Source of the DNA: an uncultured virus (IMG/VR IMGVR_UViG_2912893941_000001)
Lineage: Duplodnaviria > Heunggongvirae > Uroviricota > Caudoviricetes
Virus record (IMG/VR): IMGVR_UViG_2912893941_000001
Span: 1 to 64,000 of that record
Strand: one strand, 5' to 3'
DNA: 64,000 nucleotides
Part shown: in pieces, positions 1-64,000 of the stretch
Numbering within the stretch: the first letter of the stretch is position 1
How the letters are laid out: every line of letters begins with the position of its first letter
Position numbers and translations under genes: made by a program
The notes under the pieces: model-generated
Told to the model about the DNA's origin: nothing
The model's database searches: none
Seen by the model: the letters and a program-made list of their open reading frames with translations, nothing else

Positions 1-960
1 TTGGTTAGGCGGTCAAATATAATAGCGGCAGTCCCGGAGACGGACAAGCCCGAAATTGAATTAACCGATTTTGAAACGGCATACAACGCATTCATACGAG
101 AATGTAAAATTAAGAATCTTTCGGAACATACGCTTAAGTATTACCGGAACGAACTACTGTCATTTCGCTCGATGCTCGAGCAGCAAGGCGTATCGACTAG
201 ACCTGAAAAAATAACGCTACCGATATTAAAAGAGAACGTTATTGTGTACATGATGGATAAACTCGGAAGGAAAGAGACATCGATCAATACAAGGCTTCGC
301 GCTATTAGGGCGTTCTTTAATTTCCTCGAAAAGAACCGTATGATAGACGATAATCCGGCGAAAGAACTTTCGTTGGTTAAACAGAAGAAAGAGGTAATTG
401 AGACGTTCAGCCGTGAGCAACTTCGGGATATTCTACGACAACCGGATCAGGGAACGTTTACAGGCTTTCGTGATTATACAATCATGTTATTACTCATCGA
501 AACTGGTGTGCGTGTACGAGAACTGACTGATATAAGCGTCAAAGATATCCGTTGGGAGGATTCGCAAATACTGATTAATGGGAAGGGTTATAAAGAACGT
601 CTTGTACCGATTCAATCGACTGTTAAAACACGGTTAAGAAAGTACGTTCAGATACGCGGAGATGTACCAAATGACGCTTTATTTGTTACGATAGACAATA
701 CCCCACTAACAACACGACAGGTTCAGAATCGACTTTCTAAGTATGGCCGTATGGCAAATATTAAGAATGTTCGGTGTTCTCCACATACATTCCGACACAC
801 CTTTGCAAAGATGTCTGTTCAAAACGGCGCAGATGTATTCGCACTTCAAGCCGTACTTGGGCATTCAAGTCTTGATATGGTTCGGAATTACGTGAATCTT
901 TTCAGCAGTGATGTTATGGATGCGCATAAAAAATTCAGTCCAGTAGAAAAGTTATTTTAA
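1..960 (+). CDS. Tyrosine recombinase/integrase
   Basis: Catalytic motifs ETGVRVREL, SPHTFRHTFA, LGHSSLDMVRNY; N-terminal core-binding domain. Confidence 0.93.
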   Translation: MVRRSNIIAAVPETDKPEIELTDFETAYNAFIRECKIKNLSEHTLKYYRNELLSFRSMLEQQGVSTRPEKITLPILKENVIVYMMDKLGRKETSINTRLRAIRAFFNFLEKNRMIDDNPAKELSLVKQKKEVIETFSREQLRDILRQPDQGTFTGFRDYTIMLLLIETGVRVRELTDISVKDIRWEDSQILINGKGYKERLVPIQSTVKTRLRKYVQIRGDVPNDALFVTIDNTPLTTRQVQNRLSKYGRMANIKNVRCSPHTFRHTFAKMSVQNGADVFALQAVLGHSSLDMVRNYVNLFSSDVMDAHKKFSPVEKLF

Positions 961-988
961 CCTCGTCTTTTAGGCGGGGTTATTTTTT
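959..988 (+). terminator. Intrinsic terminator after the integrase
   Basis: AACCTCGTC-TTTTA-GGCGGGGTT stem (G-U pairs) followed by a T tract. Confidence 0.7.
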
Positions 989-1047
989 GTCCATTTTCCG
1001 GAGAGGATTCGCAGTTATAAATGACGGACGAAAAAGTTTCGTAATAC

Positions 1048-1087
1048 ATGTCGCAAAATTGATGGTAGCCTACCCGTTATAGAAGTG
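1048..1087 (+). promoter_or_regulatory. Phage-specific bipartite promoter-like motif, copy 1
   Basis: ATGTCGCAAAA-N10-CCTACCCGTTATAGAAGTG; also at 12533 and 26456. Confidence 0.75.
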
Positions 1088-1146
1088 TAAGGCAAACAGA
1101 TGTTAAGCCGGGGAGATAGCGACACACACACAGAGGAGGAATTCGA

Positions 1147-1599
1147 ATGTTACCACAAATGAGAATCAACGGAGCCGCAGCCGAACTTTTCGTAAAGGGT
1201 GATTTACTTATGAAGAATTACGTACCATTTGAACCGGAGATAGACAATACGGAGTGTGATATTGCGGTAATTCAAAACGGAAATCTTGTGCGCATTCAAG
1301 TGAAAAGTGCTCGCTCCGAAGACCTCGAAAAAGTTAAATTCGATCTAACGCGATCAAGTGCAGCCTGTCGTTTCTACACAAAAGACGATTTCGATGTTTT
1401 AGCGTTATATGATTTCGCAACAAATAAGATCGCGTATATTGATTGGCGGAGTATTACACACAAACGAAGCATTACGTTGAGATACACAGATACACCCTGC
1501 AAAAACGGATTCGTTGGAGAAAATGGTCGGCTGTTCTTTGATGATTATCGAGAGCTTCCACAGATTATACGAAGTGTATCGAAGGAGATATCCGCATGA
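1147..1599 (+). CDS. PD-(D/E)XK endonuclease (intron-associated PDDEXK_5-like)
   Basis: G.AAE, CDIAV, RIQVKS and DFDVLALYD motifs; RBS GGAGG. Confidence 0.75.
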   Translation: MLPQMRINGAAAELFVKGDLLMKNYVPFEPEIDNTECDIAVIQNGNLVRIQVKSARSEDLEKVKFDLTRSSAACRFYTKDDFDVLALYDFATNKIAYIDWRSITHKRSITLRYTDTPCKNGFVGENGRLFFDDYRELPQIIRSVSKEISA

Positions 1600-2045
1600 A
1601 TAGCAGAGGAATGATCGGGTACGCATCAGAAAGACTAGTTGAATCAGATCTTCTTTTCCAAGGGATTGTCGTTTTAAATCCAAGCCAGCCAGATTTAGAG
1701 TACGATTTGGTTGCGCAAATTGGGAACGAAAATTTCAAAATACAGGTTAAAACAGGAAAGCGGAAAGATGACAAGGTTCTAGTAGCGGACATTAGAAAAT
1801 CAGCAAGCCCACGTAACCCATATAAAAAACTGCACTATACAAAAGACGATGTAGACATTTTTGCGATTACAGATCCGGAAACGAGAAGGGTAGCCTATTA
1901 TCCTGCGGGCGAAGTCAGTCGAGAAATAACTTTCCGTTTTGAAAAGCGAAAATGCAGAAACGGGTATGCTGAGAGGTTGTTCAATGATTTTACAGATATT
2001 AAAGCTGCCATAGAAAAACTGTTTTCGCTGCAGAGAATATCCTAG
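1596..2045 (+). CDS. PD-(D/E)XK endonuclease, paralog of the upstream gene
   Basis: G.ASE, YDLV, KIQVKT and DVDIFAI motifs; ATGA overlap with the upstream gene. Confidence 0.75.
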   Translation: MNSRGMIGYASERLVESDLLFQGIVVLNPSQPDLEYDLVAQIGNENFKIQVKTGKRKDDKVLVADIRKSASPRNPYKKLHYTKDDVDIFAITDPETRRVAYYPAGEVSREITFRFEKRKCRNGYAERLFNDFTDIKAAIEKLFSLQRIS

Positions 2046-2060
2046 ACGGGGTGATAACGA

Positions 2061-2480
2061 ATGACCGACGAACATCAGCGTCTCGTATCCGTCGAATCTC
2101 AATCCGAATACAACGTCACGTCTGGCAAGGCCGAAACGCGGATCTTCGTTAAGATGTACGTCGACGCCGTTAAGAAAGGTCTTATCGCGGATATCGGAGC
2201 GGAGCGTTGGCAGACTCTTTGCGTACTGTCTTCGTTCATGAACGCTAATGGCGAATGTTACCCGACGCAAGATCAGATAGCCAGCGCGCTAAATCTCAGC
2301 CGAGCTGCAGCGAACAGGCGGATCAAAGCGCTGTGCGAATATCGATGGCAAGAGCGTCCGTTAGTCGTAAAGCAGAAGGCGCGGGACCCGAAGACGCAGC
2401 GATGGGATAACGCGAGATATACGATCATGCCGATCAGTCAGCTCGCGATATTCGATGGAGATACGGAGGAGCTTACGTAG
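2061..2480 (+). CDS. Winged-helix protein resembling the N-terminal domain of a replisome organizer
   Basis: GECYPTQDQIASALNLSRAAANRRIKAL, an HTH_36-like signature. Confidence 0.7.
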   Translation: MTDEHQRLVSVESQSEYNVTSGKAETRIFVKMYVDAVKKGLIADIGAERWQTLCVLSSFMNANGECYPTQDQIASALNLSRAAANRRIKALCEYRWQERPLVVKQKARDPKTQRWDNARYTIMPISQLAIFDGDTEELT

Positions 2481-2495
2481 CCATGTGACGCCGAG

Positions 2496-2574
2496 CCATA
2501 CACGGCGGACCCATACACGGCTCGACTTTACACTAACTAGAACCATCTTTTAACTAGAGCCATTAATAACTAGA
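2496..2574. repeat. Iteron-like direct repeats, candidate origin
   Basis: CCATACACGGC at 2496 and 2511; TAACTAGA at 2534, 2551 and 2567; AT-rich DNA follows. Confidence 0.55.
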
Positions 2575-2712
2575 TAAATAATAGCGCTCAATTAAAACCT
2601 TTTCGCGCAGATACTTATTAAATAATAATTCTATCGCGGTAAGGAACATCCGCAAGAGTGAGCGTAAGCGAACGATTGCTAGGTCTTATTAATAAACGGA
2701 AGGATGTGCGAT

Positions 2713-2877
2713 ATGTTTACGAAATATGAACTCGCCACCATATACGAAGCGCTCGACGATCTTCATCCGGGTACTCGCGCTCAATTCGAAGGAGGCGTAG
2801 AGGTAGCGGTATCCGATTTAAGCGAAAAGGTATTGCGACTAATTAACGAAGGAGGCGACGCCAACCATGGCCATTGA
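2713..2877 (+). CDS. Small hypothetical protein (54 aa, not in ORF track)
   Basis: RBS AAGGA, ATG, MFTKYELATIYEALDD... Confidence 0.55.
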   Translation: MFTKYELATIYEALDDLHPGTRAQFEGGVEVAVSDLSEKVLRLINEGGDANHGH

Positions 2878-3190
2878 AATCCCGATCTCACCCGATTACA
2901 AACTAACGTCCGACTCGCTTAACATCATCGTAAATGAACGCTACTTCACCGACCCGACAAAAGCGCCGAACTGGCCGAAGAAGCTTGCGGAGAACCCGAA
3001 CGCTGATCCAACGCCAAAGGAAAAGTGGCGCGAAGTAGCGTATCACTCAACGGTCGAACGCGCGGTACTCGACGTAATGAATCGACGGTTGCGCGACTCG
3101 GATGCGACATCGCTGGCGGAATTAGCACGATTAATACGGGAGTTTCGCGAGGGAATAGCGGCTTTACTGGCGGTCGAGGGCGATTGGTAG
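2867..3190 (+). CDS. Hypothetical phage protein
   Basis: RBS AAGGAGG; operon context. Confidence 0.75.
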   Translation: MAIEIPISPDYKLTSDSLNIIVNERYFTDPTKAPNWPKKLAENPNADPTPKEKWREVAYHSTVERAVLDVMNRRLRDSDATSLAELARLIREFREGIAALLAVEGDW

Positions 3191-3225
3191 GGTCAGCGAT
3201 AAAACGGCGGAGAGGTGGCGAAAAC

Positions 3226-3408
3226 GTGGCTGGAAATGACGTTAATTTTCAATCGCTAAAAGAGATCGCAGCTGTGTACGGTGTTAGTCTTCGCGACGAA
3301 CCTAATCCGAAGGGTTTCATTATCGCATCTAAAGACGGAACCAAGCGCGAACTGACAACGGAAGAGTTCGTAAAATCAATATTTCCGGAATGGGAGGGTA
3401 AGCGATGA
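3226..3408 (+). CDS. Hypothetical protein
   Basis: GAGGTG RBS before GTG; coupled to the next ORF. Confidence 0.55.
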   Translation: MAGNDVNFQSLKEIAAVYGVSLRDEPNPKGFIIASKDGTKRELTTEEFVKSIFPEWEGKR

Positions 3409-3644
3409 CCGAAGAAGTTAAACGATTACGTTGTGCTGTGGCGGATTTGATTGGCGAGAATGAACGCTTGAAGAATGGCATGCCCCGGAATATATTCGCA
3501 ATGTCAAATGAATTATGCCGCATCAGACAAGAGCTTATGGATTTGAGCGCGGAGAGGTGGCGGCTGAAATCGGAAAACGAAATGCTTATCGAGGAACTTC
3601 GCGAATTAAAAACCGAATTAAACTCGGTAGAGGAGGACGAATAA
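3405..3644 (+). CDS. Hypothetical coiled-coil protein
   Basis: RBS GGAGGG; heptad-rich sequence. Confidence 0.65.
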   Translation: MTEEVKRLRCAVADLIGENERLKNGMPRNIFAMSNELCRIRQELMDLSAERWRLKSENEMLIEELRELKTELNSVEEDE

Positions 3645-3982
3645 TGAAGCCGACAATCACGAAGGAACAGGCGAAGGAATTAGAAGCGTATCGTCGATCC
3701 GGCGATCTCGATATACAGATCCTTGAGGCGGCTTGTGACGAGGTTATAGGCGGTAAGCTTGCGAAACTAGACCTTCTAACGCTTGCGGCCGCACTGCTCA
3801 ACGGATACGAAGTCGAAGCGACGCCGGAAGACCGGGTGCGCGAGTATTACGACGAACTTCAGGAAAAGCAACGGACTTCGCAATCCCGGGGCGTTACGTT
3901 CAGCCTTGAATGCGAAAGGGAGGGCGTTATCAACACGCTCAATCTTCTCGGAATCAAAATCGAAGGAGTGAACGCGCGATGA
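3644..3982 (+). CDS. Hypothetical phage protein
   Basis: GGAGGA RBS, ATG at 3644; ALLNGYEVE motif common in Firmicutes phage proteins. Confidence 0.7.
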   Translation: MKPTITKEQAKELEAYRRSGDLDIQILEAACDEVIGGKLAKLDLLTLAAALLNGYEVEATPEDRVREYYDELQEKQRTSQSRGVTFSLECEREGVINTLNLLGIKIEGVNAR

Positions 3983-4329
3983 CAACGTATGAAACGAAGC
4001 CGGTCGCCAAGTGGAATACGCGCGATTTTATCGGTTACCTACACGCCAAGCACAAAGAAACTTACGGAATTCCTTACGTAACGAACAATCGCGGCATGGA
4101 GGCGAAGAACCTAAAGCTGATGATCGACGAGCAAGGCGCCGAGGTTACGCGGAGATTCATCGATAAATGTTTCGCGGAGAAAAAGCCGACGCTGAAGTAT
4201 CCGGGCTGTAACTTTGCGTTCATGTTTTCATATATGCGCGAAAGTGTCTTATCGCGTGTGCTTACGGAAGTCCAAGCCGAACAGAAACGGGCTGATCGCA
4301 ATGAAGGCGTGGATGATGCGTGGTTCTAG
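3979..4329 (+). CDS. Hypothetical protein, possibly a replisome-organizer C-terminal-like domain
   Basis: AAGGAG RBS, ATG at 3979; helical domain in the replication module. Confidence 0.65.
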   Translation: MTTYETKPVAKWNTRDFIGYLHAKHKETYGIPYVTNNRGMEAKNLKLMIDEQGAEVTRRFIDKCFAEKKPTLKYPGCNFAFMFSYMRESVLSRVLTEVQAEQKRADRNEGVDDAWF

Positions 4330-4355
4330 TGCGCCCGGCGCCTGGACGCCAAGAA

Positions 4356-4451
4356 TTAGCGTCCAAGAAGAGCGAAAATAGGCTTTCTGAATGCGAAAAC
4401 AAATGCCGCTGTAAGAGCGATAACTACTTTATCTTCGGTTGATATTTTCAT
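4356..4451 (-). CDS. 31-aa hydrophobic peptide MKISTEDKVVIALTAAFVFAFRKPIFALLGR (not in ORF track)
   Basis: Strong RBS AAAGGAGG, extended -10 TGGTACAAT, LexA-like box upstream, hairpin at the 3' end. Confidence 0.65.
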   Translation of the reverse strand: MKISTEDKVVIALTAAFVFAFRKPIFALLGR

Positions 4452-4482
4452 GAATCGAACCTCCTTTCGGTAACTTAGGTAT

Positions 4483-4513
4483 ATTGTACCACATAAATAA
4501 GAATGTGTGTTCG
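4483..4513 (-). promoter_or_regulatory. SigA extended -10 promoter with an overlapping LexA/DinR-like box
   Basis: TGGTACAAT (4491-4483) and CGAACACACATTCT (4513-4500), close to the Bacillus SOS consensus CGAACRNRYGTTYC. Confidence 0.55.
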
Positions 4514-4546
4514 TATTTTTATAAAAATTTCGGGAGGGATTGCGAA

Positions 4547-5536
4547 ATGGCTGAAACGAAAAAGTATGTACGGATTAAGAAGGCATCTATAGAGGGAGCG
4601 TGGTATGCGGATAAGCTTGGACAGATATTCGAAGTTTATTACGAAAACTCCGTTGCACTAGGTGCAGTATGTTACGGCTACTATTCCGTGCTCAGAGAAG
4701 ACGGTGAACTCATCATTACAGAAAAGCGCCCGGCCAAAGTTGGTGAGCGCGTGTTGATTACGGGGGCGTATGCGTATACGGGATGCCCATATAAAAATGG
4801 CGATATTAACAACGTGAAAACCGCAGATGAGTACGGACACATTCTCGTCGAAGAACATTCTGTGAGCCTATTACGACGGGAATACGAAGTCATCGTCAAT
4901 AACGAAATTAAAAACGAGGAGGCTGACGAAATGAAAATCGATTTGAACGCAATGGGATACGATGAGTTACTAGCGCATGGTGATGCGGTAATGGAGGCGA
5001 TTAAAAAGCGCACATTTCAAGAAGGATTTCAAGCGGCTAAACAAGTTCAGCGAAAGTTGGCGAAAATGAAGACGTCTATTAATACCCAAGCACGCCGTGA
5101 TGAAATCGTTGAGCAGGCGAAAGCGGACGTTAAGGGGTTATTCAAAAGAGACCTCGGATATAGACACGATTTTATCGTAAACTCCGAAAAAAGAACCGTT
5201 GTCGCTTTGAGGAAGTCGTTCGTGGAAGGATACGTACGCGATAGAGGCATCGCAAAAGCTACCCCTGACGATTGTTTCAACATTCATATCGGAAAGGCGA
5301 TTGCGTTAAGACGTGCGCTAGGCTTAGCGGTGCCAGACGAATACTTGAACGCGCCACAGCCGACTGAGGTTCGTGTGGGTGATTTTGTATCGGATGATAG
5401 CGGGGTCAACAAAGCACTAGTTATTGAAGACGACAGTTGGCCGCCTTTTTCCGGCGGTGCAGTAATATACTTGAAAGATGCGCGTAAATACTGCTATAGA
5501 ATAATCGACGACTCACGCGAAGAGGTGGGCGAATGA
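4547..5536 (+). CDS. Hypothetical phage protein
   Basis: GGAGGG RBS before ATG at 4547; motif AKATPDDCFNIHIGKAIALRRA. Confidence 0.75.
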   Translation: MAETKKYVRIKKASIEGAWYADKLGQIFEVYYENSVALGAVCYGYYSVLREDGELIITEKRPAKVGERVLITGAYAYTGCPYKNGDINNVKTADEYGHILVEEHSVSLLRREYEVIVNNEIKNEEADEMKIDLNAMGYDELLAHGDAVMEAIKKRTFQEGFQAAKQVQRKLAKMKTSINTQARRDEIVEQAKADVKGLFKRDLGYRHDFIVNSEKRTVVALRKSFVEGYVRDRGIAKATPDDCFNIHIGKAIALRRALGLAVPDEYLNAPQPTEVRVGDFVSDDSGVNKALVIEDDSWPPFSGGAVIYLKDARKYCYRIIDDSREEVGE

Positions 5537-5736
5537 AAAAAAGGCATGTAACGTTTGGAACGCCGAAATACGTTGAGGCTACGAAGTTAGGCGAAAGACT
5601 GGGAAAGACTGATGAGTTAATCGGTAAGATCGAGTTTTTAGTGGAAGAACTCTCCCGAGGCGGTTGTCCCATAGGGATGTATAAACAACGCGAGAGAATT
5701 GACCAGTTAGCGCAGCGATTATCGGAGTTGATTTAA
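5533..5736 (+). CDS. Hypothetical protein
   Basis: GAGGTG RBS; translational coupling. Confidence 0.6.
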   Translation: MKKRHVTFGTPKYVEATKLGERLGKTDELIGKIEFLVEELSRGGCPIGMYKQRERIDQLAQRLSELI

Positions 5737-5925
5737 CGAAAGGAGGCGCGTGAGTGACGTACCATAGACGCTTGAAAAAAACGGTGTTTAAAAAGTATAG
5801 CGGATATGATTGGACTTGCGACGCAATGTATCAGGAACCCCGCGTGAAGGACGCAGATAAACGAATGCGCTCGAAGCATGAAAGAACGATAAGAAAACGA
5901 ATTGATCGGAAGGAGGTCCGCGAAT

Positions 5926-6705
5926 ATGAATAACGAAAATAATTGCGTACTCGCTGACGGATGCAAAGCGGCCGGGACCGACGCATGTACGCGGCACTGT
6001 ACGCATTTCATCGCGATACACGGCGCATCGGGCGAAGGGGGGCGCTCAGGGGCGGCAGGGCTTCCGCGTGAATACCGGCTCGTCACGCTGAAGAATTCGC
6101 CGGCTCGCGCTGACCAATCCGAAGCTTATAAGGCGGCCGAGGCTTATGCGGCATCCTTTGCGCGGCAGTTCGAACAAGGCGGACCGGTTGCGCCGGCCGA
6201 CCGCATTAAAGACCTATATCTGTTCAGCGAATCGCCCGGCACCGGCAAGACGACGACGGCCGCCGCACTTCTGAACGAATGGCTACGTGTCCATTATAGC
6301 GGCTCGCTGCGGCGCGGCTTCGAACCCCTACAGCGCCCGGCGTATTTCCTCGATGTGAACGCGTGGCAGAACGACTATAACGAATTCAACCGTCCGCGTG
6401 TTCCGGATTCAGTAGCAGAGCCGGCGGCCGCCCGTTATTATCGTGCGCTTGAGGCCGCAAAGAAGGCGCCGTTTGCGGTGCTGGACGATATAGGGGTACG
6501 CGATGCAACGGACGGCTTCCGCGGTGATTTGCATACCGTTATTAACGCAAGAGTAACGAATCAACTACCGACCGTATACACGAGCAACATTGCGCTCGAT
6601 CAGCTTTGGCAAGTATTCGGTGAGCGACGTCTGGCTGATCGGGTGGGCGACCTATGCCGCGAGATTGAATTCGTCGGCGAATCGAAAAGGGGGATGCGTA
6701 GATGA
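5926..6705 (+). CDS. DnaC/IstB-like AAA+ helicase loader
   Basis: Walker A PGTGKT, Walker B VLDDIG, PTVYTSN, RLADRV; N-terminal Cys cluster. Confidence 0.85.
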   Translation: MNNENNCVLADGCKAAGTDACTRHCTHFIAIHGASGEGGRSGAAGLPREYRLVTLKNSPARADQSEAYKAAEAYAASFARQFEQGGPVAPADRIKDLYLFSESPGTGKTTTAAALLNEWLRVHYSGSLRRGFEPLQRPAYFLDVNAWQNDYNEFNRPRVPDSVAEPAAARYYRALEAAKKAPFAVLDDIGVRDATDGFRGDLHTVINARVTNQLPTVYTSNIALDQLWQVFGERRLADRVGDLCREIEFVGESKRGMRR

Positions 6706-7073
6706 TTAAGGTTGTTGTAGCAGGAGGGCGTGATTTTAATGACTACGACTTACTGCGTTGTAAATTAGACTCGGCTCTACGCAATCGACAAAACGAGAAG
6801 ATCGTAATTGTGTCCGGAAAAGCACGCGGAGCGGATAGTCTCGGTGAACGTTATGCGCGCGAGAAAGGGTACGAAATAAGTGAGTATCCTGCCGATTGGG
6901 ATAAATTCGGAAAGGCTGCCGGGTACATTCGTAATAAAGAAATGGCGGAAGAAGCAGACGCATTAATGGCGTTTTGGGACGGTAAGAGCCGAGGCACTAA
7001 GCATATGATTGACCTTGCGAAAAAGAACGGATTAAAGATATCGATTGTTTACTACGGTGGTGGCCGACCATGA
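6702..7073 (+). CDS. SLOG-superfamily (DUF2493/YspA-like) protein
   Basis: VVVAGGRDF, VSGKARGAD, AGYIRN and FWDGKSRGTKHMI motifs. Confidence 0.8.
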   Translation: MIKVVVAGGRDFNDYDLLRCKLDSALRNRQNEKIVIVSGKARGADSLGERYAREKGYEISEYPADWDKFGKAAGYIRNKEMAEEADALMAFWDGKSRGTKHMIDLAKKNGLKISIVYYGGGRP

Positions 7074-7597
7074 AAACGGAATTCACCTTCGGAGATATCG
7101 TCTCGGTTGCCGGGTATGAAAATCGGATATTCTACGTCGATGCTTGGCGCGAAGTAAAGGAAACCGATGAGTGGGGCGTAAGTGAGTACGTCGAGTTCGA
7201 ACTGACTGACGCGATTAACGGTGAATTCCTTGATGCGTTCGAAACGGATCTGCGGCTGGTCTGCCGGAAACATTTCGCGGAAGATTACCTCTTATCGTAC
7301 GACGTGACGGATTATCCGGAGCCGGAGGGCGCGGCGTCCCACTTTACGGATGATTATTCTTTCGGAATAGGTTATGCGAGAGAGGAGGCGGTTGGGATGG
7401 CGAAAGAACCGAAGGAAACGCCGAAGACAGCGCGGGCGGTAAGTGCGCAGGAGGTAGCGAAACGCAAGCGGGAGACTGACGAGCTACTCGATAAATATAT
7501 CGACCTAATGACGTTATATGAATTAATCGGGGATGTGGAGTATAAAACGAAAGCTGACGCTGTGATGACGAAATTGAGACGGGAGGCGGGCGAATAA
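7070..7597 (+). CDS. Hypothetical protein (SH3-like N-terminus, helical C-terminus)
   Basis: FTFGDIVSV start; DELLDKYIDL C-terminal motif. Confidence 0.7.
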   Translation: MKTEFTFGDIVSVAGYENRIFYVDAWREVKETDEWGVSEYVEFELTDAINGEFLDAFETDLRLVCRKHFAEDYLLSYDVTDYPEPEGAASHFTDDYSFGIGYAREEAVGMAKEPKETPKTARAVSAQEVAKRKRETDELLDKYIDLMTLYELIGDVEYKTKADAVMTKLRREAGE

Positions 7598-7923
7598 TGG
7601 GCGTATGGAGATCGGATTGGGTTTTGATTGGCGCGGATATAGGATACGATCAATTCGATGAATATAAGTACGAAGAATACGAAAAATTTGAGGGCGTGGA
7701 TAGCTCGGGAGAGATTACGTATTTAATAGACGTAATGGGTGGCGAGTATTTTGTCGTCGGTGAGGTCGTGACCAAAGCATCTGAATATGCGGGATTCAGG
7801 CGTTCAGAAATAGAAGTCGGAGATATTTACGAAAATGCTTGCGAAAGAGTCCGAGAGCATATCCGCACTGAATTCGGGGTTGAAGCAAAACCGAAGCTTA
7901 TCGTTATCACACATTTTACGTAA
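7597..7923 (+). CDS. Hypothetical protein
   Basis: GGAGG RBS; coupled ORF. Confidence 0.65.
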   Translation: MGVWRSDWVLIGADIGYDQFDEYKYEEYEKFEGVDSSGEITYLIDVMGGEYFVVGEVVTKASEYAGFRRSEIEVGDIYENACERVREHIRTEFGVEAKPKLIVITHFT

Positions 7924-7937
7924 GGAGCTGAACGCCG

Positions 7938-9332
7938 ATGAACTACGGAACTTTACTAATATCGAAAGCTATCGAAGCGAACGATCCGAACGCCCTGCTG
8001 CGCTTCAATGTTTCGGAAGCCGACTTCCAAACGCAGGGCGAACGCAAGGCCTTCCGGTACGTCATGGATTACGCGGAGAAATATCGAGGCCAAGCGCCGA
8101 CGGCCGAAATGGTCGCGAATGAGGTGCCGGACTTCCAGCCGGATTTTAATATCGAGGCGAGCTACGATTATCTTGCGCAGAATTTGAAAAATCAGGCGGC
8201 TGAACGCGACTTTATCGAAGTGGTTAACGGCAAGGTCGATCCTGAGACGCAGAAACAAATCAAGTCGTCTGAGTTTACGGAGAGATTCGAACAAGCGCAA
8301 AAAACGGGAGATATGCAAAGTTTCGCTGAGTGGTTGACGAGCTTAGGCGAAAGTCTTAAAATGAGAACAAACGTTCGAAATACGGTTGGTACGGATATCA
8401 AACGAGACATCGACAAATTTAAAACGGAATATGAAAACCGTAAGGCCGGCGAGTCCTTCCGGATATGGCGCAGCAAATTCGACTTTGTTAATAAGGCGAT
8501 GGGCGGCTACGTTTCGTCGAACGTGTACGTGATCTACGGAAAGTCGGGCCGGGGTAAATCGGCCGTATCGTTAGAAGAGGTCACTAACTGTGCGATGCAG
8601 GGGGCGAACGTTCTGATTTGGTCGATGGAAATGGGCTGGTACGAAGTGTTGGTGCGTCTGTACGTATCGATTTCCGGAACCATGGGTGTTACGACTGCGA
8701 CTCTGGACGGCGTCGATATGGAAGCCGGATTCAATTCGCGCGATGTGCGTCAGGGCAAACTAACCGACGAGTTCGAGGCGGGTTTTATGGAATTCCTCGA
8801 TCGGCTCAACGAAATCATTCCGGGTAATATTACGGTGCGAGCCGTCGACGACGAAGACTTCGGCTCAAGAACCCTGCGCGATCTAAAATCGGACATTATC
8901 GAAACGAAAGCCGACGTCGTGCTTGTAGATCCGTTTTATTACCTCGACTACGAAGCCAATACGTCAAAGACGGCAGGCGGAGACGCGGCTAATACTTCGC
9001 AAAAACTGCGCCGTCTGGCCGGGCATACGAAAACGACGATCTTTGCGCTCACACAGGCAGATGAGGATGACGAGAAAGAAACGGAAGACGGAGCGCGCGA
9101 GCTTAAGCTGCCGCAGCGTAAGGACGTCAAGAAAACGAAAGCCCTGCTCGAAGATGCTGCGTTATTGATCGCAGTTGATACGAACGCGAAAGAAGGCCGC
9201 GGCTTGATCGGATTGAACAAAGGGCGCGACGGCGGCGAAGGGGAAGTCGCAGAGATCATCTATTTGCCGCAAATCGGCGTAGTAAAACAGCCGGAAATGG
9301 GCGCCGGGGCTGCGGACGTGTTCGAGTTTTAG
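7938..9332 (+). CDS. DnaB-like replicative helicase
   Basis: Walker A GKSGRGKS, SMEM, VLVD, ALTQ and KGRDG motifs. Confidence 0.9.
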   Translation: MNYGTLLISKAIEANDPNALLRFNVSEADFQTQGERKAFRYVMDYAEKYRGQAPTAEMVANEVPDFQPDFNIEASYDYLAQNLKNQAAERDFIEVVNGKVDPETQKQIKSSEFTERFEQAQKTGDMQSFAEWLTSLGESLKMRTNVRNTVGTDIKRDIDKFKTEYENRKAGESFRIWRSKFDFVNKAMGGYVSSNVYVIYGKSGRGKSAVSLEEVTNCAMQGANVLIWSMEMGWYEVLVRLYVSISGTMGVTTATLDGVDMEAGFNSRDVRQGKLTDEFEAGFMEFLDRLNEIIPGNITVRAVDDEDFGSRTLRDLKSDIIETKADVVLVDPFYYLDYEANTSKTAGGDAANTSQKLRRLAGHTKTTIFALTQADEDDEKETEDGARELKLPQRKDVKKTKALLEDAALLIAVDTNAKEGRGLIGLNKGRDGGEGEVAEIIYLPQIGVVKQPEMGAGAADVFEF

Positions 9333-9466
9333 ATCGTTTGGAATTTACCGGATGATATTGTCAACAATTACATCTAAATTTTTGAATAGTTTCGACAAAT
9401 TGCGACTGTAATTTTCGTAACAATGTCGTAATATAATTTACAAGTCTCGAAAGGAAGTGTCTCGAA

Positions 9467-10462
9467 TTGCCGATATTAAATTTGGGTGGACGTTCTGTAG
9501 ACGTCGACATTCGGTATGAACTCGAACAATTCGACTGGACCCGGCCGACGTGGGGCGGCGAACGCCTGCTGGCCGCCAGTCCATTCAGATACGATCGGAC
9601 TCCGAGCTTTTACGTATACCTCGAAGACACAGTGTCGGCAAAAGCCGGCTATTGGGGCGACTCAGGCGCCTATGACGAAGAGTTTGCGCGGGGCGGGTTC
9701 GTTAAACTGCTCGCTTTCCTGCGCGGCGAAACCGAAGACGACGCAATCGATTACTTATTGGAAACGTATGCACCGGCGGCTGAAGGCGGGCGTCTGACGC
9801 TTCGACTTCCGAAATTAAAGGCCGTCACGAAGCAGGAGCCTTTGCCGGAATCGGTACTCGCTGACACAACGCCGGGACCTAACGCTTATCTGGCGGGCCG
9901 GGGCATTACGGCCGCGGTACAAGAAGAGGCCGGCGTATCACTTGCCGGTAACGCAGTCGCGATCCCTTGGCGGCTTCCTAACGGCCGGCTGGCAAACGTT
10001 AAGTATAGGGCAACGAAGGGGAAGGCGTTCTGGTACGTAAAAGGCGGCTTGCCTATCCGGTATTTAGTTTACGGAATGGATCTCGTATATGCGCAGCGGA
10101 TTAAAAGCGCGGTGATATGCGAGGCGGAAATCGATGCCATGGCGTGGCGGTCTGCGGACATACCGGCGATCGGAACAGGCGGCAGCACATTTAATTTACA
10201 GAAGGCGGACATAATTGCGCAGTCACCTATCGAATATTTAACGGTGGTTACAGATAACGACAAAGCTGGCGAAAAGTTACGGCGGGAGATTGAGCGTTAT
10301 TTGAGCGGAAAGGTGCGGCTTGCGCACGGTTATATTACGGAGGTGAAAGACGCTGATGAACTACTTATAAAGCGCGGTACAGAAGCGTTGCGAGACGTGT
10401 ATGATCGTGCGGAGGTCGTGAGAAATACTTTACGTTTGGGTTCGGGAATTCCCGTACTTTAG
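9467..10462 (+). CDS. DNA primase (Toprim)
   Basis: ICEAEIDAM, DNDKAG and KDADE Toprim motifs; adjacent to the helicase. Confidence 0.88.
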   Translation: MPILNLGGRSVDVDIRYELEQFDWTRPTWGGERLLAASPFRYDRTPSFYVYLEDTVSAKAGYWGDSGAYDEEFARGGFVKLLAFLRGETEDDAIDYLLETYAPAAEGGRLTLRLPKLKAVTKQEPLPESVLADTTPGPNAYLAGRGITAAVQEEAGVSLAGNAVAIPWRLPNGRLANVKYRATKGKAFWYVKGGLPIRYLVYGMDLVYAQRIKSAVICEAEIDAMAWRSADIPAIGTGGSTFNLQKADIIAQSPIEYLTVVTDNDKAGEKLRREIERYLSGKVRLAHGYITEVKDADELLIKRGTEALRDVYDRAEVVRNTLRLGSGIPVL

Positions 10463-10478
10463 GTCGGCGGAGGTTGTA

Positions 10479-10718
10479 TTAACCCTCCGTGTTGCTGTCG
10501 GATACCTCAATCCATTCGTACAGATCTTCGGGCGCGCAACCGAGCATCATTGCGATATTGTAGGTTCGTTCGATGCTCGGCAGGTTCCGAAGCCTGACGT
10601 AATCGGACATTTGCGTTTTTGATACTCCGACCATTGCTGCGAGTTGACTGAGACTAATTCCGCGTTTTTTGCATAGTTCGGGTATCCGACATTTGCCGAC
10701 CTTAAACGTAATAAACAC
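10479..10718 (-). CDS. XRE-family HTH regulator (start may be ATT at 10712)
   Basis: ISLSQLAAMVGVSKTQMSDY HTH; PSIERTYNIAMMLG. Confidence 0.85.
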   Translation of the reverse strand: MFITFKVGKCRIPELCKKRGISLSQLAAMVGVSKTQMSDYVRLRNLPSIERTYNIAMMLGCAPEDLYEWIEVSDSNTEG

Positions 10719-10771
10719 CTCCGTACTACATCAGATAAGGTGTCACGGAGGAAATTATAGACTATTTCCGT

Positions 10772-10993
10772 TTAATTTTCCACATCGTCAGGTACAATTC
10801 GAACAACCTTCTCGATAGGAACCTCGAGAAATTGGCATATAACATCGATCGTACCTATGTACATAGTAGCGTTTTTAGTCATGTGCTGCTTCTTAATACT
10901 TGCCTGTGTGTCAGGAGAAATGCATTTTCTTAGGTGACTAGGCTTTAGTCCTCTTTCTTTTAAAGTCTGGTATAAGGGCGAAAAATCAACCAT
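10772..10993 (-). CDS. Cro/C1-type HTH_26 regulator
   Basis: FSPLYQTLKERG...IDVICQFLEVPIEKVV; AAAGGAG RBS; divergent from aimR. Confidence 0.82.
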   Translation of the reverse strand: MVDFSPLYQTLKERGLKPSHLRKCISPDTQASIKKQHMTKNATMYIGTIDVICQFLEVPIEKVVRIVPDDVEN

Positions 10994-11010
10994 TTTAAAT
11001 ACTCCTTTTA

Positions 11011-11069
11011 AAAAATGTCGGCACTACTGAACAAAAAATGTAGACACTGCTGAACATTTATCGTATGAT
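11011..11069 (+). promoter_or_regulatory. aimR promoter with a tandem 23-bp operator-like repeat
   Basis: TAGACA(11041)-N17-TATGAT(11064); repeats AAAAATGTCGGCACTACTGAACA and AAAAATGTAGACACTGCTGAACA. Confidence 0.65.
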
Positions 11070-11128
11070 TCAATTATACTCTAAATTGAAAATAATTCAA
11101 GAAACGGCAGAAAGGGGGCTCTCCAAAA

Positions 11129-12313
11129 TTGGAGGCGATAAGACGAGAACTTTGTGACTTCATCGAGGACCATGATATAAAGTATTCTCAGATAGCAAAA
11201 GAACTACGTGTTGATAAATCATCGATGACAAAATTTAAAAAAGATGGCACGATCGGCTTTAGGGCATTAGTAGTTATGGCGCACTTATTATTTCCAAAAG
11301 ATCCAGACAGTAAGATTTCGAGCTGGTGCATACAGTTAGACGATACCTCTAAAGAGATGGTTAAACAAGCATTTGAGTATGCTGCGATAACCAGAAACAC
11401 TAAGCTACTTGAACACTTAATTAATGAACATAAGGGGAAATCTCATCTAAAATCGTATGTTTCTATGTATCGTACTATATTAAATTATATGGATATGAAA
11501 ATATCGATTAAAGAGATGATTCAAGAAATGAACGAATTCAAGGCTTCAAAAGATAAAGAGCTTCACATACTAGCTGGAATTTACAAGTGTTATGGAAATT
11601 ACAGTTTGGGGGAGTACTTCCTCGTGATTTCTGAGGCGATGGAAATTGGAAGAAGCATAAATAAAATGAATGATAAAAGAGAGCTATTTATAAAGGAGTG
11701 TTATATTCATAGGTTTGCAGAAATGATAGCTCCCACATATCTCAAATTAAATAATCTTAAAGGGGCGGCACATTACGCGAATATCATACTACAAGCTAAT
11801 ATATCTCCAAAATTAAAAGCAGATGCCACCTATCTTCTAGGAATGACCAAATTACTTCATAATCCAGACGAGTCAATTAAATATTTTGAAAAAAGTTATT
11901 CTCTAATGCGACTAACTGGTGTAGATTATCTCATAAATGACTCTTATAATAACTTAGTAATGGCAAAAGCGTATCAGTATAGAAGTGATACACAAAAGTT
12001 AAGTAAATACCTTGAAACTTTAGAGGAGGTGGTTTATTTAGAAGAAGGAGACAGTTTTTATGAGTGCTTAAAGATCTATGAAAAAGGGGGTGTTGATAAT
12101 CTTCTTGAAGGCCATCGTAAATTCTTATATAAGTCAAACTTCTTTATTTCAGCGCTTATAGCTTCAGATCTACTCTCCACAGGCATACACCCTTATTTAT
12201 TAGAAACATTGAGTAGTTACAAACACAACAAAAAGGAGATGTTTTATTTTGAAGAAGATTTTATTGAGTGTTTTAGTGATCGCAGCGATTTTTTCAGCAG
12301 CCGGACAGCTTAA
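11129..12313 (+). CDS. aimR: AimR-family arbitrium peptide receptor (RRNPP: HTH plus TPR)
   Basis: N-terminal HTH, AFEYA motif, TPR-like helices, about 390 aa; directly followed by a secreted pro-peptide gene. Confidence 0.85.
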   Translation: MEAIRRELCDFIEDHDIKYSQIAKELRVDKSSMTKFKKDGTIGFRALVVMAHLLFPKDPDSKISSWCIQLDDTSKEMVKQAFEYAAITRNTKLLEHLINEHKGKSHLKSYVSMYRTILNYMDMKISIKEMIQEMNEFKASKDKELHILAGIYKCYGNYSLGEYFLVISEAMEIGRSINKMNDKRELFIKECYIHRFAEMIAPTYLKLNNLKGAAHYANIILQANISPKLKADATYLLGMTKLLHNPDESIKYFEKSYSLMRLTGVDYLINDSYNNLVMAKAYQYRSDTQKLSKYLETLEEVVYLEEGDSFYECLKIYEKGGVDNLLEGHRKFLYKSNFFISALIASDLLSTGIHPYLLETLSSYKHNKKEMFYFEEDFIECFSDRSDFFSSRTA

Positions 12314-12377
12314 AGGGTTTGAATACGCAAGCAGTGATAAGACCTTCGGAACAGCTGAACTTCGCCCCGGAGGTTGA
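12249..12377 (+). CDS. aimP: AimP arbitrium pro-peptide MKKILLSVLVIAAIFSAAGQLKGFEYASSDKTFGTAELRPGG; predicted mature peptide ELRPGG
   Basis: AAGGAG RBS, TTG start, Sec-type signal peptide, Ala before the C-terminal hexapeptide; overlaps the aimR 3' end; not in ORF track. Confidence 0.85.
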   Translation: MKKILLSVLVIAAIFSAAGQLKGFEYASSDKTFGTAELRPGG

Positions 12378-12387
12378 TAATACAAGC

Positions 12388-12413
12388 AGAGCCTTCGGGC
12401 TCTTTTCTTTTTG
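12388..12413 (+). terminator. Intrinsic terminator after aimP
   Basis: AGAGCC-TTCG-GGCTCT hairpin followed by TTTCTTTTT. Confidence 0.85.
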
Positions 12414-12532
12414 TCTATACAAGAAGTTGACTAAATTTCCATAATATAAATATCGCAACTTTCCGAAAAAACAAACGAATTTTTGGTACGATATGGTCAT
12501 AGAAGAAATTAATAAAAAGTTTTTAAAAAGAA

Positions 12533-12572
12533 ATGTCGCAAAATCATTTACTGCCTACCCGTTATATAAGTG
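12533..12572 (+). promoter_or_regulatory. Phage-specific promoter-like motif, copy 2
   Basis: ATGTCGCAAAA-N10-CCTACCCGTTATATAAGTG just upstream of the RBS of the sigma-like gene. Confidence 0.75.
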
Positions 12573-12594
12573 TAAGGCGAAAGGAGATATCAAA

Positions 12595-13122
12595 TTGGAA
12601 CAAAAACAATTTAATAGACTTCAGTTAGCAGCCGACAGTGGTGCGATTCCCTACGTAACTAAGGAAGCGGAACGAATCGCCCATCTAATTCCGGATTTTA
12701 CCTCCTTTGAGCAGGAGTGCTATCAAGCGATCGGAAGGACGTTAGAAAATCTTGCGGAAAATGGACGCGAAAAAAAGGCGTTGATACAGCGCATTATTCG
12801 CGAAACCCGGCATAGATTTGTGAAGAATAGACGATCTAGGGACGAAATCGCAATCGAAGCAATTAACGAAGAAGGAACCGTTTGGGAGCCGGAAGACACT
12901 TTGGCGAGTGTTGAGGACGCGGTTTTGCTTAAAGAAAAAGTCGCCCTGTTGGCGCAGGACGACGAAAGAAAAAAACTTATTCTCGATACTTGGACTCGCG
13001 GATGTACAAACGATACGGAAGTTTCCACGTTGTTGGCGCAACGTTTTGGAGGAAATGCTCCGTCCCATCGAAAGTTTATCCAACGATTCCGATCAAACTG
13101 TCAACGCGAATTAACAGCTTAA
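12595..13122 (+). CDS. Putative phage sigma-70/ECF-like transcription factor
   Basis: AAGGAG RBS then TTG at 12595; region-2-like RIIRETRHRFVKNRR, acidic linker, region-4-like C-terminal HTH. Confidence 0.6.
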   Translation: MEQKQFNRLQLAADSGAIPYVTKEAERIAHLIPDFTSFEQECYQAIGRTLENLAENGREKKALIQRIIRETRHRFVKNRRSRDEIAIEAINEEGTVWEPEDTLASVEDAVLLKEKVALLAQDDERKKLILDTWTRGCTNDTEVSTLLAQRFGGNAPSHRKFIQRFRSNCQRELTA

Positions 13123-13264
13123 TATTTCTGTCGCAGCTAGGCCCGAAGGACTTTCGCTACGTCCTCATTGTATTGCATATTGTCAACGAATTCAAGAGAA
13201 CAATTATGCGAACATGTCCTCGGCCTAGTGCGATTATCCTTAAAATAACGGAGGCTAACGTACT

Positions 13265-13420
13265 ATGCATACATCGAATTTACCCACATTTAACGAATCT
13301 CAAACGCTTTTAGCGCTAGATGAGCGCAAACTCACCGATTTCATTTACCAAGGCGCATGGCCGCACGATGAAGATCCGGCCGATTACTATCCGGCCATTA
13401 AGGCGGTGCGCGTCGGATGA
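13265..13420 (+). CDS. Small hypothetical protein (51 aa, not in ORF track)
   Basis: GGAGG RBS; MHTSNLPTFNESQ...; ATGA coupling to the next gene. Confidence 0.6.
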   Translation: MHTSNLPTFNESQTLLALDERKLTDFIYQGAWPHDEDPADYYPAIKAVRVG

Positions 13421-13935
13421 TTACCGCCGGTCAGGTCAAGTTTTCGCACCACGCACGCAAGCGCCTGAAGGAACGTTACAATATTACGAATTTACACGTA
13501 GCGCGTAAATGGATTGCGCAAAAGCTTCAGCACGTAAAGTATCTCGGGATCACCGTAGATTCTAACGGTAAGGAAGCGCGAATGTACGGCGGAAAAGGAG
13601 TCATTATACTCTTCGCGCTGACTAGCGATTATGTACTGACCGTTCATCCTCCCGAAAAGAATACGGCGATCCGATTTATCAACGAAGCGTACGACACGAT
13701 GAAACAAAGCGTAGAGGCTGCGGTTCAGAATAACGAAAATTATGCCGCGGAACTTCACGAAGAAATAGCGCACCTGACGGCCGAGCTTAAACGAACGCGT
13801 TCAAAAGCGAAGAAGATGGCGTACCAAGCGCGAATCAATGCGGTTCAGATGCGGATTGACGAATTACCCGCCGAATCCTTCGAATTAAAACGCAGGCTTA
13901 CAAAAGCGGCGAAAGGAGTTGCGGCGTATGTCTGA
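13417..13935 (+). CDS. Hypothetical protein with a C-terminal coiled coil
   Basis: FSHHARKRLKER motif; coupled ORF. Confidence 0.7.
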   Translation: MITAGQVKFSHHARKRLKERYNITNLHVARKWIAQKLQHVKYLGITVDSNGKEARMYGGKGVIILFALTSDYVLTVHPPEKNTAIRFINEAYDTMKQSVEAAVQNNENYAAELHEEIAHLTAELKRTRSKAKKMAYQARINAVQMRIDELPAESFELKRRLTKAAKGVAAYV

Positions 13936-14172
13936 TCTTTCGTGGGTGGGACCGATTGCCGCCGTCATCATCGGATTAATACTTTTCGGCATGTGGACGC
14001 AAATTGGCGAAGACGACGCATGATAGGCGCGTCGCGTCCTCGGAGAATGCCGGGGCGGCCGTTAGGTAATCCGTGTCGCGTCGCTACTGCCAAGCGCTGG
14101 CGGCGTTTCGGGCGCAGATACCGGCATTTTGCGAGGGCGAAAAGCCTTAATAAAAACGTAGGGGGAAAACGA

Positions 14173-14928
14173 ATGAGCATTCGAGATATCTTAAAGAAAC
14201 GTGAAGAGGAACGGGATAAAGCGTCAAGTGGCGAAAGTGAATTCCCGGAAGGTGTTACGCGATATGTTCGCGTTGGAAGCTATGGAGAAATCAACAAAGA
14301 CGGACGCAACTTAGTCATTCTCGCGCAGCCTGACGATTGGTACATCTACTTTGTTCACGAAAATAAAGAATACACGGGGAAAGGTTATGATCACAAATTC
14401 CGCAAACACACATGCCTGCACTCTCCACACGATAAAGTAGGTACGGAAGAATTACAGCAGTATTTCCGTCCAGGTAAGGCTGAATGCATTTCGTGCAAAG
14501 CCGGTGCGCAACGTAAGATGTTTTTTATGATTCCGGTCTACGATCCGAAATATAAAACCTATCGCGTAATTGATATCGCTGAGTTCCACGCGAACAATTT
14601 AATCGACGACTATGACAAGGCCGAGAAACCTGCGAAGAAGATCCTTCCGGATTACACACTCGTAGGTCAGGCGGTTCACTTTAAACAGGCAGATAAAACG
14701 TACTCGTTGGAAACGGGTGATCTCCCTGACGAAGTCATTGAAGAAGCAAAAGCATTTATCGGCATCGATTACAAGTACGAAGAGCTCGCAAACTTTCGTG
14801 AAGAAAGCGACATTGTTAAGCTGCTACACGAAGCGAAAGACGGTGTTAAGAAATCTGTATTGCCTCCGTTAGAGGGCGGCAGTGCGACAGACTCTAATGA
14901 ACCTACTTCCGAAGAATTACCGTTCTAA
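14173..14928 (+). CDS. Single-stranded DNA-binding protein (gp32-like)
   Basis: GGGGG RBS; His/Cys metal-binding motif; acidic tail ending EELPF. Confidence 0.7.
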   Translation: MSIRDILKKREEERDKASSGESEFPEGVTRYVRVGSYGEINKDGRNLVILAQPDDWYIYFVHENKEYTGKGYDHKFRKHTCLHSPHDKVGTEELQQYFRPGKAECISCKAGAQRKMFFMIPVYDPKYKTYRVIDIAEFHANNLIDDYDKAEKPAKKILPDYTLVGQAVHFKQADKTYSLETGDLPDEVIEEAKAFIGIDYKYEELANFREESDIVKLLHEAKDGVKKSVLPPLEGGSATDSNEPTSEELPF

Positions 14929-14962
14929 TCACGTACCAACCAAACGAAAAGGAGGCGCTTAT

Positions 14963-15397
14963 ATGGCGCATAAAGCAGAAGATACCGGCAAGTATTCGGA
15001 ACTGATCGCTCGTGCTGCGCTGCTGGCTAGCGGCTGGCAGGCGGTCAGTACGTCCGAAACGGAAGAGGCGTTCGATATTAGCGCAAAAGATCCGTTGAGT
15101 GGCGAGTGGAAAACGTTTCAGGTGAAGACGATTTATGATCGGAAGAAGCGCGGCAGCCTTATCGTTCAGGCGCGGAAAAGCGACCGGACACCGTATAAGC
15201 TCGATGAAGTCGATTACTTTATCGGCGTGCTTATCGGCCGTGGTCCGGTACCTACCGTGTGGATGTTCGAGAATCGCGAGCTTACCGAGTATTGGGGGCC
15301 GCAGTCGAAGGACGGCAAGCGGTGGGTTCGGATGGATTTGAATTTTCGGCGCGAAGACGTAGAGATTACGGAAATTAACGAATCGGAGGCGGTATAA
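14963..15397 (+). CDS. PD-(D/E)XK nuclease
   Basis: GKYSE, FDISAK, FQVKT and VDYFIGV motifs; AAAGGAGG RBS. Confidence 0.65.
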   Translation: MAHKAEDTGKYSELIARAALLASGWQAVSTSETEEAFDISAKDPLSGEWKTFQVKTIYDRKKRGSLIVQARKSDRTPYKLDEVDYFIGVLIGRGPVPTVWMFENRELTEYWGPQSKDGKRWVRMDLNFRREDVEITEINESEAV

Positions 15398-16642
15398 ATG
15401 GCGAAATTAAACGGCGTTAAGACACTCGATATGGTGAACGGTGAAATTACGAAGGTTGCGTATGGCGGCGCGGAATATGTGAAGGCGGAAGGTTTACCGA
15501 AGATGGGCGATTTGGTACTGGCCGACAAAGGCGGTTACGACATTACCTATGGCGCTTTCTACAAAATTACGGAGGATGCCGACCATGCGGACGACGTTAG
15601 ATTCTTGGACGACGTGGATGATGAGCGGGTTAGAGATGACGACGATTACGTACTCTTCTGCAAAGTATCCGCTAGCACCGATCCGTCCTTAGAAGAACGC
15701 GTCAGCTCCGCGGAAGGCGAAATCGAATCGTTAAAATCCGACGTGGCTAAGTTGAAGGGTGAAGCGGGGTACGTACGGATTGACGCAGATGAGGCGAATG
15801 TGGGCGATTACGTTAAGTTCGATGATCCTCCGGACTACTTAACCGATGAGGAATATTACGAAATTGTTCGATTCGATAGTTATAGAGATCCTTGGATCAC
15901 TGACGATGATGGAGACGAGTATGACGCTAGTAACCGTGACTTCGTATTCTACCGCAAAGTAAGCGCCGTAAACGTAGAAGCTGAGCGTCTGAGGGTCGGT
16001 GATTATGCGAAGGTGGTCGGTCAGGCTATTGTCACCGAAAAAGGAGACATCGTTAAAGTGATTCAAGATACGGGCTGTCAGGTTCCTTTTATGGTCGAAA
16101 CTATGGACGGTAAAGACACGGAATGGCGTACAGAAGAATCACTCGTACGCGCCACTGACGAAGAAGTTGCCGAAGCTAAAGACGCAGCAGCACGCGCTAA
16201 ATTCAAAAGAGGCGCTAAAGTGCGGTTGCTTTCAGGCGGCGGACCGTACCCTTTACGCGGGTTTGAGAACGGTAAGATTTACGAGGTTGGATATAATAAC
16301 TTCGATCATCCTGAGGGTAAACGTATTCGAATCGTGGGCGATGCCGAGCGCTTCGGCTATGCAACGCCGGATCAGCTCGAAATTTTATCCGAAGAGGAAG
16401 TCGCCGAGATCGAACGCCAGCAAGTCGAAGAAGCGAAGTGGGCGAAGATCGGACGTAAGGTCGGCGAGTATAAGAACGGCGATGTTGTTCGCTATGACTA
16501 CGGAGATAACGAGATTTGCGAAGTCGTGGACGATACCGAAGAGGGTCGCGTAGGAGTTCAAACGAAGGAGTACGGAATTTGCAGAGAAAAACCGGCAAAC
16601 CTGCGCCTTATCACGCCAGTCGAGGCGCGCTTTGACCGCTAA
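15398..16642 (+). CDS. Hypothetical protein with repeated SH3/KOW-like modules
   Basis: Repeated (K/V)GD.V(K/R) units. Confidence 0.7.
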   Translation: MAKLNGVKTLDMVNGEITKVAYGGAEYVKAEGLPKMGDLVLADKGGYDITYGAFYKITEDADHADDVRFLDDVDDERVRDDDDYVLFCKVSASTDPSLEERVSSAEGEIESLKSDVAKLKGEAGYVRIDADEANVGDYVKFDDPPDYLTDEEYYEIVRFDSYRDPWITDDDGDEYDASNRDFVFYRKVSAVNVEAERLRVGDYAKVVGQAIVTEKGDIVKVIQDTGCQVPFMVETMDGKDTEWRTEESLVRATDEEVAEAKDAAARAKFKRGAKVRLLSGGGPYPLRGFENGKIYEVGYNNFDHPEGKRIRIVGDAERFGYATPDQLEILSEEEVAEIERQQVEEAKWAKIGRKVGEYKNGDVVRYDYGDNEICEVVDDTEEGRVGVQTKEYGICREKPANLRLITPVEARFDR

Positions 16643-16991
16643 GCCGGCCGCCGTCTGCGCCGCATGTAACGCTAACCTTTACGAAGGGCGATCCGCAATT
16701 TACGATTCGCTCTTCGAGGTTTACGCGTGCGGGCCGTCTTGCTGGTCGGAATGGTATGCAGAAAACGAAGCGGGATATAAACGAAGATGGACGGAGGCGG
16801 TCGATTTATGAGGAGATTACCGAGAGCAATCGCATTTCTATTCGGAATTATAGCCGCATTTGTTGCGGGCGTATTCGCGCTTTATTCGGCTGTAGCTCCG
16901 TTAATTTTATTGGTAGGCGTAATAATTTTCGGATACCTGAACGTAACGAGCGATTAAGCGGACTTTATTACGCGAGGAAGGAGGACGACGG

Positions 16992-19277
16992 ATGGAAGGC
17001 TTACGGTTAAACTTGAACGCGCTTAAGCCGGCGGCACCGAAATCGGACGCAGTAGAGGAGACGGCCAAGCGGAAGGCGAAAGCCAAGACCGCCGAGCCGA
17101 TCGAGGAAAGCTGGCGCAAGATATTCGCGATGAAGCTATCGGATGCCGATCGCAAAAGGGTAACGGAAGTCAAGGCGGCCATGGATGCGGGCAAACTAGC
17201 GCGCGATCCGGCTGACTGCGTGAACAAGGCCGGCAACCCTAAAGCGTTCAGCAAGGCGGAGGCACTCCGGCTATGGAAGACGCTTCAGGAATCCCAGCGC
17301 GAAGAAACCTTGCGGCAGATGGTCGAGAATACGCCGGATAATTACGAATTAATTACGACTGAAGAACGATTTCAGGCGCTAATCAAGGCGTTAAATAACG
17401 AAACAATAATCGCAGTTGATACCGAGACGACGGGCGTAGATGTCTATACGGACGTAATCGTGGGGCTTTCGCTGACGTTGCCAAACGCTGACTGGCACGT
17501 TTATATACCGGTGGATCACGTTGATTGCGAGCAGTTAAGTCGCGAATATGTACTCGAAGGTCTGGCGCCTGTATTTAACGATGAATCAATCGGCAAGGTT
17601 TTACACAACGCGATATTCGATATTGCGATGCTTCGGCGGCATGGGTTCGATTTGAAAGGCGTCGCTTGGGATACGATGACCGCGATGCACCTTCTGAACG
17701 AAAACGAGAGTGATCGAACATTAGGCGGAGCCGGTTCGTTTAAGCTCAAAGACTTAGCGCCTAAATACTTAAAAACACCGGCAGACACTTTCGATGCTCT
17801 GTTCGGCAGGAATGCGCAATTTAAAGAAGTTCCGTTAGACCTAGCGCTAGTTTACGCAGCGAAGGATACGGAATTAACGTGGAAGCTGTACGAATTTCAG
17901 CGTTATCACATGGCGAAAATACCGACGGTTTTGGAATATTATCAAACCGTTGAAGTTCCGTTATTGTATGTAATCGTCGATTTAGAAGCCAACGGATATA
18001 TTCTTGACTTGGATTTCGCGAAAGAATACGGAGAAAAGCTGCATAAGCGTGCGGAGGAGTTGCGAAAGGAATTAGTTGTGGAGTTGACGCCATTCCATGA
18101 AGGAGACGAACCGATAAATCTAAACTCGACTCATCAGATGCGGCCCGCACTTTCAAAGGCAATCGGCAAGGAGCTCCCGAATATGGACGCTAAGAAAACG
18201 CTCAAGCCGTTGAAAGACGACTACGATGTCATTGCGAAACTCCTAGAGTACAAGAATATCGTTAAGTTGAGTGGTACGTATATCGACACGCTGCCGACAA
18301 AGCAAAACCCAACAACTGAGCGTTGGCATTCGCGATTCAATCCGATGGGAACCGTGACGGGCCGATTCAGCTCCGGAAAGGACGAAGAGGATAAAACGCA
18401 GCAAGGGTTTAACGTGCAGAATCAGCCACCGGAAGCACGTCCGATGTTCGGTCCTCCTCCCGGAAAGCTGCTAGTAGGCGCCGACTTTAAAGCGCAGGAA
18501 ATCAGGTGTGTGGCGCACCTGTCGGGCGAACCAGTACTGATTAATGCGTTTTTAGAAGAACGTGATCCATACGCAACGATGGCATCGAACTTCTACAAAC
18601 GACCGTACGAGGAAGTTTATAAGAATGCTGATGGTTCCGACACAAAAGAGCGAAAGAAAATGAAGGTCGCATGGTTAGCTACATTATACGGAATGAGTGA
18701 TTATTCTCTAGCGGATATGCTAGGCGTAGGTAAGAAAGAGGCGACCGAGTTTAAAGAAGAGTTGTTCGGAAGTATGCCGAAGCTGTCGGCGTGGTTAAAA
18801 GAGAACGAAGAATTTGTGCGAAAAAACGGATACGTTTGGGCTGATCTGAATGCGCGAAAACGCCGGCTGCCAGACGCTAAACTACCCCGCAAAAACATTC
18901 CGTACGGAAAATGGAATGATCCAAAATACGATGACGTAAGAAAACACAACTCGCGAATTAATCGCGCTTTGCGTCAAGCGACAAATGCTCGCGTACAAGG
19001 GTCGTCGTCTATTCAAACGAAAGTCACGATGATTAAAGCGCACGAATATTGCGCTAACAAACCGGGCTGGGCGTTGTGGTCAACGGTGCATGACGAACTC
19101 ATTTTTGAAGTTCCGGAGGAGTTTACGTGGGAAGAAGCGCAAGAAATTCGCGATATCATGCTTAATTCTTACCGTTGGGGAGACGTTGTGCCGAACGGAA
19201 CGGATATCGAAGTGATGCGCAAATGGGGCGAAGGTGTGCCCGTAGAAGAATGGTTCAAAAAAGAGGAGGCGGTTTAA
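16992..19277 (+). CDS. polA: Family A DNA polymerase with a 3'-5' exonuclease domain
   Basis: AVDTETTG (ExoI), TGRFSS, DFKAQEIR (motif A), K....ATLYG (motif B), VHDEL (motif C). Confidence 0.95.
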   Translation: MEGLRLNLNALKPAAPKSDAVEETAKRKAKAKTAEPIEESWRKIFAMKLSDADRKRVTEVKAAMDAGKLARDPADCVNKAGNPKAFSKAEALRLWKTLQESQREETLRQMVENTPDNYELITTEERFQALIKALNNETIIAVDTETTGVDVYTDVIVGLSLTLPNADWHVYIPVDHVDCEQLSREYVLEGLAPVFNDESIGKVLHNAIFDIAMLRRHGFDLKGVAWDTMTAMHLLNENESDRTLGGAGSFKLKDLAPKYLKTPADTFDALFGRNAQFKEVPLDLALVYAAKDTELTWKLYEFQRYHMAKIPTVLEYYQTVEVPLLYVIVDLEANGYILDLDFAKEYGEKLHKRAEELRKELVVELTPFHEGDEPINLNSTHQMRPALSKAIGKELPNMDAKKTLKPLKDDYDVIAKLLEYKNIVKLSGTYIDTLPTKQNPTTERWHSRFNPMGTVTGRFSSGKDEEDKTQQGFNVQNQPPEARPMFGPPPGKLLVGADFKAQEIRCVAHLSGEPVLINAFLEERDPYATMASNFYKRPYEEVYKNADGSDTKERKKMKVAWLATLYGMSDYSLADMLGVGKKEATEFKEELFGSMPKLSAWLKENEEFVRKNGYVWADLNARKRRLPDAKLPRKNIPYGKWNDPKYDDVRKHNSRINRALRQATNARVQGSSSIQTKVTMIKAHEYCANKPGWALWSTVHDELIFEVPEEFTWEEAQEIRDIMLNSYRWGDVVPNGTDIEVMRKWGEGVPVEEWFKKEEAV

Positions 19278-19574
19278 TTGGTTAAATTGACGATTGAACA
19301 ACTGGAAGATATGACGTTTGAAGGCGGAATTGATATCGGAGATGTGACCTATACAGTCGTAGAGGAAAGCGAATGGGAGCACGGACACAAGCACCAAAGC
19401 AAAACCGTTATTTTCACTGACGGAAATAAGCATTATCGCGGAGAACTTGGCAGATCCGGATCTGAATGGACCGATTGGACGTATGACAGCGAAATTTACG
19501 GAGCCGACGATCTGGCCGAAATTACCGAAGTAGAAAAACGCGAAGTCGTAGTAACGAAGTGGGTGGCAGTTTGA
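19278..19574 (+). CDS. Hypothetical protein
   Basis: GGAGG RBS; operon context. Confidence 0.65.
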   Translation: MVKLTIEQLEDMTFEGGIDIGDVTYTVVEESEWEHGHKHQSKTVIFTDGNKHYRGELGRSGSEWTDWTYDSEIYGADDLAEITEVEKREVVVTKWVAV

Positions 19575-20632
19575 CGAACGCAAATGCACGATCAGCCGCA
19601 AACTCACTGCGCGCCCAATTAGCGCCGTCGCCGCCCGAACCGACCGGCTATGCACAGCAGATTGCGGATGAACTCATCGAATATCTAAACGAATGGCACT
19701 CGCTTCCGGAAACGTGGGATAACGCACTGGACGCTCAGATACACCGATGGTACGCAGACGCTCCGAAAGTATTTCCGAAGAAGCCGTATTTCTCGCCGTC
19801 ATCTGCGAATGCCTGCCCGCGTGAACTTTATCATAAGGCGCTTGGCGATCCGCGAGACATAACGCGAAAGCCTCCGTATCAAGGGCGCTGGACCCGCATC
19901 GGAACGGCGATTGGCGATATGATCCAGCGTGATTTGCTCTTTATGGAAAAACACTTCGAAAAGAAAACCGGCCGGCCCTGCCCGTTCAGCTTCGAACGCA
20001 ACGAAGACGGTACGCCGGTGTTCGAGGACTTCGCCAAGCGGAACCATAAGATCGAGCACGCCGGCAAGACGTTTCATCTGTATGGAACATGCGACGGCAT
20101 CATGCGCTATGTCACCGAGGATGGCGAAGTATTGCGCGTAGGCCTCGAAATCAAATCGAAGCAAACGAGCGCAGCCCGTACGTCTTTCTATTCGCTGAAG
20201 AAGCCGGATGAAAAGCACATTAAGCAGTGCGTCGCTTATGCGGAGATGTATGGCGTCGACTTATACGTAATCCTCTACGTAAACGCATCGAAGAAGGCGT
20301 GGGAGTACGAAGAAGGCGAATTCGAAAAGTCGCCGGACATCCGGGCGTTCGGCCTCGAAATCGGACGCGAAGATATCGACGTGCTGCTCGATAGATTCGT
20401 AGAAATCCAGAATTCGATTGACGACGGTAAGCCGATGGCGGTCGACCTTAACGGCTGGACATTCAACGGATACAAAACGGCTATTGCGCAGTCACTTACG
20501 GCGGCCGAACTGGAATCCATTCGTGAAAAGGTCTCGCGAGTCAAGCGATCAAACGTCTTTGATTCTACGAAAAGGCAGTACGCCGGGGCCCTTGAGTTTA
20601 TCGAAAAAGTACGCAAAGGGGAGGCGGTTTGA
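19571..20632 (+). CDS. PD-(D/E)XK (Cas4/RecB-like) exonuclease
   Basis: FSPSSANACPR, GTCDGI, LEIKS and QCVAY motifs. Confidence 0.75.
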   Translation: MTNANARSAANSLRAQLAPSPPEPTGYAQQIADELIEYLNEWHSLPETWDNALDAQIHRWYADAPKVFPKKPYFSPSSANACPRELYHKALGDPRDITRKPPYQGRWTRIGTAIGDMIQRDLLFMEKHFEKKTGRPCPFSFERNEDGTPVFEDFAKRNHKIEHAGKTFHLYGTCDGIMRYVTEDGEVLRVGLEIKSKQTSAARTSFYSLKKPDEKHIKQCVAYAEMYGVDLYVILYVNASKKAWEYEEGEFEKSPDIRAFGLEIGREDIDVLLDRFVEIQNSIDDGKPMAVDLNGWTFNGYKTAIAQSLTAAELESIREKVSRVKRSNVFDSTKRQYAGALEFIEKVRKGEAV

Positions 20633-20782
20633 TGACCTTCTTAGCTTATCGCCAAATTATCTTGGACTACGAAATGCATGTCATCTATCGAACTAGGAGC
20701 GGGCTAATTGACAACGAAAAATCAACACGCCTTCTCGATAAATTAGACGAATGGAATAAAACCGGGTGTGAGGTTCTTTCGT

Positions 20783-21316
20783 ATGATTAGCGCCAAGCCT
20801 ATCCGCATCCTAGCGTTAGACATATCGACTAATCCCGGCTTCGCGGTCCTCGAAGTCAAACGGCTGAAGTCAGGTCCGCGCGTGAATCTCGTACACGTAA
20901 CGTCTGTCAGCACGACGAGCCAGTCGCCGGACAGTCACCGGTATTCCTATATCGAGGCAGCGGCAACGATGGTTCTGCACGAACATGGACCGTTCGACGT
21001 TGTTGTCCGGGAGCATTACACGAAAGGGCGCAATAGGCGATCGACCCAAACGGTGTTTGGTGCGTGGGCCGTCATCGACTTAGCGCTTGGTAAATACGGC
21101 TATAAGGCGGATGTGGAGATCACGCCGACAACGGTTAAAAAGGACGTAACCGGAAAAGGTAGCGCATCAAAAGACGAAGTAGAGGCGGGAGTACGGCGGA
21201 TACTTTCGCTCCCAGCCGACTTTACATTTCGGACAGATGACGAATCGGATGCGGTGGCGATTGGGCTTTCGTATCTTGTTCGCGAGAAGATTATAAAACC
21301 GGAGGAGGGCGAATAA
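20783..21316 (+). CDS. RuvC-like Holliday junction resolvase
   Basis: ILALDIS, VVRE, TGKGSASKDEV and DESDAVAIG motifs. Confidence 0.85.
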   Translation: MISAKPIRILALDISTNPGFAVLEVKRLKSGPRVNLVHVTSVSTTSQSPDSHRYSYIEAAATMVLHEHGPFDVVVREHYTKGRNRRSTQTVFGAWAVIDLALGKYGYKADVEITPTTVKKDVTGKGSASKDEVEAGVRRILSLPADFTFRTDDESDAVAIGLSYLVREKIIKPEEGE

Positions 21317-21514
21317 ATGGATCAAGAATATTTTTTAATCGCAGGGAAAACGGAGGGGTTTAGTTATGCGGATGCTAAAGTTCTTCGCTGCCGCTCCGAA
21401 ATCGATGCGGAGAGCCTTGTTAACTCACTTAGACACGAGGGCTATTCGATCTTTTACGTCACTAAAACCGTCTATCGAATCGATGATAACGCGACTATCG
21501 GGGAGGCGAAATAA
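21317..21514 (+). CDS. Hypothetical protein
   Basis: GGAGG RBS. Confidence 0.6.
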   Translation: MDQEYFLIAGKTEGFSYADAKVLRCRSEIDAESLVNSLRHEGYSIFYVTKTVYRIDDNATIGEAK

Positions 21515-21879
21515 TGGACCGCATAATAAAGTGGGGGACGATCGCAGTAATCGCATTGTTCGTATTTGTTTTCGTGGTAGCGGCGCCGGCATACACGATT
21601 GCGTCTTACCATAACGAAAACACTTACGTAATAAAGGTAACGGATAAAGAAACGAAAACGTCTGACGATTCCTCGAAGTATCTGATTTTCGGAGATGACG
21701 AGAAAGGTAACGCAAAAGTGTTCGAAAATACCGACGCAATATTTGCGCGGAAGTTTAATTCCAGCGACCTGTACGCGGAGATTGGGGTCGGTAAGACGTA
21801 CGAATTCAAGACGGTCGGCTTCCGGATTCCATTTATGTCGAGCTACGAAAACATAATGACGGTAAAGGAGGCGGATTAA
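21514..21879 (+). CDS. Membrane-anchored phage protein
   Basis: N-terminal TM helix; FENTD, FNSSD and GFRIPFMS motifs. Confidence 0.7.
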   Translation: MDRIIKWGTIAVIALFVFVFVVAAPAYTIASYHNENTYVIKVTDKETKTSDDSSKYLIFGDDEKGNAKVFENTDAIFARKFNSSDLYAEIGVGKTYEFKTVGFRIPFMSSYENIMTVKEAD

Positions 21880-22386
21880 ATGGGGCTTTTACTTCTGATA
21901 GTCCTCGTTGCGATCGCTGTGTATATTTATTTTATTTGTAAGGTGTATTGTACGGAGCTTATCGATTATTTGGTTGGAGCATTTTTGGCGCTAATCGCGG
22001 CTTTAGCCGTGCTTTTGATAGCCGTAATTCCTTCATTTTATGCTGAAACAAAACCGGTTAATCCGCATAAAACGGAAATCTACTCGATTAAAGATAATGC
22101 TAAAACAAGCGGAAGTTTCGTACTTGGTTCCGGAACAGTTGACGAAAAGCAATATTTTTATTTCGTAAAGGAGAAAGACGGGTTCAAAACGGTTAGCAAA
22201 GCCGCAGTTGAGGACTCGAAGATGAAGGAAGGGAAGTACGCGAAGCCGTACGTTCTAACTTACGATGTGCAATTTAAATCGTCATTCGCTCGATTCTTTT
22301 ACGGCAAGAGTACGGGATTCGAGGCGTATGAGTTTTACCTCCCGGAAGATACGATTACGACCGAATATAAAATCGACTTGGAGTGA
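21880..22386 (+). CDS. Membrane protein
   Basis: Two N-terminal TM segments; GSFVLGSG motif. Confidence 0.7.
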   Translation: MGLLLLIVLVAIAVYIYFICKVYCTELIDYLVGAFLALIAALAVLLIAVIPSFYAETKPVNPHKTEIYSIKDNAKTSGSFVLGSGTVDEKQYFYFVKEKDGFKTVSKAAVEDSKMKEGKYAKPYVLTYDVQFKSSFARFFYGKSTGFEAYEFYLPEDTITTEYKIDLE

Positions 22387-22637
22387 TGCGAATGTTTAAG
22401 CGGAGATTATACGAAACGCTTTCGTGGATACTTACAATCGCAACGTTCTTTCTGTTGGTTAGATTTCTGGTATGGGCGATAGAATCTCCCGTAGCAAAAG
22501 CGATCTTTACGATTGCGGCCGTATTCGGACTGCTTCTCGTCGGGCTTTACGGAATCGTCCGGTTTATCTTATGGCTGATCGTCGAACCCTACCGCGCGTA
22601 TAAACGCGAGCGCGAAACGGAGGGAACGGCCGAATGA
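22383..22637 (+). CDS. Small membrane protein
   Basis: Two hydrophobic helices; coupled ORF. Confidence 0.6.
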   Translation: MMRMFKRRLYETLSWILTIATFFLLVRFLVWAIESPVAKAIFTIAAVFGLLLVGLYGIVRFILWLIVEPYRAYKRERETEGTAE

Positions 22638-22819
22638 TTCACGGAGCAACTGACGAAGGTTTGCGGAATATGAGACGCTGGCTTAACGAAAAACTGATCG
22701 AAAGTGATACCGCCATCAGCTTCCACGACCGGAAACTGATCGAGGAGCGTATCGAGCGAGAACGGACACAGGCGCGGCTGGACGAAGTGGAGGCTGAAAT
22801 TGAGAGACGGAAGGGGTGA
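22634..22819 (+). CDS. Hypothetical coiled-coil protein
   Basis: GGAGGG RBS; coupled ORF. Confidence 0.6.
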   Translation: MIHGATDEGLRNMRRWLNEKLIESDTAISFHDRKLIEERIERERTQARLDEVEAEIERRKG

Positions 22820-22823
22820 GCGT

Positions 22824-23180
22824 ATGCTAATCGCCTATTACTCGCTGACCGGAAACGTCCGCAGATTTGTCGCTAAGACCGGCCTAGCAACCGTCGAAAT
22901 TAAGCCGGGCCTGATGCTCGCCGAGCCGTTCGTATGCGTGACCGGTACGTACGGCTTCGGTCAGGTTGCCGGCACGGTTTCGGATTTCCTCGCGGATAAC
23001 AGCGACTATCTTGCGGGCGTGGCTGCGTCGGGGAACCGCAATTGGGGCGATAATTACGCAAAGGCGGCCGATGTGATTGCGGCGCAATACGGCGTGCCGA
23101 TAGTCGGGCGCTTTGAGCTGGCGGGCACGGACGCAGATGTACGACAATTTATCGAAAGGGTGAACGCACTTGACGAATAA
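22824..23180 (+). CDS. nrdI: Class Ib ribonucleotide reductase flavodoxin
   Basis: YYSLTGNVRRF, TYGFG, SGNRNWG and FELAGT motifs. Confidence 0.95.
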   Translation: MLIAYYSLTGNVRRFVAKTGLATVEIKPGLMLAEPFVCVTGTYGFGQVAGTVSDFLADNSDYLAGVAASGNRNWGDNYAKAADVIAAQYGVPIVGRFELAGTDADVRQFIERVNALDE

Positions 23181-25269
23181 ACACGCGAGATATATCGAAC
23201 TTAATAACGAAATCATGATACAGAAGGACGGCCGGTTCCAATTCGAAAAGGATATCGAAGCCGTCCGCGCTTATTTTATCGACTACGTAAATCAAAACAC
23301 CGTATTTTTCCACGACCTTCGCGAAAAGCTCGACTACCTACGCGAAAACGATTACTACGAAACCGAATTCCTTGACGCATATACGTTCGATGAAATCAAG
23401 GCGGTCTATCAAGCGGCTTATGCGCACAAATTCCGATTCCCTTCGTTCATGAGCGCGTTCAAATTCTATAACGATTATGCGCTGAAGACGAACGACGGCA
23501 AAAAGATTCTCGAACGCTACGAAGATCGCGCTTCTATTGTCGCGTTGTTCTTTGCGGGAGGAGACGCAGCCAAGGCGATCGAGTACGTAGATTTGATGAT
23601 GCGACAAGAATACCAACCGTCAACGCCGACGTTCTTGAATGCGGGCCGGAAGCGTCGGGGCGAGCTCGTTTCGTGTTTCCTGCTCGAAGTGGGCGACTCG
23701 CTGAATGACATCGAAAGAGCGGTCGGGATCTCGATGCAACTATCGAAAGTAGGCGGGGGCGTGTCGTTGAACCTATCGAAGATTCGCGCGAAAGGTGAAG
23801 CGATTAAAGGCATCGAGAATGTAACGAAAGGCGTCGTCGGAGTAATGAAGCTCCTCGATAATGCGTTCCGATATGCAGATCAGCAAGGTCAAAGACAAGG
23901 GTCGGGCGCGGCGTACCTAAACGTATTCCATGCGGACATACACGACTTCCTCGATACGAAGAAAATCTCGGCAGATGAAGACGTCCGAGTCAAAACGTTA
24001 TCCATCGGCGTTGTCCTTCCGGATAAATTTATCGAACTGGCGCGAGAGAATCGGCCGGCTTACGTATTCTATCCGCACACCGTTTACAAAGCGTATGGCC
24101 AACACTTAGACGAAATGGATATCGAAGAGATGTACGATCAGCTCGTCGATAATCCGGCCGTCCGTAAAGACAAGATCGACGCTCGTAAGCTACTCGAAAA
24201 GCTCGCCGTGTTGCGTTCTGAATCGGGCTATCCGTATATCATGTTCGAAGGCAACGTAAACGCAGAGCACGCGAACGGTCACGTGTCGAAGGTTAAGTTT
24301 TCGAATCTGTGTTCGGAGGTGCTTCAGGCGTCGCAAGTATCGGAATACACCGACTACGGCGAAGAAGACGAAATCGGCCTCGATATTTCATGCAACCTCG
24401 GCTCGCTCAACGTTGCGAACGTAATGAAAAACGGAGACTTCGAAACGATCGTTAAGCTGTCCGTTGATGCTCTAACGCGAGTCTCGGAAACTTCGAATAT
24501 CAAGAATGCGCCTGCTGTTGCGCGAGCTAACCGGGAGATGCGGTCGATCGGACTCGGCGCGATGAATCTGCACGGCTATTTAGCGCAAAATGGTATCGCT
24601 TATGAATCGGAGGAAGCGCGCGACTTTGCTAACGTATTCTTTGCGCTCGTCAATTATTGGTCGCTGGTGCGGTCAATGGAGCTTGCGAAGGAAACCGGAA
24701 GCACGTTCGAGGGATTCGAAGGATCAACGTATGCAGACGGCAGCTACTTCGATAAGTACATCGCAGAGGACTTCCGTCCTAAAACGGAGAAGGTCGCGAA
24801 GCTGTTTGAAGGCGTTGAAATTCCGAAGCGCATCGATTGGGTTCGCTTGGAGGTTAACGTTATGCTCCACGGACTCTATCATTCGTATAGACTTGCGATC
24901 GCACCGACGGGATCTATTTCGTACGTGCAGTCGGCTACGGCGTCAGTCATGCCGATTATGGAGCGCATCGAGGACCGTACGTACGGCAATTCGAAGACAT
25001 ATTATCCAATGCCGGGATTATCGCCGCAGAATTGGTTCTTCTACAAGGAAGCGTACGACATGGATATGTTCAAAGTCGTCGATATGATCGCAACGATTCA
25101 GCAGCACGTCGATCAGGGCATCTCATTTACGTTGTTCTTGAAAGATACGATGACGACGCGCGATCTGAACCGCATTGATTTATACGCGCATCATAAAGGG
25201 ATTAAGACGCTGTATTATGCGCGAACAAAAGACACCGGTCAGGATTCGTGCTTGAGTTGCGTTGTTTAA
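23170..25269 (+). CDS. nrdE: Class Ib ribonucleotide reductase alpha subunit
   Basis: PSTPTFLNAG, SCFLL, SNLCSE and KTLYY motifs; C-terminal CLSCVV. Confidence 0.97.
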   Translation: MTNKHARYIELNNEIMIQKDGRFQFEKDIEAVRAYFIDYVNQNTVFFHDLREKLDYLRENDYYETEFLDAYTFDEIKAVYQAAYAHKFRFPSFMSAFKFYNDYALKTNDGKKILERYEDRASIVALFFAGGDAAKAIEYVDLMMRQEYQPSTPTFLNAGRKRRGELVSCFLLEVGDSLNDIERAVGISMQLSKVGGGVSLNLSKIRAKGEAIKGIENVTKGVVGVMKLLDNAFRYADQQGQRQGSGAAYLNVFHADIHDFLDTKKISADEDVRVKTLSIGVVLPDKFIELARENRPAYVFYPHTVYKAYGQHLDEMDIEEMYDQLVDNPAVRKDKIDARKLLEKLAVLRSESGYPYIMFEGNVNAEHANGHVSKVKFSNLCSEVLQASQVSEYTDYGEEDEIGLDISCNLGSLNVANVMKNGDFETIVKLSVDALTRVSETSNIKNAPAVARANREMRSIGLGAMNLHGYLAQNGIAYESEEARDFANVFFALVNYWSLVRSMELAKETGSTFEGFEGSTYADGSYFDKYIAEDFRPKTEKVAKLFEGVEIPKRIDWVRLEVNVMLHGLYHSYRLAIAPTGSISYVQSATASVMPIMERIEDRTYGNSKTYYPMPGLSPQNWFFYKEAYDMDMFKVVDMIATIQQHVDQGISFTLFLKDTMTTRDLNRIDLYAHHKGIKTLYYARTKDTGQDSCLSCVV

Positions 25270-25430
25270 ACGAAGAGGAGGGAACGAGCATGAATCAACG
25301 ACTATCGGACGAAGATCTGGCGAGATTGAGACGGTACGCAAGTCGGTGTTGTGATCTTATGAATTACGCGAATATCCCGCCGGGAGTTCTGATCGCATTG
25401 TTGGACGGATATAAAAAGGAGGACGAATAA

Positions 25431-26414
25431 TTGACGAACGCAAACGCAATCCACACGGCGGCCGACTGGTCGCGCCACGAAGACGACTTCACGCAAATGT
25501 TCTACGCGCAAAACGTTAAGCAATTCTGGCTTCCGGAGGAGATTTCGCTTAATGGCGATCTCCTTTCGTGGAAGGCGCTTAGTCCGGCCGAGCAGACGAC
25601 CTACATGCGGGGCCTCGCCGGGCTGACGCTATTAGACACGGAGCAGGGAAACACCGGAATGCCTATCATCGCGCAACATATCGCCGGCCACCAACGCAAA
25701 GCCGTCCTTAATTTCATGGCGATGATGGAAAACGCAGTCCATGCGAAGTCCTATTCGAATATATTCATGACGCTCGCGCCTACCGAAACAATTAACGAAG
25801 TTTTCGAATGGGTTAAGACGAATCCGTATTTGCAACGGAAGGCGGCTCTGATAACCGGCTTATATCGCGACATAAAAGAAGGCGATGCCATTTCGCTATA
25901 TAAGGCGCTAGTCGCTTCGGTATACCTCGAAAGCTTCCTGTTTTATTCCGGCTTTTATTATCCGTTGTATTTCGCCGGCCAAGGCAAGCTAACGAGCAGC
26001 GGCGAGATCATTAACCTTATCATTCGCGATGAGGCGATCCACGGCGTGTACGTCGGCTTATTGGCGCAAGAGATTTACGGAAAGCAAGAGCCGGGCGTCC
26101 AGTTTGAGATGCGCGACTTTGCCGTCGAACTGCTGACGGAATTGTACGATAATGAGGTCGCATATACCGAGGATCTATACGATGCGGTCGGCTTAACGCA
26201 CGATGTAAAGCGATTCCTTCGGTACAACGCGAATAAGGCGCTGCAAAACCTCGGCTTCGATCCGTATTTCGAAGAGGAAAGGCCGAACCCTATCGTCATG
26301 AACGGCCTGAATACGAAGACGAAATCGCACGACTTTTTCTCGCAAAAAGGCAACGGCTATAAGAAGGCGACGGTCGAGGCGCTAAAGGATTCGGATTTTT
26401 ATTTCGAGGGATAA
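25431..26414 (+). CDS. nrdF: Class Ib ribonucleotide reductase beta subunit
   Basis: [22 protein letters not shown] and HDFFS motifs. Confidence 0.97.
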
Positions 26415-26455
26415 TTGCGCGGTTTTTCTACTAGGTGCATATTATTTCACGTAGG

Positions 26456-26495
26456 ATGTCGCAAAAGTGGCGATTACCTACCCGTTATATAAGTG
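26456..26495 (+). promoter_or_regulatory. Phage-specific promoter-like motif, copy 3
   Basis: ATGTCGCAAAA-N10-CCTACCCGTTATATAAGTG immediately followed by an RBS. Confidence 0.75.
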
Positions 26496-26510
26496 AGGAG
26501 GTCATCGCCT

Positions 26511-26657
26511 ATGAAACGATTTATCAGTGCCACGGCAACGATCATCGCCGGACTGCTTTTCGTTCTACCGTACATCCATACGATAGGATTCCGGTGGTTT
26601 TCGATAGTGGCCGTGTTCGCCTTGATTGCGCTATTAACGAAGGAGGAAACGAAATGA
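26511..26657 (+). CDS. 48-aa two-TM membrane protein (not in ORF track)
   Basis: AGGAGG RBS; MKRFISATATIIAGLLFVLPY...; ATGA overlap with dut. Confidence 0.6.
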   Translation: MKRFISATATIIAGLLFVLPYIHTIGFRWFSIVAVFALIALLTKEETK

Positions 26658-27202
26658 ACGTAAATATAAAACGGTTATCACCGGACGCACAGATTCCAGC
26701 TTATGCACACGCAACGGACGCCGGCTTCGATCTAGTGGCGGCAAAGGACGTTATTATAGAGCCGGGCGAAACTGCGTGTGTGCCGACGGGCTTGGCGTTC
26801 GAGATTCCGGAGGGATACGAAATGCAGATCCGGCCGCGCTCGGGCATTACGCTGAAGACGCCTTTACGCGTTCAGCTCGGAACAGTTGACGCAGGTTATC
26901 GAGGGGAAGTAGGAGTGATTGTCGATAATATTGCGCAGAAAAAAGTACTAGGTCTCGATCTTAACCAGCAAGCTATCGAATACTCTGAGATCGATTCGCC
27001 GGAAGTCATTAATGGTTCGTTAGAGAACGAGTGGGATTATTTCGGATATTATCCGAACGATACGTACATCATCCGCAAAGGCGATCGCCTGGCGCAAGCC
27101 GTAATCAAGCCGGTCGAGCAGGCGGTGTTTACAGAAGTTGATATGCTCGGCGATAGCGATCGAGGTGCGTGTGGTTTCGGGAGTAGCGGGGTGTCGTCGT
27201 GA
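26654..27202 (+). CDS. dut: Trimeric dUTPase
   Basis: AGFDL, RPRSG, GTVDAGYRGE, GDRLAQ and RGACGFGSSG motifs; likely start at 26654. Confidence 0.95.
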   Translation: MNVNIKRLSPDAQIPAYAHATDAGFDLVAAKDVIIEPGETACVPTGLAFEIPEGYEMQIRPRSGITLKTPLRVQLGTVDAGYRGEVGVIVDNIAQKKVLGLDLNQQAIEYSEIDSPEVINGSLENEWDYFGYYPNDTYIIRKGDRLAQAVIKPVEQAVFTEVDMLGDSDRGACGFGSSGVSS

Positions 27203-27423
27203 TGGCGCAAATATATGCGTGCTTTCTGAACGGCAAGCTGTACGGATGGGGTGACCTCGAATATATGAACGAGCTATTTCGCGATTACGTTGTTTATTGC
27301 GAGATGTATGGAAGAGACGACTGTACATTCCGGATAACTACGCAAGAGAAAGCTCGCCGTTTATTGATTAACGAAACTATTCGAGAAAACGGCGAAGCAT
27401 TAAACCGATTGGAGGACGAATAG
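27199..27423 (+). CDS. Hypothetical protein
   Basis: Coupled ORF between dut and thyX. Confidence 0.6.
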   Translation: MMAQIYACFLNGKLYGWGDLEYMNELFRDYVVYCEMYGRDDCTFRITTQEKARRLLINETIRENGEALNRLEDE

Positions 27424-28209
27424 ATGGCGGAAACCAGAATGAACGTACAGCTAATCGCACATACGCAACTAAGCGGATTCTTTCATGAATCGGAGGATTT
27501 ATTTTACGAATGGGCCGGAAACGCAACCGACGGCCAAGCGGTCGCCCTAACCGCAATCAGATCGTGCTATAGCGCCAATAAACCGACCGAAATCGTCGCA
27601 AAGGAAGGCGCCAAGTATTTCGGCTCCAAAGCGTCAGATGGTGGCGAAGGCACAGACGCCGATCGGTTGTTCCGACATATCGTCCGTTCGGGCCATTCGT
27701 CAACGCTTGAGCATATCTCGTTCACCTTTGCGATTGAAGGCGTCAGCCGGGCGTTACTCGCGCAGCTTACACGTCATCGCGTCGGTTTCAGCTTCAGCGT
27801 CCAATCACAGCGTTATGTGCGGATGGGAAGCGATGATAAGATCGGCGGGTTCGATTATGTATTGCCGGATAAGGTTAAGACCTGCACGAAAGAATTAGAT
27901 TTATTCGGAGGAGGCGACGCCCTGTTTAACGCGAGAGAGATATTCGAAAATGCTCTACGTGATATACAGGATGCTTACGATCACTTACGCGAAATGGGCG
28001 TTCCAGCAGAAGACGCGAGAGCCGTCCTACCGAACGCAGCCGCAACTAATCTCGTAATGACTGCGAATCTGACTGCGTTATTATCATTCTACTCTAAACG
28101 CAAAAAGGGACGCGGTGCACAGGCGGAAATTACCGAATTAGCCGAAGCGCTAAGACGCGAAGTGGTCGACGTGGAGCCGTGGACGGACCAGTTTTTCGAG
28201 GAGGTTTGA
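27424..28209 (+). CDS. thyX: FAD-dependent thymidylate synthase
   Basis: GHSSTLEH, QLTRHR...SVQSQRY and EDARAVLP motifs. Confidence 0.95.
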   Translation: MAETRMNVQLIAHTQLSGFFHESEDLFYEWAGNATDGQAVALTAIRSCYSANKPTEIVAKEGAKYFGSKASDGGEGTDADRLFRHIVRSGHSSTLEHISFTFAIEGVSRALLAQLTRHRVGFSFSVQSQRYVRMGSDDKIGGFDYVLPDKVKTCTKELDLFGGGDALFNAREIFENALRDIQDAYDHLREMGVPAEDARAVLPNAAATNLVMTANLTALLSFYSKRKKGRGAQAEITELAEALRREVVDVEPWTDQFFEEV

Positions 28210-28390
28210 GTGGTGAGCGAATACGTTTATCTTCTGTGGGACTGTACCGGTGATTTCGGAAGTAGTGGAAAGATAACGTTACATTCCGTTCATGATACGG
28301 AAGCATCGGCGCTAAAAGAGAAACGAAAACAATATCGCGAAGGTGAGTTCTTTTATATTCGAAAAGAGCGCCTAAGAAAGGACTGATTTT

Positions 28391-28981
28391 ATCGGTATAC
28401 TAACGAATCTAGCGATGTCAACGCAATTACTTACGAATCCGACCGCCAAGCCACCGGAACTTCCCCCGCCTGACCCGCCACGCATAACCGAAGAGGAATC
28501 TGCACTCCAAGAGGCGGAAGCCCTTATCGAAGGCAAGGACGCTGAACTGGCGACTAAGGATGCGAAGATAAAAACGCTCGAATCCGAACTTGCTTCCGTA
28601 AAAGACGAAGTCAAGGCGCGAGCTAACGAAAAGAACGAGAAGCCTCCGCAGAAGAACGAAGAGCCTGCCACATGGCAAACGTTCGAAGCGACTGCGTATA
28701 CGGCTTATTGCGCGGAAGGATGTACCGGAACCACGGCGACCGGCCTCGACGTCAGCCATACGATCTATCACGCAGGCAAGCGTATTATAGCGGTCGATCC
28801 GTCAGTGATTGCGTTAGGCTCGACGGTTGAGGTGCGGCAGGCAGACGGCACGACGTTTGAAGCCGTGGCACAGGATACAGGCGGCGCGATTAAGGACGCC
28901 AAGATTGACGTATTAGTTGCGAATGAAGCTGACGCGGTACAGTTCGGACGGCAGTCGGTGCAGGTTCGCGTAATAAATTAA
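28391..28981 (+). CDS. 3D-domain (lytic transglycosylase-like) cell wall protein; start uncertain (ATC 28391 or ATG 28415)
   Basis: ATAY, TATG, IAVDP, DTGGAIK and IDV motifs after a coiled coil. Confidence 0.85.
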   Translation: MGILTNLAMSTQLLTNPTAKPPELPPPDPPRITEEESALQEAEALIEGKDAELATKDAKIKTLESELASVKDEVKARANEKNEKPPQKNEEPATWQTFEATAYTAYCAEGCTGTTATGLDVSHTIYHAGKRIIAVDPSVIALGSTVEVRQADGTTFEAVAQDTGGAIKDAKIDVLVANEADAVQFGRQSVQVRVIN

Positions 28982-28996
28982 CGGGAGGGCGATCGG

Positions 28997-29845
28997 GTGG
29001 ATTGGTTCAGTGATGAGGCGAAAAGAGCTAAATCAGAATATGATCGAATATTAAGGAGGAATATCGATAATATGGCGAAGGAAATCGTAAATGCGAACGC
29101 TAAAATCCACGTACTGGCTGACGAAACACTTGGCGGCATCAAGCGCGAATACGTAGAGGTCGATCGTAAGGCGATAGAGGGCGAAAGCATTGTTATCGTA
29201 GGTAAAAAGTTTCCGGAGGACGTGTACAATAACGGAGATATTCTTACGGTAGATCGTGACTTTCACTCTGAAATGACTTTCGTGGAAAGTGACGAAGCTA
29301 TCTCAGCCGAGTATAACTGCAGTGGGTTAATCTACCACGAAGAATATCACGTACTCGAACCGACCGACATCGTTCACATTGACGGTCAGCGTTACGAAAT
29401 GGTCGAACGTGAGGCGGAAGTGGGCGAGAAGGTTATCGTTGTTAGACCTGACGAAGGTCTAGGGAACGATAAGGAGGCCGGTATCGTAGGTATAGTTAGT
29501 TCGCTCTATTCTGCCGGAGACGTAGGCGTAAAAGATTTTGGCTTTGTGCTTGGCACAGAATATCGCGTCCTCGTCCCGGTTGAATCTGCCGAAGACGAAC
29601 CGAAGCCAGCCGACCCGATCGACGTTATCGCCAGTTTAGCGCAGGAGGTTGCGTCTTTAAAACGAACGGTCGATCGCCATAGAGACGAAATCGACACGCT
29701 GTTTAAAGACAAACGGGCGCTTGGCGAAGAGTTAGCGCGGTTGAAGCAGGACGGGAATACACAGCAACCGACCGGAACTTCATTCGCGGATTTCTGTGAA
29801 GGATATATTGCGTATTCAAAAGCGATGAAGGGGGCGCGACAATGA
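28997..29845 (+). CDS. Hypothetical repeat protein (start may be 29072)
   Basis: Two R.A..GE.(I/V)IV modules and a coiled coil. Confidence 0.7.
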   Translation: MDWFSDEAKRAKSEYDRILRRNIDNMAKEIVNANAKIHVLADETLGGIKREYVEVDRKAIEGESIVIVGKKFPEDVYNNGDILTVDRDFHSEMTFVESDEAISAEYNCSGLIYHEEYHVLEPTDIVHIDGQRYEMVEREAEVGEKVIVVRPDEGLGNDKEAGIVGIVSSLYSAGDVGVKDFGFVLGTEYRVLVPVESAEDEPKPADPIDVIASLAQEVASLKRTVDRHRDEIDTLFKDKRALGEELARLKQDGNTQQPTGTSFADFCEGYIAYSKAMKGARQ

Positions 29846-29942
29846 ACGATGTAGATTACGTGATTTATTACGGAGAGGATATTTGCCTTAGAACTTACAT
29901 TTATTGCGAATATTTCGAAGAGTCGGAGGAGGAGGAGCGCCC

Positions 29943-30518
29943 ATGAAGCTCGCCCTAACCGCATCTTTACGTGCAGGCAAGTCGCAGGCCGCCGGCTATC
30001 TATCGACGTATTACGATTTCCAAACGTTCGCCTTCAGTGACGAATTAAAAGCGGCTTTCCATCGCGCATTCCCTTCCGTACCTGAAAAGCCGAAGCCACG
30101 CGCGTATTATCAAGAATTCGGTCAGGCAGCGCGGAAGATACTCGGCGAGAACGTCTGGATAGACGCATGTATGGCGAAAGTCGACGCATATACGGCGCTC
30201 TTTTCTCGCAAATGTGATTGCGGCCTATCACCGTCCCTGAAGAATCGCGTACTGATCGAAGATGTTCGGCAGCAGAACGAATATGGCCGACTTCGCGCCG
30301 AAGGGTTTACGATTGTCCGCATCACAGCGCCGGAGGAATTACGGATTGAACGCGCACGGAAGGCCGGCGACGATTTCAATTTAGCAGCGCTCGATCATCC
30401 GACTGAAAAAGCGCTGCAAACTTTCGAAGTCGATTACGAAATTGTTAACGATGGGACGTACGAGCAGCTCTATGCGAAGTTGGACGCGCTGGCTGCCGAG
30501 TTACTTGGCCGAGCTTAG
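29943..30518 (+). CDS. Deoxynucleoside monophosphate kinase-like protein
   Basis: P-loop ASLRAGKS, FSDELK, DVRQQNE and IVNDGT motifs. Confidence 0.8.
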   Translation: MKLALTASLRAGKSQAAGYLSTYYDFQTFAFSDELKAAFHRAFPSVPEKPKPRAYYQEFGQAARKILGENVWIDACMAKVDAYTALFSRKCDCGLSPSLKNRVLIEDVRQQNEYGRLRAEGFTIVRITAPEELRIERARKAGDDFNLAALDHPTEKALQTFEVDYEIVNDGTYEQLYAKLDALAAELLGRA

Positions 30519-30893
30519 ATCGAAAGCATAAACGCCGGAAGGGTACGCCATATACGCCTGCTTCGCGGCTTCCTCTTCGCCAATCATCTGAAAGCGTAGC
30601 GGAAGGTCCTCGTCTTTGAAGCCGGCCGCCTTAATTACTTTGCTTGCGGCTTTATTATACGAACGTTTATCGAATTTGAACGGAGTCGCATCGGCCTTTA
30701 CGCTTTCAGGCTTTGCGCAAACAAGGCGATTCGCTTCGTCATCGTAACCGATCGTCAGGTAAAACGGTGCTTTGTCGGGCAGGCCGATGATCTTACGTGC
30801 GCCGGACGAAACGTATATTCTTCGTTGTTTATCAAGCGTTATGTAGGCGTCATTACTTTGCGCTGAAATCCAATTAATAACCACGTAATTCAC
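30501..30893 (-). CDS. Hypothetical protein (swapped-hairpin-like N-terminus)
   Basis: ITLDKQRRIYV motif; GAGGTG RBS; antisense to its neighbours. Confidence 0.65.
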   Translation of the reverse strand: MNYVVINWISAQSNDAYITLDKQRRIYVSSGARKIIGLPDKAPFYLTIGYDDEANRLVCAKPESVKADATPFKFDKRSYNKAASKVIKAAGFKDEDLPLRFQMIGEEEAAKQAYMAYPSGVYAFDLSSAK

Positions 30894-30928
30894 CTCGGTT
30901 ATACATTATACGGAAATTATATTCGCTT

Positions 30929-32188
30929 TTGGGGCGAAAGTCAAACGAAAAGGGGACGATTTCTATAGGGAAAGCTGATCGCAAACGATGGGAAGGAAAC
31001 GTTAAGTCGATGGAAATCATCGCGAAAGCCCGCGACCAAATAACCGAAGAAGATATCGAATTCTTGCGGAAAAATTATACGTCGGCAGGCGGGTTACTGC
31101 CGAATGCTTTTAGCGGTGGGGCCTTTTTCACGCCTACTCACATTGCAAAGTTCGTATGGGATGTATTAAAGCCGCGGCTGCCTGAGACTCCGAAGGTTCT
31201 GGAGCCTTCCGTTGGTGCCGGTGTATTTCTCGAACATGCGCCGAAGGCCGCCAACGTCACAGCGTTAGAACTCGATAGTACAAGCGCGAAAGTAACCTCG
31301 CTGTTATATCCAGACGCTGAGATTATCGAAGGGAATGCGCTAGTACATGGCCGCCGAGATTATTACGATTTAGTAATCGGCAACCCGCCATACGGAGTAA
31401 ACGTTAAATTCGAGCCGCAAGAAGACGAGGAGTGGCGGTCAATTACTAAAAAGAAGGGAGAATACGGAGGCAAGTCGGAGGTTGCTTTTATCGAACTCGC
31501 TATCAAAGCGGTTAAGCCCGGCGGTTATATTGCGTTTGTACTTCCGTTAGGCATATCCTTCGCTAACTATGCATCTAAACTTCGAAAGTTTATGCACGAA
31601 ACGTGCTGGCAGGTCGCGACTATTTTACTTCCGGGAGAAACGTTCCAACACGTAGGTACTACGATTGCTACGCAGATATTAATACTGCGGAAAGCACCGC
31701 CTAGAACGGAGTTGATACAGCCAGCAACTACGAAATGGCGCTCAAATTTCAGAAGAGGCGGTGACACTGACATATCGGAATATAACGCAAAATTTCTCGA
31801 AGGTCAGCCGCCTGCTTATTTCGCACAAGTAACAGACATTGGGTGGGATGCGAAAGGAAAGTCAACCGATGCGTCGGGCGATGGTCTGACGCAACTTGAC
31901 GAACTCCTTGACGATTTCACTGACGATAACCTTATGCGCGAAAATCTATATCCACACTTACCTAGCTGGCATGGGATCGACAAAGGAAACGAGGCATTCT
32001 TCTTCTCACATGGCAACGGTCAGTGTGACGGCTTAAGAGACGCAGCAGCCACTTTTCCGGAAGGTCCTTATCGCTGGAATGAACTAACGTTAGGCGCCGG
32101 GGATGAGATCGAATGGAATGGACGTATGGTGAGCTCGTTTGATTTCGATTGGCAGGACGAAATCGTTCGCAATTATTTCGATAGATAG
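30929..32188 (+). CDS. N6-adenine DNA methyltransferase (start uncertain)
   Basis: FFTP, LEPSVGAGVF (motif I) and GNPPY (motif IV). Confidence 0.88.
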   Translation: MGRKSNEKGTISIGKADRKRWEGNVKSMEIIAKARDQITEEDIEFLRKNYTSAGGLLPNAFSGGAFFTPTHIAKFVWDVLKPRLPETPKVLEPSVGAGVFLEHAPKAANVTALELDSTSAKVTSLLYPDAEIIEGNALVHGRRDYYDLVIGNPPYGVNVKFEPQEDEEWRSITKKKGEYGGKSEVAFIELAIKAVKPGGYIAFVLPLGISFANYASKLRKFMHETCWQVATILLPGETFQHVGTTIATQILILRKAPPRTELIQPATTKWRSNFRRGGDTDISEYNAKFLEGQPPAYFAQVTDIGWDAKGKSTDASGDGLTQLDELLDDFTDDNLMRENLYPHLPSWHGIDKGNEAFFFSHGNGQCDGLRDAAATFPEGPYRWNELTLGAGDEIEWNGRMVSSFDFDWQDEIVRNYFDR

Positions 32189-32221
32189 CGCGATTACTAG
32201 AGCGAGAAGGAGGTTTTACGT

Positions 32222-32605
32222 ATGGGAACGGTAAAAGTCGATCTCCACCGAAAGGATCGCGAGTTTAACGCCGCATATGCGCTCGACGACGCAGAGGGCG
32301 TCAAGTTGCTACTCGCCGATTACCAGAAGTTCGTCAGCCGAAAACGCTGCGGCGACTATGCGGCCATGGAAGTGTTGATCGACATTCATAAGGCGATCGA
32401 GCTCGCCTGCTTAACGGATCGGCAACGGCAGGCGATCGAGCTCGTTTACTTCGGAGAATTAACGCAAACCGAGGCGGGCGAACGGATGGGTATTGCGCAA
32501 AAGAACGTAAATGAAGCCCTCGACAGAGCCTCCGAAAAGCTTGCGGACATTTATTACTATTGGGCCGGTCACGGCGAAGGATATACGACAAGGGGGACGG
32601 ATTGA
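32222..32605 (+). CDS. Sigma-70 region 4 domain transcriptional regulator
   Basis: LTDRQRQAIELVYFGELTQTEAGERMGI. Confidence 0.8.
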   Translation: MGTVKVDLHRKDREFNAAYALDDAEGVKLLLADYQKFVSRKRCGDYAAMEVLIDIHKAIELACLTDRQRQAIELVYFGELTQTEAGERMGIAQKNVNEALDRASEKLADIYYYWAGHGEGYTTRGTD

Positions 32606-33090
32606 TGGATAAAACGATTTTGGACGAAACGATTACGGAAATGTACGCACGAACTAAGGCCGGTAAGATGTCTCGGCAGGAGCGAATTGAGGCAATAACG
32701 GCCCTGTCAGACGCTTACTTCGACTCTACCGGAGATCACCCGGAGCCCGCAGCGCTTGAGCGAATGGCTAATCTCGTACTCTATGAAGAGCTTTCCGATA
32801 CTAACAAAAACAAGATGAAGGCAGAATACCCATTTATGAGTGAGCGAATGGAAAAGACTCGAAGATCCGGGGAAACGTCCGAAAAGATGGCAGAAGAATA
32901 TGACCGCTTTGGAAAAAATCAGAGCAAACCTGTTCGTAGGCACCTTTCTACTTACGAAGGTATTCAAGTCGATAAACGCGCTAAATCTCAAAATAAAGAT
33001 CGCAGAAAACGTTATTCGGCATTCGTTAACGGAAGATCCGACGGACAATTCACCGTAAATATCGCAACTGGCGAAAAAGTTTATCACTAA
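32605..33090 (+). CDS. Hypothetical phage protein
   Basis: AAGGGGG RBS; EELSDTNKNKMKAEYPFMSE motif. Confidence 0.7.
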   Translation: MDKTILDETITEMYARTKAGKMSRQERIEAITALSDAYFDSTGDHPEPAALERMANLVLYEELSDTNKNKMKAEYPFMSERMEKTRRSGETSEKMAEEYDRFGKNQSKPVRRHLSTYEGIQVDKRAKSQNKDRRKRYSAFVNGRSDGQFTVNIATGEKVYH

Positions 33091-33177
33091 TACCCGCATT
33101 TTACCGCGTTAGTTGTCTATACGTTATGAGGGCGCCCGTTCAGCGCTCTTTTATTTTTGCGAAAAGGAGACGGTTTA

Positions 33178-33978
33178 ATGAAGAGATTACGAGTTATTAA
33201 TACGGAGACAGGCGAAGACTGGTCGGAAATGTACACGCTGCGGCACCGCAACCAAGACGCAGCCTTTCGTCAGCAGCAAGAAAAAACAGCCGATCGGCGC
33301 GATTTCTCAAACGCCAATATGTCTAATATTCACGAAGTCTATGACGCTCTTACGACGGCACAGTGTGGCTATCTGATGCTGCTTCAGTGCTACGTCGACT
33401 ACAACGGTGTTCTAATAAAATCCAGCCGTAATAAAACGCCGATGACCACCGCGGACATGATGGACGTTTTGCAGCTCAGTAAAAAACGGATGACCTTTTA
33501 CGACTTCCTTTCCGCCTGTACCGAGCACGACATCATCCGGGAAGAGAACGGCCGCTACAGTGTAAATGACCGCTACCACTTCAAAGGTAATTTCGGTAGT
33601 CAGCAAGTCGTTAAGCTATACAGCGCGAAGATCAAACGTGTGTACAGCGAAGTGAAGGCGACTGACATCGGTCTGATCTATCGTATGCTGCCGTTCATTC
33701 ATTACGAAACAAACGCTCTGTGCGCAAATCCTTTCGAAAAGAATCCGAAGCGCATACGTTGGTTTAACAAAAAAGAGCTTGCGGCGGCGATCGGTGTTAC
33801 CTCGGATACGCTCGGCCGGCGCCTGAAGCAGATGAAATTCGACGGCGAATACGTTGTTGCGCGAATTAAAGTCGGAAGCGAGCCGGAGCGCTATACGTTT
33901 AATCCTAACGTATTCTATCGACAATCCAAGACGCCGGACAAAACGCTGATTGCGCTGTTTAACGTTAAGAAGGTATAA
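33178..33978 (+). CDS. Tandem winged-helix protein, RepL-like
   Basis: Two wHTH-like units ending YSVNDRY and YTFNPNVFY; AAAGGAG RBS. Confidence 0.6.
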   Translation: MKRLRVINTETGEDWSEMYTLRHRNQDAAFRQQQEKTADRRDFSNANMSNIHEVYDALTTAQCGYLMLLQCYVDYNGVLIKSSRNKTPMTTADMMDVLQLSKKRMTFYDFLSACTEHDIIREENGRYSVNDRYHFKGNFGSQQVVKLYSAKIKRVYSEVKATDIGLIYRMLPFIHYETNALCANPFEKNPKRIRWFNKKELAAAIGVTSDTLGRRLKQMKFDGEYVVARIKVGSEPERYTFNPNVFYRQSKTPDKTLIALFNVKKV

Positions 33979-33998
33979 TTTTACTATACCGGAGGTGA
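33950..33998 (+). promoter_or_regulatory. SigA-like promoter and RBS of the mini-ORF
   Basis: TTGCGC(33950)-N18-TATAAT(33974); GGAGGTGA at 33991. Confidence 0.6.
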
Positions 33999-34003
33999 GG
34001 CGA

Positions 34004-34087
34004 ATGGGAATGCCACGAGGAGCTAATCCGTTAGAGAGTGCGATTAGAGGCGCAGGTCCAGCGGAAAGCGCATCACGCGGAGCATAA
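34004..34087 (+). CDS. Tandem arbitrium-peptide mini-protein M-GMPRGA-NPLE-SAIRGA-GPAE-SASRGA (27 aa, no signal peptide)
   Basis: Strong RBS; three xxxRGA hexapeptides at a 10-codon period with differing synonymous codons; terminator follows. Confidence 0.85.
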   Translation: MGMPRGANPLESAIRGAGPAESASRGA

Positions 34088-34092
34088 AACGA

Positions 34093-34120
34093 AAAAGGAC
34101 GCCTTATGCGGGCGTCTTTT
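34093..34120. terminator. Terminator hairpin after the mini-ORF, possibly bidirectional
   Basis: AAAAAG-GACGCC-TTATGCG-GGCGTC-TTTT. Confidence 0.8.
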
Positions 34121-34265
34121 CTTCGTCATCTTCCGTTTGTAATTCAAGAACTTCGATCTGCGATTTTAAGATAGCTATGTCTCGGCTGTTTAGGTTCGTA
34201 GGTAATTCAAAGCGCGCAATCTGCCCGTTTGTAAGCGCAATGCGAGCGTATTGTTTTTCGTCCAT
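34104..34265 (-). CDS. 53-aa hypothetical protein MDEKQYARIALTNGQIARFELP... (not in ORF track)
   Basis: AAGGAG RBS; convergent with the peptide mini-ORF. Confidence 0.6.
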   Translation of the reverse strand: MDEKQYARIALTNGQIARFELPTNLNSRDIAILKSQIEVLELQTEDDEEKTPA

Positions 34266-34304
34266 TCGTATAGCTCCTTCGGTGTTTATGTCTTAAATAT
34301 ATCA

Positions 34305-35117
34305 TCAGCTCTTCCACGAATCAAACGAAGGTATCCGCAGCAGTCCTTTGCGCGTCTTAAATCGATGCTTCACACGGCATTTTATCGGCTCTATATTCAC
34401 GTATTTATCCGTTTCTCCTACGTCTTTCCGCTCCGAATGAAATCTCCGCCGTTCAGCGTGCGGCATAAACTCCATCAGGCCCGCATAAGCACCGTCCTCA
34501 TACGCTAAAACAAGCGCATTATCCTCTTTCCGATAGCCCGTAATCCAAACGTCAGTATATTCGTAATTAACGATCTTCAGCCAACGATCTGACCGCTTAT
34601 TTTCCGCGTAGGACGAGTTAGCGCGCTTCATAACGACTCCTTCAATGCCGGAGCTTTTCGCTAATTCGAAAACAGCGCGGCCATTACCTGTAACGCTATC
34701 GACAATCTTAACGTTTGGATGATCGAGGGCAAGGCCGCTTAATAATTCCTTCCGCTCATATAACGGTTTCGACGTAACCGATACGCCGTCGAGACGCAAT
34801 ATATCAAACACGCAGAATACTATCGGATGATAGCTTTTTTGCGATTGAAACCGCTCCATCATAGCTTCGAAGTCTCCGGCGCCTGTCGGTCCGGGCACGA
34901 TAAGCTCGCCATCCAAAATGGTACCGTCCGGAATTTGTATCGTGTGGAGTTCGGGGAATTTAGCGGTGACTTCGTTGTTGTGGCGCGTGTAGAGGCGCAT
35001 GCGGCCGCCATCTTTGGACGCGAGCAGGCGGATACCGTCGAATTTGATTTCCGTAATGTAATCGTCAGAGTCGAACGGGTCTTTTGCGGACTCTAATAGC
35101 ATTGGCGAAATAAACAA
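34305..35117 (-). CDS. ATP-dependent DNA ligase
   Basis: EIKFDGIR (KxDG), LDGEL, VFDIL, EGVVMK and WLKIV motifs. Confidence 0.92.
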   Translation of the reverse strand: MFISPMLLESAKDPFDSDDYITEIKFDGIRLLASKDGGRMRLYTRHNNEVTAKFPELHTIQIPDGTILDGELIVPGPTGAGDFEAMMERFQSQKSYHPIVFCVFDILRLDGVSVTSKPLYERKELLSGLALDHPNVKIVDSVTGNGRAVFELAKSSGIEGVVMKRANSSYAENKRSDRWLKIVNYEYTDVWITGYRKEDNALVLAYEDGAYAGLMEFMPHAERRRFHSERKDVGETDKYVNIEPIKCRVKHRFKTRKGLLRIPSFDSWKS

Positions 35118-35208
35118 AAAATCACCTCGTTTCAGCTTCGTAATACTATAATGATATAGTAAGAGTCGGCTAGAACGAAGTGATTAGGTACTGGTAATTT
35201 ATGGTTAA

Positions 35209-35565
35209 TTAATTCTCTTTAAATATTCCGGAAGCTTTAAATCTATTTAATAATCTATTCATTTCTTGTAGGGTGAAATCGTGGCTGTTAATAAGATTGA
35301 CAACATCCTCGTCAGTCAATTCTCTTCTCTCAATAACCTTACGTCTTTCGATAACCTCACCAGTCGCAGTTACACTTTTTTCTTCTTCTTCCACGGAAAT
35401 GTTCCATCCGTGAAGATTGATTCCTAGAAAACGGTGTCTCGAATCTCCAATAGGTTTATATGTGATAATTGCTCCTGGATTTCTTCCGCCGTCTTGCTCA
35501 TACGCCGTTTTGTTAACCGATTGCTCTCTTTCTCGTAATTGAATGATTTCTTGCAATAAGTCCAA
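35209..35565 (-). CDS. Hypothetical protein
   Basis: GAGGTG RBS before TTG at 35565; AT-rich. Confidence 0.6.
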   Translation of the reverse strand: MDLLQEIIQLREREQSVNKTAYEQDGGRNPGAIITYKPIGDSRHRFLGINLHGWNISVEEEEKSVTATGEVIERRKVIERRELTDEDVVNLINSHDFTLQEMNRLLNRFKASGIFKEN

Positions 35566-35579
35566 ACGATACACCTCTT

Positions 35580-35759
35580 TTATATATTCTTTTTCATTCC
35601 GCATCTTCTACATTCGCGCAAAAACTTTCCGCTCTTCACCGAGCTTTTGAACAGCGTATAGTCACAGTTGTCGCATCGTCCTGCGCGCTTGTCCGGAAAT
35701 TCCTTGTATTCGTAAGTGATCGACGTATCAATGCCGTTAGTCTCGTATTTTTCCTCCAT
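35580..35759 (-). CDS. 59-aa zinc-ribbon protein (not in ORF track)
   Basis: GGAGG RBS; CDNC...CRRC; extended -10 TGGTATAAT upstream. Confidence 0.7.
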   Translation of the reverse strand: MEEKYETNGIDTSITYEYKEFPDKRAGRCDNCDYTLFKSSVKSGKFLRECRRCGMKKNI

Positions 35760-35889
35760 TTTCGCTGTACCTCCGTGTCCTACATCGTTGTATAGAACGA
35801 TTATACCACGAAATTACAACGAGAGAGCCGCTTCAGACGCGTTCAGGTACGATAGGTATCCGAAAGCTTGAAACGGCTCAGTTCGTTCA

Positions 35890-36327
35890 TTATTTAACGT
35901 TGAATTTCGCTGACTCAAACGTACCGACGTATTTGCGCTTTCCTGAATCCGAATAGCAGTCGATCTGAATAACGTAGGTGCCTTTGCCGGTCTTGCTGCG
36001 GATCGATTTCGCACTAAACGACTTCAGCGGCGTTGATGTCTTGAAGCTTCCGCGTTGTAACAAGCCGGTTTCAGTCATCCCGCCGCCGCTGCGCTTTTTA
36101 TAAACGCCGGCCGTGTAGTACAGCGTTGAGCCGCCTTTCTTCTCGGCTTTCCAGTCGACCGTGCTTGCGCTACTGCTGTACGTGGTTGCGTCCGTATATA
36201 CCCGCGCCTTGTGTCCGAACTTCTCCGTCTGCCAGCCCGACCATGCCGCGTCAGCTTGCGGAGCCAGCGCAATAGTGCCGGTAAATAGGGTGGCGGTGAT
36301 TACGAGCGATTTGACTAAACGTTTCAT
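35890..36327 (-). CDS. Secreted basic protein
   Basis: Signal peptide MKRLVKSLVITATLFTGTIALAPQADA; AGGAGG RBS. Confidence 0.75.
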   Translation of the reverse strand: MKRLVKSLVITATLFTGTIALAPQADAAWSGWQTEKFGHKARVYTDATTYSSSASTVDWKAEKKGGSTLYYTAGVYKKRSGGGMTETGLLQRGSFKTSTPLKSFSAKSIRSKTGKGTYVIQIDCYSDSGKRKYVGTFESAKFNVK

Positions 36328-36340
36328 ACGATTTCCTCCT

Positions 36341-37078
36341 TTAGAAGCCGACAACTTCATCGTCAATAGTCGATTTTGTATAATCGATGGTATTTCCGTC
36401 GCGATGACCGCTACTATACGCAAACATTTCCTCAATATCCGGGACTTGTATTGCGCGTGCAGTTCCGAACGACTTCGAAAGCTCTTTGTAGGCGTCGCTT
36501 ACTTCCTTCGGTTTAATAACCATCAAACCGTATTCTTCTTTCATCTGACGCAACTGCTCGGCGAATTTTTCTTTAAGCCCGTCAAGGAATCCCTTCATGT
36601 AAGAGTTTTTTAGGTCATTGGTCTTTTTTACGGTTCTGGTGGCGTATTCTTCGTCATAGTAGGAATTTATGAAACGCTTTGAGTAGAACTGAATCGCATC
36701 ATAGGCGAGTACAAACATTTCTTTCGCAAGCTGCACATCGTTGTCATAACCGAAGAAGATTACAGTTTTCTTCCTTCTTTGCTCACCGTCAAAACGTTTA
36801 TTATTGTAATAAAATTCAACTTTGAAGTTATCCGCGATAATTCGTGCTAACGAACGTTCCCACCAGAAAAGCCGCTTATAAGCCGTTGCCTGACCTTTTA
36901 CGATCTCTTGTTCAGCACATCTTTCCGTTATCTCACCGGAAGAAATATCGTGCTTAATCATGAGTTTCTGCGCCAATAGGAACGCGCTTTGCGATTCCTC
37001 ATCGCTTTTATTGTCGTTTGCAATTGCCAATAGGCCGCGAATTTTCTTTATGATCGACTCGTTGCGCGTAGAAGTCAT
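36341..37078 (-). CDS. DUF2786-domain protein
   Basis: IIKKIRGLLAIA...EESQSAFLLAQKLMIKH. Confidence 0.8.
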   Translation of the reverse strand: MTSTRNESIIKKIRGLLAIANDNKSDEESQSAFLLAQKLMIKHDISSGEITERCAEQEIVKGQATAYKRLFWWERSLARIIADNFKVEFYYNNKRFDGEQRRKKTVIFFGYDNDVQLAKEMFVLAYDAIQFYSKRFINSYYDEEYATRTVKKTNDLKNSYMKGFLDGLKEKFAEQLRQMKEEYGLMVIKPKEVSDAYKELSKSFGTARAIQVPDIEEMFAYSSGHRDGNTIDYTKSTIDDEVVGF

Positions 37079-37191
37079 ACGATTTCCTCCTCAACTTCCA
37101 GCCGCGTACCACACGTAGGGCAGCACGCGTCCGGCTTGATTTCGATATCTAACTTAGCGTAATTGCAATCGTGGCAAGTGTATTCAATCAT
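37075..37191 (-). CDS. 38-aa zinc-ribbon peptide (not in ORF track)
   Basis: MIEYTCHDC...CPTCG; coupled to both neighbours. Confidence 0.55.
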   Translation of the reverse strand: MIEYTCHDCNYAKLDIEIKPDACCPTCGTRLEVEEEIV

Positions 37192-37384
37192 CGTTATGGA
37201 TCTCCGTTTCCTTTTCGATTAAGTACCCGAAGTAGGTAAGCGCCGTATTAAAACCGATCTGATACGCGCGCCCGCTGTCCTGAAATAGCGTCATCGGTCG
37301 TTGGTATAGGTCGAGGATCTGCGCTTTTTGTTGCGCCGTTAATGGCGGCGTATCCGACCACAGGCGTCTTATATCAAGCGTCAT
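37184..37384 (-). CDS. Hypothetical protein
   Basis: AAAGGCGGTG RBS, ATG at 37384. Confidence 0.6.
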   Translation of the reverse strand: MTLDIRRLWSDTPPLTAQQKAQILDLYQRPMTLFQDSGRAYQIGFNTALTYFGYLIEKETEIHNDD

Positions 37385-37547
37385 TTTCCACACCGCCTTT
37401 CCGCCGTAAGAGCAGAAGGACAAAAAACACGATCGCCGATCCGATTCCGATATAATCGAGCGCGGAAAGCTTGGCGAAATTCATGCTCGCGATCCATGAG
37501 ACAAGGACGACAATTAGCAAAATTTCCGTGGTATTAATCCGTTTCAT
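37374..37547 (-). CDS. 57-aa two-TM protein (not in ORF track)
   Basis: MKRINTTEILLIVVLVSW...; no clear RBS. Confidence 0.5.
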   Translation of the reverse strand: MKRINTTEILLIVVLVSWIASMNFAKLSALDYIGIGSAIVFFVLLLLRRKGGVENDA

Positions 37548-37589
37548 ACGTGGTATAATTGATTGACAGGGGCTTTCGCCCCCGTTGGA

Positions 37590-37736
37590 TTATGTGCGGC
37601 GACGGTGTTTCTTGGTCGGAATCCGTCGCTCTTTTGCTTTCGCCTCTTTGCGCATCTTGCGAAGTTCTAGCGATAGTTTGAAAATCGCTAACCAAGTGCC
37701 TAGGAGCGCTGAAAGCTTTACGATGATGTCAATCAA
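37590..37736 (-). CDS. 48-aa TM peptide with a basic tail, type I toxin-like (not in ORF track)
   Basis: AAAGGAGGTG RBS; MIDIIVKLSALLGTWLAIFKLSLELRKMRK...KKHRRRT; GC hairpin follows. Confidence 0.65.
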   Translation of the reverse strand: MIDIIVKLSALLGTWLAIFKLSLELRKMRKEAKAKERRIPTKKHRRRT

Positions 37737-37842
37737 TTTACCGTTCACCTCCTTTCGTTACTTTAATTATATCGCATAAACGTTATAACGTCAATACGTT
37801 ATTGATAAAAATATCGTTTTTACGTTATAATAAGCGTAGGAG

Positions 37843-38082
37843 GTGGCGGAAATGATCGCAAAGATAAAGGTAGGCGAGGCGTTAAAGCGCTCGGGCAAGA
37901 CGCAGGGAGAACTCGCTGAACTAACCGGAATCCGTCCGAATACAATAAGTGAATTAGTCCGCGGACATAGAGAACGTATCCAGCTCGACCATCTCAGCCG
38001 GATTGCGGCGGCGTTGAATATAAAAGACATACGTGAACTGATCGATCTTGTAGACGAAGAAAACGGAGGCGCTGACGAATAG
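37843..38082 (+). CDS. XRE/HTH_26 regulator
   Basis: TQGELAELTGIRPNTISEL. Confidence 0.85.
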   Translation: MAEMIAKIKVGEALKRSGKTQGELAELTGIRPNTISELVRGHRERIQLDHLSRIAAALNIKDIRELIDLVDEENGGADE

Positions 38083-38148
38083 TTGGCGTCTTTTTTCGTG
38101 GGTTCGTTTAGTCTGCGATTCTCAATTACGATAATCTAAATGATAATG

Positions 38149-38199
38149 AACACGACTTTATTCGTACAAATCGGGCAAAAACACGACTTTATTCGTACA
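38149..38199. repeat. Perfect 20-bp direct repeat (two copies)
   Basis: AACACGACTTTATTCGTACA at 38149 and 38180. Confidence 0.85.
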
Positions 38200-39481
38200 C
38201 CCGAAAAGTGGGTTCACGCTTAGAGCCGCAAGGGATACAGCCGTTTTAGTCCGCCAATCACTTCTTAGTCTTGTGAGTCACAAGCCTCCGGAACTACGGC
38301 TCCGCCTTCGTCCGGGGTTAACGCAATCAATATATCTATTAATATCTGCGCGTATGTAGGGAACGAAGTGACCGGAGTTAGCGCTATGTTTAAATACAAG
38401 CGGAAGACACTCGTTAATATAGCGTTAATCTAACGAAATAAATAACGGAAGGGCAACGATAATACCGTATAATTTACCTCGATATGCTGTCTTACGTAAT
38501 AGAAGGACGTAACATACCGTATAACCTAGCGATAGGCAGGCGGGATATAGCCGGCACACATACGCTATATGTAACACCGTATAGGCATACGTATAGTTAT
38601 ATAGGAAGGAAGGCGGCGGAGAGGCGTCCGGTTGCGATGCGCGATGAGGCGGACAGCAACGAGCCACTGCCGGAGGATGAGCCCTTCCGAAACTCACGGG
38701 GTCAAACCGAATGACCAACGCAATATGCACGATCCTATACATAGCATACGGCACATGGCATACGGCAGGGTGCAGGCGTGGCGCGGATTCTCGAATGCAT
38801 AAACAATGTACGTTTAATTGCGATGAGTAAACGATGACGAACGTTATCATATCAACGTTTGTCTATTGATTCGAATGTAACTCAATTTACTTCTGTTAAA
38901 TTCGTTATTCATAAATATGTATTTAATATACGATGACCCAAACGAAGAATCGCGGAAACGCCGGGCCCCCCAACCGCCCCCAAAAATACCGGCGCAACTG
39001 CTGTCCGGAACTTGCGCACAATTTTTCGAACTCGGGGCGTCAACTAAACGGAGGTGATCGCGTTGTTCATTCAGGTTCAACGGCTGACAGACGACCAGAA
39101 GGCGCTATTAACGGAAAGGTTTGCGGAGATGCTCGAAGGAGACGGCGTGATAAAGATCACTGTAAATTGCGGAAGGCCCTCCATATACGACATGGTAAGT
39201 AGAACGACGAGCTTCGAAATCATCGAATCGATTACGAAATGATAAACGGAGGTGCAGCCGATGCCCCATAGATGCGACGTTTGCGAAAAAGATTGCGAAG
39301 TAGAATACGATGATATTAACGATCGTCATATGTGCGAGCGATGTTGGGACGAATATTACGAGGCTTGTTATTATGGCGGCTTAACATAACGATTCTGCCA
39401 CGAAATAAACACGCCACAGCCGGTTTAATCCAGTCGGAGGGTATTCGGTAGGGCGACGGTTAGAGGCGCTAATTTATACGA

Positions 39482-39558
39482 ATGCGGTGGCGGAATAGGT
39501 AGACGCAGACAAGCCGGAGGGCCGTAAACTTATGCGAGGTGCAAATCCTCGCCCGCAT
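39482..39558 (+). ncRNA. tRNA-like element lacking a canonical anticodon arm
   Basis: Leu-type D arm TGGCGGAATAGGTAGACGC, T-like arm GCGAGG-TGCAAAT-CCTCGC, closing stem ATGCGG/CCGCAT. Confidence 0.5.
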
Positions 39559-39704
39559 AATAAACGAATAGCCAAGGCGGCGTGCCAAGCTATCGCAGCT
39601 TGCTAAAAGCCAACAGCGCCAACTATACATCCGGCATTGTCCGGCAGAAAAACGAGCGAGTAAGGGATGCGTCCTGATCTCGGTGTATAGACGCAATCAG
39701 AACG

Positions 39705-39736
39705 AGGCTTCCGCACCCTACGGCGGAGGTCTTTTT
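39705..39736 (+). terminator. Intrinsic terminator
   Basis: AGGCTTCCGC...GCGGAGGTCT followed by a T tract. Confidence 0.75.
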
Positions 39737-39784
39737 GTGCTTGCGTAAAGCGAGCGAATTAGAAACGAAAAGGAGACGATGTGA

Positions 39785-40402
39785 ATGGCGGACAAACGCG
39801 AATCAACAAGAAATTCAGTAATGGCGGGGGTAGCTACAAACAAAACAGGCTACTCCTTATCAGACGGATATCAAGCTCCAAAATTCAGCCTGGAATCTCA
39901 AACCGGAAATATCTACGCAACGGGCGACATTAACGTAAAAGTAGCCGTAGAGGTATCCGAAGCTATAACCGGCCTCAAAGCGCTACAGCGCGAAGCAAAG
40001 GCGGCGACACAGGCGCTAGCTGAATTGCGCGAGGAGCAGGCGAAGCACGAAGATACTCCCTCAACTGTTTACGAGGAGTATATCGAAAATGTAAAACGAT
40101 TAGCTGGCGATTGGTACTCGGAGGAATTTCGATTAGCGAACGACATTATTTACGGCGCTTACTCTTCAGGCGCAGAAGGTGAAGTCTACATTGGTCGAGG
40201 GATGGGAACAAGCACGTCAATCCGGGCATTAGAAAATACGTTTAAAGATGTTGTTTATCTATCTGTAGAAACCCAAAGAAACGCGCCGAATTTAAACGGA
40301 AAAGTAGTTTTTGTAGATCCGGGTGTCAGTGTTCCGAGAGGACAGAGAATCAAGCGGTTATTAAAAATCTCTTGTGTAGATGGAAATGGAGTTCCGTGTT
40401 AA
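39785..40402 (+). CDS. Hypothetical protein
   Basis: AAAGGAG RBS; GLKALQREAKAATQALAEL. Confidence 0.7.
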   Translation: MADKRESTRNSVMAGVATNKTGYSLSDGYQAPKFSLESQTGNIYATGDINVKVAVEVSEAITGLKALQREAKAATQALAELREEQAKHEDTPSTVYEEYIENVKRLAGDWYSEEFRLANDIIYGAYSSGAEGEVYIGRGMGTSTSIRALENTFKDVVYLSVETQRNAPNLNGKVVFVDPGVSVPRGQRIKRLLKISCVDGNGVPC

Positions 40403-40698
40403 TGGAGTTCGTAGTTATGATAGTCGAGACACCGGAGCAAGCCAGATTTCTCGAAAATATTTTTAGAGAAGTCGACAACAAGCGTATTTATTTCCGAGCT
40501 TTAGCTGTTGGTCAGGCAGCCGTCGGTTGGCAACATAAAGGAACGCGTCCAACTAAGGTTATAGTAGCGTACAGGGAACTTACAACCGATCGAGAGAAGC
40601 GGTGGGAGCGAGAGGTCGTCAGAAATATCGGGTATAAAGACACGCATCCGACGAAGAAGACACAGTGGATAAAATTAAACGGAGGCGGTCGCCTATGA
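40402..40698 (+). CDS. Hypothetical protein
   Basis: TAATG coupling. Confidence 0.55.
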   Translation: MEFVVMIVETPEQARFLENIFREVDNKRIYFRALAVGQAAVGWQHKGTRPTKVIVAYRELTTDREKRWEREVVRNIGYKDTHPTKKTQWIKLNGGGRL

Positions 40699-40913
40699 CA
40701 AATAAGCAAATGGAATCCCACTGTGCCCCATCCAATTGTTCACGCCATTTCGAAGTTTGCGAATGCAAGTCGATGTGTCTGCTGCGGTATGGAGCCGAAA
40801 TACGGAAGCGGCAGGAAGAAGTCGGAGCTGCAGTCGGCATATACGAAAAAAGACGAGCACACCTACGTTGGCTGCGGCTCAAACGTTGGGGCGCCCGTCG
40901 TCTTATAGATTAA
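40695..40913 (+). CDS. Small Cys-rich hypothetical protein
   Basis: GGAGG RBS before ATG at 40695. Confidence 0.5.
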   Translation: MTNKQMESHCAPSNCSRHFEVCECKSMCLLRYGAEIRKRQEEVGAAVGIYEKRRAHLRWLRLKRWGARRLID

Positions 40914-41451
40914 CATTCGCGTATACTTCGTCGATCCGGTCCTGATTGATTCCGATATATCTCAACGTGACCGACTGCTTCGAGTGGTTGAAAATCGATT
41001 GAAGTAGCGTAAGATCTGTGCCGTTCTTGTACGCGTGGTAGCCGAAAGTCTTACGCAACGAATGGCAGCCGATTGTGCCGAGCTTCTCTGAAAGGCCTGC
41101 GCGCTCAATAGCTTCGTTAAGAATCCCGTAAGCACGGACGCGGGTAATAGCTTTCGAACCTTTCCGAGAAGGGAAAAGCCAGTCGTCGTCGTTTGCTTCG
41201 GCCGGAATCAGGTCAGCAACGGCTTTCTTGATTGCGGCATTGAAGAAGAAACGTTTTGACTTCTTCGTTTTCCCTTCCGTAATCGCAACGAAGTCCTTTC
41301 CGCGCACATCACCGACTTTGAGTGCGAGTATATCGGAAATACGTAGGCCGGAATTAATGCCGAGCGTAAATAAAAGCAGATCACGCCCGCGAAGGGCTTT
41401 TTTTATTGCGTTTATTTGGCGTTTTTCTCTAATCGGTTGGACTTCGTTCAT
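40903..41451 (-). CDS. Small tyrosine recombinase (catalytic domain only)
   Basis: SGLRISD, HSLRKTFG and FNHS...TLRYIG motifs. Confidence 0.9.
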   Translation of the reverse strand: MNEVQPIREKRQINAIKKALRGRDLLLFTLGINSGLRISDILALKVGDVRGKDFVAITEGKTKKSKRFFFNAAIKKAVADLIPAEANDDDWLFPSRKGSKAITRVRAYGILNEAIERAGLSEKLGTIGCHSLRKTFGYHAYKNGTDLTLLQSIFNHSKQSVTLRYIGINQDRIDEVYANVNL

Positions 41452-41533
41452 GCGAACTTCACTCCGTTCTCAATATGTTAAATTCATATTAACGAAATTA
41501 AAAACGAAAGTCAAGCGAAAGGAGGGCGATAAT

Positions 41534-43288
41534 TTGGCGTATATTAACGGGAAATGGTTGGATCGTGAAGAGCGGCAAGAACGTATCGACTTATTGATCG
41601 AGAGTGTGCGTCGATTAGCGGCCCTCATTAAAGCGAAAAAAGCCACCGATTACCATATCGATATGTTCCGGAAGAACAAGGCCGAATTAATTAAGCTGAA
41701 GCGTGTTCATCGTGCCGAGGTGGATATCGCATATTTCACCTACGAGTATTTGAGCGACGGCCTAAATCCGGAAAACGAGGATAATGTCGTAAGGAACTCG
41801 GATGACGGGACGCCTCACGATGGCATTGAAGATATCGCAAAGATACACGAAGAGTTTTTCGAGCTTTGCGATTACGTCAACGAAGAGAAAAGGAACGCGC
41901 GGCTTGCAATCGCGGCTGCTCGGGGCCACTCGAAATCCGGTATGTTTTCGAACGCCTTGCCGTTACATCAGGCGGCTTACAGAAAACGCAAATATATTCT
42001 TGTCATATCAGAGACGGATTCGCTCTCGAAAAAGCTTATCGGATGGGTTAACAAGCAGATGAAGTTTAACGCTAAACTGCGGGAAGACTTCGGCCCTATG
42101 ATGCACGAGTCGGCGAGCCGCAACGAAAAGGATAACGAAGAGGCGTTCATTACCACGACGAATATCCTTATCGAGTCGTCATCTTCCGGTAAGCAGCTTC
42201 GCGGTAAGCGTCACGGAGCTGTCCGGCCGGATCTCGTAATAATTGACGACCCGTCATCGACAAACAACGAAGGAACCAAGGAAGCACGTGAAAAGCTCGT
42301 TCATTGGTTTAACTCGGTCGTTGTTCCGATCGGGTCTAAGGCGACGGCAATCGTGTTAGTCGGGACAATGGTTTCGGCGACCGGGCTTCTTAACCACGTT
42401 CTGAAGCGTAAGGATTTCAAGGCGAGCTTTCACGGAGCGATCATAAGCGAGCCAACACACCCGGAATTATGGGACAAATACTGCGAGGTCTATGCGAGAG
42501 CAGAAACGATCGAAGAGGCTGACGAATTTTACGAAGCGCATAAAGAGGCGTTGGAGGACGGCGTCGAACTGGCGTGGCCTTGGCGCTGGACCTATCGCGA
42601 GCTTATGCACGAAAAAGTAAACATGGGAACGCGTGCATACAATTCGGAATTCCGAAACTTGGCTTTCAGTGAAGACGAGCAGTTCTTTTTCCCGGAGAAT
42701 TACGCTTATTACCACTACTACCACGAGAACGGAACTGCCCATGTCGTATATAACGAATTGAAAATACCGATCAGCGATCTTTTGATCGTCGGTGCGTGGG
42801 ATATCGCGCAAGGAAAAAATGCGCGGTCCTGCTATAACTCGGTTATTACCCTCGGTAAACACGAGCCGACCGGCTATATTTTCGTACTGGACGAATACGC
42901 GTCGAAGGAACCGGCGCACGTATACATTGACGTCATTATTCGGAAGATCAAACAATACCGGCATCGTTCCTTCAACGTCGAAACAATAAACGCGCAGCAC
43001 GAATACTATCGTCAGCTTCAGGAGCGGGTCCGGCAGGAAGGTCTTTATACGTGCCGCGTGAACGATGTGAAATCGCATAAGTCTTCGAAAGACGAGCGTA
43101 TTCAGTCGATGGAACCGATGCTGCATAACAAAACGCTGATTCTGAACGATAGGCACACGATGCTGCTCGATCAGATGGCGCAGTATCCTTTCGGCGATTA
43201 CGTTGATTCACTCGACGCGCTTCAGCAGGCGCTCGAATCCGTATTCAGGCCGAAAACAAGGCTGGTGAAGAAGCCGGGATGGCTATAA
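41534..43288 (+). CDS. terL: Terminase large subunit
   Basis: ARGHSKS (Walker A), RPDLVIIDD (Walker B), C-terminal nuclease (WDIA, DSLDA); RBS at 41521. Confidence 0.92.
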   Translation: MAYINGKWLDREERQERIDLLIESVRRLAALIKAKKATDYHIDMFRKNKAELIKLKRVHRAEVDIAYFTYEYLSDGLNPENEDNVVRNSDDGTPHDGIEDIAKIHEEFFELCDYVNEEKRNARLAIAAARGHSKSGMFSNALPLHQAAYRKRKYILVISETDSLSKKLIGWVNKQMKFNAKLREDFGPMMHESASRNEKDNEEAFITTTNILIESSSSGKQLRGKRHGAVRPDLVIIDDPSSTNNEGTKEAREKLVHWFNSVVVPIGSKATAIVLVGTMVSATGLLNHVLKRKDFKASFHGAIISEPTHPELWDKYCEVYARAETIEEADEFYEAHKEALEDGVELAWPWRWTYRELMHEKVNMGTRAYNSEFRNLAFSEDEQFFFPENYAYYHYYHENGTAHVVYNELKIPISDLLIVGAWDIAQGKNARSCYNSVITLGKHEPTGYIFVLDEYASKEPAHVYIDVIIRKIKQYRHRSFNVETINAQHEYYRQLQERVRQEGLYTCRVNDVKSHKSSKDERIQSMEPMLHNKTLILNDRHTMLLDQMAQYPFGDYVDSLDALQQALESVFRPKTRLVKKPGWL

Positions 43289-43304
43289 GAAAGGAGGCGA
43301 TAAA

Positions 43305-43736
43305 ATGTCGCGTATGAAAGAGCTTGAAGCAAAACTAACGCTTCAGCAACGTAAGGCAGCGCAAGTCGTTGCGAGTAATGAAGTCACGCCCGAAGACGGG
43401 AACAAACGAAGTCAGGACGCGCTGGCCGAAGAAATCGGCGTAAGTCGTATGACGCTCTATCGATGGCGGTTTCAAAATCCGATATTCATCGAATACATGA
43501 ACCTATTAGCGGACGACATGCTTTCCGGGCACCGGTCCGAAGTATACGGGCAGCTCCTAAAGCTGATAAAAGGACCGCAGCCTTCAGTTAAAGCTATCGA
43601 CTTGTTCATGCGTCGTCATGGCTTACTGACCGATCGTCAGATAACGACCAATGAAACAGACGACGGCGCCCGCAGTAACGAAGATATCGAGAAGGAAATC
43701 GAAGACCTACCTGACATTATCGGAGAGGAGGAATAG
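43305..43736 (+). CDS. HTH protein (phBC6A51-like), possible small terminase
   Basis: SQDALAEEIGVSRMTLYRW; lies between terL and the portal gene. Confidence 0.7.
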   Translation: MSRMKELEAKLTLQQRKAAQVVASNEVTPEDGNKRSQDALAEEIGVSRMTLYRWRFQNPIFIEYMNLLADDMLSGHRSEVYGQLLKLIKGPQPSVKAIDLFMRRHGLLTDRQITTNETDDGARSNEDIEKEIEDLPDIIGEEE

Positions 43737-43738
43737 CG

Positions 43739-45370
43739 TTGGGGTTTTTCAATTTACTAAAGAAACACGACCAGCCTTCGGATGAGTACACGGTTAGAAA
43801 GACGTACAGCATCATTCGGGAAGGCGCGCAATTTCCTCCGGACGATTCAATCAAGAGGTTGGCGAAATATAAACGTATGCGTAAGCTCTTCGAAGGAAAT
43901 CACCGAGACGTATACGAAAGGGCTACGGACATTTTAAAAGATTCGCCACAAGCGAAACAGCTCGAAAAGCTCTACATCGCTATAAATCTCGCGGATATTT
44001 TGGTAACGAAGCCTGCGGATCTGTTGGTAGGAGAACCGGTTCACTTTGAGAGCGGACTGGACGACACTAGCGAAGAGCAAAAGGCGCTCAACCGATATGT
44101 AGAAGAAAACGATCTCAATCAACTGCTGCACGAGAGCGCCATGTCGAACGGATATCGCGGTGACGCGTGGATTAAGGTTCGATTTGGCTACCGCCAAGAC
44201 TATTCCGAACTTATCGCGAGGGGCTTAGAGATTCCAGAAGATGCGAAAATGGAGTCCGTTGTTGAGCATGTTAATGCGAATAGCGTTTTCCCTGAGTTTT
44301 CAGCCGGGAACGTTAAGCAGATCAAAGCGGTCAATATAGCCCAAGTCGAATGGGTAGAGACGGAGCAGACGGAAATTCCTTTCCTAAACGTAGAGCGCCA
44401 TATACCGGGACACATCTTCTATACGCGCTACAGACTATATCAGAATGGCGTCGATGTTTCAGGTGGCGCCCCAATCAGCGTTTTCAATATAGGCGAAGAG
44501 GTGCCGACGGGCCGCGAAGAAGACCACGAAGAAACATTCCTCCCGCACATTCCGGTATTTCACATCCCGTACAAGTCTATTGATGACAGTTATTTCGGTA
44601 TTGGTGGATTGGAGAAGATTGAAACGGTATTCGCAGCGATCAACGACCGGCTTGTTCAGATCGATTATATTCTTTGGAAACACAGTGACCCCACAGCGTA
44701 CGGTCCGGATTTAGAATCAACTAACGGAGCCGTTCAGTTTGGTGGCAAATACATTCCGGTAAATAAAGACGACCCAACGCCCGGATATATGGTGTGGCAG
44801 GCTCAGCTTGATGCCGCGTTCAAACAGCTCGACATGCTATTGAGTATTGTCTTTCAGATGTCTGAGACTCCGCAATGGCTTTTCGGAACAACAATGTCCG
44901 GAGACAATTCAGGCGGAACAGGCACGTCGCATACAGACGGTGCGGCGATCAAAGCTCGCTTCATGCCGATTCTTTCGAAGGTAAAGCGGATACGGGCGCA
45001 CTATGACCGAGCGGTAAGAGACGCCCTTTGGACGTGTATGCTGCTCGAAAAAGCAGTCGGTGTCATCGACGTTGAAAATGCGGTTTATCCACGGGCTATT
45101 TGGAGCGATGGACTTCCGAAGAATGAAAAAGAGCTCGCTGAAATTATGCAAATCCGTACAGGCGGCAAGCCTACGATTGACGTTCGTGGAGCCATTAAGC
45201 AGCAGGACGACGTGGACGACGAGAAAGCTGACGAAGTCATTCGCCGCATTGAAGAAGACGAAAAAACGACGAGCGGCTTTGTTGACGGATCGATTTTCAA
45301 TAAGGAAGGACCGGAAAATAGCCACTCAGACGAGGATAAAGAGGAAATCGCAGAGGAGGACGGTAGTTAA
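43739..45370 (+). CDS. Portal protein (SPP1-like)
   Basis: Position, size, INLADILV motif, acidic tail. Confidence 0.85.
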   Translation: MGFFNLLKKHDQPSDEYTVRKTYSIIREGAQFPPDDSIKRLAKYKRMRKLFEGNHRDVYERATDILKDSPQAKQLEKLYIAINLADILVTKPADLLVGEPVHFESGLDDTSEEQKALNRYVEENDLNQLLHESAMSNGYRGDAWIKVRFGYRQDYSELIARGLEIPEDAKMESVVEHVNANSVFPEFSAGNVKQIKAVNIAQVEWVETEQTEIPFLNVERHIPGHIFYTRYRLYQNGVDVSGGAPISVFNIGEEVPTGREEDHEETFLPHIPVFHIPYKSIDDSYFGIGGLEKIETVFAAINDRLVQIDYILWKHSDPTAYGPDLESTNGAVQFGGKYIPVNKDDPTPGYMVWQAQLDAAFKQLDMLLSIVFQMSETPQWLFGTTMSGDNSGGTGTSHTDGAAIKARFMPILSKVKRIRAHYDRAVRDALWTCMLLEKAVGVIDVENAVYPRAIWSDGLPKNEKELAEIMQIRTGGKPTIDVRGAIKQQDDVDDEKADEVIRRIEEDEKTTSGFVDGSIFNKEGPENSHSDEDKEEIAEEDGS

Positions 45371-46194
45371 TGCCTCGTTCTCCTGAGCCTCAATACGATT
45401 ATCAGACGAATCGGCTTGCCGGATATTATCAGGAAGCGATACAAGACATCCTGACCGAGCTTGAACGAATTGACCTCGATAATTTTCGAAGGGCTAACGC
45501 GTTGGCGACCTTGAAATCTATTAGCGAGATCCTCAGCGATTTAGACGAAAAATCTTCCGCATGGGTCAAAAAGAATGTTCCGAAGGCGGCCACCGATGGT
45601 ATTGCGCGAGCACTGGTCGCTCTTGACGTAGCAAAGACGGTAGCTGACGCAGAAAAAATCGTTGCTTTTAACGAGGTAAACAAGTACATGGTTGCGGCGG
45701 CTGTAGCGGATACGCAGTCGGATTTATTAGCGATTACGCAAAACGTCGATAGGAAGACGCGGGCTGCCGTCAGGAAAGCCGTTTCGGATTCGATGCGGCT
45801 TAATATGACCAAAGGGACGAACGGACGGCGCAGCATAACGGATCTGGTGCGCAAGTCTCTTCGGGCTTCGGTGAGTACCGGCATTATTGACGCGAGGGGA
45901 AATCGATGGAAGCCGGAAGTGTATGCGGACATGGTCGTCCGTACAAAAATGATGGAAACCTATCGGGAGGCCCATACGAATGAGGCGGTAAGTCGTGGCG
46001 CATATTATGCGCAAATTTCGTCGCACGGAGCGAAGGATCTATGCCGTCTCCATGAGGGACAAATCATTAAGCTGACTGACGATGCTCCCGGCAATTATCC
46101 GACATATGACGAACTCAAAGCGACCGGGGAGATATTTCACCCGCGTTGTAAGCACGTAATTTCTACAATAAGAAACCCATCAAGCGCCGTGTAG
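45370..46194 (+). CDS. Minor capsid/head morphogenesis protein
   Basis: DARGNRWKPEVYADMVVRT and FHPRCKH motifs. Confidence 0.8.
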   Translation: MPRSPEPQYDYQTNRLAGYYQEAIQDILTELERIDLDNFRRANALATLKSISEILSDLDEKSSAWVKKNVPKAATDGIARALVALDVAKTVADAEKIVAFNEVNKYMVAAAVADTQSDLLAITQNVDRKTRAAVRKAVSDSMRLNMTKGTNGRRSITDLVRKSLRASVSTGIIDARGNRWKPEVYADMVVRTKMMETYREAHTNEAVSRGAYYAQISSHGAKDLCRLHEGQIIKLTDDAPGNYPTYDELKATGEIFHPRCKHVISTIRNPSSAV

Positions 46195-46284
46195 CGCTTT
46201 TTTATTTTGTCCGAACGTTATGACGTTAAAAGAAACGGCTGCATCACTCAATAGCCGACGGGCTTTAAGCGGTGGAGGGACTGT

Positions 46285-46956
46285 ATGAGCGAAGAACTTA
46301 AAGAAACGCAAACAAGCGAGGTTACCGATCAAACTACGGCTGAGGTGCCGGAAAATAAACCTGAAGCGCAGACGGTGACTATGACGCAAGAGGAATTTAA
46401 CGCTGTAATTGCTCGCGAAAAGGGGCGCGTTAAGAACAAGTACGCTGACTATGACGAAGTGAAGGCGAAACTTAGCGATTACGAAAAAGCCCAGAAAGAA
46501 CGCGAAGAGGCGGAAATGACCGAGCTGGAAAAGCTTACGAAACAGCTCGACGAAAAGGCCGAAGCTGAAGCCACCTACGTAAAGCAGATTGAAGATTTAA
46601 AAGCGGCTGCTGAACAGGAAAAAGTGGCGAACGAATTTATCAAGGTTGCTACGAGCAACGGCATCGCCTACATTGACGACGCTTTACGTCTGGCTGACCT
46701 ATCCGCGGTAAAGGTTGAGGACGGAAAAGTAATCGGCATGGAGGACGTTGTAAAGGGGCTCGTTGACAATAAGCCATACTTGGTTGCGAAACAGCAAACG
46801 CTGAAGCCGATCGGCCAACCCTCTAATAGCGGAGGAGACGGAGACGGCGGAGAAATCAAGACGTTAGAAGCGCAGCTAAGCGAAGCAAGGAAAGAAAAGA
46901 ATTTTTCGAAGGTTATCGAGCTTTCAAACAAATTGAAATCACTTTTGAAGAAGTAG
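46285..46956 (+). CDS. Capsid scaffolding protein
   Basis: TQEEFNAVIA, KYADYDE and KPYL motifs; upstream of the major capsid gene. Confidence 0.8.
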   Translation: MSEELKETQTSEVTDQTTAEVPENKPEAQTVTMTQEEFNAVIAREKGRVKNKYADYDEVKAKLSDYEKAQKEREEAEMTELEKLTKQLDEKAEAEATYVKQIEDLKAAAEQEKVANEFIKVATSNGIAYIDDALRLADLSAVKVEDGKVIGMEDVVKGLVDNKPYLVAKQQTLKPIGQPSNSGGDGDGGEIKTLEAQLSEARKEKNFSKVIELSNKLKSLLKK

Positions 46957-46967
46957 GGGGAAAATAA

Positions 46968-48071
46968 ATGTTAACTAGTTACGATTTTAAAGATCAGGTA
47001 CGGCAGCTTGATGCGGGAATTGAACTTATTATTCAGGATGAACCAACGTTGCTTGGTCTGATCGGCTTAAACGGAGAGGCACTTTATCAGACTAAATTCG
47101 AGTGGATGTCTGACCGACTGAACTCAAACCTCGCGACTGTTAAATCGGTAGCGGAAGACGGAAAAATTACTGTGGCGGAAGATGACGGGGAGAAGTTCCG
47201 TAAAGATGCCATCGTTGTTATTGGCGAAGAGTATCTGAAAGTCACAAACGTGTCCGGCGATGTGCTGACGGTTGTTCGCGGATTTGACGGAACAGTTCAA
47301 GAGGAAATCGAGGCGGGCTCTGAGCTGCGCATCGTTTCCCGTCCGCAAAATGAAGGCGCTGGTGTCGGTATCGATGAAGGTCATGACCGTTATGTAGATT
47401 ACAACTTCACGCAAATTATCGAAAGGTATGCTGCTGTATCAAAAACCCAACAAGCGGTCCGCACACACAATGTGACGAGTGAGCTTGACTACCAAGTAAA
47501 GCTACGTCTTAAAGAGATGGCGCGGGAATTTAACGACTGGTTGATCTATGGCCGCAGAATTGACGGTAAGCCTCGTACAACGGGTGGTCTTCTACACTTC
47601 GCTAGCTTGAAAAATGCTACTAGAGCTAACTTAAAAGGCGCAGAGGTTGGAGCTAAGGCAATTAACGATGTTATGGAACAAGTTTATTTAAGAGGCGGAT
47701 CTGCTAACACGATTCTCACCAATACTGCGGGAGCTCGTCAAATTTCAAAATTGGCGAAAGATACTATCCGCACAGAGAGAACGGACACAGTTACAGGCCA
47801 CAGAGTGAGCACCTTTGTTTCTGACATGGTAGGCGGAGGCGAGGCGACTGTAATCGTCGATCCAAACTTCCCTAAGAACAAAATCGCTTTGTTTGACCGT
47901 AACATTCTCTCTCTGCATCCATTGAGCGAGCGCTCTGTCTACGACGAGGATGCCACAGTTCCGGGAGCTGACTTTGTTGCGCGCCAGATCCGTGGCGAAT
48001 ACGGAATCAAGATCAAAAACGCGAACGAAAAAATCGCCATCCTCGAAAATATCTCGACAACTGTATCTTAA
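46968..48071 (+). CDS. Major capsid protein (DUF5309-like)
   Basis: FEWMSD, NFTQII, TGGLL and GEYGI motifs. Confidence 0.82.
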   Translation: MLTSYDFKDQVRQLDAGIELIIQDEPTLLGLIGLNGEALYQTKFEWMSDRLNSNLATVKSVAEDGKITVAEDDGEKFRKDAIVVIGEEYLKVTNVSGDVLTVVRGFDGTVQEEIEAGSELRIVSRPQNEGAGVGIDEGHDRYVDYNFTQIIERYAAVSKTQQAVRTHNVTSELDYQVKLRLKEMAREFNDWLIYGRRIDGKPRTTGGLLHFASLKNATRANLKGAEVGAKAINDVMEQVYLRGGSANTILTNTAGARQISKLAKDTIRTERTDTVTGHRVSTFVSDMVGGGEATVIVDPNFPKNKIALFDRNILSLHPLSERSVYDEDATVPGADFVARQIRGEYGIKIKNANEKIAILENISTTVS

Positions 48072-48121
48072 AGACAATCGACGGGCTTCGGCCCGTCTTT
48101 TAATTTGAAAGGAGGCCAACA

Positions 48122-48358
48122 ATGGCAATTACAGATGAACAGAAACGGAGATTAAATGAATCTATGCCAGTCGCCAACGATCTAAAGCTCGGTGACATCA
48201 TTCAGGAGTTACAAGAAAGCGGTGGGACTGCCGGACCAAAAGGCGATCCCGGTCCGAAAGGCGACCCAGGACCAAAAGGAGCGGACGGGTTCGGTACCAA
48301 GGCGCAGTATGACGACATCATCGCGCGGCTTAAAGCGTTAGAGGGAGCTGGCTCGTAA
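48122..48358 (+). CDS. Collagen-like head decoration/fibre protein
   Basis: GPKGDPGPKGDPGPKGADG repeat. Confidence 0.7.
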   Translation: MAITDEQKRRLNESMPVANDLKLGDIIQELQESGGTAGPKGDPGPKGDPGPKGADGFGTKAQYDDIIARLKALEGAGS

Positions 48359-48360
48359 TA

Positions 48361-48579
48361 ATGGCCGTCTATAAGGCTTCTCCGTTTTATTCCGTAGGCA
48401 CCGACCAGACGATTGTTTTCGACCACAAAGGCGTTTATGAAACCGATGTGCCTGCCGAAATCAAGCAGTTGAATGCATTATGTCCGCGATGGATTAGCTG
48501 TATTGCGTCAGACGATGAGACGGAAAAGGCGGAGGCTAAGGCGCCGAAAAAGCCTGCACGTAAGTCCTCCGGAAAATAA
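48361..48579 (+). CDS. Small head-associated protein
   Basis: Operon position; RBS. Confidence 0.6.
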   Translation: MAVYKASPFYSVGTDQTIVFDHKGVYETDVPAEIKQLNALCPRWISCIASDDETEKAEAKAPKKPARKSSGK

Positions 48580-48592
48580 GGGGGCTGTGCGT

Positions 48593-48979
48593 ATGGCTTT
48601 AAGCGTAGAAGCTGCAAACGAATATATTAACCGAATGACAATCGATAACGAGGATTGGAACGACTATGACGACGCAAAGCAGCAGCGTGTACTAAACGTA
48701 GCCGAGGACGTCTTGGCTCGAAAGTTTCGTAAGTACGTCATTCCTGACGACGCAGTTTACGAGTTTACGAATGTGCTTGCGACTGCTTATAACGATACGA
48801 ACCGCCTGAATAAGCATGGCATCGCGTCTTACTCAATCACCGGCGTCGGGTCGTTTACGTATAAGGAAACGCTTCGAGCTGACGATGAGTCTCTCATACC
48901 GAAAAAGACGATCGATCTGATCGAAGAAGCGAACGATGTGAAACTTAGCGGCCGGACCGTAAAAGCGACGGTGATGTAA
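48593..48979 (+). CDS. Head-tail adaptor
   Basis: SVEAANEY motif; position. Confidence 0.65.
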   Translation: MALSVEAANEYINRMTIDNEDWNDYDDAKQQRVLNVAEDVLARKFRKYVIPDDAVYEFTNVLATAYNDTNRLNKHGIASYSITGVGSFTYKETLRADDESLIPKKTIDLIEEANDVKLSGRTVKATVM

Positions 48980-49315
48980 TTGGCGATCATACCGATGCGT
49001 CAGACCGTGACCGTTACTCGTGCTTCAGATGATATAGACGTGTGGGGAAACCCTGTGAGCGTCAAGCCGTTCGAAATTAAGTGCCGAATCGACGAAGGAT
49101 CTACTATTGCGAATTCACGTTCTTCCGGCGTTGTAAAGAGCGAGGAAGTCGTAGCTACGGCGCGTATATTGGTCGATAAATTAGCCGACATCAGGTATAC
49201 GGATACACTCGCATTCACGAACGAGTTGGGCGAAACCATTGAGCGTAAGCCGAAGGAAATAAACGTAAAGCGGCAAGTCAGTGGTAAGCCGATTCTGACC
49301 GAGGTAATCGTATGA
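48980..49315 (+). CDS. Head closure/stopper protein
   Basis: DVWGNP motif; position. Confidence 0.6.
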   Translation: MAIIPMRQTVTVTRASDDIDVWGNPVSVKPFEIKCRIDEGSTIANSRSSGVVKSEEVVATARILVDKLADIRYTDTLAFTNELGETIERKPKEINVKRQVSGKPILTEVIV

Positions 49316-49719
49316 GTTTTACGTTGGATGCTGGAGATTTTCTGTCGATGTTGGATAACCGAGAGGTAGCCGTTGAGCAGGCAGCAAAGACAGCGATGCA
49401 TGATAACACGGATGACCTCGCTAGACTTGCGCAAAATATCGCTCCGATTGACAAAGCTACGCTCCGTCGAGGCATGAAGAAGAAGGTTACGTTAAAGCGG
49501 GATAGTCTGATCGGTGAAGTATCGTTCCGGGCCGTCGATAAAGGCTTTAACTATGCGCTATGGACGCACGAGGCGGATTACAACCTCGGACCAGTTTCGG
49601 CAGGTGCAGGCGGCATCAACGGTTATCCGGTCGGGAATAAGTACCTAGAACGTCCGCTGAAAGGTGAATCGCAGAAATACATTAATCACGTAGCAGACGC
49701 GGTGAGAAGGGAGTTGTGA
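49312..49719 (+). CDS. HK97 gp10-like neck protein
   Basis: APIDKATLRR, YALWTHE and KYLERPL motifs. Confidence 0.75.
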   Translation: MSFTLDAGDFLSMLDNREVAVEQAAKTAMHDNTDDLARLAQNIAPIDKATLRRGMKKKVTLKRDSLIGEVSFRAVDKGFNYALWTHEADYNLGPVSAGAGGINGYPVGNKYLERPLKGESQKYINHVADAVRREL

Positions 49720-49725
49720 TAATCG

Positions 49726-50115
49726 TTGAAGATAACCGAATTAATCTCGTTTATACAGTCGCGGGTTGACGGCGTTTATTACGCGAACGGATTCCCGCGG
49801 AATGCGGCAGACGAATGTACTTATGTGCGCTTTACAGGCGGATTTCCTCCGTCTCAATGGACCGGAAAGAGTCAGCCGTCGTTTCAAATAATCGTACGAG
49901 GAAAGGCTCAAGGCGACGCTGATTGCGAAGAGAAAGCGTACCGGCTTCAGGAAGCGTTAACGAATCTCCGTGAAGTGTTTATCGGTAATAGCTCAATCGT
50001 TGTTATCCGCGCGGCCAATTCGGTGCCATTATTTATCGGATATGACGACAATGATCGTCCCCAATACTCGTTAAATTTCGATTGTGTAGTGCGCCCTAAC
50101 CGGGCGCTTTTTTAA
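49726..50115 (+). CDS. Tail terminator-like protein
   Basis: PSFQIIVRG and GYDDNDRPQYSLNF motifs. Confidence 0.7.
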   Translation: MKITELISFIQSRVDGVYYANGFPRNAADECTYVRFTGGFPPSQWTGKSQPSFQIIVRGKAQGDADCEEKAYRLQEALTNLREVFIGNSSIVVIRAANSVPLFIGYDDNDRPQYSLNFDCVVRPNRALF

Positions 50116-50139
50116 TGCAAAAATAAAGGAGGAAAACGG

Positions 50140-50694
50140 ATGGCTGGAATTAAAACGATTCAAGTTCCTATCGGCCCCGCAATCGTCGAGTACGGCGAGG
50201 GTAAGGATATGGTGACGTTTGACATCACGAAGGGCGGCATCGTTTTTAAGGCGCAGATGTCTAAGCAGGATACAACGGTCGACCAATACGGTGACTCGAT
50301 TGTAGGCTCACGGACAAAGGGCGGAACTTGCGAATGTACCGTACCGTTTGCGATCTATGATTTAGAAAAGATTCATAAGGCGGTTCCGAACAGTAAGTAC
50401 GTGTCTGACGGAGACAAAAAGAAGCTTGTAGTCAGCGGTAAAGCCGGATATGACTTGCTGAAGGACGCGAAGCCTTTACGAATTAAGCCGACAGATCCAG
50501 AAGCTACGGCCAACGACTGGCTCACGATTCCGTTAGCTGGTGCGTCGACTGACATCGAATATACCTATGATTCCGATAATGAGAGGATCGCTAACCTAAC
50601 GTTTACCGGTTATCCGGACACGATGGGAGAAGGCGATCTTTTTATTATGGGCGATGAAACGGCCGGTACCTCTTCTGGCTCTGGTAGCGAATAA
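50140..50694 (+). CDS. Major tail tube protein
   Basis: IGPA, TKGG and VDQYG motifs; precedes the chaperone and tape measure genes. Confidence 0.75.
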   Translation: MAGIKTIQVPIGPAIVEYGEGKDMVTFDITKGGIVFKAQMSKQDTTVDQYGDSIVGSRTKGGTCECTVPFAIYDLEKIHKAVPNSKYVSDGDKKKLVVSGKAGYDLLKDAKPLRIKPTDPEATANDWLTIPLAGASTDIEYTYDSDNERIANLTFTGYPDTMGEGDLFIMGDETAGTSSGSGSE

Positions 50695-50751
50695 CGAACG
50701 AAAGGCATCGTCGAGAGGCGGTGTCTTTTTAATTAACGAAAGGAGAGTCGC

Positions 50752-51123
50752 ATGAACATTTTCAAAAAGAAACAGGAGACTGATTCGATCCAGCTCGGTA
50801 AGTATCCGGTCGAGGTTGCGAAGCTCACTCCGGCCAAGTGGAAACAACTTTTCGCAGCACTCGATAAAATTCCGTTTCTAGTTCTGGAAGTCTTTAGCGC
50901 GCCTAAAACTGATTTCTACTCGTATTTAGTAAGCGCGATTGAAGTCGGTATGGATGAGCTCGTCGAAATTACGGCATTATTGAGCGGCGTAGATGCCGAG
51001 TACATCCGTGAAGAAGTCGGAACGGACGAAATTATCGAGTACATCACGCTCACTGTTAAAAATAACCGTCTCGATTCGCAAGCAAAAAACGTGAAGAGCC
51101 TTCTTCCGAAACTCGAAAAGTAG
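50752..51123 (+). CDS. Tail assembly chaperone (G-like)
   Basis: Position; slippery site A AAA AAC at 51084-51090. Confidence 0.75.
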   Translation: MNIFKKKQETDSIQLGKYPVEVAKLTPAKWKQLFAALDKIPFLVLEVFSAPKTDFYSYLVSAIEVGMDELVEITALLSGVDAEYIREEVGTDEIIEYITLTVKNNRLDSQAKNVKSLLPKLEK

Positions 51124-51455
51124 ACGAAGAGGGCGATCCGTATACGATTGACGATTATCTGATCGAAGCGGCGATCAGTTTAGGTGTCACGCAGTATCAA
51201 ATAGAAAACGAGTTTTATATGGTGGACATACCGAAATTTGTGCGTGCCAAGACGAAGCAAGGCGCGGTAAGGCGAATAGAAGACATTCGCGTACTTCTCG
51301 CGACGAATAGCCGGGCAAGTGAGGACGACGAGTATAAACAGCTCATGAATACGTTGATTCGGGCGGCTGGGCTTCGTCCGGAAGTGAAATTCGACCGTGA
51401 GAAATTCGAACAACTACGGGCTTTACAGGGGAATTTTCGGAAAGGAGGTAAATAG
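51090..51455 (+). CDS. Frameshift extension of the tail chaperone (T-like)
   Basis: The -1 frame is open from the slippery site to 51455. Confidence 0.7.
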   Translation, partial: REEPSSETRKVDEEGDPYTIDDYLIEAAISLGVTQYQIENEFYMVDIPKFVRAKTKQGAVRRIEDIRVLLATNSRASEDDEYKQLMNTLIRAAGLRPEVKFDREKFEQLRALQGNFRKGGK

Positions 51456-54257
51456 ATGGCCGGAACAACAGTCGGAGAAATCCGGGCGCGTCTCGTATTA
51501 GACATGGCGGACTGGTCCCGTCGATCTCAGCAAGCTCGAAGCGATATGGATCAAATGGGCCGTTCATCTGCGAATCTCTCGAAGCAAATGGGCCTCATCC
51601 AAAAGGCTTCGCTTGCGGTCGGTGGCGCAGTCGTAGCCGGTATCGGCGTTTCCGTCAAGAAAGCGGCTGACTTCGAGGAGGCCATGTCGCGAGTTAAAGC
51701 GATCAGCGGCGCGACCGGTCAGGACTTCGAAGATCTGAAGAACATCGCGGCTAAGATGGGAGCCGAAACAAAATATACCGCAGTCGAGGCGGCCGAGGGT
51801 CTTCAATACCTCGCAATGGCGGGCTTCAGCGTAAAAGCGCAAGTCGGATCGTTGCCGGCCGTGCTTAACTTGGCTGCGGCTTCCGGCGAAGGACTTGGAC
51901 GTTCAGCGGATATCGTTTCGAACATCATGACCGGCTTCGGCATTAAAGCGGAAGACTCCGGGCACGCCGTTGACGTACTCGTAAAAGCGATGACTACGGC
52001 TAATACGGATCTGCCGCAATTAGGCGATGCAATGAAGTTCGTGGCTCCTGTCGCGCACTCTCTCGGATATTCTATCGAAGATACTGCGACGGCCGTTGCG
52101 AAAATGTCAGACGCCGGTATTCAGGGGTCGATGGCGGGTACGGCTCTTCGTGCGTCACTCTTGCACCTTACGAATCCGGTCGGCCAGTCGGCCAAGGCAA
52201 TGAAAAAGTACGGAATCGAAGTAAAGGACGCGCACGGAAATCTAAAGCCGATACCGGAACTCGTCGGCCATATTTCGAAGCAGTTCGAGGGAATGACGTC
52301 AGCGCAGAAAACGGCCGCAGCGGCACAGCTCGTCGGAGTTGAAGCGGCTTCCGGATTCGTTACGCTCTTGGGCGTGGGGGAAAAGGGACTGCGCAACTAC
52401 TCGAAGACGCTGAAGGAAGCCGGCGGGACAGCGGACAAAGTAGCGAAAACGCAGATGGATAACCTCAAAGGGTCATTCGAACAGTTTACGTCTGCGCTCG
52501 ACGGCCTCGGAATTGCGATCGGTAACGAGTTTTTACCTACTTTCCGAAAAATTGTCGATACCGGTACGAAGGTGGTCGAGTTCCTTAGCGAACTGAATCC
52601 GGGAATCATTACGACAGGCCTCGAAATGGCGGGTGCGGCCGCAGCGGTGGCGCTAGTTGCGTCTTCCATGATGAAACTCGGAATCGCAGTGCGCGGTTTG
52701 TTCGTTGCGATGGGTCCGGCCGGATGGGTGATCACCGGGCTCTCTTTATTAGCGGGAGCGCTTGTCGGGGTGAAAGCGGGATACGATCAGATGAACACCG
52801 TTAGTTTAGAGGCGGCCGAGTCGAAGCAGAAGGAAATAGATTCTATCAACAGCTTAACGAAAGAGTTCGATAAACTTCAAAATAAAACGAAGCTGACTGC
52901 CGATGAATTCGTTTACTATCTCGATTTGAATGATCGAATTAAAACGGAGACGGATGCCAATTCCATTAAACGGATGAAGGAAGAACAGGAAGAACTGCGA
53001 AAAAAATCAGGTCTTACAAATGAGGAATTTAATCGCTACTTAGATTTAAACGATAAGGTTATCGCAAAAGCTCCGGACACTGCGGCCGCAATCAGCGAGC
53101 AAGGCAATGCCGCAGCAAAGAACACGGACGCATTAAAGCGTCTTAACAAAGAAAAAGCCGAGGAACTCCGGCTGGAGCTGGAAACCCAAAGGGCTAAAGC
53201 TGAGGCCAATATGTCTAAATATATAGCCGAAGAAGCGCGATTAAAAGAAAAAGTTAATGCGTTGACGAGAGAGCGATCCGATTTAGAGCAGCAGGTATCT
53301 GATCAATTACAAGTTGTGGCAGCTAAAGAGAGCGAATTGGCGGCAGCTAAAGAGGCTAAAGACACAGCACGGGTGGCAATAGCTGAAAATGAGCTCAACT
53401 TAGAGCAGACAAAGTTACAGAGATTGCGCGAGCAGTTTTCTACAAATATGGAAAACCTGAGCTCTAAGAATCAAGAGCTCCAAAAGACCCGTGAGAACAT
53501 CAATCAGCTAGATGTCGTTAATCAGAAAATGATCGACCTTGAGCTCCGTCAAGTTGGATTAAACGCCAAAAAGGGCGAAGGCGTTAGAGTGATCGATAAG
53601 GAGATTGGACGCTTACAAGATGCGAAGGCGAACCTTAAAAATGTTACGAATGTTGCTGATCGTAAAACGGATGAGTACCGGAAGTCTGTTAAAGCAATTG
53701 ATGACGAGATAGCAAACCTTCGTACAGCAAGAGGGCGGGTCGCGGATATTACGTCGGAAGCCCAAAGGATGAACGCTACTCTAAGTAAGGACATCACGAA
53801 ACGAATCACGACAATTACTTCGGATGTTTCTATGAAGACGGAGCGTGCCGTAAGTCGTGGAAAAGGGAACGAAGGTACTTACCACACCGGCGGCATCATC
53901 GGCCTCGGACAGATCAATAAACTTCACATCGGCGGCCTCGCGTCTCAATTCGCTAACCCGATGAGCCACGAAGTCGATATCCGGGCCCTGCGTAACGAAA
54001 TGGTGCTTACTGAAGCGCAACAGGCGAATCTTATGCGAATGATTGACGCAGGCCACACGACGGGCCTCGGAGGAGATTCCGGCTTATCTTCGGATATGCT
54101 GCGTGCGCTCAGTTCGATTGAGCAGGTGATTAAGACGAAGGGCGGCGCTTCTATCGTGATGGATAGTGAAGTTGTTGGCCGTATTGTAGAGCCGCACATC
54201 AGTCGCATTCAGCAGGACGGATATGATTTAGAACGGATGAGAGACGGGAGGTGGTAG
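51456..54257 (+). CDS. Tape measure protein (TP901-type core)
   Basis: AADFEEAMSRVKAISGA, GIQGSMAGTALR and YHTGG motifs. Confidence 0.92.
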   Translation: MAGTTVGEIRARLVLDMADWSRRSQQARSDMDQMGRSSANLSKQMGLIQKASLAVGGAVVAGIGVSVKKAADFEEAMSRVKAISGATGQDFEDLKNIAAKMGAETKYTAVEAAEGLQYLAMAGFSVKAQVGSLPAVLNLAAASGEGLGRSADIVSNIMTGFGIKAEDSGHAVDVLVKAMTTANTDLPQLGDAMKFVAPVAHSLGYSIEDTATAVAKMSDAGIQGSMAGTALRASLLHLTNPVGQSAKAMKKYGIEVKDAHGNLKPIPELVGHISKQFEGMTSAQKTAAAAQLVGVEAASGFVTLLGVGEKGLRNYSKTLKEAGGTADKVAKTQMDNLKGSFEQFTSALDGLGIAIGNEFLPTFRKIVDTGTKVVEFLSELNPGIITTGLEMAGAAAAVALVASSMMKLGIAVRGLFVAMGPAGWVITGLSLLAGALVGVKAGYDQMNTVSLEAAESKQKEIDSINSLTKEFDKLQNKTKLTADEFVYYLDLNDRIKTETDANSIKRMKEEQEELRKKSGLTNEEFNRYLDLNDKVIAKAPDTAAAISEQGNAAAKNTDALKRLNKEKAEELRLELETQRAKAEANMSKYIAEEARLKEKVNALTRERSDLEQQVSDQLQVVAAKESELAAAKEAKDTARVAIAENELNLEQTKLQRLREQFSTNMENLSSKNQELQKTRENINQLDVVNQKMIDLELRQVGLNAKKGEGVRVIDKEIGRLQDAKANLKNVTNVADRKTDEYRKSVKAIDDEIANLRTARGRVADITSEAQRMNATLSKDITKRITTITSDVSMKTERAVSRGKGNEGTYHTGGIIGLGQINKLHIGGLASQFANPMSHEVDIRALRNEMVLTEAQQANLMRMIDAGHTTGLGGDSGLSSDMLRALSSIEQVIKTKGGASIVMDSEVVGRIVEPHISRIQQDGYDLERMRDGRW

Positions 54258-54260
54258 CGT

Positions 54261-55685
54261 TTGAGTAATACAGATTTTATAAAGAAAATCGCCCCGGATG
54301 CGCAGAAGATATTTGTAAATTATAAAATCCTTGCAAGCCTTGTAATCGCGCAGGGATGTCTCGAAAGTGCGTACGGAACCAGCGGTCTTGCCGTTAATGG
54401 AAAGAACCTTTTCGGAGTCAAGGGCGAATATAACGGAAAATACGTCATCATGAAAACGTGGGAAGTAATCAACGGAAGGAACGTTCAGGTTGACGCCAAG
54501 TTCCGAAAGTACCCGACGTGGTATGAGTCGATGCAAGACCTTGCGAAGCTTTACGTAAACGGCGTCAGTTGGGACCCAAACCATTATAAGGCGGTCGTAG
54601 GTGAGAAGAATTACAAAAAAGCGACTGCTGCGCTGGTAGACGCCGGTTATGCAACGGACCCGTCTTACGCGTCAAAGCTTAACAGAATTATTGAAACGTA
54701 CAACCTGACGAAGTATGACACCGCCCCGTCTCCGTCGAATCCGTCCACTCCTTCTACGCCGGACACAAACAACCCGGCTCCGGTTGTCGTTGAAGAGCCG
54801 GAGGTATCTATCGACGTTTTTTCAAGCGTTTATACAACACCTCCATCCGGTGTCCCTATTACGGATAGCAACTTCCGGATACTTTACAAGGACGGCCGCA
54901 TAATTGACATGGCTCGCGATTTATCGGTCCTTGTAAGGAGCTTCAAAATTGCATCGCCCACTCCCGATATCGATTACGAAACGATTCCGGGAAGGGACGG
55001 CTTAGTTCGAGTAGGGAAAAACTTCGGAGCCCGAACGCTGACTGCCGAATGTCTCTTGCTCGGAGCGGATGATGTTGATTTTCATTTATTACAAGCGGAA
55101 CTCTTTCACGCGCTTCATCGCGAGGAGGAGTTCTTTTTAGTTTCGGAAGCGACGCCGAAAAAGCGATGGCGAGTCGAGTTAAGCGCATCTTTCACGCCTG
55201 ACCGAATCGGCAGCTTCGGCGACTTTACGCTGACTTTCCAAAGTGCCTCGACTTATTGCGAATCAGTTGGCACAACGTTGGATGCATTTACTTTTGATGC
55301 GAACAAATGGCAGATAGGCGAAGGGCTGACGGATGATATCCCATCGTATAAACACAAGACGAAGACTTTCCGTATTTTCAATGCGGGAGCCGTCCGGCTA
55401 GATCCGAGATACATGCCTTTAAAAATTACGTATAAAGGCGCGTCTAGCAAATTGTCGATCAAAAATAGAACAACAGGCGATCTGTGGACGTTTTCCGGCA
55501 CATCTGCCGCGAAGGAAGCGATTCAAATTTCCGGGGTTACTGCGAAAAAGGGGAACGTTAGCATCTTCGGGCAGACAAATTTCGGACTCATTACGTTAGA
55601 GCCCGGGTGGAATGACTTTGAGTTAAGCGGAACGAGCGGGGATTTTGAGGTCGCGTTTGATTTCAGATTCCACTATTACGCGTAG
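54261..55685 (+). CDS. GH73 glucosaminidase fused to a distal tail (Dit) domain
   Basis: AQGCLES, NLFGVKG and GYATDPSY (GH73); P/S/T linker; IPGRDG and LEPGWN (Dit). Confidence 0.8.
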   Translation: MSNTDFIKKIAPDAQKIFVNYKILASLVIAQGCLESAYGTSGLAVNGKNLFGVKGEYNGKYVIMKTWEVINGRNVQVDAKFRKYPTWYESMQDLAKLYVNGVSWDPNHYKAVVGEKNYKKATAALVDAGYATDPSYASKLNRIIETYNLTKYDTAPSPSNPSTPSTPDTNNPAPVVVEEPEVSIDVFSSVYTTPPSGVPITDSNFRILYKDGRIIDMARDLSVLVRSFKIASPTPDIDYETIPGRDGLVRVGKNFGARTLTAECLLLGADDVDFHLLQAELFHALHREEEFFLVSEATPKKRWRVELSASFTPDRIGSFGDFTLTFQSASTYCESVGTTLDAFTFDANKWQIGEGLTDDIPSYKHKTKTFRIFNAGAVRLDPRYMPLKITYKGASSKLSIKNRTTGDLWTFSGTSAAKEAIQISGVTAKKGNVSIFGQTNFGLITLEPGWNDFELSGTSGDFEVAFDFRFHYYA

Positions 55686-55696
55686 GGAGGTGCACC

Positions 55697-57097
55697 ATGT
55701 CTAGTCTAATTGTAAAGAATCTCGCTAATCAGGTCGAAGCTCTAACGGACTTCAGCGTGACGAAGAAAGATGAAATCGATAACGGTAGATCTTTAGACGT
55801 ATCAGTTATACAGACGGATCGGAACGCGCACTCCTTTCCACTGATTCAAAATGAAGGCTCTCTTTTTTATGAAGACGAGGAATTTGTCATCAGAAAGATG
55901 CGGTATGTTCCTATTAGTGGCAAGAGACTGAAGGTCGACATTACGGCCTTGCAACGTTCGTTTTCTGATCTCGGTGAGAATTACGTATATGAAACATCCG
56001 GGAAAAAGAAAAAACTTTACATCGAAGACATGCTGGACATCGCATTGAAAGGTTCTGGGTATTCTTACGAGATTTTACCGGAAGGGCTAGGTGATTCGTT
56101 TGATGTAGAGGATTTTGGAAACGGCTACTCTCTCGGATTATTAAACGATATAAAGGAGAAATACTCGGCTGAATTTGAGTGCATTGGAAAGAAAGTCTAT
56201 TTCGCGAAGGAGATAGCACGAGATACAGACTACATCATCCGTGACCGTGTAAATGTAAAAGACCCCTCTCAGGAAATAGACACCTCTTCCATAAAAACGT
56301 ACATTAAAGGATTCGGAAAGAAGGATGAAAAGACAGGAAAACATGCGGTGGAAGCCGAGTACACAAGTCCATTAGCCTCAGTCTATGGGATCAAGCATGC
56401 AAATCCCATTTTTGATGACTCGTACACAGCAAAGGATGAGGGAAAGCTCGAAAAACGGTTAGAAAAAGAACTGACCGATAAAATTGAAATATCTATCAGC
56501 CTTACGTATATAGAGGTTAAACAATTAAACATGCAGGATATTCGCAAAGGCGATTATGTATGGTGCGTATTAGAGCCCTTTGATTTGAAGACGAAGCTGC
56601 GTGTAGTCAGTGTGGAGTCTTATTCAGATCCTAAAAAGTCTCCGGTTTTTACTTTCGGAAAGGTTCGGGCGAATATCAAAAAAACAACTGCTAAATTAGG
56701 GCGGGGACAAAGCTCCGTCTCTAAGCTTATCGATACGTCGACCGGAAAGGTGAAAGGCAGCGCCATAAGCGGAAACATAACTATCGGAAAAGACGCGATT
56801 TACGAAGACGGCTACGATCCGACAAAGCTGACGATTCCTACGTACGGCCGGGCAAACGCAACAACGGACGGGCTTATGAGCTCGTCGGACTACGTGAAGC
56901 TGGCGAGTATCGTATTAGGGCCTGACGGTCAAGTTTCTGTCTCGCTGGCTACCGAAACAACGGACGGATTAATGAGCGCATCTGACTTCGCAAAGCTGAA
57001 GCGCATCAAGGTCGGTACGGCTACGGTGGATATATCGACACTTTCGCAACAGCTCGAATCTATAAACAAGCGCCTGACCGCGCTGGAGAATAAATAA
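55697..57097 (+). CDS. Baseplate hub/Tal-like tail protein
   Basis: TYIKGFGK and YTSPLASVYGIKHA motifs; TTDGLMS repeats. Confidence 0.75.
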   Translation: MSSLIVKNLANQVEALTDFSVTKKDEIDNGRSLDVSVIQTDRNAHSFPLIQNEGSLFYEDEEFVIRKMRYVPISGKRLKVDITALQRSFSDLGENYVYETSGKKKKLYIEDMLDIALKGSGYSYEILPEGLGDSFDVEDFGNGYSLGLLNDIKEKYSAEFECIGKKVYFAKEIARDTDYIIRDRVNVKDPSQEIDTSSIKTYIKGFGKKDEKTGKHAVEAEYTSPLASVYGIKHANPIFDDSYTAKDEGKLEKRLEKELTDKIEISISLTYIEVKQLNMQDIRKGDYVWCVLEPFDLKTKLRVVSVESYSDPKKSPVFTFGKVRANIKKTTAKLGRGQSSVSKLIDTSTGKVKGSAISGNITIGKDAIYEDGYDPTKLTIPTYGRANATTDGLMSSSDYVKLASIVLGPDGQVSVSLATETTDGLMSASDFAKLKRIKVGTATVDISTLSQQLESINKRLTALENK

Positions 57098-57111
57098 CGA
57101 GGAGGAATACA

Positions 57112-59676
57112 ATGCCGAAATTTCCGTACAGAAAGGCCGGGGCAGCGTGGGACCGTGTTTTTCGTAACGACCACAACCAGAACCTCGATGACATTGCGGA
57201 CGATATTAAAGGGTCATATGCGGAACTGGCCGCACATAAGAACGCTAAAACCGCCCACACGTCGGATCAAATCGACCACGGCGGTTTTTCTTTGCGTAAT
57301 TATATCGATGGCTTATACAACCGCATAAAAAATCTCATTCTTAATGCCGACGGGACAAATGTAAAAGAAGTAGTGGACGCCCGTGTTAATGCTGATGGGG
57401 AAATTGCCCCACTGTTGAAAGAGCGTCTTGATAAGGAATATAACAAACTTCTACGTAAGATCACCAGAAACGTTAACGTAGACGACTACGGGGCCGACCC
57501 AACCGGAGAGACAGACAGCACAGAAGCATTCAAAAGAGCGATCGGAAACGGAAAGGTGCGGCTCAATCTATCAGCCGGAGAATACGTGATAAGGGGCGTA
57601 AAGCTGCCGTCATGGACATATTTGATCGGCCAGGGCATGGGCGTCACCACGCTAAAACTGCACGAGGACACGCCGGCCAGTGAGTGGGTTGTCACAAATG
57701 CTGATCATGCGAAAGGCAACCGGAATATCGTTGTGGAAGGTATGTCGCTTGACTGGAATCCTGATCGTCAGGGCGGAGTAGGCGCAACGGGAGGTGTACA
57801 TTCAAGCTGTCTTCTTTTCGCACAAGTAAAGTTTGGTATTGCGCGCGGCGTTGAAGGCATTAATCCCGGCTTACATTGTTTCGATGTATCAGCGCCTTCT
57901 TATGACATCACAGCAAAAGATTACACGGCAACGGGGAGCAAATATATTTGGATCGACAAGTGTGTCGGTTCGGGGTATGGTGACGACGGCATTACGACCC
58001 ATTACAGCGAGTATATTTTCATCACAAATAATGTGATGACAAACCCGCGCGGCACTGCCCACCGTAAAGGGGGAGCCAATTCAAACGGAATTGAAGTGGA
58101 CGACGGCTCTAAGCATGTCTGGGTTATAGATAATTATACAGAGGGGAATGTGCGGGGCGTAGAAGTAAAAGCCCACAAGAAATGGCCGGCACCTTGTGAC
58201 GTTCATATCCGCGGCCACGAATCTTTTCGTGACGTTCGCTCATTTGATTTACGGCATATTGATCACCATCTTGTAAAAGACCCTTGGAGCGAGACGGCTC
58301 GTGATGTGACGTTAGTAGATTGCACATCCCGGGAACCCGTCTATAATTCGCTTTATGAAGGATTAGCTCCGAAAGCCCTTGTCGTTTCAGCGTACCAGCG
58401 TGTTCAGATTATCGGATTCAAAGCCATAGGTGATCCAACATATGATTACAAAGACGGCTCGATCATTGCTTTCCAGTATAAGAGCAGGAAGATAACAGTA
58501 AACAACTTGCATATAACCGGGTTTAAAAAGGCTGATTGTGACATCTATATTACCGGCGGCGATCAGATGACTGACGATGTGTTTATTTCTGATTTTGTTA
58601 TCCATGATTCCGCAAGAACCGGCATCGCGATAGGGGGCGGTGTGTATAATGTCAACTTGTTAAATGGGCTTATGCATGTGGCAAGCGGAACGGCCGGCAT
58701 TACATCCCCGAACACCCAGACCAATATTTTTCTTGTCAGAGCTTACGGCTATAAAGATGCGGCTGTCATTGCGGGGGAAAAGCATTCAGTCGTTCCGAAT
58801 AACGTCAAGGGAGGCTTTCGAGCAGCTTCCGGCTCCGGTCATGCACTTACGAAGTACAGTGCGATTATTGCATGTACAGGACCAACGTATGCGAAGGGTG
58901 AGCGCAATTTGCTTGCAGGAAACGCCGGCGGCTCTTCCTCGGAAGGATCGCGCAACGGCGTCATGTTTTCATACGATTCTCATACAACAGGAGACGGGCC
59001 GTCCTCGGGTGTCATGTTCTCGAAGGCTACCAAGAATAGTAAATCTTACACATTGGTTTTAGGCCATGGAAACGGCAAAGCCTCGGAAGCCAACAAAAAA
59101 ATTGAATTAAACGCAAAGAATGGAACAGTCAAGGCTACTGGCGCAATAGAAAGTGTATCGAATTTAAAAGACTTGGCGGAGTATTTTGAATCAGCTGACG
59201 GAGCAAAGATAGAGGCATCTTATCTTGTAGCGTTAGAGGGGGACAAAATCCGAAAAGCGCAAGAAGGCGACAAGATACTCGGGGTCGTTTCTAAGACTGC
59301 CGGCGTTGTGCTTGGCGGAGCTGCCTTCTATTGGAATGATCGTTTTCTTCGTGATGAATTTGGCGGCATTATCTACCGGGAAGTATTTGACGGTGAGGAC
59401 ATCATTACGATTCCAGCTGAGAACCCGAACTATGATCCGGAAGCTGAGTACAAGCCACGAGAGGAACGAGACGAGTGGCATATTATTGGATTGATTGGTC
59501 AAGTGTTTGTGCGCGTTGATGATACCGTTAACGTCGGTGACAGTGTTTCAGCAGTTGACGGCATCGCGACAAAGGCGGAAAGCGGCGGATACGGAACTGT
59601 GATGAGATTTGAATCCCCGTACGATGCGGAAAAAGGATACGGTGTGGCGCAAATGATGGTTACACCGCAGCACTAA
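57112..59676 (+). CDS. Tail spike: beta-helix plus peptidase G2 chaperone (phi29 pre-neck appendage-like)
   Basis: VDDYGADPTG beta-helix start; DLAEYFES and IGLIGQV (G2) motifs. Confidence 0.85.
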   Translation: MPKFPYRKAGAAWDRVFRNDHNQNLDDIADDIKGSYAELAAHKNAKTAHTSDQIDHGGFSLRNYIDGLYNRIKNLILNADGTNVKEVVDARVNADGEIAPLLKERLDKEYNKLLRKITRNVNVDDYGADPTGETDSTEAFKRAIGNGKVRLNLSAGEYVIRGVKLPSWTYLIGQGMGVTTLKLHEDTPASEWVVTNADHAKGNRNIVVEGMSLDWNPDRQGGVGATGGVHSSCLLFAQVKFGIARGVEGINPGLHCFDVSAPSYDITAKDYTATGSKYIWIDKCVGSGYGDDGITTHYSEYIFITNNVMTNPRGTAHRKGGANSNGIEVDDGSKHVWVIDNYTEGNVRGVEVKAHKKWPAPCDVHIRGHESFRDVRSFDLRHIDHHLVKDPWSETARDVTLVDCTSREPVYNSLYEGLAPKALVVSAYQRVQIIGFKAIGDPTYDYKDGSIIAFQYKSRKITVNNLHITGFKKADCDIYITGGDQMTDDVFISDFVIHDSARTGIAIGGGVYNVNLLNGLMHVASGTAGITSPNTQTNIFLVRAYGYKDAAVIAGEKHSVVPNNVKGGFRAASGSGHALTKYSAIIACTGPTYAKGERNLLAGNAGGSSSEGSRNGVMFSYDSHTTGDGPSSGVMFSKATKNSKSYTLVLGHGNGKASEANKKIELNAKNGTVKATGAIESVSNLKDLAEYFESADGAKIEASYLVALEGDKIRKAQEGDKILGVVSKTAGVVLGGAAFYWNDRFLRDEFGGIIYREVFDGEDIITIPAENPNYDPEAEYKPREERDEWHIIGLIGQVFVRVDDTVNVGDSVSAVDGIATKAESGGYGTVMRFESPYDAEKGYGVAQMMVTPQH

Positions 59677-59692
59677 GGAGGGATAAGCGACG

Positions 59693-60970
59693 ATGTATAA
59701 AACGGGCAGCGTGCCGATCAACATTAATACAAATCCAATCAATGGCCGGAGTACAAATATACAATTTATGACGCAAGACACGGGCAGCGCAAAGCTGTTT
59801 TTTTCTTTTACAAAGGATGGTGTACCGTTGCCTCTGTCAGCCGTAGATGCAAAAATTGTCCTACTGTATGATGATGGATCGTTTTATAAAAAGAGCCTCA
59901 CCATCACTGACAAGGTAAACGGCACAGCGGAATATGTGTTGTCCAATGCAGAACTCAAGCATTACGGAACGGTTAAGGCGGAAATCAAACTATATTACAC
60001 GAACGGCCAAGCGCTGGCGACTTCATTTTTTACTTTCTCTATCGCCAAAACGTTAGAGGATCAGAACATCGTTCCGACAGCTGATTATTACATTGATGAT
60101 TTTGAAACGCTGAGAGACGGGATAAACCACATCGTCGAAGAAATCAGTCAGACTGTCGAGGAATTACAGAAGAAATTTGCCGATCTGGAAGCTATTGAAA
60201 CGAAAGAGGGCGCGCAGCAGAAGGCGGATGATGCAGAGGAAAAGGCCAGAGCTTATACGGATGAACATGCGAATGACGAAGAAAAGCACATTACAGCTGC
60301 CGAAAGAAAGGCGTGGAATGCCAAGGAAACTCCCTCCGGCGCGCAAAAGAAAGTAGACGCCCATGCGAACGATCAAGAAAAGCATGTTTCTTCAGCAGAT
60401 CGGAAGGCTTGGGACAGTAAAGAAACAGAAAGCGGGGCGCAAGAGAAGGTAAATACTCACGCCAATAATACGGACATTCATGTTACCAAACCTTTCAAAG
60501 ATACATTAGAAGAATTATCAAAGCTGTTCACAGCGGGTTTTAAAGATGAACTGGAAGAATTATTACGTCAGTTCACGGCCCATAATTACAACCAAGAACG
60601 ACATATTTCTAAAGCTGAACGGAAGACATGGAACGGAGCTGCCACCTATGCCAACATCATGCTGAAGAATGGAGCCGCCGCAGGGACGCGGACACCGATG
60701 TACGCAAAGTGGGGGGCGTTTTTAATCTTACGGGGGCATGTGAAAACAGACGCCGAAATTATATTCGGCTCCATCCCCGCGGAATACGCACCTGCTGGCG
60801 GTTCCGTTATAACAGTGCCGTTAAGTGGTACAGGCGGCACAGCCGATTTGATCATTTATGATAATGGGGATTTAAAAATAAAATACCCGGACCCGGCGGA
60901 CTCAAGTAAGATGGGCGGAGGCTACTATCTGGATGTGGTCGTCGGCTTTCAGGAAGGAGGGACAGCATGA
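59693..60970 (+). CDS. BppU-domain upper baseplate/fibre protein
   Basis: FMTQDTGSAKL; repeated H(I/V)..ERKAWN units. Confidence 0.8.
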   Translation: MYKTGSVPININTNPINGRSTNIQFMTQDTGSAKLFFSFTKDGVPLPLSAVDAKIVLLYDDGSFYKKSLTITDKVNGTAEYVLSNAELKHYGTVKAEIKLYYTNGQALATSFFTFSIAKTLEDQNIVPTADYYIDDFETLRDGINHIVEEISQTVEELQKKFADLEAIETKEGAQQKADDAEEKARAYTDEHANDEEKHITAAERKAWNAKETPSGAQKKVDAHANDQEKHVSSADRKAWDSKETESGAQEKVNTHANNTDIHVTKPFKDTLEELSKLFTAGFKDELEELLRQFTAHNYNQERHISKAERKTWNGAATYANIMLKNGAAAGTRTPMYAKWGAFLILRGHVKTDAEIIFGSIPAEYAPAGGSVITVPLSGTGGTADLIIYDNGDLKIKYPDPADSSKMGGGYYLDVVVGFQEGGTA

Positions 60971-61329
60971 TTCAGGTTTATGAATACGATGAAAATTTCA
61001 TTTTGACTAAACCCGTTCCGGTTGAGCCTGATGAAGAAGGGAACTACACAATCCCTGAGAATTGTACAACCGTCCAGCCTCCGTCTTTCATAAAGGCGAT
61101 GTATCATCCCGCTGAGAAGACATGGACGGAGGCGGCCACCCAGGAAGAAAAAAAAGCCCTGGAAAAGCAAATTGAAAGCGGGCGGGTGCCTTTTACCGTT
61201 GATGAATTGAAAGCTCAGAACGCGGCCATTACAGAACAACTTGCGGAAGCGCAAAGCCTTGCCGAGTCACAAGCGCAAATGATTGCCAATCTTTATCTAA
61301 TGCTGGCGGAGGGGGGGAAAGGGGTATGA
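60967..61329 (+). CDS. Tail fibre accessory protein
   Basis: YEYDENF and IPENCT motifs; position. Confidence 0.65.
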   Translation: MIQVYEYDENFILTKPVPVEPDEEGNYTIPENCTTVQPPSFIKAMYHPAEKTWTEAATQEEKKALEKQIESGRVPFTVDELKAQNAAITEQLAEAQSLAESQAQMIANLYLMLAEGGKGV

Positions 61330-61514
61330 TGGATTGGTTTACAAGCGTAAAAACCATCTACGGATGGGGGCCGCAGTATTACAGTAATGCAGACGTGGCC
61401 CGTTTTGTTGAGTGGGGAAGAATTACAGAAGATGAATACAAACAAATAACCGGCTTAACCTATCCGATGACAAAACAGCCTGTCAGTGTGGATTTAGGCG
61501 GCGCCGCAAACTGA
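61326..61514 (+). CDS. XkdX-family protein
   Basis: FVEWGRITEDEYKQITG. Confidence 0.85.
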   Translation: MMDWFTSVKTIYGWGPQYYSNADVARFVEWGRITEDEYKQITGLTYPMTKQPVSVDLGGAAN

Positions 61515-61565
61515 TCAACACCCGGAGAGGTGTTTTTTATTTTGCCTCGAAGGAGGTGATAACAA

Positions 61566-61988
61566 TTGGAGGGAATATACGTGTGGATGAATTTTGAGAG
61601 CTTACAGATCGCAAGAGCATATCTTTTTGGGGAGGTGAAATATCTTGATTTAATGCTGGTGCTGAACATCATTGACATCATTACCGGTGTGATAAAGGCA
61701 TGGAAATTCAAGGAGCTTCGGAGCCGTAGCGCATGGTTCGGCTATGTGCGTAAGATGCTCAGTTTCCTTGTGGTTATTGTGGCGAATGCTATTGATACGA
61801 TTATGGATCTGAACGGCGTCCTGACCTTTGCGACCGTTCTTTTTTATATTGCAAATGAAGGCCTTTCCATCACAGAGAATTTAGCGCAGATCGGCGTTAA
61901 AATTCCGGCCGTCATCACTGACCGGCTTCACGTAATTGAAAGCGACAACGATCAAAAAACAGAAAAAGACGATCAGGCCGCAGGTTAA
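61566..61988 (+). CDS. Holin (toxin secretion/phage lysis family)
   Basis: DIITGVIKA and ANEGLSITEN motifs. Confidence 0.88.
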   Translation: MEGIYVWMNFESLQIARAYLFGEVKYLDLMLVLNIIDIITGVIKAWKFKELRSRSAWFGYVRKMLSFLVVIVANAIDTIMDLNGVLTFATVLFYIANEGLSITENLAQIGVKIPAVITDRLHVIESDNDQKTEKDDQAAG

Positions 61989-62035
61989 TCCGGCGGCTTT
62001 TTTATATTTCAAAACAGAATAGGAGACGATGAAAC

Positions 62036-62938
62036 ATGGTGAAAATCACTAAAGACTTTATTCCAGTGGGGCACAATAACAGACCGGGATATGCAATGGA
62101 CCCGGCATACATCACCGTTCACAACACGGCGAACACGGCAAAAGGGGCAAGCGCAGCCATGCACGCCCGTTATGAGAAAAATCCAGAAACACCCACCAGC
62201 TGGCACTTTACAGTAGACGAGAAAGAGATATATCAGCATCTGCCATTGAATGAAAACGGATGGCACGCGGGAGACGGAAACCGCGGAACCGGGAACAGGA
62301 AATCTATCGGCATTGAAATCTGCGAGAATAGCGATGGAGATTTTGAGAAAGCCGTGGCGAATGCTCAATGGTTGATCAAAAAGCTCATGAAGGAGCAGGG
62401 GATTTCACTTGCAAACGTGGTACCTCATAAACATTGGTCAGGGAAACAATGCCCGCGCAAGCTGCTCGATCGATGGGACTCTTTTGAAGCTGGCATCAGC
62501 GGGGCATCGTCGTCTTCGCCAGAAACAAAGCCCGGGGCGACCTACACCGTTAAGAAAGGTGATACTTTATCCGAAATTGCACAGGGGACAGGCGTAAGTA
62601 TGGCAAACCTCCAGAAATGGAATAACATCAAAGACCCGAATAAAATTAAAGTGGGCCAAGTGCTGAAGCTCACGGGGGCATCCAGCTCTTCTAAGCCGTC
62701 ATCTAGTGGCAAGAAGTACGTTTACCTTCCGGCTTCTGCCGACTCATGGCGCATCTATTCGACTAACAAAGCGCCGGTTAAAGGGAATGAATGTGGATTC
62801 CTCCGTCCGAAGAAGTTCGGCGGCCTGAAGTACGAGGTTCTCGGAAATCCGCAGACCGACGTGTACACGATTAAGACGGATCAGTTCGGCAAGGTAAACG
62901 TTTATGCTGCGAAGTCCACAGGCGCAACAGTAAAGTAA
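62036..62938 (+). CDS. N-acetylmuramoyl-L-alanine amidase endolysin with LysM (XlyA-like)
   Basis: ITVHNT, WHAGDG, SIGIEIC and KQCP motifs; LysM YTVKKGDTL. Confidence 0.93.
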   Translation: MVKITKDFIPVGHNNRPGYAMDPAYITVHNTANTAKGASAAMHARYEKNPETPTSWHFTVDEKEIYQHLPLNENGWHAGDGNRGTGNRKSIGIEICENSDGDFEKAVANAQWLIKKLMKEQGISLANVVPHKHWSGKQCPRKLLDRWDSFEAGISGASSSSPETKPGATYTVKKGDTLSEIAQGTGVSMANLQKWNNIKDPNKIKVGQVLKLTGASSSSKPSSSGKKYVYLPASADSWRIYSTNKAPVKGNECGFLRPKKFGGLKYEVLGNPQTDVYTIKTDQFGKVNVYAAKSTGATVK

Positions 62939-62958
62939 ACGAAAAGGGAGACGATATT

Positions 62959-63216
62959 ATGGAAGAAGTATTAATTTTCGCGACTATCCTCGCGCCCATC
63001 TTAACGGCGCTCGTTCAACTCGTTAAGAAGACGATTAAGCTGCCGACGAATATTGTGCCGGCTCTCAGTTTCGTCATCGGTATCGGGTTGGGCGCGATTG
63101 CCTATCCGTTTACTGACCTCGACTTGGTGCTGCGTTTGTGGGCCGGCGGCTTTGCGGGTCTAGCAGCGACGGGTCTTTTTGAAATCGGAACAAAGCGAGA
63201 GGGAACTACGAAATAG
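62959..63216 (+). CDS. Second holin-like membrane protein
   Basis: Three TM segments; GLAATGLFE motif. Confidence 0.75.
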   Translation: MEEVLIFATILAPILTALVQLVKKTIKLPTNIVPALSFVIGIGLGAIAYPFTDLDLVLRLWAGGFAGLAATGLFEIGTKREGTTK

Positions 63217-63343
63217 AATAACGGAACTTTTTGCGGGCGCTTGCGTATGAATACGTAGGTGCCTGCGCTACATAACGAACAGGTATTGCGGAAAAAGATG
63301 GTCGGATAGTATAATTTAACTACGAATAGGGGAGGCGTGGAAT

Positions 63344-63709
63344 TTGGAGAAGATTACTGTTAAGGTGCTTATGTATTTGAGCGTCATTTGTTTAGTAGCC
63401 GGAATTATTGCGGGTTTTGTATTATACGATAAGGACGTAGCAGAAGATGCAAAAACGAGTAAAAAGGTAAGCGAAGAACTATACGATAATTCTGTCGCTC
63501 AAGCGCAATACAAAACGGACAAAGCACTTGCGAACAGTATGCAGTCTTCCGTGTTCTTTAGCGTCTTGGCCGGCTTAGTATCCGGCGCTATTCTTTTCGG
63601 GCTCGCGATCATTATTCGAATCTTAGATGAAGCGAATAGTAGAGCGCATGAGTCCGCGAGTGATCTACGATTAATAAAAAACGATATTCGCGAACAAACT
63701 GCGAAATAA
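63344..63709 (+). CDS. Two-TM membrane protein (moron)
   Basis: Own promoter TTGCGG-N18-TATAAT; GGAGG RBS. Confidence 0.7.
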   Translation: MEKITVKVLMYLSVICLVAGIIAGFVLYDKDVAEDAKTSKKVSEELYDNSVAQAQYKTDKALANSMQSSVFFSVLAGLVSGAILFGLAIIIRILDEANSRAHESASDLRLIKNDIREQTAK

Positions 63710-63724
63710 TAAACAGCCCCGTCC

Positions 63725-64000
63725 TTAACCGGATGGGGCGTTTTTTACGTTTATGATATCCGCAAACCTCACGAAATTAGTATCGCCCTTGGCGTCCTTC
63801 ACACGAAATTCCTTCCGTATGTGATCCACGTAATGAACTGCACCGATTACTTCGCGTATGTATCCGTCGTCATAAAGCTCGAACGACAAATCTGCGCCTA
63901 CTTCCATCGATTGCGCGACCGTCACTTCCATATCCTCGATCTGCTGCGCGTCCAGTTGCGGCTTCTCTACTTTAAGCTTGGCCTCAGCCAATCGCTGAAA
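63725..64000 (-). CDS. YolD-like protein, probably 5'-truncated by the window edge
   Basis: KPQLDAQQIEDM...YDDG...FADIINV. Confidence 0.75.
   Translation of the reverse strand, partial: FQRLAEAKLKVEKPQLDAQQIEDMEVTVAQSMEVGADLSFELYDDGYIREVIGAVHYVDHIRKEFRVKDAKGDTNFVRFADIINVKNAPSG

Follow-up and report, generated by a model that had tools for sequence, protein, structure and literature searches.

In the 64,000-nucleotide stretch of prophage DNA analysed here (the window), we identify a mini-gene whose product is a chain of hexapeptides copying the arbitrium signals of other Bacillus phages. The gene is conserved and its peptides are under selection; upon comparison with natural systems, its modules prove to be real signals, the signal of the carrier itself is excluded, and the repertoire of modules matches the host clade. 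On these comparisons it is probable that the mini-gene is dedicated to forging signals that silence the AimR receptors of rival phages, and its purpose is probably to trick those phages into entering or keeping dormancy. The original prediction had proposed a stand-alone gene, kept by selection, encoding foreign arbitrium peptides, and this core idea is strongly supported by the comparative evidence, which comprises module swapping among in-frame alleles, purifying selection on the RGA cores, identity with surveyed signals, exclusion of the carrier's own AimP, host-matched repertoires, and one genome that also houses the owner of a copied signal.

The mini-gene and its cassette

Direct reading confirms a 27-codon ORF with a perfect ribosome-binding site and a TATAAT box (Table 1), which no pipeline reports as a gene. 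Its product, MGMPRGANPLESAIRGAGPAESASRGA, contains neither a basic N-region nor a hydrophobic stretch and so, as had been claimed, no signal peptide. The chain carries three modules (two to four in other alleles), of which only the last is C-terminal.

Table 1. Features of the mini-gene, its surroundings and the arbitrium system of the carrier (positions in the window)
Feature	Position	Strand	Remarks
Own AimR of the prophage	11129..12313	+	PF22871, E 1.8e-20; phrog_1728, E 1e-58
Own AimP-like propeptide, 42 aa	12249..12377	+	Signal peptide; C-terminus ELRPGG
Upstream gene, 273 aa, phrog_9501	33157..33978	+	Stop codon within the -10 box of the cassette
TTGCGC, weak -35-like hexamer	33950..33955	+	3/6 match; 18-nt spacer to TATAAT
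TATAAT, -10-like box	33974..33979	+	Overlaps TAA of the upstream gene (33976-33978)
Cassette, 109 bp (leader, Shine-Dalgarno, ORF, stop)	33979..34087	+	By comparison with cassette-less relatives
Shine-Dalgarno GGAGGTGA	33991..33998	+	Perfect 8-nt match, 5 nt 5' of ATG
Mini-ORF	34004..34087	+	27 codons plus TAA; ATG at 34004, TAA at 34085-34087; read directly
Module GMPRGA, SPbeta signal	34007..34024	+	32/281 clade-2 census systems
Linker NPLE (variants SPLE, SSLE)	34025..34036	+	Leu and Glu invariant in 13 alleles
Module SAIRGA, phi3T signal	34037..34054	+	19/281 clade-2 census systems
Linker GPAE	34055..34066	+	By allele comparison
Module SASRGA	34067..34084	+	42/281 clade-2 census systems; abuts the stop codon exactly
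G+C-rich hairpin, A-run before, T-run after	34098..34116		Direct reading and terminator scan
Convergent 53-aa ORF, function unknown	34104..34265	-	First gene of the - strand block (DNA ligase and others)

The TATAAT box and the terminator hairpin that had been pointed out are present, but of a promoter only the -10 element is good, the -35-like hexamer is poor, and a promoter scan reported none on the + strand at the mini-ORF. The TTGCGC hexamer, moreover, is not retained where the upstream gene is a different one. The scan lists the hairpin as terminator-like on the - strand; it is a bidirectional terminator common to the + strand unit and the convergent - strand genes. In phages 268TH007 and phi18-2, the upstream gene carries the annotation "DNA binding protein" or "AsnC family protein"; no AimR domain was found in it. 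Two other readings of the ORF were discarded, namely a frameshift fusion to the upstream gene, given that the mini-ORF has a perfect Shine-Dalgarno sequence and ATG of its own and a different upstream gene elsewhere, and a leader-peptide or attenuator role, because the mini-ORF sits last in its unit, with the terminator next.

The cassette recurs at the corresponding position in no fewer than 22 further IMG/VR proviruses, as well as in one metagenome contig and two named genomes of Bacillus. A scan for the leader pattern returned 21 IMG/VR records and one metagenome contig, counts that are non-exhaustive (one known matching record, that of L011, was missed) and partly redundant (one identical allele recurs in six IMG/VR records). 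Among 46 assessable related loci, 18 carry the cassette and 28, as well as phages 268TH007 and phi18-2, do not; in cassette-less loci, the TAA of the upstream gene is followed directly by AACGAAAAAGG or another terminator.

We recovered 16 distinct alleles of 17 to 39 codons, all in frame and with no broken copy, each of which keeps the Met-Gly start, and their differences consist of modules swapped, added or lost. Both the conservation of the frame in related prophages (16/16 alleles) and the exchange of hexapeptides matching known AimP peptides are as the original prediction would have them. The TATAAT box is kept in every cassette, taking the extended -10 form TGGTATAAT behind the different upstream gene, and the Shine-Dalgarno sequence shows no variation across alleles. 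In four records, TATAAT, leader, Shine-Dalgarno sequence, ORF and terminator are unchanged behind another upstream gene; the cassette may be an autonomous unit.

The one true RNA library with this stretch (a food metatranscriptome) contains a 346-nt contig that matches positions 33890-34235 with 0 mismatches; at a depth of just 3, unstranded and possibly derived from carried-over DNA, the contig does not prove transcription. A cassette-less allele was found in the same run. Three raw RNA-seq runs labelled as the same species gave no reads for the stretch and carry no weight either way.

Natural counterparts of the modules and selection on the peptides

To identify the modules, we relied on a census of 281 clade-2 arbitrium systems with 26 peptides (Table S2 of PMC13220667). 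Census peptides account for 8 of the 11 distinct clade-2-type modules (GMPRGA, SAIRGA, SASRGA, SIIRGA, SPSRGA, GFTVGA, GFPRGA and GIVRGA), and these eight jointly cover 151/281 systems; the other three, SIVRGA, GPVRGA and GPVRGV, have no match in the census. The tentative recognition of SASRGA as a genuine signal is borne out by its frequency (Table 1). The commonest clade-2 signal, GFGRGA (56/281), which belongs to the clade-2 system adjoining the twin prophage G001, occurs in no allele. Among the census rows listed, GMPRGA, SAIRGA and SASRGA fall to the B. subtilis complex, and GFTVGA and GFPRGA to the B. licheniformis group, in which the allele combining the latter two is found; on these assignments, module repertoires match the host clade.

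Matches of this kind are rare by chance: translated in all six frames, the window contains four occurrences of the 26 census hexapeptides, of which three fall in the mini-ORF, against a total of 30 matches in 200 mononucleotide shuffles of the window (0.15 per window). When 2.9 million IMG/VR contigs were scanned with a degenerate pattern (ribosome-binding site plus M-GxxRGA...xxxRGA-stop), seven loci emerged, every one of them this cassette in the same phage family. By blastn, the cassette (112 nt) matched none of 50,697 phage records and none of 72,556 plasmids, exact look-up in a protein collection retrieved neither the 27-aa product nor the 45-aa TTG-extended ORF nor the 21-aa allele, and the literature searched holds no description of the mini-gene.

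For GFPRGA and GFTVGA, the mini-gene and the natural aimP differ in 4 of 6 codons, all synonymously, from which it follows that the modules were not captured as DNA; the natural propeptide context was not carried along either. Within the mini-gene, the RGA cores of the three modules use the synonymous codons that had been noted (CGA GGA GCT, AGA GGC GCA and CGC GGA GCA). Moreover, SASRGA is written AGC GCG AGT AGR GGC GCR in slot B and AGC GCA TCA CGC GGA GCA in slot C; judged by these codons, which differ for Ser and Arg, the module arose in both slots.

Selection on the peptide, which the original prediction had read from the codon differences, is evident among the 13 subtilis-type alleles, in which the RGA cores have a pN of 0 alongside a pS of 0.145, the linkers a pN/pS of 0.14, and hexapeptide positions 1-3 a pN/pS of 0.42. 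For the mini-gene overall, pN/pS is 0.30, versus 0.32 over the final 100 codons of its upstream neighbour. By its frame, its start and its pN/pS, the mini-gene is a protein-coding gene under purifying selection.

As had been observed, no aimR adjoins the mini-gene, but the prophage does possess an aimR/aimP-like pair that had been missed; it lies 21.7 kb upstream, belongs to a different arbitrium clade from the RGA modules, and has its aimP-like ORF overlapping the aimR 3' end by 65 nt. None of the 14 carriers with an identified AimP of their own uses that peptide as a mini-gene module, the carriers' own peptides ending in ELRPGG, DIRVGA, EIKVGG, INAIGG or ANQLGG. B. glycinifermentans GO-13 contains a mini-gene with GFPRGA, a clade-2 AimR with a natural AimP ending in GFPRGA, and the AimR/AimP of the carrier; the owner of the putatively forged signal is, by these matches, co-resident.

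Proposed function and alternatives

In the mechanism that we infer, the cassette would be transcribed and strongly translated into a leaderless mini-protein with two to four hexapeptide modules, each the arbitrium signal of another Bacillus phage. Acting on the Met-Gly start, methionine aminopeptidase would give the first module its native N-terminus, a stop codon right after the final Ala would leave the last module with its native C-terminus, and endoproteolytic cuts at the linkers would release the remaining modules. The free hexapeptides would fill the AimR of the rival, which would come off the DNA so that aimX would not be expressed, and the rival phage would turn to lysogeny instead of lysis or fail to be induced, with a consequent effect on fitness; the AimR of the carrier itself is tuned to another clade's peptide and would be unaffected. 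The linkers do not copy the cleavage site of natural propeptides, in which the cut follows the Ala of a V/I-A context; we know of no protease that would cleave both behind the Glu or Tyr preceding a module and behind the Ala of RGA. Short unstructured peptides are usually subject to rapid cytoplasmic degradation. The first site of action is most likely inside the carrier cell, against co-resident or incoming rivals, and after lysis the peptides may act on neighbours via extracellular proteases and Opp. Cognate peptides are reported to block induction and most non-cognate ones to leave it unblocked (PMC13220667), and one module per target would therefore be needed. As to the carrier, a prophage is reported to lower the risk to itself by pushing a superinfecting phage into lysogeny (10.1101/2025.10.13.681967).

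We regard it as unlikely that the modules are aimed elsewhere, be it at AimR-like receptors on non-phage elements, at other RRNPP receptors, or at competition for the Opp permease. AimR-like receptors outside canonical prophages are on record (PMC13748020), and B. paralicheniformis KJ-16 has the cassette with no AimR match anywhere in its assembly; the modules, however, exactly reproduce signals for which AimRs of SPbeta-like phages are the known receptors, and the repertoires follow the host clades of the same phages.

Honest or cooperative signalling across species, in which the carrier would use the "languages" of other phages to announce its lytic activity, with both sides benefiting, is quite improbable. 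Information would flow in one direction only, since a receptor for these peptides is lacking in the carrier, and the carrier keeps its own peptide out (0/14); although cross-communication by arbitrium is documented and framed as communication (PMC13220667), premature lysogeny has been argued to be costly for the receiver (10.1101/2025.10.13.681967).

The original prediction had the chain act as an unprocessed multivalent mimic, the whole 26-mer tying up several AimR molecules uncut, and this part of it did not fare well. The SPbeta AimR grips both free ends of its peptide, with a salt bridge from E300 (with Q299) to the N-terminal amine and from R228 to the C-terminal carboxylate (PMC6458997; the same residues appear in Table S4 of PMC13220667), whereas the uncut chain offers no module with both ends free, and unprocessed internal modules are thus unlikely to act. 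Immature Phr peptides, likewise, are described as poor binders of Rap (PMC11343458). The lack of an export signal, the several binding motifs per chain, and the native free ends (the N-terminus of the first module once Met is removed, the C-terminus of the last) all accord with a sponge, but we consider it very unlikely.

Highly improbable, too, is an accessory input to the arbitrium circuit of the carrier, with the modules as extra ligands for its own AimR. Five first-slot modules found in some alleles (GEIKPGA, GEIRPGA, GEIKLGA, GELNPGA and GELKPGG) bring this reading to mind, in that GEIKPGA, GEIRPGA and GELKPGG resemble the peptides of the carrier's AimR clade and GELKPGG is one residue from ELRPGG, while none of the five matched any of 38 natural AimPs from 50 AimR loci of that clade. 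Against it, one identical allele is common to phages with different systems of their own (G000, ELRPGG; G001, DIRVGA), two complete carriers lack AimR altogether, and the RGA modules are those of another clade. Absence of any function, the ORF being a product of chance or a decaying remnant of captured aimP ends, is already close to refuted: a missing gene call, unproven expression and 28/46 relatives without the cassette stand against the chance controls, the perfect and conserved Shine-Dalgarno sequence, 16 in-frame alleles without a broken copy, synonymous change in RGA cores with a pN of 0, and modules that came without propeptide context and in codons unlike those of natural aimP.

Arbitrium is the model for communication between viruses. 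On balance, we lean towards regarding the mini-gene as the first known gene whose sole job would be to forge the signals of other viruses, with one module per rival specificity and with module swapping, addition and point mutation tracking the codes of the host clade. Two studies from 2025-2026 report that similar signals leak between phages and that the emitter gains (PMC13220667; 10.1101/2025.10.13.681967), and a separate gene with exact rival signals, and none of its own, would show selected deception and not an accident of similarity. If signal forging is confirmed, the mini-gene would serve as weapon or shield in conflicts between phages and would supply a concrete cause for the turnover of AimR-AimP specificity, in an arms race between forgers and receivers of signals. 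As the modules name their targets, the phages that compete in nature would become predictable, and ORFs far under annotation cut-offs would be seen to hold major social functions. The mini-gene would also be a natural switch that could be programmed to force temperate phages of choice to become dormant, and a compact tool to silence SPbeta-like prophages or to steer incoming phages to lysogeny in laboratory and industrial Bacillus.

Comparison with known systems

The mini-gene shares features with five known systems and differs from each, as follows.

(i) AimP of SPbeta-like phages. The mature hexapeptides GMPRGA and SAIRGA are identical, and the last module, as in AimP, is placed at the extreme C-terminus. 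AimP, however, is a propeptide of ~40 aa with a Sec signal peptide (all natural AimPs examined begin with MKK, then a hydrophobic run), which the 27-aa product lacks; its gene lies directly 3' of its aimR, whereas the mini-gene is next to none and the carrier has no cognate receptor. A single mature peptide (the last 6 residues) comes from each AimP, versus two to four different signals per mini-gene chain, the residues preceding the module are V/I-Ala in AimP and Glu, Tyr, Met or the Ala of RGA in the mini-gene, and the codons differ.

(ii) Arbitrium cross-talk by canonical AimPs (Gallego-del-Sol et al. 2026, PMC13220667; Manley et al. 2025, bioRxiv 10.1101/2025.10.13.681967). Here too, the peptide of one phage silences the AimR of another, leading to lysogeny or an induction block from which the emitter benefits. 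Canonical cross-talk arises incidentally, from resemblance between the cognate signals of complete AimR-AimP systems; the mini-gene, in contrast, is a gene apart that reproduces foreign signals exactly and omits that of the carrier. By word search, neither source speaks of orphan or concatenated genes ("tandem" appears in one reference title only), and the Cell version has no mention of multiple AimP.

(iii) Tandem Rap-Phr propeptides (Felipe-Ruiz et al. 2024, PMC11343458). These phage precursors likewise hold several pheromones each, the internal ones being freed by two cuts made by the B. subtilis proteases WprA and Bpr. These precursors are described as secreted via a signal peptide and as adjoining the Rap receptor that their repeats serve, whereas the mini-gene has no signal peptide, no adjacent RRNPP receptor, and modules for different foreign receptors.

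(iv) Phage morons and superinfection-exclusion cassettes. Similarities include a small unit with a -10 box, a strong Shine-Dalgarno sequence and a terminator, located between convergent operons, and a patchy occurrence among close relatives (18 with, 28 without) behind two different upstream genes. Superinfection-exclusion cassettes block adsorption, injection or replication, unlike the false signalling to a decision circuit proposed here.

(v) Peptide interference in Gram-positive bacteria, known from non-cognate AIPs in staphylococcal agr and from plasmid inhibitor peptides such as iCF10 in Enterococcus. In these systems, as in the one proposed, a short peptide of one party alters the receptor decision of another. 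The bacterial peptides carry an export signal and act as antagonists or self-inhibitors, whereas the mini-gene encodes exact copies of agonists, several per gene, which would be directed by a virus against viruses.

Anatomy and transcription of the mini-gene

The window spans nearly all of a provirus record (64,318 bp and 98% complete in IMG/VR) whose closest isolated phages are the B. subtilis phages 268TH007, 268TH002, and phi18-2, at 76.7 to 78.4% nucleotide identity across 50 to 59% of a 3-kb query. Direct reading bears out the predicted 27-codon ORF with its TATAAT, ribosome-binding site, and terminator; as for the promoter, the perfect TATAAT stands, but, owing to a poor -35, the promoter scan called none on the plus strand at this site. 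The original prediction overlooked that the prophage has an arbitrium system of its own, located 21.7 kb upstream of the mini-ORF, in which the AimP-like ORF begins 65 nt inside the aimR 3' end in another frame (overlaps of 59 to 77 nt are also seen in most relatives' pairs). The adjoining HTH gene pair may constitute an extended arbitrium module, a type described, with a small antirepressor, in the abstract of bioRxiv 10.1101/2025.11.23.689978. The phrog_3512 sigma factor gene precedes the mini-gene unit by two genes, and this unit, like the late genes, is a candidate target; the 181-aa phrog_8287 protein adjoins a DUF2786/DUF7168 protein and an ATP-dependent DNA ligase.

Features of the window, from PHROG and Pfam scans and direct reading
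Feature	Position	Strand	Remarks
Integrase	1-960		PHROG/Pfam scans
Replication genes			next after integrase; PHROG/Pfam scans
Two small Cro/C1-type HTH regulators	10479-10993	-	divergent from aimR
AimR, 394 aa	11129-12313	+	PF22871, E 1.8e-20
AimP-like ORF, 42 aa	12249-12377	+	TTG start, signal peptide, C-terminus ELRPGG
DNA polymerase, ribonucleotide reductase, further nucleotide-metabolism genes			after arbitrium pair
Methylase, small sigma factor, phrog_13088			upstream of 273-aa gene
The small (phage) sigma factor of the row above, 127 aa	32222-32605		region 4 only, phrog_3512
273-aa protein	33157-33978	+	phrog_9501; then mini-ORF, then hairpin terminator
TATAAT	33974-33979	+	overlaps TAA of 273-aa gene
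Shine-Dalgarno GGAGGTGA	33991-33998	+
Mini-ORF, 27 codons	34004-34087	+	ATG at 34004; product MGMPRGANPLESAIRGAGPAESASRGA; TAA at 34085-34087
Hairpin	34098-34116		flanked by A-run and T-run
Minus-strand gene block	34104-38850	-	then structural and lysis genes
181-aa protein	35890-36435	-	N-terminal signal-like segment, phrog_8287

The 26 mature peptides of the clade-2 census (281 arbitrium systems; Table S2, PMC13220667) match the six-frame translation of the window four times, three of them inside the mini-ORF, against 0.15 matches per shuffled window; a chance origin of its three signal hexapeptides is excluded. The fourth match, GTRPPS at 52584 (minus strand), is antisense to the tape-measure gene and is a chance match. 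A degenerate IMG/VR scan for a ribosome-binding site followed by M-GxxRGA...xxxRGA-stop returned seven loci, every one this same unit.

The stretch is contained in 18 public runs from 7 studies, and just one of these runs is a declared RNA library (food metatranscriptome X12; 33000-34800). There, a 346-nt contig at depth 3 matches 33890-34235 with no mismatches, a result that fits transcription without demonstrating it, and a second contig carries a junction lacking the unit, so that carriers and non-carrier relatives co-occur in the sample.

An insertion-like cassette

The upstream-gene homologues of 268TH007 and phi18-2 end in a stop codon that directly abuts the terminator AACGAAAAAGGACGCC, and the window has 109 additional bases (33979-34087) precisely between the two. 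This cassette (leader, Shine-Dalgarno, ORF, and stop) is insertion-like and also belongs to a gene family. Among 50 related IMG/VR loci gathered via the 273-aa upstream protein, 18 have it, 28 lack it, and 4 are truncated before the site. Scanning for the conserved -10, leader, Shine-Dalgarno, and start picked out at least 21 records in IMG/VR plus a single metagenome contig; the scan is not exhaustive, since IMGVR_UViG_2634166398_000003, whose allele stops with TAG instead of TAA, fits the pattern and was not returned. Four records place the cassette behind a different upstream gene (147 aa) with TGGTATAAT retained, and the travelling unit therefore comprises the -10, leader, Shine-Dalgarno, ORF, and terminator. 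A twin provirus, G001, is a different phage that is 100% identical to the window for 1.3 kb around the mini-ORF and has a different AimR/AimP pair of its own (AimP C-terminus DIRVGA). The cassette occurs in none of the INPHARED isolated phages or PLSDB plasmids, and the mini-ORF product is absent from a 15-billion-protein collection.

Both cassette edges carry ATAA (GTATAA on the 33976-33978 side, GCATAA on the 34085-34087 side), a short direct repeat that could mediate gain or loss. In cassette-less 268TH007 (locus L002, 5240-5262), the upstream gene ends in GCA TAA, not GTA TAA; as this is the end of the mini-ORF, the junction resembles the scar left when a cassette was deleted more than it does a site that never had one.

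Modules and selection on the encoded peptides

We read 16 distinct mini-gene products, of which four have two modules (MGMPRGASPLEGIVRGA, MGMPRGASPLESIVRGA, MGEIKPGANPLESASPSRGA, and MGFTVGAKELPKPKYGFPRGA), ten have three (the window allele and MGMPRGASSLESASRGASPSRGA, MGMPRGASPLESIIRGAGPVRGA, MGMPRGASPLESIIRGAGPAESASRGA, MGMPRGANPLESAIRGASPSRGA, MGELNPGAGPQLYGMPRGASPLEGIVRGA, MGEIKPGANPLESAIRGASPSRGA, MGEIKPGANPLESIIRGAGPAESASRGA, MGEIRPGASPLESASRGASPSRGA, and MGEIKLGANPLESAIRGAGPAESASRGA), and two have four (MGELNPGAGPQLYGMPRGASPLESIIRGAGPAESASRGA and MGELKPGGFPQRYGMPRGASPLESASRGAGPVRGV). Every length difference is a multiple of three, none of the copies is broken, all start with Met-Gly, and 15 have G-A immediately before the stop, the sole exception ending in GPVRGV (locus L145).

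When 13 subtilis-type alleles were aligned by slot (successive module position) and substitutions counted by the Nei-Gojobori method, pN/pS was 0 in the RGA cores (pN 0, pS 0.145), 0.14 in linkers (0.069, 0.492), 0.42 at hexapeptide positions 1 to 3 (0.223, 0.532), and 0.30 over the whole mini-gene (0.112, 0.373), compared with 0.32 over the last 100 codons of the upstream gene (0.123, 0.390). Amino acid change clusters at module positions 1 to 3; specificity is set by positions 2 and 3, according to passages of PMC13220667. Each of the three slots retains its own codon signature, and SASRGA draws on one set of Ser and Arg codon families in slot B and on another in slot C, so the same peptide was arrived at twice. 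That modules are recent DNA copies of aimP ends is ruled out, since natural aimP and mini-gene versions of GFPRGA and GFTVGA differ at four of six codons, all synonymously. The mini-gene is real, conserved, and under selection, and that selection acts on the encoded peptides.

Homologs vary in their modules and draw on known AimP peptides: of 11 distinct modules of the clade-2 type, 8 are census peptides, namely, SASRGA (42 of 281 systems, which settles its standing as a genuine signal), GMPRGA (32), GFTVGA (23), SAIRGA (19), SIIRGA (17), SPSRGA (8), GFPRGA (5), and GIVRGA (5), jointly 151 systems. SIVRGA, GPVRGA, and GPVRGV are not among the 26. GMPRGA, SAIRGA, and GIVRGA are the signals of SPbeta, phi3T, and Goe11, respectively (PMC13220667). 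The GE..PGA-type modules, five in number and all in the first slot, resemble codes of the carrier's own clade and match none of 38 parsed natural AimPs (17 distinct C-termini), the nearest pair being GELKPGG and natural ELRPGG.

Module repertoires track host clade: among the first 10 Table S1 strains for each, GMPRGA, SAIRGA, and SASRGA belong to the B. subtilis complex, and the sources listed for GFTVGA and GFPRGA are B. sonorensis, B. licheniformis, B. paralicheniformis, B. haynesii, B. glycinifermentans, and B. swezeyi. The allele with both of the latter is carried by B. paralicheniformis KJ-16 and B. glycinifermentans GO-13.

Probable signal forgery and comparison with AimP

The encoded signals are never the carrier's own in the 14 carriers with an identified AimP (C-termini ELRPGG, DIRVGA, EIKVGG, INAIGG, and ANQLGG); AimR is missing altogether from two complete carriers. 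We lean, with moderate confidence, toward the mini-gene being signal forgery against rival AimRs. Met-Gly is a methionine aminopeptidase substrate. Such a start would permit Met removal, the stop codon would fix the C-terminus of the last module, and internal cuts, a putative step, would free the remaining modules. Passages of PMC6458997 describe AimR gripping both ends of the hexapeptide, its free amine through Q299 and E300 and its free carboxylate through R228, so the chain has to be cleaved. Peptides cognate to SPbeta, phi3T, and Goe11 prevent induction of these phages, and most noncognate ones do not (passages of PMC13220667), so a forger needs one module per target, which is how the gene looks.

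Co-residence bears on this reading from both sides. GO-13 combines the mini-gene, the carrier's own AimR/AimP, and a clade-2 AimR (E 3.8e-85) paired with a natural AimP that has GFPRGA as its C-terminus, and the 95.5-kb G001 record has a clade-2 AimR about 35 kb downstream of the mini-gene (L056, C1:66633-70511, E 2.8e-72). Against forgery, KJ-16 gave no AimR match, and GFGRGA, the commonest code and the AimP end of G001's clade-2 system, is in no allele.

Two routes are about evenly placed, with a slight edge to the intracellular one: the lack of an export signal and the moron-like setting favor action within the carrier cell. Manley et al. (10.1101/2025.10.13.681967) argue that driving a superinfecting phage to lysogenize reduces the mortality of the resident prophage. 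By analogy with phage Phr precursors, whose internal pheromones are released extracellularly by B. subtilis WprA and Bpr (passages of PMC11343458), release at lysis followed by Opp uptake would also be feasible.

Among the papers listed by full-text searches, none was about such a gene; the strings "orphan" and "concatenat" are missing from both cross-talk papers, where "tandem" turns up solely in the title of a reference, and the Cell version (PMC13220667) lacks "multiple AimP". Nothing described in the literature searched corresponds to this receptor-less, leaderless, dedicated concatemer of foreign signals. Membership in the AimP family is rejected, as the mini-gene lacks three defining AimP features that were tested. 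Its building blocks are mature AimP peptides.

Follow-up and report, generated by a model that had tools for sequence, protein, structure and literature searches.

A temperate phage of Bacillus, with 268TH007, 268TH002 and phi18-2 among its relatives, carries, in 84 bases, a leaderless gene whose predicted product is a Met followed by three arbitrium signal hexamers of other phages, joined by two tetrapeptide linkers. Sequence comparison with related phages shows that this cassette is a conserved module that looks translated, its ORF being preceded by a promoter-like box and a ribosome site and followed by a terminator. Kin either have the module or lack it cleanly; where it is present, it carries two to four foreign hexamers, and the carrier's own signal is never among them. 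In the explanation that we favour, with a probability of about 0.55, the cassette would be a leaderless polyprotein of forged signals that is matured by cytoplasmic peptidases of the host and silences the AimR receptors of rival phages.

The cassette and its surroundings

The stretch of DNA analysed, hereafter the window, comprises 64,000 nucleotides and spans nearly all of a 64,318-base virus record. The features around the cassette are these:

33178..33978, + strand: upstream gene, phrog_9501, annotated as a DNA-binding protein in phages 268TH007 and 268TH002
33950-33955, + strand: weak -35-like TTGCGC, with an 18-nt spacer to TATAAT
33974..33979, + strand: perfect -10-like TATAAT, putative own promoter, overlapping the upstream stop codon
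33991..33998, + strand: Shine-Dalgarno sequence GGAGGTGA, upstream of all 26 loci compared
34004..34087, + strand: leaderless ORF of 27 codons, Met plus three arbitrium hexamers and two tetrapeptide linkers (translation; 16 distinct homologous cassettes; pN/pS 0.14-0.21)
34007..34024, + strand: unit 1, GMPRGA, the SPbeta signal (translation; PMC13220667)
34025..34036, + strand: linker 1, NPLE; in kin SPLE, SSLE, GPQLY, FPQRY, KELPKPKY or NPLESA
34037..34054, + strand: unit 2, SAIRGA, the phi3T signal (translation; PMC13220667)
34055..34066, + strand: linker 2, GPAE; GPTE in one relative, missing from 6 of 16 cassettes, where a unit with X-Pro then adjoins
34067..34084, + strand: unit 3, SASRGA, with a free C-terminus; cognate of 14.9% of 281 clade-2 receptors (PMC13220667)
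34089..34125, no strand given: intrinsic terminator hairpin, A-tract before and T-tract after (z -5.1; minus strand only in one scan)

A preliminary description had placed unit 1 directly after the initiator Met and unit 3 up to the stop codon, with an x-P-x-E pattern in both linkers, and translation confirms this arrangement: Met, GMPRGA, NPLE, SAIRGA, GPAE, SASRGA, TAA. The longest hydrophobic run in the product is 2 residues, which leaves it without a signal peptide, and such runs reach at most 1-2 residues in all 16 cassettes, none of which has the N-terminal secretion leader typical of AimP. A longer start at TTG 33950 (45 aa) was considered and rejected; it would overlap the upstream gene without gaining a hydrophobic leader. 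In a six-frame translation of the window, three RGA motifs fall inside 25 residues once, and of 100 triplet shuffles of its full length, 1 has such a cluster; this control scored RGA only and not the exact hexamers. Variation in the units is synonymous in character: the pN/pS ratio, calculated from related, non-independent pairs, is 0.14 for 5 sequences compared over their last 20 codons and 0.21 for 7 sequences compared over the 16 codons that follow Met. Searches of PDB, Pfam and PHROGs returned no match to the peptide, and 4 of the 5 cassettes checked are missing from a collection of 15 billion proteins; a function encoded in 84 bases falls below the size that gene callers report.

The -10-like box occupies this site in 22 of 22 cassette loci versus 1 of 27 cassette-less kin, and the extended form TGnTATAAT is found in four loci whose upstream gene differs; a consensus promoter scan of the window did not list the box at 33974-33979. 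The terminator hairpin, which is probably bidirectional, is also present in cassette-less kin. Four carriers have a different sequence upstream of the cassette, with an unrelated gene of 141-142 codons in the three examined, and this replacement indicates that no neighbouring gene travels with the cassette, which in the window closes a rightward, lytic-looking run of genes.

Searches by neighbouring gene and by flanking pattern yielded 16 distinct cassettes that begin with Met-Gly, measure 17-39 residues and hold 2-4 units each. These counts exclude a 17th variant with the GPTE linker (P0003) and two loci, L003 and L049, which have no Met-Gly start and one ELKPGG-like unit each. The latter are divergent single-unit variants at the same site (L003 3827-3874, L049 3826-3885) that start with Met-Ile-Lys, one of them with a C-terminal tail, and another locus (L048) retains just the start of the leader. 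Among 51 loci with a close and complete upstream gene, which are related and not de-duplicated, 22 have the cassette, 27 lack it and 2 are too short to score. The upstream stop leads directly into the terminator in L001 and L045, so that the module is cleanly absent there. Among the cassettes, the order and number of units differ through apparent deletions. The pattern xPxE-RGA-stop gave 9 matches in IMG/VR, each on a contig already known to carry a cassette; none of the 94 stretches from a metagenome pattern scan was a cassette, and matches in GenBank phages and plasmids were confined to the terminator region. As regards a recent capture of DNA from natural aimP genes, comparison with those seen reveals a different Ser codon family in SASRGA, a different Arg codon in SAIRGA and close codons in GMPRGA. 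A smaller arrangement occurs in 12 viral contigs of 61-173 kb (L308-L319), where seven-codon minigenes, Met-SIGHGA-stop, are accompanied by a ribosome-site-like sequence, with an in-frame stop just upstream in 8 of the 12.

Resident and foreign signals

The phage has an arbitrium switch of its own:

11129..12313, + strand: the phage's own aimR (Pfam AimR, E 1.8e-20)
12249..12377, + strand: the phage's own aimP, with a hydrophobic leader and the end Thr-Ala-ELRPGG; ELRPGG is missing from the cassette

This AimR is the only one among the 107 ORFs of the window and lies, with its own aimP, about 22 kb from the cassette, which does not stand directly downstream of a cognate aimR as an aimP does. 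In a tree of 34 AimRs, where a receptor 98% identical (L190) stood in for that of the window, those of this phage family fall into one clade (100/99), separate from the RGA-type receptors. The switch region (10482-13122) comprises two small HTH genes upstream of and divergent from aimR, an aimP that overlaps the end of aimR, and a downstream gene of 209 aa in place of an antisense aimC, a layout that differs from the ‘extended’ one of bioRxiv 10.1101/2025.11.23.689978. Closely similar phages (L190-L210) bear differing aimR/aimP pairs, with receptors about 30-35% identical and the signals ELRPGG, DIRVGA, EIKVGG, INAIGG and ANQLGG, from which it follows that exchange of the arbitrium module does not depend on the cassette. 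Elsewhere in the window, two tandem PD-(D/E)XK endonuclease genes come immediately after the integrase (1147-2045), and a second integrase-family ORF (40903-41451, - strand) overlaps a 686-codon frame (41228-43288, + strand) at its start; that frame has no Pfam match and lies where a large terminase would be expected.

The three units of the window cassette all appear in a published list of clade-2 signals (Table S2 of PMC13220667), and according to this source GMPRGA and SAIRGA are cognate to 11.4% and 6.8% of the 281 clade-2 receptors, which together with SASRGA amounts to 33%. Across the family, 35 of 46 units match a listed clade-2 signal exactly, namely 8 of 16 first units, 14 of 14 internal units and 13 of 16 last units. 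The remaining 8 first units are of the type Glu-x-x-Pro/Leu-Gly-Ala/Gly and resemble natural signals from the receptor clade to which the carriers themselves belong (EIKPGG, EISPGA, GLNPGA, ELRPGG, DIRPGG); judging from this likeness, they are probably aimed at sibling phages.

In none of 16 testable carriers does the cassette contain the carrier's own signal. Those carriers are the window, 13 of 23 carriers searched for aimR, G037 and G042, the other 10 having no aimR match. Two of these ten (G016 and G017; L025, L030) are complete records with a GFTVGA/GFPRGA cassette and no match to the window's AimR, and they may have either no arbitrium system or a distantly related one. Cassette and receptor can also be combined differently, as the window and G001 have identical cassette DNA and AimRs just 34% identical. 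Two carriers whose own signal is ELRPGG hold the similar unit EIKPGA.

Records that bear the names B. paralicheniformis and B. glycinifermentans (L002, L009) contain the GFTVGA/GFPRGA cassette, and PMC13220667 assigns GFPRGA (all 5 rows) and GFTVGA (first 10 rows, sheet 1) to the licheniformis group. One record (G042) combines this cassette with a matching resident GFPRGA system; another (G037) has a resident GFGRGA system that its cassette does not match. GFGRGA is the commonest clade-2 signal (19.9% in PMC13220667) and accounts for 0 of the 46 units. This absence and the mismatch in G037 argue against a simple tracking of rivals by cassette content. Separately, clade-2 aimR frames of 324 and 262 residues stand beside intact GFGRGA aimP genes in L271 and L272; these receptors are possibly broken, and the L272 region includes an upstream fragment with a stop.

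Predicted release of the units

Met aminopeptidase cleaves before Gly and not before Glu. All 16 cassettes begin with Met-Gly, and the 8 with a Glu-starting first unit add an extra Gly, which supports the earlier proposal that unit 1 loses its Met; its N-terminus is likely freed in this way. The extra Gly would leave a 7-mer after Met removal, and it need not serve the aminopeptidase, since in L003 and L049 a Gly precedes the Glu-type unit away from Met. At the opposite end, every one of the 16 cassettes finishes on a unit.

Published structural work indicates that AimR anchors both ends of its ligand, with Q299/E300 binding the N-terminal amine and R228 the carboxylate (PMC6458997), and that the C-terminal Ala points toward the interior of the pocket while the N-terminal Gly is at the entry (PMC6340889). 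As the peptide C-terminus is buried, internal units would most likely have to be excised from the chain, and unit 2 would need cleavage at both its sides. The need for cutting, which the preliminary description had also put forward, is further supported by the exactness of the internal units (14/14) versus the terminal ones (13/16). For Rap-Phr pairs, extended peptides are reported to bind poorly before cleavage (PMC11343458).

The x-P-x-E pattern is true of both window linkers and is the most frequent one in the family, yet no general rule there: it holds for 18 of 30 junctions, the exceptions including 6 junctions without spacer, 4 ending in Tyr and one lacking Pro (SSLE). Pro occupies the second position after the unit in 28 of the 30 junctions, which share ancestry and are not independent, and at all 6 spacer-less junctions the next unit has Pro at position 2; there, the X-Pro may have been left behind by deletions inside GPAE-SASRGA. 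Of 24 spacers, 23 end in Glu or Tyr, and the residue preceding an internal or last unit is Glu in 19, Ala in 7 and Tyr in 4 of the 30 cases, versus Ala 23, Lys 6, Ser 4 and Thr 1 among 34 natural secreted AimP ends, with no Glu or Tyr; this difference suggests that the cassette follows a different route from secreted AimP. A fixed dipeptide trimming of linkers is contradicted by linkers of 5 residues (3 of 24 spacers), and the resemblance to motifs for ribosome arrest, 2A-like skipping or double-glycine export is partial and variable among cassettes.

That no dedicated protease lies nearby is borne out at the Pfam level: among the 107 ORFs of the window, of which 57 matched no family, no processing protease was recognised, and peptidase-named domains occur in two tail proteins only. 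Glu and Tyr at a cut site suit the extracellular enzymes Mpr, which is Glu-specific, and subtilisin. For the cut before X-Pro, the candidate is presumably an oligopeptidase of the PepF/Pz-peptidase kind. The literature searched, including passages of PMC7480361 and PMC13284217, offered no source for PepF/Pz-peptidase cleavage at such a position.

Competing explanations and relation to known systems

According to the explanation that we favour, the chain would be a cytoplasmic product, its gene probably having a promoter of its own. The first N-terminus would be exposed by the deformylase and Met aminopeptidase of the host, and host cytoplasmic peptidases would cleave behind the last residue of each unit, usually before X-Pro, and also behind the final Glu or Tyr of a spacer. 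The free hexamers would bind the AimR of SPbeta-type phages that enter the cell or already reside in it, and the units of kin that start with Glu would bind the receptors of sibling phages; this binding would shut aimX, the rival would be forced into or kept in lysogeny, and the carrier would thus retain its host or win the cell during induction. We favour an intracellular route because of the missing leader, the invariant Met-Gly, the -10-like box and the one-unit Met-SIGHGA minigenes, which would need Met removal only, and because the secreted maturation site is not copied, Glu/Tyr replacing the natural Ala before the units. Against this route, cytoplasmic peptidases may destroy the hexamers as quickly as they are produced, and the weak -35, together with the overlap between the -10 box and a stop codon, speaks against a promoter of its own.

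Several published observations concern the later steps. Free hexamers bind AimR and lower aimX expression (bioRxiv 10.1101/2025.10.13.681967; PMC6458997; PMC13220667), and the first of these sources describes that systems of clades 1, 2 and 3 share B. subtilis genomes, that phi3T responds to SASRGA too, and that a foreign signal makes the receiver lysogenise early, to the benefit of the emitting prophage. In PMC13220667, phi3T induction in the presence of non-cognate peptides showed no tenfold drop. The fuller proposition seems to us an even bet: an exchangeable cassette of this phage family that forges multiple signals in one leaderless polyprotein, is cut inside the cell before X-Pro and after Glu/Tyr by a host peptidase route not yet known for signal peptides, silences two to four different rival receptors simultaneously, those of siblings included, and has its content tuned to the rivals of the host group.

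The main alternative, already raised in the preliminary description, is that the chain accumulates and lysis releases it uncut, after which secreted or wall proteases (Mpr, subtilisin-type, WprA) would cut it for import into neighbouring cells via Opp as a false high-density signal. The spacer ends, which suit Mpr and subtilisin in 23 of 24 cases, are consistent with such a broadcast, as is the location of the cassette at the end of a lytic-looking gene run. There is also a precedent, since extracellular WprA, Bpr and NprE free internal pheromones from tandem Phr propeptides, one of which has a 4-residue spacer (PMC11343458). However, a leader would permit broadcast without lysis, and the phages' own aimP has one; a natural secreted tandem AimP (L294) has an Ala-ending spacer; dense cultures degrade extracellular signal (PMC8612742); and the invariant Met-Gly start, together with the one-unit minigenes, indicates cytoplasmic maturation. 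A broadcast after lysis is possible, though less likely than cutting inside the cell, since a secreted design exists and yet is unused here.

The chain could also stay uncut, with the last unit alone entering AimR, the rest trailing from the pocket entrance and the upstream units kept as spares or as a store for recombination. Published structures would allow this for the last unit, given that the N-terminal residue of the peptide is located at the pocket entry and that losing a single contact (e.g., E300A) weakens binding from 40 nM to 0.14-6.7 uM without abolishing it (PMC6340889); the varying order and number of units and the failure to find a protease in the window point the same way. The suggestion that the uncut chain binds AimR directly could apply to the last unit only, yet the internal ones are the more exact signals (14/14 versus 13/16). 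The pN/pS of 0.21 across the first 16 codons after Met, and the 10 occurrences of GMPRGA in 16 cassettes, never as the last unit, likewise speak against mere spares, and we hold this alternative to be improbable. Even less credit can be given to the idea that the peptides target the host or the carrier's own circuit (colony development, sporulation or cross-talk to its own AimR) instead of rival phages. SAIRGA and GMPRGA do change colony development without AimR at 20 uM (bioRxiv 10.64898/2026.08.23.746533), and the EIKPGA unit in the two ELRPGG carriers would fit a cross-talk of this sort, but an effect on the host would not call for several exact and differing signals, none of the 16 cassettes contains the own signal, and carriers of the licheniformis group hold GFTVGA and GFPRGA, the signals of that group in the rows of PMC13220667 cited above.

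Searches of the open full-text arbitrium literature returned no description of a leaderless multi-signal gene. Text searches within the two cross-talk papers (PMC13220667; bioRxiv 10.1101/2025.10.13.681967) found nothing on tandem, mimic, orphan or concatemer peptides, and within a 2026 review (PMC13389391) nothing on mimicry, jamming or cheating. We regard the design of the cassette as new in kind because it departs from the features that define AimP and tandem Phr pro-peptides; its function we infer, and by analogy it would work like AimP. The ligands and receptors were already known, and what would be new is the design of the gene and its presumed role. Published manipulation between phages through arbitrium rests on the chance cross-talk of an own secreted signal. 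If our explanation were true, a gene of solely foreign signals would provide direct evidence that deception has evolved, and of the arms race already proposed to explain signal diversity, and a defence or competition function would be packed into 84 bases. The cassette also offers a way to ask whether several stable signals can be processed from one peptide polyprotein in the cytoplasm of a bacterium.

Regarding known systems, the cassette shares with the clade-2 AimP of SPbeta, phi3T and Goe11 the same mature hexamers (GMPRGA, SAIRGA and SASRGA) and a C-terminal hexamer, SASRGA, that ends at the stop and matches a known signal. Unlike these AimP, it has neither a leader nor an adjoining aimR, its several units are different from each other and none is cognate to the carrier, and Glu/Tyr instead of Ala precedes the units. 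The tandem Phr pro-peptides of phi3T and phi105 (PMC11343458) and the secreted AimP of L294 (minus strand from 1157), with two EIKPGG copies and an Ala-ending tetrapeptide spacer between them, resemble the cassette in having several units per precursor, as all 16 cassettes do with 2-4 units, and in that internal units must be cut at both sides; in contrast with the cassette, they are secreted, serve the receptor beside which they are encoded, and mature extracellularly by cleavage at Ala-ending spacers. The closest likeness in effect would be the cross-talk described for arbitrium phages (PMC13220667; bioRxiv 10.1101/2025.10.13.681967), where the peptide of one phage pushes another into lysogeny to the emitter's benefit. 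There, however, an own secreted AimP happens to fit another receptor, whereas here a separate gene appears to be dedicated to the signals of others.
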